A DNA stretch of 63,802 nucleotides, filler included, from Pelomyxa schiedti (GCA_020536535.1; 13 parts of 13 records of this genome joined end to end with filler, not necessarily neighbours in it), one strand, 5' to 3'. Positions 1-63,802 are shown, counted from the whole stretch's first letter. Notes: generated from the letters alone by a model not told the origin. Numbers and translations: made by a program.

Positions 1-394
1 TGATGCTGGGAGCCTCGATGCCATGTACCGCCTGGCTGAGTGTTACTGGTCTGGAACTGGTGTTGAGAAAGACCTCCACAAGGCTGTCGTTTTGTACCAG
101 AAGGCCGTTGATGCTGGAGACACCAGCACGGCCTATGACCTTGGGTACTGCTTCAACCATGGTTATGGTGTTGAAAAGGACACCAAGAAAGCTGTTGAGC
201 TGTTCCACGTGGCAGTTGCCTCTGGTGATCAGCGTGGCATGTGCAGCCTTGGGAGGTGCTACCAAGTTGGCACAGGGCTGGGGACCACCGACGTCAGAAC
301 GGCGGCAAAGTTCTTCAGACTGGCTGTTGCTGCTGCTGAAAATGACTATGAAGCACAGGGGTGGCTCAACATCATTCTAAGAAGAAATTCTTGA
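1..394 (+). CDS. SEL1-like repeat protein, 3' part (5' end outside window)
   Basis: Three SEL1 repeats (AMYRLAECYWSGTGVEKDLHKAVVLYQKAVDAG; AYDLGYCFNHGYGVEKDTKKAVELF; GMCSLGRCYQVGTG); TGA stop at 392-394. Confidence 0.88.
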   Translation, partial: DAGSLDAMYRLAECYWSGTGVEKDLHKAVVLYQKAVDAGDTSTAYDLGYCFNHGYGVEKDTKKAVELFHVAVASGDQRGMCSLGRCYQVGTGLGTTDVRTAAKFFRLAVAAAENDYEAQGWLNIILRRNS

Positions 395-1024
395 TAGCTT
401 ACTTAGTGTTTTTTGGCTGGAAACCCAGGTTTTGTGTTAAATCTCCTCACACTTCTTGGTGGTGCTTTATTCCACCTGGCTGTGGAATCAGTTTCGCGGA
501 AAGGTGCCGTCAGAGATGATAGTACAACAGTCGGCCACAAACTTGGAAATCAAGCCGGCAGGTGAGCTGGTTTGGTTTTATTTATTTGGTTTCAGGTGGC
601 CAGAACAGAATCCAATTGCAAAGATCATACTGAGCCACAAGGTGCTGTACTTAGGGTACGCATCCCTCCAGCCAAGGCATTCAACAAAGGCCGCTTCCGG
701 GCAAAACCGTTCACTTCTGTACTTGCTGTTAATTGATTGATGGATTCCCGCAAATCCAAACCTATATCGTGTGTATTGCCGTGGGTCATTTCAGAGATCA
801 GAATACTTTCACACCTTTTGAATTCAGTGCACGTGACAGACCTTTTCCTTCTTTAGTTTGAGGTTCATTTGAGTCAAAAAGGATCTTACAGCAAATTAAA
901 CAAAGTGCGGGGTGTTAAAGAGTTCAACCTTCAGGACGTGTCATAATCTGCATGTGATTTGTCATCAAGGCTGTGACGGTAAGGATTTTCTGAGATCATG
1001 ATCATGTCTTCACTGTGTGATGAT

Positions 1025-1110
1025 CTCATTCACTTGGTACTGTGTCACATCCCCGGAGTCACTCCTGACGACGAGGCAGAGAGTGCAATAGCCGATATCT
1101 TGCACAGTCC
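1025..1110 (-). pseudogene. Isolated remnant of a kinase-family C-terminal exon
   Basis: Resembles 2806-2890 (cacttggt-ctgtgtcacat...gagagtgcaatagc) but lies downstream of the gene's stop codon. Confidence 0.45.
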
Positions 1111-1276
1111 ATTTGTACACTTTTACACTAGGGTTTTTGCCGGTTATACAACGATTTTTAGCACTTTTCCGTCTTTGCAAAAGTGCCAAACCGGTTGCAT
1201 GCGACAAGAAAGAAAAACCTCTCAATGCACTTTGTGTGGTTTTAGTACTTTACCCAGAACGTTGTTTTGTTTCCTA

Positions 1277-4200
1277 TTATGATCTGCAGAGAGGCCCAAG
1301 TGATGATAACCATTGTGCAATACACTCTGGAGATGATGATGATGATGAAAGTGTAACGGCTGTGGTGGTGCAGCAACCCTGCAGTGTCTCCACAATCGCT
1401 GTGAATGACTGCCGGTTGCTCTCTGTGTAATTTGTGTCAGGGTTTCATTGTTTGAACGGACACAAGGGGCAACAAACAGAACAGAACACATACCGCAAAT
1501 TGACAGGCATGTCTGAACGATGGAGAAAAGCCGGTCCGGGGCAGTTCCAAGGGCTGAAATAATGGACGCCGCAGTCAGATCACTCCTGGGTGGAACGACG
1601 GAGAACAGGGGAGAGTCCGCCGAGTGGATAATAGTGTCCACTGCGCGGAGGAATTCATCCCTCCTGTTCAGGCAGCACATAACGGCGTCTTTTGAGGCTT
1701 CGCGGCAGAGCTTATCCACCTCTGTTGGTTGCATTAAACGGGTGGTGTTAAAGAATTTCAACCTTCAGCATCGTCGGGAGTAAGTTTTCTCTTTTGTTCA
1801 TTCAGAAAAGTTTCCGGGTCTGAATGTAGCGTCACATCAACAGCATTTCCGGAAATCATTTCAGTTGTCACAATCCCAAAGCTCCACAGATCTCCTGTAG
1901 GTTTTTTTTTGTGCGAAGGGTTTTTGTGGGAGCAGAAAAAACCCTAATATTTCCGGATAGGATAAACCTTTTTGAGAAAAATGCCTTGTGAACATCTGAG
2001 GAGACATGTACACTGCGACACCGGGGTGTTCATTTCGTGTCTCAGCCGGCTGGATACATTTGGTGGCTGATACTTCAAAGTTTTAGTGTTAAAGTTCACC
2101 CACCGTTTTAAAACGGGGATCACACACTGAAATCACAGATTTTTGGGGTTCCATCTTTATCAAAAAGGATGTTGCTGCTATTCAAATCCCCATGCATGTA
2201 ATTTTGCCTGTCCAAAGCAAGGCTTTTAGTGTTTTTTTTTTAAAAGTAAAAAGATACTTATGAAGGCATTCCATTCCTTTGGCAAGAGAAAGTCCAATCC
2301 CAATCACTTCTTGGAATTTAAGTGGTTTCTTGTTTTTTTTTTCCTTGTAAACTAGGAGGGAGGTGAAGAATACAAACCTTATGAAGGAGCTGTTTTAGAG
2401 TGCAACACATGAGCTCCGATACAAGGAGTAGCTTCCCAGATGTTGTTGTGCACATTCCAAGGCACTTCACAATATTAGGATGCTTAATCTCACTCATGAT
2501 CTGTGTGCGGTTTGGTCATCAAACGAGACTTCACATTACAAATACCTCTGCTTCAAGCCTGAGACGTTCAGCATTGTTATCTGTCATCATTAAATCATGA
2601 AGTGTCTTCACTGCAACATCCTTTGATGTTGGAATGAGTTTGCCTGAGAACACAGCTCCATAAGTCCCACGCCCCAGCTCAACACTTGAGATTCTCAGGT
2701 CTGTTTCTTTGATGTTTATAACCGCACAGTGTGATGGTTGTGCAGGAGAAGAAGCAGGAAAGGTTGTGGGTGCAATGAATGACAGCCACCGTGAGATGCT
2801 CTCCTTCACTTGGTCCTGTGTCACATTCCCAGGAGGCACATCTGATGATGAGGAGGCTGAGAGTGCAATAGCTGCTGATGTGCAGCAGCACTGCAGAATC
2901 TGCACGATCACTGTAAATGGGGCCCGGTTCTTCTCTGTGATTGTATTGTTGGGTTTGTTGAGTTTCAAAAAGGAGTTTTGAACAAACCACAAATTGAGAG
3001 GCAAGATTGAACGACAAGAAACAGGAGGTCGGGTGCTGTGCCAAGGGCCCCAATGTCAAGGTCTGCAAAGAAATAGGGGGAATTTGCTGAATGAACGAGG
3101 GTGTTTACTGTGCTCAGCGATGACTCCCTCCTGTCCAAGCAACATATAACAGTGGTTTCAGTGGCTTTCCGGCAAAGATCATTCACTTCTGTTCAGACTG
3201 ATTGGCCAATGAAGTGATGGGAGGAACACAAACCTTGAACATCTAGTGGTGGAAGTAACTTTTTTTTTTCATCCAGAACTGCTAGCTGCTGTGCAAGAGT
3301 CAAAGTGTGGCAAGCAGAGTCAACAAACTCGCCGTTAATCATTTCAGTGGTCAGAATCCCGAAGCTCCACACATCCCCTTGAAAATTTTTTTGAGAAGAA
3401 AAATTCAGGGTGAAAACGAAACCTTTCAAGGAGTAATGGTCAGTGAACATCTGAGGTGACATGTACACCAGTGTCCCAGGAACTTTGGTTATTATAGACG
3501 CTTGTAGGCATTGAGATTTCATTGCACGTGACACACCTTTTTGTTTTCATTTATTATTGAGGTGGTGGGAAGTAAGAAAGTAATGCACACCAAAGTCACA
3601 TATTTTTGGAGTTCCATTTGCATCCAAAAGAATGTTGTTGCTGCTCAAATCCCGGTGCATGTAATTTTGCCTGTTGTCCACCAGGAAGTTTTGTTTTGGT
3701 TGTTAGTTAGATCAATCCATCCTGTCAGCTCTCATATTCATCATACCTGTGGAGGGCATCCATTCCCTTGGCAATGCCAAGTGCAATGGCCACAGCTTCT
3801 TGGAATTTCAAATTTTTCTGGTTTTTTACTGGTCAGGGTTTGCTCTCACAAGAGGATCAGAATGAAAAACCTGGCGAAGAAGCTGCCTGAGACTGCAACA
3901 CATGAGCTCAGACACCAGCATTAGTTTCCCAACTGAACTGTTGCATGTCCCAATGCACTTGACAATGTTGGGATGCCTCAATCCACTCACAATCTATGTA
4001 TTGTTTGTATTTTTTTATTTTTTGGGCCCATTAAGGAACCAATGCAACGGTCATGACAACAAACCTCTGCTTCAAGTCTGAAACGGTCAACACTGTATTT
4101 TTCTGCAATGGCATCATGAAGTGTCTTCACCGCAACGTCAGTTGATGACGGGATGTGTTTGCTTTTGAACACAGTCCCATATGATCCACTCCCCAATGAG

Positions 4201-5983
4201 GATGACATTATAAGGTGTTTTTCTTGGATGTCCAGTATTGGAGTGAGTCTCACCTTCACTTGCAGTTTGCACTCTTCACTTTCTGTTGAATGTCATTGTG
4301 CGGTTTTGTATACAGGGAGAGTGGAGACAACCTCGGACTGACAGTGATTGAGACAATGTCGAGGTGCTTGAGCAAGGAACTTCTGCTTGTTCATGTGCAC
4401 CCACAGCAGAGACAGAGACAACTTGGTGGTTTTCATCAATTCCAAACCTCTTTTCAATTTCCATCTTCACAATCTTTTTTGCAAGTTCTTTCTTCAGTTT
4501 TTCATTTATTGAGTGGATTGTGAGGTTACTTTGTCAAATGGGCACAAGCAGCAAAATTGTTCATGAAAAGTGATGTCATGCCTTTCTAGTGTCACTGAAA
4601 CTTCCTTCATTACACACTTGTTGCTGGGTTCTGTTTGCTGAGCTGGCAAAGTAGATTTGATCCATGATCCTTGTTGAATGTGCTGTAGAACATGGCTAAA
4701 GCCTGTCACCATTGTCAAAGTAAATATATTCCACTTTTACGAATAATAATAGTAATAATAAGTAGAATTCTTACATTCTTCTTGTTTCTTGACCTCTTCA
4801 CTCCGGACACTCAGAACTGTTTTTAAAGGTAATGAGTGATGTATACAAATGAAAGATGGTACACACGTTTAGTCTGTTCAGAAAGTTGATGTTCCACAGC
4901 GTTCAGGGCATCCAATAATTCGTTCGCTTTTACCTCTGAAGCTTGAGCTCGCTCCTCAACTTGCTTGAGTTGATGTTTGAGCTGGCTGTTCTCATTCTCC
5001 AGAGCACTGATGCGTTCGGCTGCCCCGCTGTCACTGCCACCACACCCAAGGAAATGAGTCCCACCTCCACTCTCTTTGAAAACACCTTTTTGCAAAGCCC
5101 CAACGCCGCTGGTTGTAACCCGGCCGTCGGAATTCTTGAACTTGGCGTTCCCTTCCCCAACGCCGTCATCTGAGAATCTGCCGGCGAACTCATCACCGTT
5201 TGGCCAGGTTACTTTGCCGGACTTTATCACTCCGTTCTCCCAAACACCCTCGATCACAGTTCCATCACGTTCCCACTTTTTTCCGGCGCCGTGCATTTTC
5301 CCACACACCCAATCTCCCTCGTATCTCGTCCCATCATCCCAAATCCTGACGCCCCTCCCATGGAACACGTCGTCCTTCCACCCGCCGACGTAGATGCCCC
5401 CTCCCTGGCTGTGCTCGCCAAACATCATCCTCCCATAACCGCTCCTCTTGCCGTGGTCGAACTCGCCGTCATAAACGTCGCCGGTGCCCCGCGGCGACCT
5501 CCAGATGCCCCTCCCGTGCCACTCGTGCCTGTCCCACTCGCCCTCATAGACCGTCTCCATCGCCCTCGTGGCGGCCGGCGAATCTGCGCCGGTCGTCGTC
5601 GTCGTCGTCGTCGACGCCCTCACTATCCTCCTCTGGACACCCCACCCCTGCATCTGGTACGAATGGCCCGCGCCGGTCCGCACCTGGACCCAGCTGCCGT
5701 CCCTGAGGGTGCCGTCGGTGCTGAGGCAGCGGCCGCGGGCCCAGCGGCCGCCGCGGTGGAGGCCCTCGAAGGTCTCGCCGTCGGGGCCGCGCCACTGACC
5801 CCACCCGTCCTTCTGCCCCTGCTGCCACTCGCCGTCGTACTGCTCCCCAGTCGTCGGCCACCAGCACACCCCGCGGCCGTCCCGCTTGTTGTCGACAAGG
5901 CGGCCCGTGTACAGCACGGTGCCGGACCCACTGAAGTCTGTTACGTCCTCGACCGTATGTGTTGTGGCGTTGGTATTCGCCAT
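1277..5983 (-). CDS. Multi-exon MORN-repeat / coiled-coil / ubiquitin-like / tandem TKL-type protein kinase
   Basis: MORN repeats (YEGEW...HGRG) at about 5050-5930. Kinase 1: GSGSYG, VAVK, HRDLSSNN, DFG, GTLVYMSPQ, DVWSFG (4260-2780). It runs in frame into kinase 2: GRGTYG, VAVK, HGDLNSSN, YMSPQ, DLWSFG (2720-1277). GT-AG introns are at positions shared with paralogs. Start at MANTNAT is inferred. Confidence 0.8.
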
Positions 5984-6180
5984 CGGTCGTTCAGCACAAG
6001 AAAGCAAATTTGGTTTGTTTTTGCGATTCTCCTGATCGAGTAATGTTGGCTGGGCCGAATGTCCACCGACGCATCTACATGTGCTGTTCCAGTTGGTTGA
6101 TCCCACGGAAGGGTCCACAGTGGTCTCTGAGACCACTCACAAGCAAGCACCGAAGAGCCACCGCGGAATCAAAATTCGAA

Positions 6181-9100
6181 ATGCTCGGAACAGGAGGTGA
6201 TGGCGACGTAGTCTCCGGGCTACCCAGCACCCCCAAGCGGACCAAGTACAAGCCCCCGCCATCACCCCGCCGCGGCTCCAGCAGCGATGAGGACCGCGGC
6301 CCGCGACCCTCCGACGACTACGACGAGGAGGAGCCCTCGCCGCCCGCCGCCCGGCGCCACATCGTATGCTGCGCCCGCGCCGGCTCGCAGACGGCAGAAG
6401 GCGCCGTACACGCCGCCTCGTCGGCGCGAGCGGAGGAGGAGCCTCCTCCGCGGGACAAGGCTCCGAGCGGCGAAGACGTAGACGCGGGCGGCAAGCGGGG
6501 CGCATCAGATGGTGGCGGTGATGCGGAGGGAGCAGAAGGGGCAGCAGCGGAGGGGGGCGACGAGGAGAGGGAGCACCCGGCCGGCGGGAAAGAGGAGGAG
6601 CATCAGGAGGAGGAGGAGGGAGACAAGGGACGTGGCGGCCGCGGCGACGACGATGATGATGATGATGGTGGTGACGGCGGCGGCGGTGATGACCACGAAA
6701 TGGGGAAGAAAAAGGACGACGGACACAGGAGGAAGGACAAGAAGGTAGCAAAGAAGAAAGGAAAGCAAAAGGGAAAGGGGAAGGGAAAGGGAAAGGGAAA
6801 GGGGAAGGGGAAGAGAAAGGGAAAAGGCAGCGAGGAGGGCCACGAGGGTGGTGCCGGCGGTGGTGGTGGTGGTGATGATGATAGGGATGTTGTTGCTGCA
6901 GACGTGAAGGGAAGTTGCCTTGATGATGACCTCGATGATGATGATTGGGATTTTTTGGCTGATGCTCCCAAGGGAGGGTAAGGGTGGCTTGTTGCTGTTA
7001 TTGGGTGAGTGTGGTGATGCGCGTTAAGTAGTAGTATTTTGGCCCCATTTGTTTTGCTTTTCCTTGGTATCTCATTTTCATTCCAGTCGAAAGAGGATTG
7101 CCAAGGACCCAGCAGAACGGCAGGGGGACTTCAGCACAAAGAAACCAAGAACAGATGCCATCCCGTCTGATGTGGGTATTGATGACTCTGACGATCCAAT
7201 GAAGTGAGTTTGGCGATGTGTTTGATCAAGATTTTTTTTAATTATGGTTTTTAGATGCACATTATGCAGGCAACTCCTGGCATATGTGACAGTTTGTAAG
7301 GTTTAGTAGTAAAGTACACCCTCTTGTCCTCTGAGTGGTGCTCACCTCTCTGTATTGAAGGTCCCTATGGAAAGTGCAGAGGAAGCGATTGCCTTATGTG
7401 ATAGCAAGGTATTATATACAAAAAAGTGTAGATGTGAGTCTTAACACGGAAAACCACATAGTTGAGTGAAGGAGATCTACCCCATCAAGAAGACCTTAAA
7501 GCAAGCCCGATTTTCGCATTACGGAAATTTGCTGTATATGCCGCATGCCACCACATGCTACCCTTGAATAATGACCTAAATGATGCTTGTGACCTACAAT
7601 CTTATGAGCCAATATTCATATGTGGAAATATTAATGTACGTTTCTTTCCCGACAAACATTTCTACATTAACATTTTTGACACCAGAAAGAAAATGCTGAA
7701 CCTGAGTCTGAAGGCGTTTTTGTTCAGGTTTCCATTCAAACAGCATTGAACCTGTTGAGACTTAACCAATACCAGGGAATGGAAGTGAAGTCATGGTGGG
7801 CTGAGTGGTCCTGTGAGGGTGATGAACCCATACTTGGGGTTTCCACAGATTACGCAGACTATCACCTTTTTGACGAAATCGAGCCCTACTCCCCCTTTAT
7901 GTTACAACTAAGGCAAAAGTATCTCTTAGGTTTCTAAAACTCATAAAAAACGATAACCAGTTAACATGATAAACTAGTCAAAATTGTCATAGACTTCTTG
8001 CTGGATAATTTTTGTGCAAGTTACAATGAGCTCTTGGCACATCTTGAAACTTATAAAGCCCCCACTTGGTTCCCTCCAATCAGAGATGAAACACCTCTTG
8101 TTTCTAATGCAGCATTCATCATTTCCCAGGGTGACACAAAAATTGATAAGAGTGGTCATTTCTAACAAAGAAATAATAGTTGTTTCTTTTGACATGCCAA
8201 CTGGGGAGGAAGAGGAAAACCAACTTTCTGAGGAAGAAAAGTTGCTCAACGCAGACTGCATTAAAACTCTGGCTGATATTTCTGGGGTATGATTTTTTTT
8301 CTCTTAGACATATGGATGTGCATTCACCAACTTGAATAAAGCTCTCCATTGATGAAATTTATGCAAAAGTGATTGCTCAGGTGCATCCCCACTTCTGTTC
8401 TTGTTGTACTTACTTCGGAATTATAGCAGCAAGCTATGGACACTGCCGAGGAAAGTGAGGAAGTTGAATGCGCCGGAAAAAGAAGGAAAGGCAAGAGCCG
8501 CAGGAGAACAGCTAGTGTTTTTTCATCACTTAGAGAAAAGCATAACAAGTCCCTTGCTGTGCTTACTCCACGTGTTGAAAGAATCATGGAGGACTTTTTT
8601 GAACACCAGGCAATGCAATCACCTATTACCCTCTTTGTTAAAAGCAACTTACCGACTGCAAAGATTTTACCCAGTGGAGACGTGAAGCGGTTTACTCCAT
8701 GTGGAAAGTGTGAACCATGCCTGCGTCCTGATTGTGGGGAGTGTGCAAATTGCCAAGACATGGTGAAATTTGGAGGACCTGGACGACGGAAACAACGATG
8801 TAAGAAAAGGAGATGTCTTGAAATGGTGATGAAAAAATGTACGTTTCTCCACTTGTTTAGTTCCTTCCAGTGTTGACCATTCTCATTACCCTCCTTTTTT
8901 TTTCACCCAGCAAGCAAACCAACTAAGTAAGACCCCTATTCCCACTGTAAAGATGATAAGTCGATCTCACTTTCACAATAGGGACGAAGTGTCAACTGAA
9001 AGCACCGCTCCCAAACCTGAAGCAAAAGCACAATTATGTGACAAGAATCCACCAAAGCCACATAAACCTGCCACTTCCATTAAGTGGATTGGGGAGGGAC

Positions 9101-12100
9101 GGAAATGTGGAAAAAAGCTGCATTACAGCAGTGTGTGTGTCAACGGGGAGGTACTGAAGACTGGTGATGCTGTCAAAGTCAGAAAACCCAAGAATAGCAA
9201 GTCTTCACCTCACTCCCAAAGTACTCCGCAGTATGTGCTCATCTTGTCTCTTTATTGTGAGGTATGACCATTATTTTGTTATGTTTCCTGAGGAAATTCC
9301 TAGAATTCAGTCTCCATGATGCATGGCGTTTTTTTTCAAGCCGGATATGTTACAGTACTTGGTGAAACAGCGTTTGAAAATGAACTATTTCAGATTCCTT
9401 TCTGCGGAAATATCGCCTTAAATCAGATCCGCTACAAAGTTAGCATGACAAATGCCACAATACTTGACATAACTCAAAAAGGTATCTTTGTCTTACAAGC
9501 CACCAAGTGAAAACTGGGCAAAAGAGGGTATTCTCTTTTCTTTGCTAGGATTCCTCCCTCCCGTTCGAAGTATTTGATAACCTTTTTAGGTACCACTGAT
9601 GAACCACTTGTTATTTCTGATCCCAGAACATTTGTCTGGCGCTGTTTGTGGATCGGATCTGAGAGGCGATTTGTATCTCCACCATCGAACTGTCACTTTT
9701 CCTCCACTGATCTTGCAACCTTGAGTATATTATAACTTTATGTACTGGCACTCACACATACTAAAGAATGCCCATACTGCAAGACATCTGGTGAAGCAAG
9801 TCCCGTAACAAGTATTTTCACCTAACTTCAACATAAAACTACCAATGTATACAAACAGAATATCGTGGTTATGATGTGAATGGTGTGAGATACAACGTTG
9901 GCGATTGTGCATTCTTTCCCCCAGAAACGTGGTCATTGGGATCTGATGTATAAGCAAGAAGCATTAAAATTCGAATAACTATGTTTGCAGCCTGAAAAGG
10001 ATGTGATTGTGGATGAGATCGATGAAGAACGACAAAACAATCCTCTTTTGTATCCCGAATATTACAGAAAGTGTATGAAAAAAGCGTGTGCATTTAGTTG
10101 AATCTTCATTCTGATCACTCATTTCCACACAGAAAACGATTCCCTGCACCGAAGCCATACCAGATCGGTCAAATTTTGAAAATTACCAATAAGAACAACA
10201 AAACCTACTTCCTCCTGTCCAAATTCTATAGGCCTGAGGAGACCATGTCTTTAGACGCAAATAATCCACACCCCTACAATGAGTTGTTTTCCTCTGACCA
10301 GACACAAAGTGTTTCTGCTAACAAAGTTCAGGGCTTGTGCACTGTGCTCCGTTAGTCTTCACTCATCAATTTTCCTCATCAAAATGCACTGAAAGTACAA
10401 TTAGATAACTCTGAGCTGGCCAGTGTTGATCGTGATGAGGTTTTTTTCCAAGATAATTGCTTCTTCTTTTGCAAAAAATATGACCCACGCACCAAAAAAG
10501 TATAGTTGTTTCTCTTCTACCTCTTTTCTCAAAGAGTGCAGGTTTGTGAAACAGAAGCACCAAAACGTGCTTCTCCAGTCTCTATTCCGAGCCTTGCTCA
10601 TCCACGTATTTCCCCATCCATTTTCCATTTCAATTTGAACATAATAAATTCAGGGCCACTGAGATGCCTTGATATATTTGCTGGGTGTGGTGGTCTAAGT
10701 GCAGGATTAGAACAGGTTTATTCTTCTATGGCTTCAACGTTGTTCACCCTTTCCTTTCATTTTTTAAAACCACAAGTCCGGCATTGTAGATTTGGAGTGG
10801 GCAATAGAAATTGACGACCAAGCATCAAAAGCATGTAAGTTGAATCATCCTAAAGCGCAAGTTTTCTCAGTAAGCACCTTGACTAATATTGCTTGTTCCC
10901 TTAACTCACGGGAAATTAGGAGGACTGCAATTCCTTGCTTTCCTCTATCATCCGGCATGAAGCGGGAGAAGATTCCCACAACCACAACCTGCCTCGTGTT
11001 GGGGATGTAGAGGTCATAGTAGGAGGTCCTCCATGCCAAGGCTATTCTGGTTTGTAACTTATAACAATAGCTTTGTTTTAACTTCTTTGGGAAAGGTATG
11101 AACCGCTTTTCCTCTGGTACCTACTCGAAATTCAAGGTAACGCACCTACACCAAAAACCCACCTTGCCTTATCTTTTTAGAATTCACTTGTTGCAACCTT
11201 TCTGAGTTACTTGGACTTTTTCAGACCAAAGTATTTTTTGTTGGAGAATGTCCGGAACTTCTTCTTTTTTAAAAAACAAGCCGTAAGTAGTCCTGACCTA
11301 AGATTTCGTTGTCCTGCCAGTATAAACTTACCCAGGCCTCAGGTTCTCAAGCTTGTTTTACGCTGTCTGGTTGAGATGCACTACCAGTGCACTTTTGGAA
11401 TACTACAGGCTGGACACTATGGAGTGCCTCAGTCAAGAAGGCGTGCTTTTATATTAGCAGCTGCCCCTAATGAGGTTTTGTTTCTTATTGTCTGGCCCTT
11501 GATGACTTATCCTAAATTCAGGTTCTGCCCCAGTTCCCTTCCCCAAGGCACATTTTCTCCAAAGGAACGTCCTCGCATCCCGGATCAGAGTCTATTACGA
11601 TTGGAGATACCAAATTTACAATGTTCAATCAAAAATCAGCCCCATTCCGGCTTGTTACAGTTAGGTACAAAATATGCGTTCAGCTTTAGAACTGAAATCT
11701 CATCAAAACAAGAGATGCCATTTCTGATCTCCCAAAAGTGGACGCCTATGCATCAGAAGAAATTCTAGAATATGATAAAGACCCACAATCACATTACCAG
11801 CGGCTTGTGAGAGGAAGTAGGACCCTCTCATCTCACTTAGTGTTTACTCAATTGCGTACCCCAGGAATTCCATCATCTCATGTAGCAGATCAGATTGTCA
11901 AGCAACTGACACCCCTCGTTATAGCGCGCATTAAGCTCATCCCCCCTAACAAAGGTGGGGACTGGAGAGATCTTCCAAACCAGGTTGTTACACTCCCCGA
12001 CGGCACAAAGACGGAGCTGCTGCCTTATACACATCACGACAAAAAGGTCTTCACTCTTTCCAGAGTTCCTTTCTTTGTAAAAGAAGAACTAGCAAGGAGA

Positions 12101-13390
12101 TGGTCCCAATGGACAGCTCAGAGGCGTGTGCATTTGTGCCACAGGAGTTCCATGCCCCAGCTCCAAAGAGCATCTATTAAACACAATTATACCCTGGTGC
12201 CTACCCCATACATGTATGTGTGGCTTCATCTCTTTTCCGTCACAAACCTCACTTAACTACTGAATGAATGTAGCTAACCGGCATAACAACTGGGCTGGAT
12301 TGTACGGAAGGCTCAACTGGAACGGCGTATTCTTGACAACTGTGACTATTCCAGAGCCAATGGGCAAGCAGGTATGAGTTTTCGGCTGTGGATCAACAAT
12401 AATAAGATTATTATTTCTTTTACTAATCATTCCAACAGGGTCGAGTTTTACATCCAAACCAAAACCGATGCGTTACCGTCAGAGAGTGTGCACGCTCACA
12501 AGGCTTTCCTGACAGCTACAAATTCTGTGGTGATGTAACCCACCGTTTTAGACAGGTAATTTCCCCGGGTGAATTGACCCCCAGAGGCTTCTTTCTGACC
12601 CACACTTCAGATCGGAAACGCCGTTCCGCCGCCACTGGCCCGCTGCATTGGAATGGAAATACGAAAAGCCTTGGTTTCTAACGAGCGCAGATTGAATGAA
12701 GCACAGGAGGCCATTCCGGAAACTGAAGATACAGCGGAACCCGAGCCACAACCGGATTCTGACCCTGAGAACGAAAAAGAGGCAACAACAGAACCCGCGG
12801 AGAAATCCGAACCAGAATCACCTTCATCGGAACCAGCAGAACCATCAGCAGAGTCATCGGAATCAGATTCAAAGCCAAAGCCATCCAAACCCAGATCCAG
12901 AGCCCAGATCAAACCCAAATCAAAACCAAAGGCAAAGGCCAAGCCAGCAAAACCAGAACCAGAACCAAAACCAAAATCAGACTCAGAATCTGAAGACGAA
13001 ATAGTAGAGATAACACCCCCCAAATCAAAAGCAACAGCAACAACCACTACAACCATCACCAAGAATGGCAACAAACCACCGGCAAAAGAACAAGAACCCT
13101 CCACATCAAAACCAACAAAACCCCCGACAAAAACAACCGGCCCTCCTCCGCACGCCGCGCTGGCCTCCCATAATGTCCCCGATCCAGACTCCGGCACGCC
13201 GGAGACCACCGACAACCACAACAACGATAAGCCGGATCCATCAGCATCGTCGTCGTCACTACCCAAAGGTGATGGAGATGCCGAAAGTGGCGACAGTGAC
13301 AGCGACGAAGAGCTACCGCCAGCGACGGAACAGGAGGAGATTCTGTCCTCTGAAATATCTGATGCCGGGAATGACTCTGAAGACGAGTAG
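6181..13390 (+). CDS. DNMT1: DNA (cytosine-5)-methyltransferase 1, multi-exon
   Basis: RFTS (KCTLCRQ...[13 protein letters not shown]...KSWWAEW...[10 protein letters not shown]). CXXC ([39 protein letters not shown]). BAH1 (WIG...[17 protein letters not shown]) and BAH2 ([16 protein letters not shown]). MTase motifs [72 protein letters not shown] at 13388-13390. Confidence 0.96.
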
Positions 13391-13647
13391 TATCAGTCAT
13401 TGCTCCCCAGTCTTAGGGGTGTGGCATCAATACGGTTAACAGATAGCAGATTCGTGCCCAGTTTTAATTTCATTTTCTCGCAATAATAAACAAGCACAAA
13501 GAAGGGGGTCCGTTCGGCGACACAAAAAACGCATACGGCACGAGGTTGCGAATGACAAGTGAAGTGTTAAAGAATAATTAATTCCCCGGCTGGAAATTGC
13601 GTAGTGGAAGATTGAAGTGAATAATATAAAGACCAGCTTACTTTTGA

Positions 13648-14383
<736 letters not shown>

Positions 14384-14483
14384 ACAAAACCATCATGAAT
14401 CAAGCAACAAACAACATAAATAAGTACATAGTGAACATGTTGGGTAAAGTAAAATGAATTCCCATCTCCACGATTTTTCTGGA

Positions 14484-16906
14484 TCACAACCTCAGTCTTT
14501 TGTTTAGAGGCTGAGCAGGTTGCACACCAGAGAGGCACTCGAGGGCATCCAAGCATGACATCCTAGTCTGCTTGTCTGTTTCCATCATTGCAATCATCAC
14601 ATCCTTCATCAAGCCGCTGCTCTGCGCACTGTCAGCAGCACGAGGGAAGAAAGAAAGGGGGTCTGGGAACGAGGCTGCAAGCTTTTCTGGTGTGAAGGTG
14701 GCCATGTTGTTGTTGAGTGTGCTCCCAATGAACTTGTGTTGTGGTGGAAGGAGTGCATCCCAGAACGTGACTGCCAATGCAAACGAATCACACTTGGAGT
14801 AAGAGAACAGTGTTGGACCAGTTGCCCTGAGTGTCCTCAGGAGTGCACTCAGCTCTGGTGGCATGGTTCCTGTGTTCCCCCACAGTTGTGTGTGCTTCTG
14901 TGGGGATGTGTAGTTTGGTGTGTGACGAGAAAGCAGAGAACAAGCACGAGATCAAGAAAGGATTCTATTATTTGTTCTGTTTGTTGTTTGTTTTGATTTG
15001 TGAGGTTTTGGGTCGTGATTCTAAGGTCGGAGTGTGTCGGGCTTATAAGGACTCGAAAACGACTTGAAATCGAGGTGAACGATCAGGTAGATTTCCGCGA
15101 ACTTGATTTCCTAAGATGTCAGGTCCGAGTGCTGACTCAGCAGGTCAGTCTCCCAGTCTCGGCGTTCGCGCTCGTGCTCGCAGAGAGTTTGCTTGTGTAT
15201 TCTACAGAATCACACAGTTGCATATCTGAAGATACTTCAACCTCAAGGTCAGGCTTGAGGCATTGAATGGCCTCACCAAAGTCAATCAGGGAGAGTGTTT
15301 TGTCTGGGTCGACCAATACGTTGTCTTCCTTGATGTCCCTTTGTTGTATGTCACAAAACAAAACAAAAAAAAAGAGGGATGGAAGGGATGAAACGAGAAA
15401 ACCTGTGAATGAACTTGTTGGTTTCAATGTGGCTCACTGCCATAAGTGCCTGTTGGAACAGGTTCACTGTCACATCCCATGGGGCTCCATGCGAAGATGA
15501 AGGAGAGTGCAGGGACTGGAGAAAGCTTGAAAGAGGGATTCCACCAAAGGGCATGATGAATGCAAGTGACTTGTGCAGTGCCATTTCTCTGAAAATTGCT
15601 TGGCTTGCTGGAATCTGCTCAATAAACTCATCTGGCAATCTGTGTCTGGTTAGAACGCCACACTGCACCGAAATAATCACCTGGGAATGACTAGTGCGCC
15701 AAGGGGATGGATCACATTGGGATGAGGAGGTATTGAAGAGAGAATCACACACTCAGACATGTACTTCTGCCTGATCATTGTATGCCTTGGTGTGTTCTCC
15801 CAGTTGAACATAACTTTCATAACCATGCTTGATCTGGTTATTGTGCTGGTTGCTGCCGCACTGGTGGTTCCCACAGTAGGGGTATTTAAACACAGTACTT
15901 GAAAGGCAGCAGCACTCGCACCAGTTCCAAGGAGCTTCACCAATGTGAAGTCAGAAATATCTGCTGGAATCAGAGCAATCATTTGTTTCACCATTTTCTG
16001 TGCGATGGAGTGGGACTAAACCAGAATGAAAGATGAAAACCTTTTCTTTTTGTATTTCATCAGTGAGAGATTGGACTCTGGCTTGAAGGTTCAAATTTTC
16101 TTCTTTCCCTTTTTCACATCATTTTTGCAACATTACATGGCGTTTCACATACAATGTCCAAGTTCTGCTTTTAACATTTCAATCTGTGATGTGAGACTGC
16201 TAACTGGAGGTGGTATTGGCTTTAGATCAAAAAAGAAAGGGAGCCTTACTTGTTGGTGTGCACACTGGAGAAGCCACTGCAAGTATTTGTTGTGCCCACC
16301 CATTGCCTCATCCACTTCAGCTTGGCTCTTCTCGTCGACTCTGCCCCCATGTGCCAAAATCATCCGTGCCACCTCCATGTGGCCACAAAGCAGAGCTGCA
16401 GTAAGGGGGGTAGTGGCCGGCGGTGCGCCAGAATCCAACCCGCAATGGACGACCCTGCAGTGAGAAGTATTATTCACATCCGTCCGAGGGTGTCCCAGCA
16501 GCAGCGCCACCACGCCGGCCTGCCCCACGCTGCTGGCCTCCAACAATGGGTTGCCCTTGTTTGGGTCAACACCCACCACGCCCAGCAGCTCCCGCACGAC
16601 CTCCTTCCTGCCGTACATGCACGCACTCGACAGCGGCGTTCTGCCAAGCCAGTCCCTGTTGACGTCGCTGTACGGCCGGTGCGGGCGTGGCGGCGACAAC
16701 AGCAGGCGGACGACAGCGGCACTCCCGGCCTCGTGCAGAAGCGCGGTTGTGGCGTTGTTGATGTCGATGGCGGGGTTGCGTGTGAGGATGTCGCATGCAA
16801 CAACAGCATCGCCACGGCGAATGGCCCGCATCAGCTGGCGCTCGAGCTTGGCCCAGTCTGTGGACACACTGGCCGTTCCCGTCTGACGTTGTGATTCAGC
16901 CTGCAT
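14484..16906 (-). CDS. Ankyrin-repeat protein fused to a PINK1-like Ser/Thr kinase, interrupted by a 328-bp insertion
   Basis: Ankyrin repeats (GRTPLSSACMYGRKEVVRELL; NPLLEASSVGQAGVVALLL; TPLTAALLCGHMEVARMIL). Kinase motifs LGTGASAA, VMKVMFNW, HPNVI, HR|DIKEDN, IDFG, WGNTGTMPPE, YSKCDSFA. Confidence 0.8.
14889..15216. mobile_element. Non-autonomous TG...CA element (MITE or solo LTR) with 4-bp TSD
   Basis: Imperfect 15-bp TIRs (TGTGTGCTTCTGTGG / CTACAGAATCACACA). TSD GTTG at 14885-14888 and 15217-15220. Removing it restores the kinase frame SDMQLWGN. Second copy at 48567-48892. Confidence 0.88.
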
Positions 16907-17043
16907 CGATTGATCACCTCCTTACTTTCTTGTTACCACGGAGCTACGATAACGATCGTTCAGGTCTGTTGATACTTCAGCCAAGTGTCCGTGCTTAAAT
17001 TGTGTTTGATTTATGTGTGCAGCATCATTAAAAGATTTCTTCA

Positions 17044-19927
17044 TCAGTGTGATGAAGCAAGGTGGATGGATGGGATCAATGCAGAGAGCCATTGTGTGAT
17101 ACAGTCGTTGACTTGGTCATCTGTTACTTGTACTCCTGTTGTTGACGTAATTGCAGTACAGCACCCAAACAGAAACTTCACAATCACTGTGAATGGAACC
17201 CGGTTCTCCTCTGGTTCAATGAGAAGGTTAGTCTAGTGGAATTGTGAATGTGCGTGGGCAGTGACAACCAAGGATTGAGAGGCATGACTGCACAACAAGG
17301 AGCATGAGGTCTGCCGCGGTTCTCAATTGGGAATCAATTGTGGAGTGCATTAGACCCTCCACAACTTCGAGGGAGGCCTTCCTCCTGCTGAGGCAGGGTG
17401 CAATCTCTTGTTCAGTTGATTCGCCGCAAAGTCTCTTCACCTCTGTTGTTTGTTGTTAGTGGATTGGAGATGTGTTCCATTCTGAAACAAGAACCATCAA
17501 CATCAGGTTGTGGAAGCAGTGTCTTCTGATCGGTCATGAACTTTGCTTGCTGATGGAGCGGGAGTGCGGCGAATGTGGAGTCAACAAGGCCTCCATTGAG
17601 AATCTCAGTCATCAGAATGCCAAAGCTCCACATGTCTCCTGTTTGTGGTCAACAAGAAGATGCTGACAATAAAACAACCTTTAATCGAATAATGTTCAGT
17701 GAACATTTGTGGGGACATATAAACAGCTGTCCCTGGTCCTTTGGTACTGGTTCCAAGTACTTGTTGAGACATTTCACAGGATACACCTGTTGTTGGTGTG
17801 AATGAAAAAAGAAAGAAACAGGTGAGCAAAGTCAGAAAGATACCAAAGTCACAAATCTTTGGAGTTCCATTGGAGTCAAAAAGTATGTTGTTGCTGCTAA
17901 GGTCCCGGTGCATGATCTTCTGCCTGGACGGGTACAATGTAATCAGATAGGTTTTGTTGAACTTTCCACGAACCTGTGGAGACTGTCCATTCCCTTGGAA
18001 ACATTCAAGGCAACAGCCACGGCTTCATTGAACATCAGCTGCTTCTTCTTGTAGTTAGTCATCAATCAATGGGAAATCTCATCAACCTTTTCCAGCAGTT
18101 GCCTGAGACTACAACACAAGACTTCAGACACAATCATCAGGTGCCCAGATCCAGTAATAGCCGTTCCAATGCACCTAACAATGTTGGGGTTCCTCAGCCC
18201 ACTCACAATCTGTGTTTGCTCCAGGTTAACAATGGAATTCAGTGAGGGTGAAAACCTCTGCTTCCCGCATGAACTTCTCAACATAAGGTTCCCTAATGAT
18301 CTCATGTATCTTTTTCACAGCCACTTCTCTTTTTGAAGGAGTGTGAATGCACCTTTCCACTGTTCCATAACTTCCACCTCCCAAGTGCCCAGTAACTTGA
18401 AGATCAGTGTCCCTGATAGTCATCACTGGCCTCAGGCTGACCTTTGCCTCTGTGATTTTTGTCATTTAGTGTGAAAAGTAAAATTGGGTGAACCAATAGC
18501 CACTCCGACAGGAAGTAATGACAAGGAAGTTCCTTCCAGTTCCACATTTTGACCAGAGTTACCTGTTAGAGAAGCAGACACAGTCTGGTGATTTTCGTCC
18601 AGTCCAAACCTTTTCTGAACTTCCATCTTCACAACCTTTTTTTGTTTGAGGGAGGTGGAGAGGAGACCATGGTTTTACCTTGTCCAATGGACACAAGGAA
18701 CAAACTGAATCATGAAATGTGATGTTGTGACTTTCCAGTGTGATTGAGAGTTTCTTCATTGCACACTGTGTTGCTGGAGTACCCTTGTGTGACCTTAAGC
18801 CGTCTCTCTCTTGTGGAACTGTATTTGTCCAAACTCCTCGTTGAATATGCTGCAAGGTGTGCTCCAACGAATGTATCTGCTCTTTCAATTTACCCTGGAC
18901 AAAGAATTCTTAATTCTAATGACAAGAGAAGAGTGCACACCACAATCTGTTGGTCACCACTGCATCCCATTTGCTGAGAGATACCTATCTCACGTCCTTG
19001 GAAAACACCATTCGTCAAAGTGCCTTCAATGCGGGTCCCTGAACTTCGAAATGCGGCAGTGCCCTGCCCAACACCCCTATCTGTGAATGTTCCACTGAAT
19101 TCATCGCCATTCACCCACCTAATTGTGCCCGACTTGATGGCACCCATCTCCCAAGAGCCCTCAAACAAAGTACCGGAGCACGCCCACACCTTTTTCCCAG
19201 CTCCATTCTCCTTCCCCATCACCCAATCTCCCTCGTACCTATCTCCGTTCTCCCAAATCCTGACACCCCTCCCATGGAACTTGTCATCCTCCCACCCGCC
19301 AACGTAGCTCCCTCCTCCCCCAGTATCTCCTCCCGCACCAAACAACATCCTACCAGTCCCGCACCTCCTTCCCTGCACAAACTGACCGTGATACATGTCG
19401 CCATTGGCCGGCGATATCCACGTGCCACGCCCGTGCCACTTGTTCCCGCTCCACTCGCCCTCGTACACCGTCACCATCGCGGCCGTCCCACAATCGCCGC
19501 CACCGCGCTCGCCGCCTGCTTTTTTCCTCCTCTGGACACCCCACCCCTGCATCTCGTACGCCTGCTTCTCCGAGTTGCACACCCAGTCGCCGTGCCACTC
19601 GTCGACGCCGTCCTGGCGCCACGTCCCGCGGCTCCACGAGTCGTCGCGCCACAGGCCCTCGAAGCACGGGCTGCTCGCGCCGGCGCCCACGCCGCTGCGC
19701 CAGGTGCCCCAGCCGTCCCTCTTGTCCTCGCGCCACTCGCCGTCGTAGAGCATGGGGCTGCTGGCCGCCGTCGCCTTCCACGCGCACGCGCCGCGGCCGT
19801 CGCGCAGGCCGCCGACGAGGCGCCCTGTGTACGACTCGCGGTCTGGCCCCGCCGACCCAGAGTCGTCGACCACGGACTGCACAGCCTCGTCGTTGGCCGT
19901 CCTGGTCCCAAAGGGCGACCGTCTCAT
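17044..19927 (-). CDS. MORN-repeat / ubiquitin-like / TKL kinase paralog 2
   Basis: MORN exon 18930-19927; CAMKKLSITLESHNITFHDSVCSLCPLDK module; GGGSYG, VAVK, HRDLSSNN, DFG, GTAVYMSPQ, DMWSFG; TGA at 17044. Confidence 0.85.
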
Positions 19928-20166
19928 GGTGGTCCAGGGGGGGTGTCAAATTTTTTCTAAGCTAATCGCTGGTCTGGTGTTTCTTTTATTCAGCCAATTC
20001 TTGTTGTTTTTTTCCCCCGAGACTTGGGAAATTGAGGTAGAGAACATTGGGCCCATCCCTTTGGATCATGCATTTAGCAATTTCCCTAATCAAGGCATTA
20101 GTGCAATTTTGATTCTTGTCCCCTTTGTATTTTGTTGTATTTATTTATTTATTTATTTTGAATTAA

Positions 20167-23100
20167 CTAGTAAGAGACAACATACACATTCTGGATCCCA
20201 AGGGAGGCAAGGTGTTGAATGAGGTATTCTTCCCATTCTGGTGTGGTACTCCACAAATTTCCAGAGCGTGAGAAAGGAGGTTGAACCGGAGACATGAATG
20301 TGAAAGGGGCACCAGGTGCACATGACTCCCTGGCCTCCCACAGTCGCATGGTGCTGGTGTGCATCACTGGCTTATTGTACAGCCATGAGTACTGTGGCAG
20401 TGCCACAGTGGGCGCGGCCGCTGCATAGGAAGCTGTGGTTGTGGTCGCCATAGTTGTGCTTGTGGTTGCGGTTGTGTTTGTGTTTGCTACTGGTGATGAG
20501 GAGGATATTGTTGGTGTGGAAGTTAGTGCCTGCTGAGGGACTGGGGACGGAGTTGATGATGGTGCTGGTGATTGTGGAACCAGCTTGGGTGTTTCCGGTG
20601 TTGCCGGTATGGCTACTGGTTTTGGTGATGGTGATGGTGATTGCAGAACTGGAGCCTGGTATGGGAATGTGAAGGATGCTGGGGTGTTGTCTCTTACTGG
20701 GGATGGAGAGTTCACTGATGGGGAGAACATGGGCGACTTCGGGGCTGCAAGGTGTATCAAAGGGGAGAGAGATGACAGCCACTGTGTGATGCTCTCAGTC
20801 ACTTGGTCGGAAGTCACTGCCACTGTTCCGAGGGGACAATGGGTTGCTGTTGCTATGTCATGGACCGTGGCTGAGGTGCAACAACAATGGAGAAGCTTCA
20901 CGATCACACTGAATGGAGCTCGGCCTGTCTCTGTTTGTATGGTTTTCATTTGGGCCGGAGGCAGTGTTGGCTGGGGATACAAACCTAGGATGGAAAGGCA
21001 CGAATTGACAACAAGGAACATGAGGTCCATCACTGCCGGTGTTTGAACTTGGGCAAGTGCATCTGGGGAGTGTGTGCGGCGATTCACAACCTCAAGGCAA
21101 GCATTCCTCCTGCTGAGGCAGTGTGCAACTGTTGATTCACCTGATTCATGGCACAGTCTTTGCACCTCTTTTGTTTGGTTGGTTATGGGGTGGAACAAAG
21201 TGATGAACCCACAACCTTCAACATCAGGAGCTGAAAGGTGCTTCATTTGGTCCTCCAGGAAAGTTAATTGAGAGCGGAGAGGGAGTTTGTAAAGTGTGGA
21301 GTCCACAATGTCGCAGTTGATCATCTCAGTCAGAAGAACACCAAATCCCCACATGTCCCCTGAGAGTGTTTAGTGTTGTTGTTGGGGCAAGTGACAGAAC
21401 AACAAAAAGCAGCAACCTTGAATTGAGTAATGATTTGTTGACATCTGTGGGGCCATGTGAATTGGAGTTCCAGGTCCAATGGTTTTATCTCCACTGCTAA
21501 GTTCTTGTGGGTTCATTCCACGTGATACACCTGTTTTTCACAACTGATGAGAAAGAAGACAACACCTCTGTGGCACGTTGCACACCAAAGTCACAAATCT
21601 TTGGGGTTCCATTGGCGTCAAGGAGGACATTGTTGCTGCTCAAGTCTCGGTGCATTATATTTTGCCTGTTTTGAGTGAGTGAAGGAGACAGCACACAAGT
21701 TTATAAACCACACACAAACCTGTGAAGACTGTCCATTCCTTTTGCAACTCCAAGGGCAATGGCTGTGACCTCTCTGAAACTGAGCTGCCTCTTTGAAGGA
21801 TCACATCTGATTTGTTTCAGAAGTTGCCTGAGACTGCAACACATGAGCTCAGAAACAATCTGCAGGTTCCCAGATCCACCAGATCCAACACAGATCCCAA
21901 GGCACATCACAATGTTGGGATGCCTCAATCCCCTGGTGATCTGAAGCATTGGTTTTTCTTGGCTATTAGCAACAAAAGGAAACCTCAGCTTCCAATTTGA
22001 ATTTTGCGATGTTGTGCTCTGATGCAATTACATCAAAAAGTTTCTTCACAGCAACTTCTTGTGATGATGGAGTGTGAATGCACCTGTAAACAGTTCCATA
22101 ACACCCACTTCCCAATGTGAAAACATAACTCAACTCTGATTCTTTGATTTCCATCACAGGTTTCATTCTCACCTTCAACTGTGCCACAGTGTTGGTGTGT
22201 TTTCCTTTTTTGGTTTGGATTGACATTTCAAAACAGAAGAACAGCAAACCTGACGATGATGAGGTGCCTTGTGAGAGAAGAGAGGACAACTGAGACAGTG
22301 TTGATGAAGTCCCAGAGAGTGACAATTCCTGTGTATCGCTGATCAGAGAGACAACCTGCTCACTTTCATCCACTCCAAATCGCTTCTCAACTGCCATCCT
22401 GACAACCTTTTTGTGTCAGGCCAGTGTTTTAGTGAGTTGGTTTGTTGTTTTTACCTTGTCAAGAGGGCACCGCGAACAAAAGGATTCATGAAATGTGATG
22501 TTGCTTGTTTCAAGTGTGACCATCACTTCTTTCATGACGCACTTGTTTTCCATTTGATCTGATTTCACCCACATTCCCTGTTGAATGTGTTGCAAGGTGT
22601 GTTCAATGTCTTGTGTGGGAATGACGTCAGTCAATCTGAGGTAGAAACACACGTGATCACACACATGCTTCTTGATCCTTGAACTCCTTTGTTTGTATTT
22701 GCATCACTTTTCAGTGTAAGATTCTTACAAACCACACATGATAAGACACATACATTCCATTTGTTCCTCAACTTGTTTTTGAAGTCTTTCACTCTTACTT
22801 TTAAATTCCTCTGCCTGGAGAGACTGTTGTTCGTAAAACATCTGAATTGTGTGAGTGCAACATAAAACAAAGTAATAGGCGCACTGCTGTTTCACCACAG
22901 TCAATTTTGCAGTGGAAACCACCTGTTGTTTCTTGAAAAACTCTCCCTTCAAAAGTCCCATCAAGTTTCCTGTTAGGATCAACACACCTTAATGTTACTG
23001 TTCCCTCACCACAACAACCATCCATTGTGAACATGCCGGTGAATTCGTCACCGTTCGGCCACCTCTTTGTGCCTGACTTGAGCACACCATTCCTCCAAAC

Positions 23101-23868
23101 ACCCCAGATGGATGTGCCGTCACGTGCCCACGTTTTCATGCCTGCTCCATGCTCCTTCCCGTACTCCCAATCACCCTCATACCTTGAGCCATCACCCCAA
23201 ATCCTGATCCCACTTCCATGGAACATTCCGGCCTTCCACTCCCCAGCGTAGGTCCCTCCTGTGACAAACAGCATCCTCCCTGTCCCACTCATCTTACCAT
23301 GATCAAACTCGCCGTGATAGATACAGCCTGTCCCAGGTGAGTGCCACGTTCCACACCCATGCCACATGTTCCCTTCCCACTCGCCCTCATACACAGTCTC
23401 CAGAGTTGCTGCTGCTGCCCCCACCGCCGTCTTCTTCACTAGTACTCTCTTCTGCACACCCCAGCCCTGCATCTGATACTGCTCTTTCGCGTCATCCCAC
23501 ACCCACTCCCCTTCCCACACTCCATTTTTGCTGTGGTATGTGCCGCGGCTCCGGCGGCCGCCTCTGTACAGCCCCTCGAACCAATCGCCCTCCGTGGGCC
23601 TGAGGTACACGCCCCAGCCGTCTTGCTTGCCATTGTGCCACTCGCCCTCGTACATGTTGCCGTTGTCCCACCTTTGAAACCCACGTCCGTGTTGCGCGCC
23701 ATCCTTCATCTCCCCTTCATATCCACTTATTATTACCACTGGTGGTGACGATGGGGTGGGCGTGGCCGTGGTCGTGGGCGTGGGCGTGGGCGTGGGCGTG
23801 GGCGTGGGCGTGGGCGTGGGCGTTGCGTTTGCCACTATGCGTTGTACAGCACCAAGCCACCGTTGCAT
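20167..23868 (-). CDS. MORN-repeat / ubiquitin-like / TKL kinase paralog 3 with Ser/Thr/Pro-rich tail
   Basis: MORN exon at about 22880-23868; CVMKEVMVTLETSNITFHESFCSRCPLDK; GSGCYG, VAVK, HRDLSSNN, DFG, GTPIHMAPQ, DMWGFG; about 180-aa extra C-terminal tail. Confidence 0.85.
23755..23823. repeat. (CGTGGG)n coding microsatellite giving a Pro-Thr repeat
   Basis: About 8 perfect hexamers plus degenerate ones; encodes TPTPTPTP on the minus strand. Confidence 0.9.
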
Positions 23869-25089
23869 GTTGTTATGTTAGGTTTGCGTTAAACAGGCAC
23901 CCCTGCCAATTCCAGCCGTTTTTTTTTTTTTTTTGATTCACCACCAAACAGCATCCTCCCGATTCACTCCTCTTTCTGTGATCACACATTTGTAGTAGTT
24001 GATGTAGGTGATGCAGGCCGGCTTGACTGAACAATAGTGAACACAAGGTTCACCCCTGGCTGATGTTGGTAAGTCCTCTCTGTCAAATGGTGAGAAAGTG
24101 ATCCAGTGCTTGACCACACTCACAAACACAGACGCAAACACACCGATAATGGAGAGGCATCACTGCACATGAGGTCCCCCACAGTTTCCGGCAATGCTGC
24201 TCACAGCCGTCGAGAGCGGCAATTTGTGTGAAATAGTTCACAGCATCAATTACCGGTAATTCCTCCTGGCGGAGACAGTGCGCAATCGCCGGCTTCACCA
24301 CACTGAGTCTTCTAACCGGTATTAGTGCTTTTTAATAATGGCTTATGAATTGATCAATTTAGAGAAAATAAATATGAAGAGAGACAAGTAAACCAGCAAC
24401 TTGTGTTTGTAATCAAAGAAATATTGCTGTCATTGGGTTGAAACGCACACAAAAGTCACTACGAGACAGATGGCATCGAGTATAGAGTGATCACATGCCC
24501 AGTGAGTACGCCAGCATATGCCCAGTTCTGTGCTTGTCGCAGTATTTCGGGCATTCCCCAGTGGGGAATAAGCTTCCACCTTATTTTGGTATTTGGCACT
24601 TTGGCAGTTTAAGACCTGTGTCTGTTAAAGACATTTGCGAACTGTATTCTCAGTAATATATCATCAGATAATTGATTAATTGTTCGTCCTAAAGTAGTTG
24701 TTGGTCAACACAGGTAAGTCTAGGGCACCAACTCACAAATATTTGCAAAGGAATCAGCCTGATTTTGGTTCTAAATTCAAAGTGGCAGCCAACAACGGAG
24801 GAGTTATGGCGAACGTAAGCCCAGGTACTCTCTGTCAAGGTGATCCGACACTCCACGTGCTGAACCACTCGCGTCTCTTCACATCGTTGAACTGTTAATT
24901 TTATGTAAATACATCCAGAGAAGCAAGCAAACCAGCCACGCCAAGAGGGTGGGAAGAGACTGCCACGTGGTCGTCACCCTTGAGATAAATCATCTGCAAT
25001 CAAACGAAAAGTTTTTTGTTACCCGAACGTGTTTTTCACCAGGTGGACGATGATTACGAGGAGGAGTTGGTGGAAGCAGCGGCTATGTG

Positions 25090-25410
25090 AATGAAAGGGC
25101 ATAGGGAGGACAGCCACTGTGTGACGCTCTCAGTCACTTGGTCGTCGGTCACAGTGCATGTACCGCGGGTGATGTCATGGATCACAGCTGATGCGCAACA
25201 ACAATGAAGCAGCTTCACAATCACACTGAACGGAATTCGGTCTCTCTCTGGATGATTTTTAGTTTAAGCTTGGGAGTGACACACACCAATGATGGGGAGA
25301 ACATGGGCGACTTGGGGGCTGCAAGGTGTATCAAAGGGGAGAGAGATGACAGCCACTGTGTGATGCTCTCAGACACTTGGTCGGCAGTCACTGCCACTGT
25401 TCCGAGGGTA
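25090..25410 (-). pseudogene. 3' end fragments of another MORN-kinase paralog (two tandem C-terminal exon copies), cut by the contig end
   Basis: 25291-25408 is nearly identical to 20717-20834; 25105-25250 is a second copy of the 'FSVIVKLLHCC...QWLSSL' exon. Confidence 0.6.
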
Positions 25411-25510
25411 NNNNNNNNNNNNNNNNNNNNNNNNNNNNNNNNNNNNNNNNNNNNTTAATTAATTAANNNNNNNNNNNNNNNNNNNNNNNNNNNNNNNNNN
25501 NNNNNNNNNN
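25411..25510. other. Artificial contig-joining linker (first of 12)
   Basis: N-run/TTAATTAATTAA/N-run with stops in all six frames. Repeated at about 36676, 37960, 44008, 45730, 51832, 53779, 54991, 57311, 59015, 60741 and 62468. Confidence 0.97.
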
Positions 25511-28500
25511 AAAAATCGAGTTGACCCACAAAAACCCAACTATCCCCCTCCCCCCTGTATTCCGGTTTTGGGGGGGGGTATTGTGAATTCCCCCCCCTAA
25601 ACCAGACACCCCCCAGTGATTCGTTTTTGGTCTAGTGATAAGTTAAGTAACTGAATTGATTCTTTTTGCACGTGTCTCCTCTCATTCAGTGCTGACCGGG
25701 CAGTGAACACCACTCGACTGTCAGGTGCCTTGTTCCCCCGCCAAATGTTATATCCCTCAAGAGCTGTGAGAGGGATCCTGGGGAGGATATCTACCAAGCC
25801 ACAGTAGATGTTACATCACCATCACCCAGGCTCAGGAATAAAGTAAAGTTAGGAGAATAACAGAACCCCTTAAGTCCACTATCGTACGTTCTTTAGCGAG
25901 TTAACGCAAAGGAGAAAATCCATTCCAATGGAGTTAACTCGAAAATATAAAAAAATTGCTTTCTTTGCACCTCAGGGCTGTCTCTCAACTGAAACAAGGT
26001 CATAAATATACAAATATCGTTGGGAAGACATGGTGATCAGGCGATGTCAGAAGCGTGGCTTAGGAGTGAGCGACGCAAGTTGTTTTTCACATAAAAGCTC
26101 GGGAAAACGATTGGGAGTCACCGCAACCTATTGCTCTCGAAGGTGGTGGGTGCAAGTTTTTTCACTTGTGGTGTTGTTTTCTAAGATTGCAGTGAGGTTT
26201 TTTTTTACTGTGGGCACACAATGAGCCAAAGCACTTCCTCCCCAACAAGAAAGACCACCCAAACCAGTGTCCTGTCTGGTTACCTAAGGAGTTGCATGAC
26301 ACACTTCAAAAACTTGTGGGGAAAGGACATGTGACCTCAGCAGTGCTGTATGCAGTTCAACAATCACTCCCCTCTGCCTCCAACAACAGTGACTCCACTT
26401 GTGACATTCACTGGTTGTCAACCTTTGGAGCAAATTCCAAGTAGAAGTGACATACCTAATATCAATGCTGCCCTGGCTGAATTGGATAAAGGAATGAACC
26501 CCTCAGAGGCCATTTGAGGCTGTGGGACAGGCAGAGACACTTGGGGATGAGGCTCAATAAAGGGAGTTTCAGGTGTCAAGTGATCCTGAGGGTGTTGTGA
26601 AGCTTCTTTTTGAGCAGTGTTACAAGGAGAGGATGATGGTGGTACAATAGGAGGTTCATCAGCTGTCACAGTCAACCACCTGAAATGACAGCAGCTGTCA
26701 CACAGCCACTTCAAATCACACATGCCTCCCAGCAAGGAAAAGCTCCGAACTCAACTTGGGGTTTTTTACCCCAAGTTTGCCGCAGCCCAACTCCGAAAAG
26801 CAGGACAACGTAAGGTGGACATGCCGTGCAGCCGAAATGGTATCTCGGCTGTGGGGTGGGGCGGTGGTGCGGCGAGACGCGTCGGGGCAGTGGATGACGT
26901 ATGGGTCTCCATCCGGGCGGCACTACCGGGGTGCAGAGTGCTGGGGTGGTGCGTGGGGCGTGGGCCGTGGGCCGTGGGGTGCAGGGCGGCTTCTGCCAAC
27001 GGTATATTTATTTGTTTATCTATCTCTTTTATTTAAATAAAATTAAATACATTTATTTTATTTGGTTTTAGTTGTATTGTTATACAATGCAATGGACACA
27101 GTGGTATGTTTCCGTTTGTGTTTTAAGACTTCCTCTCTCCCACTAGGGCCGTCCATGGTTGTCGCACTTCAATGGATGGCTCAAGCCGGAACCTGCATGT
27201 ATGTTTTGTCTTCTCTGTTTTTATTTTTCGATTTCTCACCCCAAAAACCAGGTGTGGTGTTGTGGGTATCATGGGAGCATCGCCGGCCTTCTGATCTCCA
27301 GCAGTTTGGCCACTAGTGTGTGGCTTCTTCTTTCTTCTTTTTCTCGTTTCACCTGAGAATAGGTGGTGGATTTTCCACTTACAGTGTGACGTCGCCAAGG
27401 TAAATCCCCCTCCCTATTCATCATCACCCCACTCAAACATAATAGGTAACCCGGACTGAAAGGCAGGTCCAGGAGAATACGTGCGGCTTTGCTCCGCTTT
27501 CTCAGGTTCATTTACACCCTCAATCTTGCCTCACCTCCAATATCAGTTTTTTTTTTTCCCCCACCATTCAACCTTGAACAGCCCTCCCAGTGTTGCACAG
27601 TGCGAGCGTTTTCGGCATTTCCGGCACAAGTGACACTGGTATGTGTCTCCTTTTTTTCTTTTTCAGTCTCTCACCTCTATTATTATTATAGATGGTGCCT
27701 TGCCGGCTTTGTAGCTGAGAGCCTGTCACCAATTTACATCCCCTCTCCCCTTTTATCCTCACCACACTCACAATTCCACAGATGCCAGAAGGACTGACAT
27801 CCTCACCTCACCTCCACACCCACCACCCTCTTGCCCTTGCACACCCCACTCTATCTCACATCTGTGCTCTCTGTGCCATCGCTGTGCTCCTCCACACTCC
27901 TCTACCCTCACCTCTGTGCCCTGGCCTGATGTCCATTCTGGACCAGGCAAAAAAAAAAAAAATTTTTTTAAAGTTCCATGAGTACCACGAGCTCCGTAAG
28001 GATAACAACAGCCACGTTCTGGCATGGTGTGGTACCACACGGACCCCAGAAGGAAGAAAATAATTAAGAGAGTAAAAGGAAAAAAGTGTTTTAAAGAAAA
28101 TACCGCCCGGGTAGTTGGATAGTTTTTTCTTTATTGTCAAACGACCACCCTCAAAACGATGGGGCGGTCATTTTACAATTCTCCTGTGGTTTTTCCTCTA
28201 TGTAAAATGACCGCCCCTGCCCTCCAGATATGCACCCAGGCTGTAGTAACACAACAGGACCACCGACGAAGATTGGTTGAACAAGGAGCTGATTGGTCAC
28301 TGTGTGAATGTTACTTCAGAAACACAACTGAGGTTATGGAAAACATTAATGTATTATTGTTGTGTGGTGACTACTACACTTGAAGAGGTTTGCAAAAAAT
28401 TAGTGTGGTGAGGTAGCAACTCTTTGTGCTGAAGGTAGGGTGATGTGCGGTGTATGTGGAAATGATGCTGTTATAGTGGGTGTTGAGGGAAGAGGACTTG

Positions 28501-28537
28501 TTCTCCACAACAAGGAGCGGCAACCCTTTTGTCCCGT

Positions 28538-31500
28538 TTATGACAACTTTGCCTCTGTGGCGGTACTTGCCAAGTAGCTTGCCATAACTTGTTGTATTTT
28601 GTGTCTGCCATCCACTGAGAGGTTATCCCATGCTGCTTGCACCAATTGAGGTGATACAGCATGAACTGCACCAACTGCGGAACTCGATTGAGTAACCCAA
28701 TGTAGTACCTTGCACATTCTTGTACTCAACTCAGGTGTCACTAGTGCAGTGTTGAGTACTCTCACAAATATCTTAACGATGTGCGGGAGGTTTCCGTAAT
28801 TTGCCCCAAGAAGATTCACATTCGCACTGTGTAATGTGTCAGACGGAAATAGGAAATCCAAAGAATGACCTTTCAATAAAATAGCATAAGATACCATAGC
28901 ACTCATGTGCTTCCTCTTCATCCTCCGTGATTGGAAGGTATGACAACCAAAGAGGAAGTACTTCCCCAAGGTTGACATATTCAGTTTNNNNNNNNNNNNN
29001 NNNNNNNNNNNNNNNNNNNNNNNNNNNNNNNNNNNNNNNNNNNNNNNNNNNNNNNNNNNNNNNNNNNNNNNNNNNNNNNNNNNNNNNGACCTTTCAATAA
29101 AATAGCATAAGATACCATAGCACTCATGTGCTTCCTCTTCATCCTCCGTGATTGGAAGGTATGACAACCAAAGAGGAAGTACTTCCCCAAGGTTGACATA
29201 TTCAGTTTGGTGCCGACAAATCTTAGCCAACGCCGAGATGGCATTTTCTGTTGCATGAATGTTGCCGGCATTGGCTCGTGAGTCAGGGTGGTCTACTATG
29301 GAACGTAGTCTGCAACAGGCCTCTTTTTTTTAATATTTTTACTTGGAAATATTTCCCATGGAAAAAATTTTTACCTGGCACATAGGGAGAAAAAGCTGGT
29401 CCAAGTTGCTTGGCACACATACCAAGCCCAAATGCGGCTGCTTGTCTCACGAGTGGACATTCGTCACTGGTAGAATCCATCATTGTGGTTAGGAAATATG
29501 GCATTAGAGGGGTGGCTTTCGGTCTGTTGACAGTTACTTGCATCACTTTGTTGAAGAACTTACCCTGAAAATTCGATTATATCGTCAAACATGCATAAGG
29601 CTCTCTGTCTCTCACACCAACACTTCTTCTTTGGCTGCAAAGAACATCTTAAAAAAAAAACCCAAGATAACTGACGCATACCATCATTGTGAGAAGGACA
29701 GGCAACACCTTGGATTGGAACAGGGGAAAATACTGTTCGTTGTGGTAATGAGCTAACCTCCCAGAACTTTCAGAGACCTGAAGGAAAAAAGGGTAAGTTT
29801 TACAAAAAGAAAAAGAGAGACCTGTGTTAAAATCTCAAATTCGTCATTGTCCTCCTCTTCAATCTTGGCCGTTTCTTCTTCATCACATAGAGCTTTTCTT
29901 CGTGCCACTGGGATGGTTTATACACAAAGTGGTGAAAGGAAACATACCATCCCTTGCTTCGCATCTGTTTTGCCATTCTTGTATTAAAAAAATAATCGCA
30001 TCAGTCATGTCTTCTACCATTTTCGGTGTCAGTGATGGGGTGTCAATTTCGGTCATTGACTGAAGGTGTATCAGCATGACAACTCTTAGGAGTTGCGTAC
30101 CTCATTGATTGCCCCAAGTTGTGTAGCCAATACTTCAAGATCGCCTTCCTCTTTGGCAGCATTCAGAAGAGCAGGGAACATGAATTGCCACAGTTGTATG
30201 AGCATAGTGTTCCCTGGAGATTGACCAGTTGTCGCCGCTACTGAACGGTACAAGGTTAATGCTTGGTAGGTGGCGTAATTTCTTACTTACTTCTGCCCAT
30301 ATTTTCTTTTAGACAAGATAATAAATGAGGAGGACTAAGTGCAGCCGCACTTCGCACGCCTAGGAACTTTAGAAGTAGAAGTGCTCCCCATCGGAACAAC
30401 CTTCATGATATTCAAAACCCATGTTGTCCACGTATATTTTGGCTACTTGCTCTACATAGGGGAGAAAAGCAGTTGAAACATTGGATGCATATACTAACAA
30501 CAGATGAGATGCTTCTGATTTGTCTTCAATTTGCGAAGTTTTTGTTGTTTCATCTATGTAGAGTCATTTGACAAAGAAGGAACAATTAAGGGTAAAACCA
30601 GAATTTGTATCATCTTCATTTTCATCATCACTATCCGTGTAATCGGCAAGAGCTGATGCCCTCGACATTACTGAAGGCATTACACTTGGCAAAAATGGGG
30701 CAAAATCCTCCTCCAAGCATTCTGCGATTCTGCTACAGGAAGCTTCCAATAGAGAAGCATTAGGATCATCTGGCGCCACTATGTTTATGTTACCAAAGTT
30801 CGATGTGTGCGAACGTACTGTTGGTGCGGAGAATGTCCTGTAGTACTTCAATAGCATCCTTGGCAAATGCCTCTTTTCCAACTGCAACCCCTGTGGTTTT
30901 TAGTGAACTTTATGTGTTTGTCAAAAAAAGAGTAGTGCTCACCAATTAGGGTTATACACTCGATTGCTTTGGTTCTTATAGTTGCCATGTCCTTACCCTC
31001 TAATTTCATGAGAGATTTTAAATATGGAACAAAAGTAGAGTAATGCTGGCAATGAGTTTAGAAGAGTAGATTCTTTATAAAGTCTACCTTTTTGAAGCAC
31101 TCTTCAGATCCAATTGCAACAGAGGCGAGGGCGGTTAGGACAATCTCTTGAAGACGCTTATTCCTACTAATATGAATGCAATGATGATTGTGGGGGTAAC
31201 AGTACTGTATCAACAGGATCTGCGATAATCTATTGAGAATAGAATCCAAGAAAGGGACAAGGGCAGGCTTTAGACATGTCTCTGCGTAGTGTGCAATTGC
31301 TGTGCAACAGTGTGCTTGAACCCTTTTTTTGAGGTCATTGGAGGTTCTATAATAGTTTGAAATTTCAACCTTACGCACGCGTCCTCTGTTTTCCCCAATA
31401 TTAGCGGGATGAGCTCACTTCCAAAACTGTCTTGTATATCTGGCTATATCGAATCATTCACTTAAAGCATGAGGGCTTGGATTACCGCGTAGTCAATGAG

Positions 31501-33461
31501 CATTTGGCCCATACAATTCATTGCTGCCCACCGCACACGTGCATGAGGGTCATGCATAAGGGGTTGAATAATCCTGAAGTAGTGTCATTTTAAAAAATAA
31601 AAAAATGAAAGCTACTTTATCAACTGAGGCAGATGAGACTTCAGTACAAAGTTGCATCCTTCTCCAGCAATGGCTACAACTTTAGCACCAGTCCAACGGT
31701 GCCGCCAGTCAGTAGTGTTCCCAACAAGGCTAGGAACAAACAAGAAAAGAATCGGAACCATCACTTTTCCCCCTTTGTGAAAGAATCAGTATGTAATTCT
31801 GTGGCATCCTTATTGCTCACCAAAACTTATACATATTCTATCCAATGCCTCCTCAGCAACAGAGGAGTTGCATTCTTCCTCCTCTTCAAAGTTGTACCAT
31901 CCTTCGCTATCGGGAACTTCAATCATCCAGGAAAGAATAATGGAAACAATAGACTGAAGAAAATTTTCTTGTTTCCTGTGTGAAATGAAGTAAATAATTA
32001 ATTATACACTCCTCTTTTTAACCTCATGGTTGTTGGCCGTGCATCACACAACTGCAATAAAAACTCCATGGCCGACCTTTTGGTTTCTGGAGAAAAGTTA
32101 ACTACTATCAACCAAGGTCTAAGTTACCATCTTCTAAACCAGACTGGGAGCTTGATATAGAGAGCATTGCTGGTAAAATTTGTGGGAGGCAAGGTCGAAA
32201 AAAGCTTGGGATCTTCTCTGCCAACTCTATAAAAACTTCCATTGCTTGCCTTGCTTCCATTTGGTTCCCCATTTTAAGGGATGCCATAACACACTAATTT
32301 TGTGGTTAGGTGAAAAGAAGTCTTATTTCACTTACGTCGAGCATCCCGGGAAGGAGTTGCTGAAGGAGTTTCTTTTCTTCTGTACCTTCCATCAATTGCA
32401 AAAAAACTGCAGATGAAAGGAGAGCTTCAAGCCTCACCTAGAGAAGTTAATTGTCAAGAAGTGGGAGCATCCAGGTACTTTATTGTCAGTATCCACTAAT
32501 CCACCACGCAAAATTTCCGCAATCGAGGTGAGGAAGGAGCGGAAAGTATCTGCACCTAAAATCGCTGCGAGTTCGGAAATAACACCAAGTGCAATAATTC
32601 TTTGTGCTGCAACCTTGGGAACTTAGTACTGGGACTTGCTTTGTACAGGAAATGTTCGTACCACTGATTTACTGCATCTAAATAAAAACGGTAACAAATC
32701 GGGCCAGTCACCTGTGAGAAAGTTTAATACGGCTACTGGAAGTTTTCACCTACCAGTGGGGTAGAGAGAGCCACCAATTTCACCAACGCAGTTGATTAAC
32801 TTTTTTATAACCTTGCGTTCAGTCTCCTGTTCCATCAGTTGTATAAAAGAATTCTGTAAAGCTGATGAACTGGCTTGGTCAAAGACAAACCACTGCCCCA
32901 ACCTCCCAACAGGTTTGCATGGTGTGACATTGATTTAATTATTGATTTCTTTAAAAAAAAAAGGTAGGGGAGTGTCAAAATAACATAAAGCACACATAGA
33001 GAAGCTATGCTACGAACATGCAAAGTACACTGTTATTTCAATTTGGTAACAGCACTGACCTTGACTTGTTGCCTAGTCGGCAGTGCCAACGAATTCCACA
33101 CAGACTCTCTGTGCTTTGAGTGGTCGCCAGCAATCAACATTGGCCTCAACAGAGTGACACACATCTGCCTCCACGTGCCTGCCGTGGCCACCATTTGTAT
33201 GTATTGAGCCTCGCTGGTCCCAGCACCGCCACTCAGCGCCTCAGTCGCACCACTTGGAGCAAGAAGAAGAGCAGAAGGGGGAGACAGTAGAACTAGTGCG
33301 GTCGACAACAACCCCAACACCAACGCGTCGGGAGCGGTTTGCTTGAGGCGGTTGAGCTCGATTTCGGCCGCAGATCTGGTGGGGTTGTCCGCACTCAACA
33401 GGCCAACCAGCAACTGAAGAGATTGCTGCTGTTCAGTGGTGTACTGCTGTTGTTGCATCAT
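28538..33461 (-). CDS. IPO5: Importin-5 / karyopherin beta-3 (Pse1/Kap121 family), multi-exon, spans a scaffold gap
   Basis: HEAT-repeat motifs typical of IPO5: LSADNPTRSAAE, HARVRWAAMNCMGQM, RVQAHCC, LQEIVLTALASVA, KAIECITLIG, VRQAAAFGLG, ATENAISALAKI, WLSYLPITEDEEEA. Confidence 0.9.
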
Positions 33462-33864
33462 CACGCGTGATGTTTATTTTTTTTCTTTGTATTTTCCTCC
33501 AGTGATCTCCTCGAGTTTCGGCGATCAAATCTTCGCAGACGCTGCAATTGCACTGGTTTTCCCGAGGGCAGACCCCCTAGATCGAGTACCACACGGTAGG
33601 GTACAGTTTTGTCGCCCTTCACAACACCGTAGTCGACACCAATCTCACAGATACTGCCAATATTCCCTGACATTTTTGTTGCACTTTGCCATTTTTCCCA
33701 GTTTCCCTTGGAAAGGTGCGTGGTTCACAAGATTGACAGCGCAGGGGAGTGGTGCCAGAAAGAAAGCAACAGATTTCTTTTCACTTCCTAAAACGCCCTT
33801 CAAAAAAAGCCTTCAACACAGAAGACGAAAATAAAAAGCCCCACAGCACTTGGGGAGAGATCCG

Positions 33865-36675
33865 ATGTCGTCCAAGAGTGATAAGGTAGATGGGGCCACA
33901 ACCGCAGCCACAGCCGTATCTGCGACAACAAACGCCACATCTGCCGCGGTTGAGCCGGCGCCGTCGCCTACGGCGTCCCCTGGTATCAATAGCAAAACCG
34001 CCCGCGTGTTGAAGTACAGGTGCTTCAGGTACGGGATCCAGCCAGGATTGTATCAGTACGTCTCTTACTTCATCTCTTTCGGGCGTTCGCCCTTTGTTCC
34101 CCGTTTATTTTATAAAAGGCGGCGTCACAAGTACCAACCTAAACAACTCGAACTCATCCAATCACTGTATGCAGAGCTACTGAGTGGAGCCAAAACAACA
34201 AGGACATGGGTGCTGCTGAAATTGTGGTGTCATCCCATGAAGGCCAGTGCAGAATCAGAGTCACAGATACAAAATCAGGTTTGTATGTCCCCCCTTTTTT
34301 CCTTGTTTCCTTAGAATGATACCTAGCACTGTCCTTTAGTGACACTGCTAAAGGAAATGTTCTGCGTGTCACTGATAGCACTCGCTTCTATGTGATGGTC
34401 TTAGGTTTTCTCCTTTCTTACTCTTTCTTGTTATCCTAACAACCCAAGGGGGTAAAAAAATTGGTGTTGGCTTTTTCAAACGAGAGGAAAGCCAGGAATT
34501 TATTGATTTTATCATGCGTGAGCTTGGGATCACTGAAATCCCTATTTTTGAGCCACCCCCACCTCCCACTCCTCCCACTCCTCCCTCACAAACTCCACCA
34601 GTGACTGTTGACACGTTAACTGATGTAAATTTTTGTAAGTTGTTTCCTTACTCATTTTATTCTCTCTTTCCTCCCTCCCAAGACCAGTCGAACACCTGTA
34701 TCTGAGGTTTCACTGGAGAATTCTCTTGGTAGTTTGACTATAAGGTAGCTTCTGGTGTCATTCCCAACAAAAAAAAAATTCAATTTTTCCCAATGGTTCC
34801 AGACACAATCACCCCCCAGAGCAACCAGATATGTCATCCAGTGTTCCTGATGAGACACCTATTGTAGCAGATAGGGCTGAAGCTGAAGCAAAAGTTGATG
34901 CATTAGTGGACTCAATTGACACAACACAAGAAGGTTATCCTTCCAATTTCCCTTCACCAATTGAAACCTCTTTCACAGTAACTGGGCCAAGAAGAAAACA
35001 TGAGGAAGAAGGTTTGTCACCAATGAGCGTTGTCAACATAGATCATTGTTCTTACAGATACTACTCACCCGAAGTGGCACTCACATCGAAAGCATGTATT
35101 TGTGCTGAGTGACAATGGAAAGCCTATCTACACCCGGTACATCGAATCTCTTGTCTCGTTTTCTTATTGCATGTGAAAGCTATGGTGATGAACTGCGGCT
35201 TGTACCATTTTTTGGCTCTTTGATGGGCTTCGTTTCATTTGTTGAATCTTTTCAGGACCAGCTTAGGTTGTTACTATTCTCCCTGGCACCATTATTTATT
35301 CCATTTTCTTAGATATTTCACAGCTGGTGACCAGCTATATGTTTTCACGAAGAAGGGACCCCTAATCTATGTTATCATAAGCAAAACTGGAGAAGGTGTG
35401 CCAGTTTTATTGGTCCATCTGGAATATGTGCATTCTCAAATTGTGGCAATACTCACATTTGCGGGGATTAAAAAGTTATTTGCCAAGAGAAATACTGCAG
35501 ATTTACGAGGCTTACTCCCAGGTTTTAGTTATTGCAGTGAAATCGTTGCTCATCTTTTACAGATCGCAACCGCCACCTTGACAAACTTATACATGAGATT
35601 AACAACGATCCGGCATTTGTCTTGAAGGCGATGAGACCAATGCCCCTTCACAGAGATTTTCGTTCCAAAATAAATCAAGCTATGGCCAATCGACCACAGG
35701 ATTTATTGTAGCCATTTTTTTAAATACCCCAATTTAATTGTTTCCAGGTTTGGTATCCTCTTTTGTGACTATCAACTCATTACACTGGTTCGCCCAAAAA
35801 AATACCCTCTGCATCCTATGGGTTTGCAAATCCCCAATTATCTCTGTGTTTACTTTTAACATAAGACTTGCACATTGCAATGAATCTGGTCAACTCCAAC
35901 GCTTCATTTCGTGAGAATGAATCTTGGATTCCAATATGTCTCCCACTTTTTGATGGTTTGCTACCTCTCCTTTCTTCTAGGCAAAAATCCTACAGACACA
36001 TTGCCCCTCTTAACTCTTTTTAGATAAGGGCTGCCTGTATGCTTACGTATGCTATTTGGTTGACAACGTCTGCCTGATGCTTCTCACAACAATAAAAGAG
36101 AGTTTCTATGTTCTCAAGGAGTATAAAACCAAAGTCCAATCAGACATGGAAGCCAATGGGACACTTTCCATGTTAAAAGAACGTTGCTGCAACCCACACT
36201 ACAACATACGTGTGTAACACTATACAAACTTGAAATACTGACAAGGATTTAAGGTGAAACTAAAATACCCTCCCTTCTGCATTTCATGTATATGTACAAA
36301 TCGCAATCTGTGCTTGGCTGTTTCCAGCTAACCACTCCCACAATTCTGGACCCTCCTTACAATACAACAAAAGAGAAGAAACGGTTTTTCTTTTTTATCT
36401 GGAACTACTTTTCTCATGGCCCACAGGCTTTTTAGACTGTACTCCTCAATAAGAGAAAGATGTGAAACTGATACGCAGCCACATAAGGTTTCCTTATTAG
36501 TTGTAGGGCCCTCACTTACCTCACTCAGATGTACATTTCTTCCACCGAAAAAGAAACTGTGGTGGTGTGGGTGACAAGTGAATTTGAGCTGTATGCCACT
36601 GTCGGCCCGCTGGAACAAAAACAAGCCATAACCAAGGTATCACAACTCCAACAATCGAACTAAACTAAAACCCAA
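33865..36675 (+). CDS. MON1: Vacuolar fusion protein Mon1/SAND (Rab7 GEF subunit) with N-terminal NECAP-like PH domain; 3' end cut by contig end
   Basis: KHVFVLSDNGKPIYTR|YGDE, KGPLIYVIISKTGE, LEYVHSQIVAILT, DLRGLL, LHPM|DLHIAMNLV, ESWIPICLP, GCLYAYV, EFELYAT. Confidence 0.9.
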
Positions 36676-36775
36676 NNNNNNNNNNNNNNNNNNNNNNNNN
36701 NNNNNNNNNNNNNNNNNNNTTAATTAATTAANNNNNNNNNNNNNNNNNNNNNNNNNNNNNNNNNNNNNNNNNNNN

Positions 36776-37592
36776 ACCACACACTCTTCTGTGACATTGA
36801 CTGCAGCCAAGATGAAGTTGTCAAGGCTGTGGGTTGCATTGTGGGAGAGAAGGTGTGTGCTTTACCCAATTCTCTCAAATCAAACCTTGCCATTTCCATT
36901 TGGAAGAAGTTCAACATGTCTGCAGCTCTCCACCATGATCTTTTGTACAGACTGCTGGTGGGGATTCTGTATTATGGCACATCTTTTCAATTCAAAGATG
37001 TTGTCTCCCTTGGTGAATTCACACTGTCTGAGCTGAAACACTTCATCCGAATATTGGGCGATTCTGTAGGTTCCAATAGGGGCAAAGTGGTGAAGTGGTT
37101 AGTGGATGAGGTCACCAGGAAAGGAACCGTCACCAACGAAGATGCTGGAATACTTCTTAGGGGACTGATTTTCAACAACAAACGGTCAGCTGCCCAGTGG
37201 CTGTTCAACAGGTTCAGGTTCTCACTTGATGCTGTATGACCATCCCACTTCGACTCATGTTTTTTTTACAGCTAATCCCAAAGCAGGTTCTTGCCCTCTT
37301 TGACAACCCCCCACACAGAGCCTATGTTTTCCTTGCCACATGGAAAATGGTGCTGGGAATGTTCCCAGGAATCACAGGGGATGTAATCAGGCAGGAACAC
37401 TGTGTAGAAATGGCACTCAAAACACCTCTTCACGCACAGTTCACAATGTCCAAGCTGGGTCTCACAGTTGACGACGTTGAGGCACTTTGCAACAACGGCA
37501 AGTCTTCACTTCGTGAAACCGCCGACTGGCTACACCAACTTTCCAAACCACCTCATCTCCCAACAATCTTCTTAACGAAGGATCTTTTTTGA
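36776..37592 (+). CDS. Hypothetical helical protein, 3' part (2 exons)
   Basis: Two ORFs joined by a gtatga...ttacag intron; no recognised motif. Confidence 0.5.
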
Positions 37593-38451
37593 TGAAAGGA
37601 GGATTACGAGAACAACGTCGGCAACACTCAGCCCGCCCTCGCCCGACGCAAGTGGGCCCGCGAGCTCCGGCGCCCCGTGACTGTCACGCGTGCTCGCCGC
37701 GGCGGAGGCCATGTTCCCCCTCGTGGCCCTGGCTGATGTAAAACGTATCGTGGAGACCAATCCTGTACGGTCCTGGCGTGAGTATGTCTAATTTAGTTTA
37801 CTAGTTACTAATTGGCATGTAGATGCGCACTAAGTCTCCGACTTTGAAATTCTTTGGAATGGGCTTTCATACTTGCGTCATCGAAAATTCTGCACGCAAA
37901 TATCATGGGATCCTTTACTGCCTCAACGTCAGTGACTGAATCAGAATTCTCCGAGTTCGNNNNNNNNNNNNNNNNNNNNNNNNNNNNNNNNNNNNNNNNN
38001 NNNTTAATTAATTAANNNNNNNNNNNNNNNNNNNNNNNNNNNNNNNNNNNNNNNNNNNNACAAGTACTAGCACCACTAGTTTATCGCACCAACAATTTGA
38101 TGAATTTTGGACATTAGATCCTGCAGTAAACAGAGAGGAGGGAAGAATCTCCCATTGGTCCAGATTACAATATCCAGCACACTTAGGCACTGGAGATGTA
38201 TGGTGCATGCCTGCTTTCAGAGGTCACGAACCACCTTCAATAGAAGAACTCCAACAAGCTTGGCTGATTGAAAACTACCCATACTGTCACTTTCTGGAGA
38301 TTCTGCGTGTGGCTTTCAACAAACACAATACAGAGCCTTCCATTAGAGGGATAGGTGAAACACAATCAGCCACAGCCGAAAAGAGCTCTCAGGAGCCAGT
38401 TTCAGCCCAGTTGATCATAAGAAACAAGATGGGCCGTTGGCGACAGTCTCA

Positions 38452-38654
38452 ACACCAACTGTGCACTCCCTTAACTAGAGACCAACTGCAGACTGCTGCT
38501 GAGGAACTCCGCATGTATGCTTGTATTTCATTCTATTATTGTCTCCTTATGGGCCTCACAACAGCTGAGGTCTGATTACTGCAAACCAGGAAGGTGAAGA
38601 CTGGAGGCCAACACGTTTTTTTGACCTTGTCGCTCACAGAGCAAAAATTGCTCT
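38452..38654 (+). repeat. About 200-bp duplicate of 42880-43082
   Basis: Near-identical sequence (cacc-actgtgcactccc...aaaattgctct) with only about 3 substitutions. Confidence 0.85.
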
Positions 38655-40537
38655 AGTTGTTTTTAACTGTTTACATACATTTGAGGGTCCTTTGCAAAGG
38701 AAACACTGAATACAGAAAGCTACAGCAATTTACACTGGAGGTTCAAGCCGACAAAACACCAGGGATGAAAAACAGTGGCCACAAGAGATACCAATCCTTC
38801 TAATTCATAATGCCGCGACATGGGCAAATGGAAGGTCCTAAAGGGTGTTGGAATCCAATGTCATTGGAAAGAAGTACATTCCAGCTGTGTGTTGGAATCC
38901 TGCAATACAAACATGCAACAATGTGGAAAGTCCTCTCCCTGTTTTGCGGAGTTCGTGTACTCAACCGGATATTCCCAGCACTGAAGCGCACATTTTTGGC
39001 ACTGGAACATGCATCTTGCAACAGGATTAGTACATAAATGATGGGAATCATGCATACATACAGCAAGTGTTCAGACAAGCGTGTAATGCTAACATGCAAA
39101 TCTAAATGTATCAAGTGCAACTCTATTTATTCATTTTGTTTCCATTTGTTTTATTGCCTTGTATTTGCGTTTTATAAGCAGTTAACCTAGAGGTTGAAGA
39201 ATTACTTTGAGAAAGAAATTTTCAATTTAATAGTCATTGTAAACATCATTTTTAAGTGAGGAATACATCAGGCACATGTTGTGGCGCACCCACAGGTGGC
39301 TGACGCCGGCGGCCCTGTCCTCACCTCATCACCCACGATGCTGAGCAGCAGCGGCGACAGCCTCACGCACAAGCACCTCCGTATGAAACCCCCTTGTGAG
39401 TAGTGGTAACTGGTGATGGTGGCTGCGCCGCTTGCCGCTCCTCCACCAACGCCATTTTGTCTGAATAAATATTAAAAGAGGTAGGTCCCAAGGCAAATCG
39501 TACCCACAAACTCCACCATGTAGCAGCATACAACACCACGATGTCGGCAACAACAAGTAGCACGCTGGTTGGGGGAGCATTCAAACTCTCCCAACATTAA
39601 TGCCATCCAAGATGCTCAGACCAACCTTTCTTCTCCTCCCTCCCCTCCACTCACCCCCCCATCTCCTGCTTGGCACCAACAAACCAAAAACACAAACAAC
39701 TAATTGGAGATAAGTAATCAAAGAGAAAGGAAAGGTTGCACAAGGATAATGCACTGTAACAATACAAAAATTTACCTGGCACTTGTTTGGTGCGAGGTGG
39801 CAGCTGTTTTTTCACAAGGGTCCGGTCAGCCCTGGTGGCGAGGGGCTGGCGTCGTTGTAGGCCTCAGTGGCACAGCTGATGGCGTGGGCGCCGGCGCTGT
39901 TGGGTAAACCTTCACCCCTTCACTCATCTGTTGCTGCTGTTGTTCCCAACACCGCCGCTCGACGCCTACACATACGTGGGTGCCGACACCCACATCGACA
40001 CCTACAGCCTTTTCTGATCGTTTTAAAACGAAAATACGGAGACTGGAAAAATCTGTTGCTGAAGACTGAGGCAAGTACTGTTGTTGTTGCTGCCCCGTTT
40101 TACTTCCCTATTATTGTACTACGCTGTTGTTTGTAACCGTGACTTTCCAGCCAGAACAAACACCCTTCGATTAATCACGCTCCTGTGCTGTTTTTATAGT
40201 CTTGCCCACAAGGGGACACATTTTCCTTTCATGCCCACCACTTCCTGAAGTACTTCAGACAGCCGCCCCTTGGGGCGGCTGTTTTGCACATGGTTTTGAG
40301 AGGACAGCCGCCCAAAAAAAAGGGGCGGCTGTTTTTACAGGCATTTGACAGGCCAAAAAACAGCCGCCCTTTGATCCAGATATGCCCACTGGTGTTGTTG
40401 TTTGTCCAAAGCACACAAAAAGCGTAATTTATTGTTGTTCCTGTTAATACCGACAACGACACGCGATCCAACATGCAGCATTTCAGGGAATGCGGTATGC
40501 TTTGATTGCTTTTGGAGCTGCTGCGTTGGCAAAAAGA

Positions 40538-42206
40538 TTAACTGCTAATACTTGCCCTCAGTGCTGTGAGTATGTCCTTGCCTGTTTTCACCTGCTTCAT
40601 CACCACGATAGAAGTGGGGTGACCCTGTTCAGCAGACAGCCTGAACCACCTGAGTGCCTCCCTCACATCCCTTGTTGTTGTTGCCCCCTCCTTCATCGCA
40701 TAGCAGGCGGCCAGGTTGAACCTGGCTCTGTGGTTACCACGTGTTGCTGAAAGTGTGTACAGTCTGAATGCTTCCCTCATATCAAGGGTAACACCACACC
40801 CACGGAGGTAACACAGTCCCAGGCTGTTTTGTGCAATGTGGCTCCCTGCGTTTGCAGCCTGCCTGAAGTATTTCACAGCCAAGGGGTACTGCTGAGGCAC
40901 CTCCTCACCAGCACCCTCGAAGTACATCAGCCCAAGACATTCCTGAGCGGCAAGGTCACCTTTTTCAGCAGCCAACTTGAAGAATTTCACAGCAAGTGTT
41001 GGGTTGGGCAAGTGAGAAGTTGTTCCTTGTCCAGTCAGAAGGGCCTTGGCGAGTTCCCTCTGTGCCAGTGTGTCACCTTGTGCAGCAGCAAGGCGGAACA
41101 GCCTCAGTGATTCTGTGGGGCCCACTGATGGCTGAAGCCCCAATTTTCGCTGTGACCACGGGTTCCACAGCTAACTTCAGCAACCGTGTTGCTGTTTCTT
41201 CATCTTTCTTCACACCTTTGCCAAATTTGAAGCATAAAGCGAGGTTGGAGTATCCATAGGAATTATCCTGCTCACAGCTCTTTTGTAACCAACGAACAGC
41301 CTCCTCCTCATTCGTTTTCATACCACGTCCTTCCTTGTACATGAGCCCAAGGCTCACTTGTGAGTTGGCTTCTCCTTTCTCAGCAGCAGATAAATAGTAC
41401 TGGAAGGCCTTTGCAAAATCCTTCTCAACACCACCTTGCCATTCGTAGTACCATCCAATAGCAAAAAGGGATGGCCCGAACCCATAAGGCTCACACTCCA
41501 AATCCAGGAGTAATGCCCCACTCCTGTCCTCAGGTGTTCCGATGCCGTGGAACAAACAGTAGCTTCTCAGGTAGGTTCCAGCACACCACATGGCCTTTGC
41601 CTCCTCGTACTTCCGCTTTTCTTCTTGTGTCATTCCGGCAGTGTCCACATCAAGCCTGGGTTTGTTCAAACAAGCTGTATCCAGGACCTCTGTGGCAAAC
41701 AGCCGTGATTCCGTGGAACAATTCTTCACAGCAATTCGCAGCCCATCAGGTGGATAAACGAGGTGTGGCCTGTACTCCTTGAACAGTGATGGCTTCCCAC
41801 GGTACACACTCCTCAGCACCAACAGTGCCAGTGCCCTCCACTTCCCTCCTCCTACTCCTCCTCCACAGGTACATTCACATCGAAATTCACCATCACCTGT
41901 AGACTCATCGACATATGTGTTGATTGGGTCAATTGTCGAGGCCAGGAGGCCATTCAGATCGAACCTCTGGTCATCCCCACTCGCGGGTGGTGAGCTACAA
42001 GACGCACATGGGTGTGGTGGTGAGGCGAGGAGGAGGAGATGCAAGCAGGCGTGGTAGGCACCGTCGTAGTCGCCAAGGCCGAGTGACGTAACCAACCCAA
42101 GTCCTGCTCCAATCCCCCCCTCCTCCCCCTCCTCCTCGTTGTTGTTGTTGGCCCGCGGTTCAGGTTTAAACGAACTCATCAACGACTGTGTCCCTCCACA
42201 GTTCAT
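40538..42206 (-). CDS. SEL1-like repeat protein with an apparent frameshift near 41150 (possible pseudogene)
   Basis: Many SEL1 repeats (SQVSLGLMYKEGRGMKTNEEEAVRWLQKSCEQ; AQNSLGLCYLRGCGVTLDMREAFRLY) split over two overlapping frames. Confidence 0.8.
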
Positions 42207-42251
42207 TTTTCTTGTAATGCTTGGTTACCTAAGTACCTTAAAAAAGGCGTC

Positions 42252-42779
42252 TCAAAGACAGTGTGGCAACCAACAAAGGAGGGGATTTTTTGCACATGAC
42301 CTGAGAAAGGTGAGAATTTGTTTTAACCTTAGCTTGTCACACAGTGAGGGTGATTGTGAGAAGAGCAAGAGGGGTGCCAGTAATGGCATCGTGGATGGAA
42401 ACTCGCTCTGCTGTTGCACTGCTGGTGGAAGCTGCCATTTGCGCAGCATACATTCCTCTGTCGGTGCAAAGAATTCCAGTGTCCACTGGGCGTTCAAATT
42501 GGTGTGAGGGACGGCTCATGTCAGTGACCCTGTATACCTCCACCAGCATGGTGGACTTGTAACTTCCACCATCTGTGTTGGTTTCGAGTGGTGCAGAAAT
42601 GTGTGTAGTGGAAATGGAAGCAAGGTGCTGATACTGTGAGGAATCAAACACATAAAACTCACCAGTCTTTGTGTTGAAGACAGTGCTGTCCCCAAACGTG
42701 TGCAATGTGAGGATGGTGTCTGCTGCAGCCCAAAGCAAGTCAAGGGGTTGTGATGGTGGCAGTATCTGCTTCTTTGTAA
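42252..42779 (-). CDS. Hypothetical protein, 3' fragment
   Basis: Open frame from the gap (TLHTFGDSTVFNTKTGEFYVFD...VSIHDAITGTPLALL), beta-rich; no firm family. Confidence 0.4.
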
Positions 42780-42879
42780 NNNNNNNNNNNNNNNNNNNNN
42801 NNNNNNNNNNNNNNNNNNNNNNNNNNNNNNNNNNNNNNNNNNNNNNNNNNNNNNNNNNNNNNNNNNNNNNNNNNNNNNN

Positions 42880-43881
42880 ACACCGACTGTGCACTCCCTT
42901 AACTAGAGACCAACTGCAGACTGCTGCTGAGGAACTCCGCATGTATGCTTGTATTTCATTCTATTATTGTCTCCTTATGGGCCTCACAACAGCCGAGGTC
43001 TGATTACTGCAAACCAGGAAGGTGAAGACTGGAGGCCAACACGTTTTTTTGACCTTGTCGCTCGCAGAGCAAAAATTGCTCTGGATAGGATTGGAGCACA
43101 AAGAGGTTATTGCTAGCCTTCATCCAAGTTCCCAACCATTGAAAAGAAAAGAGGGAAAAGGAGAACCCGAAAGCATACATCCCACAGAAGTCCCAGAGGC
43201 AACAGGACAGGAATCAGGCCTCAGAACTTCAACCACACAATCGTATTGAGGTCTCTTTGATTCAGCACAATTTTTTAACTGCAACAGCACAAACAACAGA
43301 TGGTCAAACCACTTAGATTACAGAATCACATGCTTTCTGAAGACGGAGGTGCTTATGTTCTCTTATTTTCTCTAGAAGATGGCCAATGTGTCTCCTGGAG
43401 GGTTACAAAGTCTGAGCTGGCAGAGCTTCAAGCACCTCAGGCAAGTGGCACTGCAGAAAGCATTCTAGCCGAAGTGTCTTCTGTGTGAGTCAGTCAGATA
43501 TTCTGAAAACTTATTCCTATGTAGGATAGGGAGATTGCACTTGATGGTACCATCCACCATGAGGAAGCTTCACCTCCCCTTGTGCCTGTGGAAGTTTCAA
43601 CACCATCCTCAATAAAAAGGACCCAAAGAGAAGCTGTGGCTGCCAGCAAGGCATTGCTCCTCACAATACCAACATGTGAGGCAGCAGTTGAGCCACAAAA
43701 AAGAGGGAGGAGACCCAGTGGAGGAAGAAGAAATACAAGTACAGGAGACCAAACACCTAAAGGTAATAACAAGCAACACCACAACAGCAGGACCCCAAAA
43801 CGACCCAGGGTAAGCTTCAACCAAACACATGAGAGAGACCCCAGCCCAGACAGCGAGGGGGCAGTAACTCATGGCTCCTGA
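42880..43881 (+). CDS. Hypothetical multi-exon protein, 3' fragment
   Basis: Short ORFs separated by plausible GT-AG introns; basic low-complexity C-terminus. Confidence 0.35.
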
Positions 43882-45829
43882 CACACAAAGGGAAAAAGAA
43901 ATTTATTTATTTATTTGTTGCCAGCCTGGCTCCAAAAACCCTCGCCGACGGCTCACCATCACCATCCATCCCGGTCCACCGCGATCCATCCCGCTCCATC
44001 CCCCTATNNNNNNNNNNNNNNNNNNNNNNNNNNNNNNNNNNNNNNNNNNNNTTAATTAATTAANNNNNNNNNNNNNNNNNNNNNNNNNNNNNNNNNNNNN
44101 NNNNNNNTACCATCTGGACATTCTCCACATCAGGAAACCGTTAAATCTGAGCTGGAAAAAAAAACGTCCCGTGGGAAGCAAAGTCGTTTTTTTTCACGCC
44201 AACAAAAGCAACAACCCCTGTTGCGGGTAGTCCTCAACCTCACCACCAGTGACATAATTAATAATGTAAGTAAGACCCCGGTCCTCATGTCATTTGGATC
44301 TTGTTTTATTTTTAATACAAAAACCTGTGTAGGAAAGGGGGCTGGGGTGCTATATGTGGCGTTGTGTGCGCGGTGGTGTCGGCGACATGCGGCAGTTACT
44401 TGTTTGCTGTGTCGTTGTACCCGCTGGAAAACGCGGCGTTTGAGCGATGGCCTTGGTCGCTGTTCTACGACGGGAGCGGAAACGGAAACGGCGGGGCTGC
44501 CAAACTGGTGCGACTGCCGCTTGCTGCGGGATCTATTGCGGACTTTGAGACTGAGCTGCCGGAGAGAGCACGGCGATGCGGGGTATTTGTTTTGTGCGCG
44601 GCTGCGTGCTGGACTTGTTCTTTGGCCATGGCCCTCACTGTCCTCTTGAGTGCGTTCTGGAGTTCTTCTGATATTATTTTTTTTTTTGTTGTTACAAAAC
44701 TCTGATGTAATCCAGAGGGGAAACCAAGGACACATGGTTCCACAACTGGAAGAATTCTCCTTTTAGTGACCATTGCATGGTTTGTTATCACTCTCCTTTG
44801 CTCTGGTACACTACTCACTTTTCTCACCTCACCTGAAGAAAACCGCAACTAATCATTCATAGATTATGGGGTGGACCCAGAGCACCACGGCTTATACTGC
44901 TGCATTTCCCTTGTGGTTTTTTTTACCCTCTTTTCTTGTGGCACATCCCTTGTGTGGATGTCAGTCAGCTCTATTTCTTCCATGTTGAAAACTGGTTGCC
45001 GTGCCCTCTCTGCTGTCTTCCTTGCCACACTCTGTGTTGTTGGCGTGTGCATCACTTTCACCGTTCTCTCTTCAAACCACTCGTGGAAGATTGGGATTCA
45101 TGGAAGCACTTTCGCCTCAAGTTGGCCGGTATCCACCAATTATCCCTGAAAATTTTTCACCCACTTTCCCCCCACTCTCAGGGATGCTCGATACCCGTTC
45201 CAAGCATCAGTTGGTTTGATCTTATGCCTTCCAGCTTTATTGTTTGGTTGTTGAAGTCCGGACAGTGCAAACCTTTTTCTCCTTCCCTTTCTGCCCACTT
45301 TGTGAATAATTCGTACATCATTGGTCAATGCCCCACTCCAGGTATTTTTCCGTTTGAAGACTTTCATCACCCCTCAAATTCCTCTTTCCGAAGGTAAAGT
45401 GAACTTCATTGTGTTTCCACCAACAGAGGATGTTCCACCCTCCGCTGTTAATCTTCGAAAATTGGGGTGCATCCAAAAGTATGTTCCATCACACCAACAC
45501 TCGTTTAATCTCACTCTTTATTTTATTTCCTTCAGGTGGGTTCTTGAACACAGTTTTGAAGGATCCCAGGACACCGATTCCAATGGGAGATTCTCTCTTT
45601 CTCTTTCCGGATTCAACTCTTCGCACTTCAATTCTCGGAGGACAATCAGCACAGTGGAAGTGAGCTGTGGTGGTCTGAACAAGCAAGTGTTGGTTCAAGT
45701 CCAACGAGATGAAGAGAGGATCGAAGAAANNNNNNNNNNNNNNNNNNNNNNNNNNNNNNNNNNNNNNNNNNNNTTAATTAATTAANNNNNNNNNNNNNNN
45801 NNNNNNNNNNNNNNNNNNNNNNNNNNNNN

Positions 45830-47200
45830 TGTCATACCTTGTCCAATGGGCACACTGAGCAAACTGATTCTGCAAATGTGATGTCGTGGTTTTCCAGTTT
45901 GATTGAAACTTTCTTCATCACACACGATCTGCTCTTCACTTCTTCTTCTTGTGTGCCTTGGGAGTGTCTTCCAAGTGGTGGTGATGGTGCACTGACGGAT
46001 TTCACCCAAACACCCTGTTGGATGTGCTTCAGAACGTGTTCAAAGCCTGAATTTGAGAATTTCAGTCAGGAGGGAAAAATAACAGAGTGCAGCTTACATT
46101 GTGTTTGCTCATGAAGCTTCTGTTTCAAGGACTGATTCTCAGTTTTCAACCTTGTCAGTTCCTGAATTATAAGATATTATTAACACAAAGTGAACATAAA
46201 TCTCTTTGTGGTAAACACACGCGCGCACCTCCATAATATTCAAGTCACCACATCCCATGCAGTGGCTCCTCATGTTCTCTCGTTCTTGGAAGATGCCGTT
46301 TTTTAAAGTGCCTTCAGCCCTGGGGCCGTCACTGCTCAGGAATTTGGCTGTTCCATCCCCATAACCACTGGCACTGAATGTGCCTGTGAATTGGTCACCG
46401 TTTGGCCACCTCATCGTGCCTGACTTGAGCGCACCCTTCTCCCAAACACCATCAAACGATTTCCCATCACGTGCCCATGTCTTTCTCCCTGTTCCATGCT
46501 CCTTCCCGCGCACCCACTGGCCCTTGTACCTGTCACCGTTTGCCCACAGCCTCACACCCTGACCATGGAACATGTCATCCTCCCACTCCCCAACGTAGCT
46601 CCCATCATTATAAAACAACATAGCCCCTCTGCCACTCTTCTTGCCGTGGTCAAACGTGCCACTGTAAATGTCATCTGTTTTCCGTGACCTCCACATGCCA
46701 CGCCCGTGCCACTCGTTCCTGTCCCACCCGCCATCGTACACAATATCCTTGCCCAGGTGGTCACCCCACCCCCGCATCTCGTGCGCCTCTGCCGCGTCGT
46801 TGTACTCCCAGTAGCCGCAGTAGCTGACCGTGTCGCCCTTTGTGAACCACGCCCCCCGGTCCCAGTTGCCGTCCCTCCACAGCCCGTCGTAGCGCGACCC
46901 GTCGGCCAGCGTGTGCGTGCCCCATCCGTCCCTGCTGCCGTTGCGGTACTCGCCGTTGTAGGTGCTGCCGTCTGGCCACGTGTACACGCCGCGGCCGTGC
47001 CTGTTGTCGTCCCGCCACTCGCCGTCGTACGTGGCGCCGTCGGGCCACGTGCACGTGCCGGCGCCGTCGCGCTTGCCGTCGACGAGGCGCCCTGTGTACG
47101 TGCCGTTGTCGGGCGACGTGTGGTGGTCCGACACCATAGAAACCGCAACGCCTGCACATGCACTCGCGTTACCGTACATCTGGATTGTAGTTTTTACAGT
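45830..47200 (-). CDS. MORN / ubiquitin-like kinase-family paralog, copy A (5' part; kinase cut off by contig end)
   Basis: Intact MORN exon (YDGEWRDDNRHGRG...), then FEHVLKHIQQGVW and CVMKKVSIKLENHDITFAESVCSVCPLDK exons. Confidence 0.8.
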
Positions 47201-47552
47201 CTCCTGGTTCACAAACAAACCGAACACATGCAGAGACTGGAGATCCCTGTTCCAGGGACCAATGGTCCCTTGGTGAGTTATCAGTCTTGTTGTTGCTGTC
47301 CCTTGTGGGTCCATGGCTCGTGACACGCCTTGGGTGTTACTGAACAGTCAGGCAAAAGCAATCACCATTTGCACATTCTGCTCAGATCCTTGCCCTGTGT
47401 ACGTGCCGCGTTGTCGGGCGACGTGTGGTGGTCTGACACAAGAGAAACCGCGACGCCTGCACATGCACCCGCGTTGCTGTACATCGGGGGGTTTGTACAC
47501 TCTTTTACTGTTCAAGGAATGTGGGTGTTACCAACAACGGGTTGTCTGTTTC

Positions 47553-47799
47553 CTACAGGTGAATGGCAGGGACAAGTGCATTGAGCCACTGTGAGATGGA
47601 ATAGTTCACTTGGTCATCTGTAACAGTCCCCCCTACGGTCGTTGCTGTTTGTGATGATGACACAATGGCGGTGCAGCTACACAACATCAGTTTCACAATC
47701 ACTGTGAATGGAAACCTGTCCCCCTCTGTGGTTTGGGCCAGTGAGTGGTCATCACAAGTCAAGAGAAGGAAACACACACCAAGGATTGAAAGGCACGAC
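47553..47799 (-). CDS. C-terminal exons of an upstream kinase-family paralog
   Basis: SCLSIL|EGDRFPFTVIVKLML...QWLNALVPAIHL*; near-identical to 50923-51170. Confidence 0.65.
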
Positions 47800-47899
47800 N
47801 NNNNNNNNNNNNNNNNNNNNNNNNNNNNNNNNNNNNNNNNNNNNNNNNNNNNNNNNNNNNNNNNNNNNNNNNNNNNNNNNNNNNNNNNNNNNNNNNNNN

Positions 47900-48309
47900 C
47901 CGTCCTCGTTCTCAGTTGGTTTGCCCCGTTCGGCGGAATCAACATCACCATCGCCAGTATGTTTTGCGTTGAGTGTAACAGCGAGCCTGGTCGCGCACGC
48001 ACAGATGAACTCCCACACAACCCTCATTGCCTTCACTCTTGCTTTCGATGTGGAAGAACAACAAGAATCAAAGTCCTTGTATTCGAGTATACAACAAACA
48101 ACTGGCTCTGAAAGTGACCGCGCGGGGCCGCAATGAGCACCGCAGCTACATCGCTTATGGGAGGACATCAACGGCGCCAGGAACTGCTCACGTGCTTCGC
48201 AGTAAGCGATACCAAATGACGTCGTTCCTCCTCTCCCCGATCCACAGTGTGTTGTTGTCCCACAACTGTTTCCCGTCACACCGCGACTCGTTGCTTGATG
48301 GGCGTCCAT
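47900..48309 (-). CDS. Hypothetical protein, 5' fragment
   Basis: Open frame MDAHQAT...AREQFLAPLMSSHKRC...VVWEFIC running into the gap; CpG-rich like other gene 5' ends here. Confidence 0.4.
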
Positions 48310-48566
48310 CTTCGTGATTTTGAAATCAACTTCAGGGAATTTGCTGATGCGAAAACAAGCCCCTTCCTGTTGCGCTCCAGAGCCAAACGCCACGGCCGTA
48401 TCCCTCGTGCTTGCTCCAGTTGGCAAACGTGACACAGAACAGTGACGAGTTCACGAGTGACAGATGATTCTCATTTGCCATGTTGAGCACAAGTTTGGCA
48501 CAACCTCGCACCCTCCTCATGCATTTTGACACAATGAGTTGGGGCTTTCCACTCAGGATAAGACTT

Positions 48567-48892
48567 TGTGTGATTCAGTAGAATACACAAGCAAACTCTC
48601 TGCGAGCGTGAGCATGAACACTGAGACTGAGAGACTGACCTGCTGAGTCAGCACTCGGACCTGACATCTTAGGAAATCAAGTTCGCAGAAATCTACCTGA
48701 TTGTTCACCTCGATTTCAAGTCGTTTTCGAGTCCTTATAAGCCCAACACACTCCGACCTTAGAATCACGACCCAAACCTCATAAATCAAAACAAACAACA
48801 AACAGAACAAATAATAGAATCCTTTCTTAATCTCGTTCTTGTTCCCTGCTTCACTGCCACACAACAAACTACACATCCCACAGAAGCACACA
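48567..48892. mobile_element. Second, inverted copy of the TG...CA element; no TSD
   Basis: Reverse complement of 14889-15216 along its full length; flanks ACTT and ACAC differ. Confidence 0.88.
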
Positions 48893-50410
48893 ACACCATT
48901 GAAGAGCAGAGAGTGTTGTTTCGCCACCTTCTTCAGAATCACCGAGGTCTGAGGACTGCTCTGAGAAAGAGATGACCTGCTGATTTTCGTCCATTCCAAA
49001 TTGTTTCTCAACTGCAATCTTCACAACCTGTGTTCGTTGTTTTTATGGGTTGTCAACTTGTTATGAGTGTCATACCTTGTCCAATGGGCACACTGAGCAA
49101 ACTGATTCTGCAAATGTGATGTCGTGGTTTTCCAGTTTGATTGAAACTTTCTTCATCACACACGATCTGCTCTTCACTTCTTCTTCTTCTTGTGTGCCTT
49201 GGGAGTGTCTTCCAAGTGGTGGTGATGGTGCACTGACGGATTTCACCCAAACACCCTGTTGGATGTGCTTCAGAACGTGCATTTGAGAATTTCAGTCAGG
49301 AGGGAAAAATAACAGAGTGCAGCTTACATTGTGTTTGCTCATGAAGCTTCTGTTTCAAGTACTGATTCTCAGTTTTCAACCTTGTCAGTTCCTGAATTAT
49401 AAGATATTATTAACACAAAGTGAACATAAATCTCTTTGTGGTAAACACACGCACACACCTCCATAATATTCAAGTCACCACATCTCCCAAACACCATCAA
49501 ACGATTTCCCATCACGTGCCCATGTCTTTCTCCCTGTTCCATGCTCCTTCCCGTGCACCCACTGGCCCTTGTACCTGTCACCGTTTGCCCACAGCCTCAC
49601 ACCCTGACCATGGAACATGTCATCCTCCCACTCCCCAACGTAGCTCCCATCATAATAAAACAACATAGCCCCTCTGCCACTCTTCTTGCTGTGGTCGAAC
49701 ATTCCACTGTAGATGTCATCTGTTTTCCACAACCTCCACATGCCCCGCCGTGCCACTCGTTCCTGTCCCACCCGCCATCATACACAATATCCTTGCTCAG
49801 GTGGTCACCCCACCCCTGCATCTCGTGCGCCTCTGCCGCGTCGTTGTACTCCCAGTAGCCACAGTAGCTGGCAGTGTCGCCCTTTGTGAACCACGCCCCC
49901 CGGTCCCAGTTGCCGTGCCTCCACAGCCCGTCGTAGCGCGACCTGTCGGCCAGCATGTGCATGCCCCATCCATCCCTGCCGCCATTGCTGTACTCGCCGT
50001 CGTAGGTGCTGCCGTCTGGCCACGTGTACAGGCCTCGGCCGTGCCTGTTGTCGTCCCGCCACTCGCCGTGGTACGTGGTGCCGTCGGGCCACGTGCACGT
50101 GCCGGCACCGTCGCGCTTGCCGTCGACGAGGCGCCCTGTGTACGTGCCGTTGTCGGGTGACGTGTGGTGGTCGACACCATAGAAACCGCAACGCCTGCAC
50201 TCGCGTTACCGTACATCTGGATTGTAGTTTTTACAGTCTCCTGGTTCACAAACAAACGCGATTTCGGTGCACCAAACACATGCAGAGACTGGAGATCCCT
50301 GTTCCAGGCCCAATGGTCCTATTTGTCCCTTGGTGAGTTATCAGTCTTGTTGTTGCTGTCCCTTGTGGGTCCATGGCTCGTGACACGCCTTGAGTGTTAC
50401 TGAACAGTCA
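48893..50410 (-). pseudogene. Decayed duplicate (copy B) of the MORN / ubiquitin-like gene at 45830-47350
   Basis: Colinear with copy A but has frameshifts, an approximately 185-bp deletion (copy A 46255-46439), a lost splice acceptor near 49280 and many CpG transitions; truncated by the element at 48892. Confidence 0.85.
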
Positions 50411-50417
50411 GGCAAAA

Positions 50418-50757
50418 TCAACGAATTTTAAACCCAACTCAGTATCACAAAGTACATGCTGGCTGATATCAACCAGATGTTTGCACAGTGGTGTCTTGCC
50501 ATTTCTTGCTGCTTTCCCAGGGGACGGCATGGACTAAGCCCAGATCTGTTCACTGAAAAAAAAAGAGCTTTGGAACCACTGGCCTGTGTGGAACAGTGTG
50601 CCACCAACACCTTAATTGCCGGAAATGCGACACTTGAAGGGGAAAAAAACCTGCTGCTTAACAGACCATCAGATCTGTGCCCATCGGCTTCCACGAAATT
50701 TGATACCGAGTTGGGTTAAAAATTCCGAGTCGGGTTTTTTTTTCTGAGTTGGGTTTT
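50418..50757. mobile_element. MITE-like insertion with 25-bp inverted repeats
   Basis: gaattttaaacccaactcagtatca (50423-50447) versus tgataccgagttgggttaaaaattc (50701-50725), plus two extra gagtygggtttt motifs; absent from the paralogous position 47355-47392. Confidence 0.55.
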
Positions 50758-50922
50758 AGGCGCCCTGTGTACGTGCCGCGTTGTCGGGCAACGTGTGGTG
50801 GTCTGACACAAGAGAAACCACGACGCCTGCACATGCACCCGCGTTGCTGTACATCGGGGGGATTGTACACTCTTTTACTGTTTGAGGAATGTGGGTGTTA
50901 CCAACAACGGGTTGTCTGTTTC

Positions 50923-51831
50923 CTACAGGTGAATGGCAGGGACAAGTGCATTGAGCCACTGTGAGATGGAATAGTTCACTTGGTCATCTGTCACAGTGCC
51001 CCCTGCTGTTGTTGCTGTTTGTGATGATGACACAATGGCGGTGCAGCAACACAACATCAGTTTCACAATCACTGTGAATGGAAACCTGTCCCCCTCTGTG
51101 GTTTGGGCCAGTGAGTGGTCATCACAAGTCAAGAGAAGGAAACACACACCAAGGATTGAAAGGCACGACTCAACGGCAAGTACAACGAGGTCTGCAGCCG
51201 CTGCCACCACTGTGGTCCATCTGGCAACTGCAGCAGAGGGGAATCAGGGGAGTGCATGAGGTGGTTAACAGCATCAATGGAAGCATTCCTCCTGCTCAAG
51301 CAGCTTGCAATGAATGACTCCCTTGACTCCTGGCAAAGTTTGTCCACCTCTTTTCAGTGCGTGAGAGCTCTCCCAAAGAAAGGAACAAACCATCAACTTC
51401 TTGGGGTGCAAGCAATCTCCTCAGTTCGTTCATGAAGTTGGCCTGTGAGAGGAGCGGGAGACTGTCAAGTGTTGAGTCAACAATGTCACCGTTGAGCATC
51501 TCAGTCATCAGAATTCCAAACCCCCACATGTCCCCTGTATTTTTGTAGGTGATTCAAACCACACAGAAAATGAAATAACTCAACCTTTGACTGAGTAATG
51601 TGCTGTTGACATTTGGGGAGCCATGTAAACAGGCGTTCCAGGCCCAATGGTTCTGTTGGTACCTTGGCTGATCAGTCTTGTTGTTGTTGTCCCTTGTGGG
51701 TCCATGGCTTGTGACACACCTTGGGTATTCAGAGGAAATCATTTTTAACAAAGTTCACACCAAAATCACAAATCTTGGGAACGCCATTTGCATCAAAGAG
51801 TACATTGTTGCTGCTCAGATCCCTGTGCATG
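50923..51831 (-). CDS. TKL kinase-family paralog, C-lobe exons (5' end cut by contig end)
   Basis: HRDLSSNNVLFD, DFG, GTPVYMAPQ, DMWGFG, QWLNALVPAIHL*; same introns as the paralogs. Confidence 0.8.
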
Positions 51832-52464
51832 NNNNNNNNNNNNNNNNNNNNNNNNNNNNNNNNNNNNNNNNNNNNTTAATTAATTAANNNNNNNNNNNNN
51901 NNNNNNNNNNNNNNNNNNNNNNNNNNNNNNNACGGAGATCTTATAAATGCTACGCAGGGGAATGGTGCCAAAGGTGTCAAGCTTAGCTTTGGTGAATCTC
52001 TTGCCATTCTAATCCCGCGATCTAAAGTCTATCTCACTAGCTACCGAGAACAGGCTGTCCCACTCGTGTCCACTGGTGCTCATTTTTCGGGGAGTATCAC
52101 TTCACCGTTGTTGTCCAGGGACACTGAGGGAGGCCCTTTGGCAACCAATAGAGTCTGTCCTCCACTTCAGATTCCGTCCTGGTACTCCAGTTCAGATTGG
52201 TGATTGGTTCCTCAGACCCTGGGAACTTCCCATCAGGTGAAAATCTAAAATTCTAATTTTCTTTTTTTTTTTGGTTTTTCCAGAACCACACAAAGTTAAT
52301 TTACACCATGATTACAAAAAAAACAACAACAGCGGAGATGGTAGCAGAGACAATACCACAACACAAGGCAGATCTTACATGGGTGCTGTGTTGCACTGTG
52401 TGTTGTTGTAGAGTGTCTAGAGTGTGGTGAGGTTGCTATGTGTGACAGACTGAGGATGGGAAGG

Positions 52465-52780
52465 AGAGTATATAGTATGGTGGAGATTGTGTGTAAACCT
52501 GGATATTTGTTGGGGGCAATGAGACAAGTTTTGGTGGAATGACTGTGTCAAGACTGTACATTGGATGTCAACAATTTTTGACTTGTTTCGTGATACTATG
52601 TAAGTAACTTCCTGTACTCTCAAAGTATCACAAAATCAGTCCAAAATTGTTGCTCTATCCAATGTACAGTCCTGACACAGTGGTTCCACCAAAACTTGTC
52701 TCATTGTCACTGACAAATATATATACAACAGGTTGTGTGTCGATCCTTTTACACATGATCGCCACCATACTATGTACTCT
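52465..52780 (+). ncRNA. Long imperfect fold-back hairpin (candidate hairpin RNA / miRNA precursor, or fold-back element)
   Basis: 52465-52600 is complementary to 52621-52780, with a loop of about 20 nt and one right-arm bulge; substitutions are mostly G:U-compatible on the + strand. Confidence 0.5.
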
Positions 52781-53878
52781 TGGTGTATTTACTGTTTACA
52801 GTCATGGGCAGGCATTATCTTTCCAATGAACCTTGCTGTGTTGATTGAGATGGAAAACAAGAATATGAGCATATGGCTTGAGTTTGGTTTCATTTCCCAC
52901 TTTTTACCCAAAAATTAAATTCACTAAAGACTCTATTTCTCCATAGACCTATTAATACACAATTACACTTACTTGGAATTGGCAGGAGTGGGCACATGAA
53001 TTCTGTTAGCTTCTGTGGGCTTGAGAATAAGCCCCACAGAGGAAGAAACTGAGAGTGAAGAGAATAAAGGGTTCTCTTGTTTGTTCTCATTGTTGTTGTA
53101 AAGGGATAAAAAGGGAGTGTGTAAAATCTTGCAGAGTGGTTGTGTGATTGGGTTAAAAGGCTGTGATGTTCAAATGGATTCTCAGACAAGTGTGCATGTA
53201 ATCAAAACCGCCTGCCACATTGTTGTTGCTGTATTTGTGCACCCAGCTGCGCTGTGTGCTGATCATTACCTTTGCTGTCTCATTCTGGTAATAGTTCAGA
53301 TTCGGCAGTCTCTCCAATCCCACTAAAGCACACCAGACTTTAGAGCCTCACAAGGCCAAGTTCGTGTACTTGTGGAAGTACACAGTTCCCAAATAATATC
53401 CATTCCCCACTTTAGGCAAAATTGGGCTACAGACTCAACAGTGGGCGCTGGGGGCAAACATTTTTTGGCGGTTGTCCTCCGAGGACTTCCCAGAAAAACT
53501 TACAAAACGGGAAGGTAGGTGTGTGTTTTTTTTCTTCTTTGACGGATAGGTACCTCTTTCACCACCTTCCTGCGGGTAGTGACGTGGGCCGTTGTGGCGA
53601 CAAGAGAATGTACAGTCGTGTGCCCCCTAGACCGGTGTTCCCGGATATGCGACACTTGAAGAAGAAAAAAAAATGTTTTTTTTTCCCTTAAACACCCATC
53701 AATGCTTCCCCTACACTCACACTTCAGTCCAACCCAGGCCTGGGAAACAACACTCGTGCAGGTAATCGTCGCCTGCACNNNNNNNNNNNNNNNNNNNNNN
53801 NNNNNNNNNNNNNNNNNNNNNNTTAATTAATTAANNNNNNNNNNNNNNNNNNNNNNNNNNNNNNNNNNNNNNNNNNNN

Positions 53879-54990
53879 AATCCCTTTTTGCTGTTTGCTT
53901 TTGAGAGTATAGGGCTTGTGCTGCGGTTGCTGCTGTCACTGCTGATGCTACTCTCACTGTTGTGGTGCTGTGCTGGTGTAGTTGGCATTGAGCCAATCCC
54001 CAGTGTCACTGTTGTTGCCATTCCTGGGATTCCAGCACCATTGTTGCCATATTCACCACCACTATCACCCCCATTGTTGTTGCTTCCTCCCCCTGTTCCA
54101 CTGCTACTGCTGCTGGTGTTGTTGTTGCTGCTGTTGTTGGGTGATATGTCATTTTGTGATGGTGGCGGTGATGCTGCTGGTGTGTTGTTTGATTTTGGTA
54201 ATGATGATGGTAGTGGAGCAAGGGATACACGTGACATGTTGGCTGGCCACTTTGTGGATGACAGTGAGCCACTGGCACCTCTGGAAGATGCACTACTACC
54301 ACTGCCTGCAGTGCTGGTGAGTGGCTGTAGCTCAACAACAACCCATGGCATATCACCTCCAGCACACCTCCCATCAGCAGTTAGTTTATGTGGTTCACGC
54401 ACTACTTGCTTGACAACCCTTCTCTTCCACTTGGAATCTTCATCTGCAATGGCTCTTCTCTGCTTCCTTCCTACTCCACCAAGCACAAGCACATGTGACT
54501 CTTGTATTGCTCCACAAAGCACCTTCAAGTAGTTGCGGAAGCAGCCACCATCAAATGGATTGTCAAATTCCCGTCCAGTTGAACTGTTCTTCTTTTTCTC
54601 AGGGTTGAGTGTGATGTGCTTTGGTACAATCCATATCTCTCTGAGGTCTTCATTTGTGGTCATTCCTCTGGCAACGAGTGACAAATGGTAGGATGCCAAT
54701 CCAGCCACACTCCACACCCCACATCCACAATACAGAGCAATCAGCAATGTGTCCGGAACTGATTTAAGTGTTTGTCCCAAGCACCACAACCCAACTTTCT
54801 TGGTCAGCTCACCATGTCCCCAGTCACTATTTACGATGCACTGAGAGGATGATGTGCTTGTTGAAATAGACTGGCACTCAGGGTTATTTTTACAGTCAAG
54901 TGTGAGAATGCAAAGCTGTGTGCAGCAAAGTGCTGCAGCAAACAGGGTATTGAACACAGTGAGAGACAGAAAAGTAACAAAGAATCTGTA
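53879..54990 (-). CDS. DHHC palmitoyltransferase (Erf2/ZDHHC9-like), internal fragment downstream of the DHHC motif
   Basis: TM3 (RFFVTFL...), TM4 ending YHLSLVARGMTTNEDLR (TTxE), NPFDGGCFRNYLKVLC (PaCCT-like); the DHHC motif itself is outside the contig. Confidence 0.85.
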
Positions 54991-55090
54991 NNNNNNNNNN
55001 NNNNNNNNNNNNNNNNNNNNNNNNNNNNNNNNNNTTAATTAATTAANNNNNNNNNNNNNNNNNNNNNNNNNNNNNNNNNNNNNNNNNNNN

Positions 55091-57175
55091 AAGGCGTATC
55101 ACTGGACGGTATATGCCGGGCCCTTGTGCACCCTAGCTGCGCCTGTAAACATCTGACGCTTAGATGTACGCCTTTCGATGTTTGGCTTACACTCACAAAC
55201 AAACAAGGTAAAAATATTGGTGCTGAGGGTGCCGCCAGCGTCGCGCGTGCACTTTCGTCAAACAACTCACTCGTGTCCCTGCATCTTGGTGGTGTGTCAG
55301 TTGGCACGACTGCCCACCCAATCACTCATTCCCCCTTTCCAACTGACACACACTCACAAACAAACAAGGTAACAATATTGGTGCTGAGGGTGCAGCAAGC
55401 ATTGCACGTGCACTTTCGTCAAACAACTCACTCGTGTCTCTGGATCTTTGTGGTGTGTCAGTTGGCACGACTGCCCACCCAATCACTCATTCCCCCTTTC
55501 CAACTGACACACACTCACAAACAAACAAGGTAACAAAATTGGTGATGAGGGTGCAGCAAGCATTGCCCGTGCACTTTCGTCAAACAACTCACTCGTGTCT
55601 CTGGATCTTTGTGGTGTGTCAGTTGGACTGCCACACACTCATTCCTCCTTTACTGCAACCAATTGACACACTCACCAAACAAACAAGGTAATAATATTGG
55701 TGCTGAGGGTGCAGCAAGCATTGCCCATGCACTTTCGTCAAACAACTCACTCGTGTCCCTGCATCTTGGTGGTGTGTCAGTTGGCTGCCCAATCACTCAT
55801 TCCCCCTTTCCAACTGACACACACTCACAAACAAACAAGGTAACAACATTGGTGATGAGGGTGCAGCAAGCATTGCATGTGCACTTTCGTCAAACAACTC
55901 ACTCGTGTCGCTGTATCTTGGTGGTGTGTTGGCACGACTGCCCACCCAATCACTCATTCCCCCTTTCCAACTGACACACACTCACAAACAAACAAGTTAA
56001 CAACATTGGTGCTGAGGGTGCAGCAAGCATTGCCCGTGCACTTTTGTCAAACAACTCACTTGTGTCTCTGGATCTTGGTGGTGTGTTGGCACGACTGCCC
56101 ACCCAATCACTCATTCCCCCTTTCCAACTGACACACACTCACAAACAAACAAGTTAACAACATTGGTGCTGAGGGTGCAGCAAGCATTGCACGTGCACTT
56201 TCGTCAAACAACTCACTCGTGTCTCTGGATCTTCATAGTATGTCAGTTGGCACGACTGCCCACCCAATCACTCATTCCCCCTTTCCAACTGACACACACT
56301 CACAAACAAACAAGGTAACAACATTGGTGATGAGGGTGCAGCAAGCATTGCACGTGCACTTTCGTCAAACAACTCACTTGTGTCCCTGCATCTTTATTGT
56401 GTGTTGACTGCCCACCCAATCACTCATTCCCCCTTTCCAACTGACACACACTCACAAACAAACAAGTTAACAACATTGGTGCTGAGGGTGCAGCAAGCAT
56501 TGCCCGTGCACTTTCGTCAAACAACTCACTCATGTCCCTGTATCTTGGTGGTGTGTGTCGTTGGCCGCCCAATCACTCATTCCCCCTTTCCAACTGACAC
56601 ACACTCACCAAACAAACAAGGTAACAATATTGGTGATGAGGGTGCAGCAAGCATTGCATGTGCACTTTCGTCAAACAACTCACTCGTGTCCCTGCATCTT
56701 GGTGGTGTGTCAGTTGGCTGCCCAATCACTCATTCCCCCTTTCCAACTGACACACACTCACAAACAAACAAGGTAACAAAATTGGTGCTGAGGGTGCAGC
56801 AAGCATTGCCCGTGCACTTTCGTCAAACAACTCGCTCGTGTCCCTGAATCTTTATAGTATGTCAGTTGGCACGACTGCCCACCCAATCACTCATTCCCCC
56901 TTTCCAACTGACACACACTCACAAACAAACAAGTTAACAACATTGGTGCTGAGGGTGCAGCAAGCATTGCCCGTGCACTTTCGTCAAACAACTCACTTGT
57001 GTCTCTGGATCTTGGTGGTGTGTCAGTTGGACTGCCACACACTCATTCCTCCTTTACTGCAACCAATTGACACACTCACCAAACAAACAAGGTAACAACA
57101 TTGGTGATGAGGGTGCAGCAAGCATTGCACGTGTGTTTTCATCAAAAATTTCACTTGTGCCCCCGCATCTTCACA
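55091..57175 (+). CDS. RI/NLR-type (28-aa) leucine-rich repeat protein fragment, one LRR per exon
   Basis: 13 exons of exactly 84 nt (starts 55208, 55369, 55530, 55688, 55840, 55997, 56154, 56315, 56467, 56621, 56773, 56934, 57092), consensus xNNIGAEGAASIARALSSNNSLVSLxLx, all with phase-1 GT...AAG introns. Confidence 0.92.
55208..57175 (+). repeat. Tandem exon+intron array, unit about 152-161 bp, 13 copies
   Basis: Both exon and intron are near-identical between units; two intron loop types occur. Confidence 0.95.
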
Positions 57176-57488
57176 GTATGGTCATTGGTGTGTGCCACTC
57201 GTTATTCCTCTCTTTTCCAATTAACTCACAAACAAAGGGAGCCAAAGAGGGCCCAAGGGGGGTGCAGGTTCCATAGAGACAAGTACATTATTCCTGTGGT
57301 TTTCCTGGTTNNNNNNNNNNNNNNNNNNNNNNNNNNNNNNNNNNNNNNNNNNNNTTAATTAATTAANNNNNNNNNNNNNNNNNNNNNNNNNNNNNNNNNN
57401 NNNNNNNNNNACGGAACCTGGTGTATGGGCTTTTGCAAAAAACATAATTTTGACGATGCAGATAGTTGTTTTACTTTTCTTTACTTTC

Positions 57489-59014
57489 TTAAAGACGACA
57501 ATGTGCATCTGCACTGGCGTTGGGATCAAGTTGCAGTGCCAAATGTTGCAGGCCGGCTTCCACACACAGTGGAATGATGATTCTCTTGTCATAATGGGAA
57601 AGCATTCCGCGGTTTAGAAGCGATTCCGCTTCGGCTGGAGAGTTGAGGAAGGCCAGCCGTAGCGCTTTGGTTTGTATGTGGCTGTCCTCTGCACGGTCCC
57701 CTTGGAGTAAATCCAGTGCCAGACTTTGGGCTTCTCGTGAGCATCCTGCTTTGGTGAAGCAGTCAAGTGTGCGATCAAGTTCTGTTGGGTGGTCCTTGAG
57801 AATTGCTGTTGCCACTTTGGTGGCAAACGCTGTGCTCAACGGCAAGAGTACAGATAGGACTTCTGGAATGTCTCCATGGTTCATAGCATTGGTGTATGTA
57901 GGGATGTAATCGTAGTCTCCTCGCTCGTAGAGAATTTGGAAAACCTTGGTGAAGGCTTTGGCCTTGGAATATACTTTTAGAGAGAGGGGATAGTCAAGTG
58001 GTCGTAAGATGTCACCCATCGCGATACTGCAGGAAAGCTTGTTGCCGGATTCAACAAGCTGTGAGATTAGGGTAGTTGAGCCTTGTTCCACTGCCAGGCG
58101 TGTCAACTCATAACTTTCGAATTCATCCAGGTTACCGATATCTAGCAGGAAACACAAATAGAGTACAAGTGCTTGAGGTAGAGGGGGTGTTGCCGGTATA
58201 TCACGTAGCTTGGCAATATATGCTTCACTCCTTGGATGTGCAAGCCTTGATACGCGGAATGCAGCTTCACAAATTTTTCTCTGTGCAATAAGTTCCAGAA
58301 TCCGGTCCGTATCAGCAGTACTTGTTGTAGATACAGAAGGGCAGCTTTTGTCTGCAGAAACAGGCGGGATGGGTTCCCCTTGAGCAGCGCCGATTGGTTC
58401 TTGTTCGCTACCCCTAGACACGTCTGCTGTAAGAGCTCCCGGAGTGACTTTTGCGCCATTGAAATCGTTTGATATGGGGTCCGTGCTTCCTGGAGGGTGA
58501 GGAGCTATAGACCAAAGCTGACCATCGATATCAAGGCAAAGGAATCGCTCTGCAGTCACGCACTTGGCCACAAGAAACAACTTTGAAGGACAGGTCTCCT
58601 GGTGGAGAAACTTGCCGCCTTTCAGCGTATACATGCCAACAAGGCCAAGCTTGGTAACAACGAAGATAACTCCGGACTTTTCCAGTGCACATATACCCAC
58701 GGGAAAGTCTCCGTCGCCACACGTTGCCACAGTATCGCCAAGAATTTTCGGAACACTTCTTTGCTCCGTAGGGGCGATTAGAAGCGACTTATTCAGGCCG
58801 CCAATCAAGCAGAAGTAGGTAACTTTAGAGCCGTCTCCAGGTTCAGGAGTGAAATCAGCAAAGCAAGCAGCGGTAGTTTCCAGCACCTGAGAAACATTCA
58901 CCGTAGAGCTAAACAGCTGCGTGCACCCAGATGTCTTCCCGTCGGTGGATTTCAGCCCGGTAATGAACGCCCATGTCACACTGGAATTCACGCCGTAATT
59001 GACGATGGAGCAAC
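57489..59014 (-). CDS. Divergent, C-terminally truncated clathrin heavy chain-like protein (intronless; 5' end cut by contig end)
   Basis: Clathrin heavy chain-like segments DFPVGICALEKSGVIFVVTKLG, LDEFESYELTRLAVEQG, KLSCSIAMGDILRPLDYPLSLKVY and HIQTKALRLAFLNSPAEAESLLNRGMLSHYDKRIIIPLCVEAGL, followed by TAA. Confidence 0.85.
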
Positions 59015-59114
59015 NNNNNNNNNNNNNNNNNNNNNNNNNNNNNNNNNNNNNNNNNNNNTTAATTAATTAANNNNNNNNNNNNNNNNNNNNNNNNNNNNNN
59101 NNNNNNNNNNNNNN

Positions 59115-59245
59115 AGCGCCAGGGCGTGGCCGACGTCGACGGGGTGGCCACCCCAGCCTCGGTAGAACTTGACAGCGAGGCTGTACATGGCCTCAGGATC
59201 CCTGAGTTCCGCTTTGCGATGCAATTCTGCAGTGTCGTCCCCCAT
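59115..59245 (-). CDS. SEL1-like repeat protein, 5' fragment
   Basis: KAELRDPEAMYSLAVKFYRGWGGHPVDVGHAL matches a SEL1 repeat. Confidence 0.65.
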
Positions 59246-59417
59246 GACCTGTGTTGTGAGGTTAAATCAAAACTTTCCTGGTGATGACTGTGTGACGAGG
59301 TGTGCTGCAGAGTAAGGTAGTAACTACAATGGTGATTAGTAACCTGAATACACCACCATTTGGCCTCAAGCCTGTTTACTCCACCATCATTGAAGCAAAA
59401 ACTTGATTAAAAACAAC

Positions 59418-59696
59418 ATGAGGTCACGCCAGGCGTGGTTCCGTGCCGCGGACCATGGCGACACCGACGCACTGCGGCGCCATCTGGCCGGCGACCGCGA
59501 CATACTAAACTCTGTCAACGACGAACAACAACAAGTGGTGAGTGCAATGCGTAACAACTCCCTTTTTCTTCCGACACGATAACAACTCGTTTTCGCCGCC
59601 ACACACACACAGACAGCGTTGCATTTGGCCACGTGTAGCGGGAAACCGAAGTGCGTCGAGTTCCTGCTGTCAATGAATATCGATGTGAATTCTCAG
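59418..59696 (+). CDS. Ankyrin-repeat protein, first two exons
   Basis: MRSRQAWFRAADHGDTDALRRHL...|TALHLATCSGKPKCVEFLLSMNIDVNSQ| with a gtgagt...acag intron. Confidence 0.7.
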
Positions 59697-59842
59697 GTAT
59701 GAGGGCCCTTATTTTGTAGGCACTCACGACTTTGTATCTCTCACTTCACAGATTGTGTGTAATATCCATCTTGATTATGTTTTCATTCCCTTTCCTCTAA
59801 CACATAAATCCAGGGGGACCTTGTACGTACTGCCAACTCTCA

Positions 59843-60512
59843 ATCCTTTCATTGCGTTTATTCATCAATTTCTGACTGGTTTCAATTTATCTCTCTTTGC
59901 TTCACTCTCTGTGGCATGTTTAGGATGTGCATAACTGCTCCCACCACTTTTTTATTGCTTTTATTCATCAGTTTCTGACTTGCTTCAATTTATATCTCTT
60001 TGCTTCACTCTCTGTGGCATGTTTAGATTGTGTGTAACTGCTCTCATCCCTTTTTTATTGCGTTTATTCATCAATTTATGACTTGATTCAATTTCTCTCT
60101 CTTTGCTTCACTCTCTGTGGCATGTTTAGCTTGTGTGTAACTGCTCTCATCCCTTTTTTATTGCATTTATTCATCAATTTCTGACTTGATTCAATTTCTC
60201 TCTCTTTGCTTCACTCTCTGTGGCATGTTTAGCCTGTGTGTAACTGCTCTCATCCCTTTTTTATTGCGTTTATTCATCAATTTATGATTTTATTCAATTT
60301 CTCTCTCTCTGCTTCACTCTCTGTGGCATGTTTAGCCTGTGTGTAACTGCTCTCATCCCTTTTTTGTTGCATCTATTCATCAATTTATGACTTGATTCAA
60401 TTTATCTCTCTTTGCTTCACTCTCTGTGGCATGTTTAGCTTGTGTGTAACTGCTCTCATCCCTTTTTTATTGCGTTTATTCATCAATTTCTGACTTGATT
60501 CAATTTCTCTCT
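59843..60512. repeat. Minisatellite, 103-bp unit, about 6.5 copies
   Basis: ttcactctctgtggcatgtttag recurs at 59901, 60004, 60107, 60210, 60313 and 60416. Confidence 0.95.
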
Positions 60513-61365
60513 GCAACACTTTCTCTCATTTTTCTCCCTATCATTGGACAATTGGATCCTTTTATTTGCCATAAGGGAGTAAGTACTCCTGACAGCTTTT
60601 TTTTTGTTCTAACTTTCCACGATTTTTATGATATTTTGCACTGCTGCAGATTGTATACTCCACTCCTTGAATTTTTCCTGTGCTTACCTTGTTATTTTTC
60701 AGGAAGTACAACATTTTTTTTCTTGTTCTTGTTGTTACTCNNNNNNNNNNNNNNNNNNNNNNNNNNNNNNNNNNNNNNNNNNNNTTAATTAATTAANNNN
60801 NNNNNNNNNNNNNNNNNNNNNNNNNNNNNNNNNNNNNNNNGTGAAAGCAGGAAGCGCTGTGCTTCAAGTGGCAGGGTACTTTGGTATTGTCTCAGGTTTA
60901 TCTGCAATTTATGTTGGCTTTGCAGAAGTGAATGGGTGGCCTCAGCTTCAATGGTGGCCAAATTGAAATTACACAATAACAATATTGGCCCGGCACAGTA
61001 AAAAAGATCAGACGAGTGTTGTGAGAGGTGTCTGTTGCGTCTGTCAATCAATCTTTACTCGTCAAGAACACACACGACCTGCGGGGCATCAAACTCTGTC
61101 GCCGTTTCGAGAATGGAAGACAACAGCAATCAATCTCGATGCTTATTTAGGCGTGGGATCCCATTAACAATCCCACACACGTCATCGTTCACTTGTGGGC
61201 TCGGCACCACAACTTGTTTTCTCAGGGAGGAAGATCAACACACAAGTTGGAGGGGGAAACTTGGTTTTGAGTTCATTTCTACCCGTAGTTTTTCCCATAC
61301 TCACACCAGTACAACAAAACAGTGTTAAAAGCGAACGAACACAGCAAGTCGACAACGAAACAAAA

Positions 61366-62150
61366 ATGGCTGCCATCACATCTTCATCGTTGCCAGGCCG
61401 TGTCTGCACATACCCCCGGACCCAGCCTGATTCGCCCATGGTGGAACTGCAGCGACGGCGCAACGCGACGGCAACAGCGGCCGCCGCCCTCGCCAACACT
61501 TCGCGGGGCCCGAGGCTCAACCCTCTGGGAGCAGAGGCAGCACTGCGGGGTGCCCACGCCGACGTGACAGCCGCCCAGCTGGGCATCCAGGCTCTCCAAG
61601 CTAAATACCGCTCCGTCGAGAGCACCGAGGCGCAGATCCTCATGGCCGACCTGAGCCAAAGCACGATGGTCGACGCGACGGCGGTCGCTCGTGCCAAGAA
61701 GGCTGAGCTGGAGAGGAAGATAGCCGCCGAGTCGGTAAAGTTGGAAAAGGGCCGGGACATTTTGGGTGCCGCAGTGAGGGACCAAGGTATTTTCTTCTCC
61801 GCCCCGGTTTCAGTTTCACTCGCACACTTATGGGCTATATGGCAACAAATTCTAACATGAACCCAAAAGGTGAGGTTGAAAAGAGAGAGCGTTTGATCCG
61901 CGGCGCTCAGACCCAATGGGAAACTGCACAAAGAGAGGAGAATGAATTCATTGGAAGATGGCAGTGGATTGTCATTCTCTGCGACGATGGCACTGATATG
62001 GCTAACTTTGTGCGGTACAATGCTGCTTATTTTGATCGGTCTGCCATTGCCACATCGCCTGAAGGTCACACATTTCTCAACCAAATGGGCTTGGCCCACG
62101 AAGAAACAAGAGAGGTCAAGCCCCCTTTCCCTCCCCACTTTTTGATCTAA
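61366..62150 (+). CDS. Hypothetical coiled-coil protein
   Basis: GC/CpG-rich Ala-rich 5' ORF followed by a second ORF; splice path not resolved. Confidence 0.4.
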
Positions 62151-62696
62151 TCCGCAAAACAAATCAGCTTTCTGAACTCATACGCACAAGGAGGGTGAAG
62201 TCTGTGTTCATGAAGCACAATTGCAACCTTATGCGCCTCTGTGATGAGAGCTCAATTCCGTGAGCATAATTTCCTGGCAGTGAACCTCCTCACTAATTAA
62301 TTTTTTTTTCCAGGTATGCCACAAACAGTGCAACGGCGATGAGACTACTGTTTTGACCGCAGATTGTGCTATCTATTATTGTGGATTGTATTGTACACCA
62401 AAGAATGATGGATTGCAGACATCATTTTCCAGATTTTGTGAATGCTTTGTTTAAAGGAAATAAAAAANNNNNNNNNNNNNNNNNNNNNNNNNNNNNNNNN
62501 NNNNNNNNNNNTTAATTAATTAANNNNNNNNNNNNNNNNNNNNNNNNNNNNNNNNNNNNNNNNNNNNGACAATTATTTGATGTAAGCACCTTTTCCAAAG
62601 AGCAAGAGAGTCTGCCTGCAGGTTTGTTCTTTGCGCATATCTTATTTTATTTTAATTATTTTGTAGAGTACAACCGTGACAGCCTCTCTGTTACTG

Positions 62697-62778
62697 GACC
62701 ACCAGGCAACCAGGCAACCAGGCAACCACGCAACCACACAACCAGGCAACAACGCAACCACCAACCACGCAACCACAC
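62697..62778. repeat. Short degenerate tandem repeat (ACCAGGCA/ACCACGCA)
   Basis: About 10 degenerate 8-mers. Confidence 0.75.
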
Positions 62779-62919
62779 AGGTGTAAGGGGAAAAAAAAAA
62801 TAAATTATGTCTTCCAATTTGTAGGCAACCTGGGAAAATCCCCAATTTGTACCCGATTTGAGAATGCTTAAAGCGGTGCCACTTTGAAATCCCTCCACTT
62901 TGTCCAAAGTGTGCACTAG

Positions 62920-63802
62920 TTAAGCAATTTGGAGGCTCACTTTGGTTCCGATTTGACGCTTAAATTGGGAAATTTTTGGAGTTAGGGTGCTGAGGAGAGG
63001 GGCCCAGAATTCCTTAGTTATTTCGTCTTTCCTCAGGGAGTTGCTGGTCAGGTTTTGGGTTGTGGGGTCCAACATTTGAGCATAGAGACTGCTTTTTGCT
63101 GGAATCTCAGGGAATGGTGTGTGCTTCTTCTTGGGGATTTTGATGTCTAATTGGGTTTTAACCCATGTGATTGCCTCTTGTATTTGGTCTGGGCTTGGAG
63201 GATAGTAGTCGAACAGATCTGCTACCTCCTTGTTTCTTTCAATGATGGTCAAGGCTTCTGTTGCAGATGCTTTCTGCAACTTAAGCAATGCTGAGAGAGT
63301 GTCCTGCTGTGTGTTGTTGTGGTTGTTCATTGTTTGCCACGCGGCTTTGGTTAGTAGCCTCTTGTAGGTCTTCCAGCATGCCACTGGATTGTCAGGGAGG
63401 CTTTCTGGAAGAATTCTCAGGAGGTGCAACTTGTATGCTGGGTTTTCGAAAGTCCATCTTGGGGGTCTGTCCTTGTTCCATTCAGTCTTGATTCTTGTGG
63501 TGACTGTTAGCAAGATTAGGAAGTGATCTGAGGCGTTGGATTCCCAGGTGGTAACCTGGGAAATAAGGTTTTTGGCTTTGGTGCATGCAGCATGATCTAA
63601 GGTGTAGCAGGTGCTGTTTTGAATGAATGTAGGAGACTTGGTTTCGACTGGGTGAACATCCCAGTTTTCCATGGTTGACATTGCTGCTTGTCTCAGGTTT
63701 GCTGACCTTTCAAAAGAAGGGTGTTGGTGTTTGAAGAGCGGGATATTGAAATCCCCTATCAGGATGGTTGCTGATGTGTTACTTGGGGTGTATCTTTTGT
63801 TG
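62920..63802 (-). mobile_element. Non-LTR retrotransposon ORF2 fragment: APE endonuclease plus linker, no RT
   Basis: The frame is open from the window edge and is intronless: ILIGDFN, SPTF, TLDHAAC, SDHFLI and PRWTFEN. Confidence 0.8.

Follow-up and report, generated by a model that had tools for sequence, protein, structure and literature searches.

LRR genes assembled from exons of fixed length and a single phase have been described in Tetrahymena, with 90-bp exons (PMC6564038), and in the ROCO genes of brown algae, with 72-bp LRR exons (PMC3341825, PMC11378527). These reports attribute both kinds of array to unit duplication and unequal exchange, with variation at ligand-facing residues, and brown-algal transcripts with differing sets of LRR exons are described there (PMC11378527). 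The Pelomyxa schiedti array analysed here resembles them in its fixed exon length and single phase, and apparently also in unit duplication, unequal exchange and ligand-facing variation; it differs in its 84-nt exon, which encodes a 28-residue ribonuclease-inhibitor (RI)-type LRR, in its phase 1, and in an inverted repeat running from the donor to the likely branch site of its introns, of which we found no mention in the accessible portions of the same three papers (PMC6564038, PMC3341825, PMC11378527).

Introns of this construction have been described elsewhere. The introners of Amoebophrya (PMC7789003) and the symmetric (stw)introns of Hypoxylaceae (PMC8469720) are likewise short, with 5' and 3' parts that are reverse complements and are predicted to form a hairpin, and in their older copies the symmetry decays while excision continues (PMC7789003, PMC8469720), a course to which that of the array introns may be likened. 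Both families are, however, dispersed in unrelated genes and mark intron gain, whereas the copies described here form one tandem array; the 3' arm of the array introns sits on a branch-like motif rather than at the 3' end, and the direct repeats at their borders amount only to GGT, in contrast to introners. In Dscam exon 6 and in Drosophila intronic stems, complementary boxes near splice sites can loop out or choose exons (PMC2724269), which is conceivable here too. Dscam nevertheless uses one docking site and many selectors in a mutually exclusive manner that is conserved across species, and the long-range Drosophila stems were validated by compensatory mutations (PMC2724269); each array intron carries both arms, and their pairing, predicted from sequence, displays no covariation. 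Finally, the zipper stems of yeast (PMC12350175) and the long introns of diplomonads and Trichomonas (PMC6679479) leave donor and branch site single-stranded within long introns. The array stem is of a different kind, as it spans intron bases 1-13 and the CTGAC motif of introns that are very short.

The window is a stretch of 63,802 nucleotides of P. schiedti DNA (GCA_020536535.1), filler included, in which the array occupies most of the readable piece 55091-57310. This piece is dominated by a tandem repeat, for which TRF reports a period of 161, 12.4 copies and 89% matches, and a higher-order period of 467 bp was also found in the array (Table 1). All 13 exons are 84 nt long, free of stop codons and in phase 1-1, opening with the last two bases of a codon and closing with the first base of the next; each encodes one ribonuclease-inhibitor-type LRR of 28 residues with the form xNNIGAEGAASIARALSSNNSLVSLDLG. 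The locus combines one LRR per exon, a fixed exon length and a single symmetric intron phase, as one-LRR-per-exon arrays do. Protein searches were made with the individual exons rather than with the joined spliced protein; 12 of the 13 matched Pfam LRR_6 weakly, with scores below the cut-off, as expected when single repeats are searched one by one, and the nearest solved structures (PDB) are ribonuclease-inhibitor-like LRR proteins.

Exon variation is confined to 16 of the 84 columns, mostly the x positions of the LxLxxN strand together with three helix positions. These are the solvent-exposed positions of the LRR, at which variation is usual for ligand-binding LRR domains. Exons 6 and 12 differ by 1 nt, yet the intron haplotypes next to them differ, and the array is a mosaic. 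In four exons, those starting at 55997, 56154, 56467 and 56934, the acceptor AG is followed by TT instead of GT, so that the junction codon specifies Val rather than Gly and the GGT otherwise found at both intron borders is lost.

The array has distinct margins on both sides. TRF places its start at 55189, inside the end of intron 0, an intron of the same gene that contains no 13-bp stem and folds no better than its shuffles (z +0.27). At the other end, the last reading frame is closed by a TAG at 57274-57276, and the decayed intron copy that follows exon 13 likewise has no stem (z +1.18). The C-terminal tail may now be encoded by this former intron.

Table 1 Features of the LRR array, in coordinates of the window.
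Feature	Position	Strand	Description	Value or basis
Tandem array	55189..57175	+	161-bp units of one 84-nt LRR exon and one short intron	TRF
Exon 0, 3' end	55091..55108	+	Upstream LRR exon cut by the edge of the piece	Phase 1 reading ends ..GVSLD + G (LRR end motif); GT at 55109
Intron 0	55109..55207	+	99 nt; only its last ~21 nt belong to the repeat	Only the A/C-rich tail is common with array introns
Exon starts (13)	55208, 55369, 55530, 55688, 55840, 55997, 56154, 56315, 56467, 56621, 56773, 56934, 57092	+		
Intron 1	55292..55368	+	Haplotype A, 77 nt; perfect 13-bp stem, 55292-55304 with 55339-55351	-20.27 kcal/mol, z -5.27
Intron 2	55453..55529	+	Identical to intron 1; arms 55453-55465 and 55500-55512	Haplotype comparison, inverted repeat
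Intron 3	55614..55687	+	Haplotype B, 74 nt; 3' arm C>T variant, 55659-55671	-20.7 kcal/mol, one G:U pair
Intron 4	55772..55839	+	Haplotype C, 68 nt; loop minus 9 nt, stem intact	-20.6 kcal/mol
Intron 5	55924..55996	+	Haplotype D, 73 nt; 5' arm minus 4 nt internally	-10.6 kcal/mol, z -1.98
Intron 6	56081..56153	+	Haplotype D, as intron 5	Haplotype comparison
Intron 7	56238..56314	+	Haplotype A', starts GTATGT (G+3>A); one A.C mismatch	-14.07 kcal/mol, z -3.56
Intron 8	56399..56466	+	Haplotype E, 68 nt; 5' arm cut to the splice hexamer	-6.18 kcal/mol, z -0.80
Intron 9	56551..56620	+	Haplotype F, 70 nt; GT insertion and 1-nt loss in 5' arm	-18.8 kcal/mol
Intron 10	56705..56772	+	Haplotype C, as intron 4; perfect stem	Inverted repeat, haplotype comparison
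Intron 11	56857..56933	+	Haplotype A', as intron 7	Inverted repeat, haplotype comparison
Intron 12	57018..57091	+	Haplotype B, as intron 3; 3' arm variant, 57063-57075	Haplotype comparison
Exon 13 and decayed intron copy	57092..57276	+	Most diverged LRR exon, continuing in frame through a decayed intron copy to TAG	ORF 57067-57276
Exon-crossing inverted repeat	55445-55465 with 55500-55521		Crosses the 5' splice junction; likewise in unit 3	

Twelve introns of 68-77 nt, all GT-AG, separate the exons. Several lines of evidence argue strongly that these introns are spliced and that the exons are real: i) the intron haplotypes differ by about 11 indel events, all of them outside the exons (binomial p = 0.0003), ii) the exons are without stops and vary at exposed positions, and iii) in every intron the first AG after the CTGAC motif is also the intron's last AG, because the intron tail is devoid of G. 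The 12 introns resolve into seven haplotypes linked to one another by one or a few events each. Event counts were taken from pairwise alignments; a MAFFT alignment was set aside for the counting of structure pairs because it misaligned the shortened 5' arms.

We also turned to sequencing data from one protist study, comprising three DNA-like runs of a single sample (X1-X3) and one single-cell RNA run. The RNA run provided two contigs, 57096-57291 and 57278-57310, both unbroken and unspliced, which could be DNA carry-over; it covers 57096-57310 only, with no contig on the array proper, and none of the runs contained a splice joint. The missing joints are no evidence against splicing, because contigs break at the repeats. 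Four linked differences from the window (57129 A>C, 57130 C>G, 57134 T>C and 57189 T>C) recur in runs X2 and X3 and in the RNA run, while the X1 contig, which starts at 57135 and spans only 57189 of the four sites, matches the window without differences; these linked differences point to a second allele or a very close paralogue. Wider searches for related sequences included a conserved exon 20-mer, for which 38 single matches in metagenomes proved on blastn to be due to chance, none being an LRR array, and for which the viral collection held 0 matches. A metagenome scan for the hairpin pattern likewise gave 0 matches, and the read-through ORF 56380-56844, which crosses three introns and served as a handle for gene calls on sister contigs, returned nothing.

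The sequence-only reading had proposed that most of these introns begin with the same 13-mer and contain its reverse complement over CTGAC, about 17 nt before the AG. The complementarity is real, but "most" overstates it: the 5' arm GTGTGTCAGTTGG is exact in only half of the introns (1, 2, 3, 4, 10 and 12), carries one substitution (G+3>A) in introns 7 and 11, and is broken or altered by indels in introns 5, 6, 8 and 9. The 3' arm is located as proposed. It contains CTGAC, ends 17 nt before the intron's last base, and is exact (CCAACTGACACAC) in 10 of 12 introns; introns 3 and 12 instead have CCAATTGACACAC, in which a C>T change leaves a G:U pair, so that the second intron type indeed keeps its stem. 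Complementarity of this length is not common by chance. Allowing up to two mismatches, the 13-mer occurs 20 times on both strands against 0.38 expected, and the predicted folds of intact introns have energies of -20.3 to -20.7 kcal/mol (z -4.7 to -5.3), a stability reached by 0 of 200 shuffles. Introns 5, 6 and 8 fold like their shuffles (z -2.0 to -0.8). In intron 5, pairing with the unchanged 3' arm (55967-55979) is limited to the first 7 nt, and 45 of 200 shuffles of intron 8 fold equally well. Intron 9 keeps its stem with a bulge, because the extra GT meets an AC just beyond the 3' arm. The beyond-chance pairing holds for the founder intron, as the repeated copies are tandem duplicates and not independent observations.

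Where the upstream exon ends in TTTGTG, the complementarity continues for another 6 bp, with these exon bases opposite CACAAA of the intron tail and a 3-nt bulge; a part of the complementarity thus arises from G/T-rich sequence on the left being matched by A/C-rich sequence on the right. Immediately behind the 5' arm, a GGCA..TGCC stretch (55305-55317) could form a small local hairpin in competition with the long stem, and intron deletions cluster in this quasi-palindromic stretch. Other identities for the intron were considered and rejected. The loop is not an inverted exon copy, local alignment scoring no better than shuffles, and a 3'-tailed mirtron is incompatible with a stem of 13 bp and a loop of 25-34 nt, as about 20 bp or more would be needed for Dicer. 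Searched for an Rfam family, snoRNA or miRNA, the intron gave no Rfam match at E up to 1.

The survival of the stem through a G:U change had been taken to suggest that the structure is selected, a claim that our event counts do not bear out. The change is a single event, and about one third of random substitutions would keep a pair. Of approximately six events in the arms, four break pairing without compensation and two keep it, namely the C>T change that yields G:U and the GT insertion that meets AC. The 12 introns of the array contain no compensatory double change, so the search for covariation ended with zero double changes, one G:U-compatible change and four pair-breaking events. Events are also unevenly distributed, with ~4-5 in the 5' arm and 1 in the 3' arm (13 nt each), ~7 in the 34-nt loop and 3 in the 17-nt tail. 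Within the 5' arm, positions +1 to +6 (the GTGTGT/GTATGT hexamer) are kept in 12 of 12 introns, while the bases from +7 to +13 are missing or changed in introns 5, 6, 8 and 9; these bases are the most changeable stretch of the whole unit and the sole half of the stem without another obvious job. We find no sign of selection on the stem, and its pairing looks inherited by copying, a judgement drawn from few independent events in one array of one species.

These counts also bear on the proposal that the stem is a useful local hairpin. Among splice sites that all look the same, a link between a donor and the branch region of the same intron would mark that intron as a unit and favour nearest-neighbour splicing, the reverse of the outcome expected if arms compete across introns. 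Local stems do dominate introns 1, 2, 7, 9, 10 and 12 in the whole-array ensemble, and introns whose structure brings the splice signals closer together are known from diplomonads and a parabasalid (PMC6679479) and from yeast (PMC12350175). Introns of 68-77 nt, however, have no need of shortening; helpful stems of the known kind keep donor and branch site single-stranded (PMC12350175), whereas the array stem covers both, and 4 of 12 introns have lost or altered their stem while the flanking exons are intact. We consider a useful local hairpin unlikely.

A different pattern is seen in the 3' two-thirds of the introns. The 3'-most 52 nt (e.g. 55317-55368) are identical across the nine type-1 introns compared, intron 9 having been set aside for a 1-nt insertion. 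This invariant block cannot be ascribed to the stem specifically, because it takes in 22 nt of loop and the 17-nt tail. None of its 52 positions varies, against 6 of 28 third codon positions of the exons (p = 0.001), which points to homogenisation by unit exchange or to constraint by the 3' splice signal, and to exon differences being held by diversifying selection alongside intron uniformity.

A further possibility is that the inverted repeats act on the DNA itself, forming hairpins or cruciforms that promote slippage, unequal exchange or the shuffling of LRR exon cassettes. The mosaic of the array, in which the near-identical exons 6 and 12 adjoin different intron haplotypes, would fit such an activity, as would the clustering of deletions within or next to the 5' arm. 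Cruciform extrusion is disfavoured by loops of 25-34 nt, the very loop lengths of these introns. The 161-bp direct repeats would moreover be enough on their own for unequal exchange, as is proposed for the LRR arrays of Tetrahymena and Ectocarpus (PMC6564038, PMC3341825), and we regard a DNA-level role of the arms as very improbable.

Sister-unit contigs from the DNA runs provide a view beyond the array. Several of the many such contigs match its tail and exon and pass into unrelated or degenerate sequence exactly at the site of the 3' arm, with loose ends before 55352, 55366, 55524, 55823 and 56767; one of them, before 56305, retains CCAACTGAC without the following ACAC. These contigs, which display the 3' arm side of their units, suggest that the stem is not a general property of LRR introns in this genome.

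So sharp a border also recalls a mobile element. The arms might, as the sequence-only reading also allowed, be the terminal inverted repeats of a miniature intron-generating transposon, an introner, that created or invaded the founder intron, an origin compatible with the explanation that we prefer below. The repeat is perfect over 13 bp with its 5' arm at intron base 1, the stem-loop forms a module of ~60 nt with sharp borders, and both the paralogous units and intron 0 diverge from the array exactly at the 3' arm border. Inverted repeats of 8-20 nt join the intron ends of Amoebophrya introners and also occur in some canonical introns (PMC7789003), and of 177 introner families, 72 carry terminal inverted repeats (PMC9860276). 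Set against this, no target-site duplication was found, ..TTGGTG to the left of the 5' arm and ACTCAC.. to the right of the 3' arm forming no direct repeat, although such a duplication could have been erased by the later duplication of the unit. The 3' splice site falls 17 nt beyond the 3' arm, tandem duplication accounts for all copies seen in the piece, and pattern scans of metagenome and viral contigs found no copy. An introner origin is, in our estimate, rather unlikely.

Given that the arms are nearly the same in all introns, the sequence-only reading had further put forward a model reminiscent of Dscam, in which donor arms compete for their own and for later 3' arms, and cross-intron pairing would carry a donor to a remote branch region and loop out in-frame LRR exons to yield combinatorial isoforms. 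The interchangeability of the arms holds in silico, but the Dscam architecture does not, as both arms are present in each intron. Any intact 5' arm is predicted to pair with any 3' arm at -21.8 to -26.1 kcal/mol, and the 5' arm of intron 3, taken with its next base, matches the 3' arm of intron 2 over 14 perfect pairs, with exon 3 in between. Adjacent introns can in silico also adopt a nested fold, the outer stem of which joins the donor arm of intron i to the 3' arm of intron i+1, the two remaining arms forming an inner stem that encloses the exon. Its energy falls within 0.3 to 6 kcal/mol of that of two local hairpins, and it is often the minimum-energy structure; it is at least as stable as the local hairpins for the intron pairs 1-2, 2-3, 3-4 and 10-11. 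When the whole 2.2-kb pre-mRNA is treated as an ensemble, introns 3 and 4 exchange partners, and the 3' arms of introns 5, 6 and 8 are largely free, that of intron 6 (56124-56136) being mostly free or paired elsewhere. All exons are in phase 1-1, so any skip would stay in frame, and alternative LRR-exon combinations are described for one-LRR-per-exon genes of brown algae (PMC11378527).

These predicted folds must be weighed against what is known of such pairing. A 3' arm is found in 12 of 12 introns and a usable 5' arm in 8-9 of 12, and with both arms in each intron a unique docking site is lacking. The own 3' arm is transcribed 25-34 nt after the 5' arm, before other partners exist, and this co-transcriptional order would kinetically favour local hairpins. 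Covariation is absent among the array introns, no spliced or skipped RNA was seen in an RNA run confined to 57096-57310, and the stem lies on splice signals, where in known cases it masks rather than activates (PMC2724269). The interchangeability and the nested folds arise because a hairpin was copied in tandem, and they do not imply a splicing outcome. A Dscam-like mechanism is therefore unsupported, and competition among arms as a source of isoforms is very unlikely. At least as doubtful is its extension, in which the interchangeable arms constitute a pairing network that sets LRR exon joining and draws many receptor variants from one gene, the broken 5' arms of introns 5, 6 and 8 freeing their 3' arms to capture upstream donors.

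Taken together, the explanation that we consider probable, albeit with appreciable doubt, is that a hairpin-bearing founder intron was amplified along with its LRR exon, and that the stem was inherited and is now decaying where splicing has no need of it. The gene piece would encode a protist LRR protein of the ribonuclease-inhibitor type, the LRR domain of which has presumably grown through tandem duplication, unequal crossing-over and gene conversion of the 161-bp unit. The founder intron would already have possessed the 13-bp inverted repeat, connecting its first 13 nt, the 5' splice site, to the CTGAC segment ~20 nt before the 3' splice site; the same partner-swapping arms would then be found everywhere because every copy inherited the founder's repeat. 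The parts that were kept appear to be those that splicing needs, i.e. the donor hexamer (GTGTGT or GTATGT), the 3' arm with its branch-like motif, and a tail that lacks G until the first AG is reached, while the remaining half of the 5' arm is probably eroding through small deletions. The stem itself would be at most a tolerated, mildly masking structure: lying over both the donor and the likely branch site, it must melt before U1/U6 and U2 can bind. In Drosophila minigenes, a donor is masked by stems that overlap with it (PMC2724269). Our analysis establishes the anatomy of the array, its haplotypes, the energies of the folds and the pattern of changes; splicing, the choice of the branch-point A, which may lie in CTGAC or in a CTCAC slightly downstream, the absence of a function and the origin of the repeat are what we infer here.

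In favour of amplification from a founder we count, besides the distribution of events described above, the stemless intron 0 of the same gene, the seven haplotypes and the absence of indels from the exons. Three findings pull the other way. A perfect repeat of 13 bp, lengthened in some units to 19 bp around a bulge, far exceeds what chance would give and calls for an origin; over its 3' two-thirds the intron shows less variation than the exons do at third codon positions, so that something homogenises or constrains it; and the nested folds that loop out an exon match the local hairpins in stability, which makes an effect on splice-site pairing conceivable.

If the stem merely rides along, the P. 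schiedti locus is one more rapidly evolving protist LRR array, and at the same time illustrates neatly how duplication in tandem may give the appearance of RNA structure conservation. Were the integrity of the arms to predict exon joining, the array would represent an RNA-pairing route to receptor diversity outside animals; and were the hairpin module a mobile intron-generating element, intron gain would be linked to the growth of an LRR domain.
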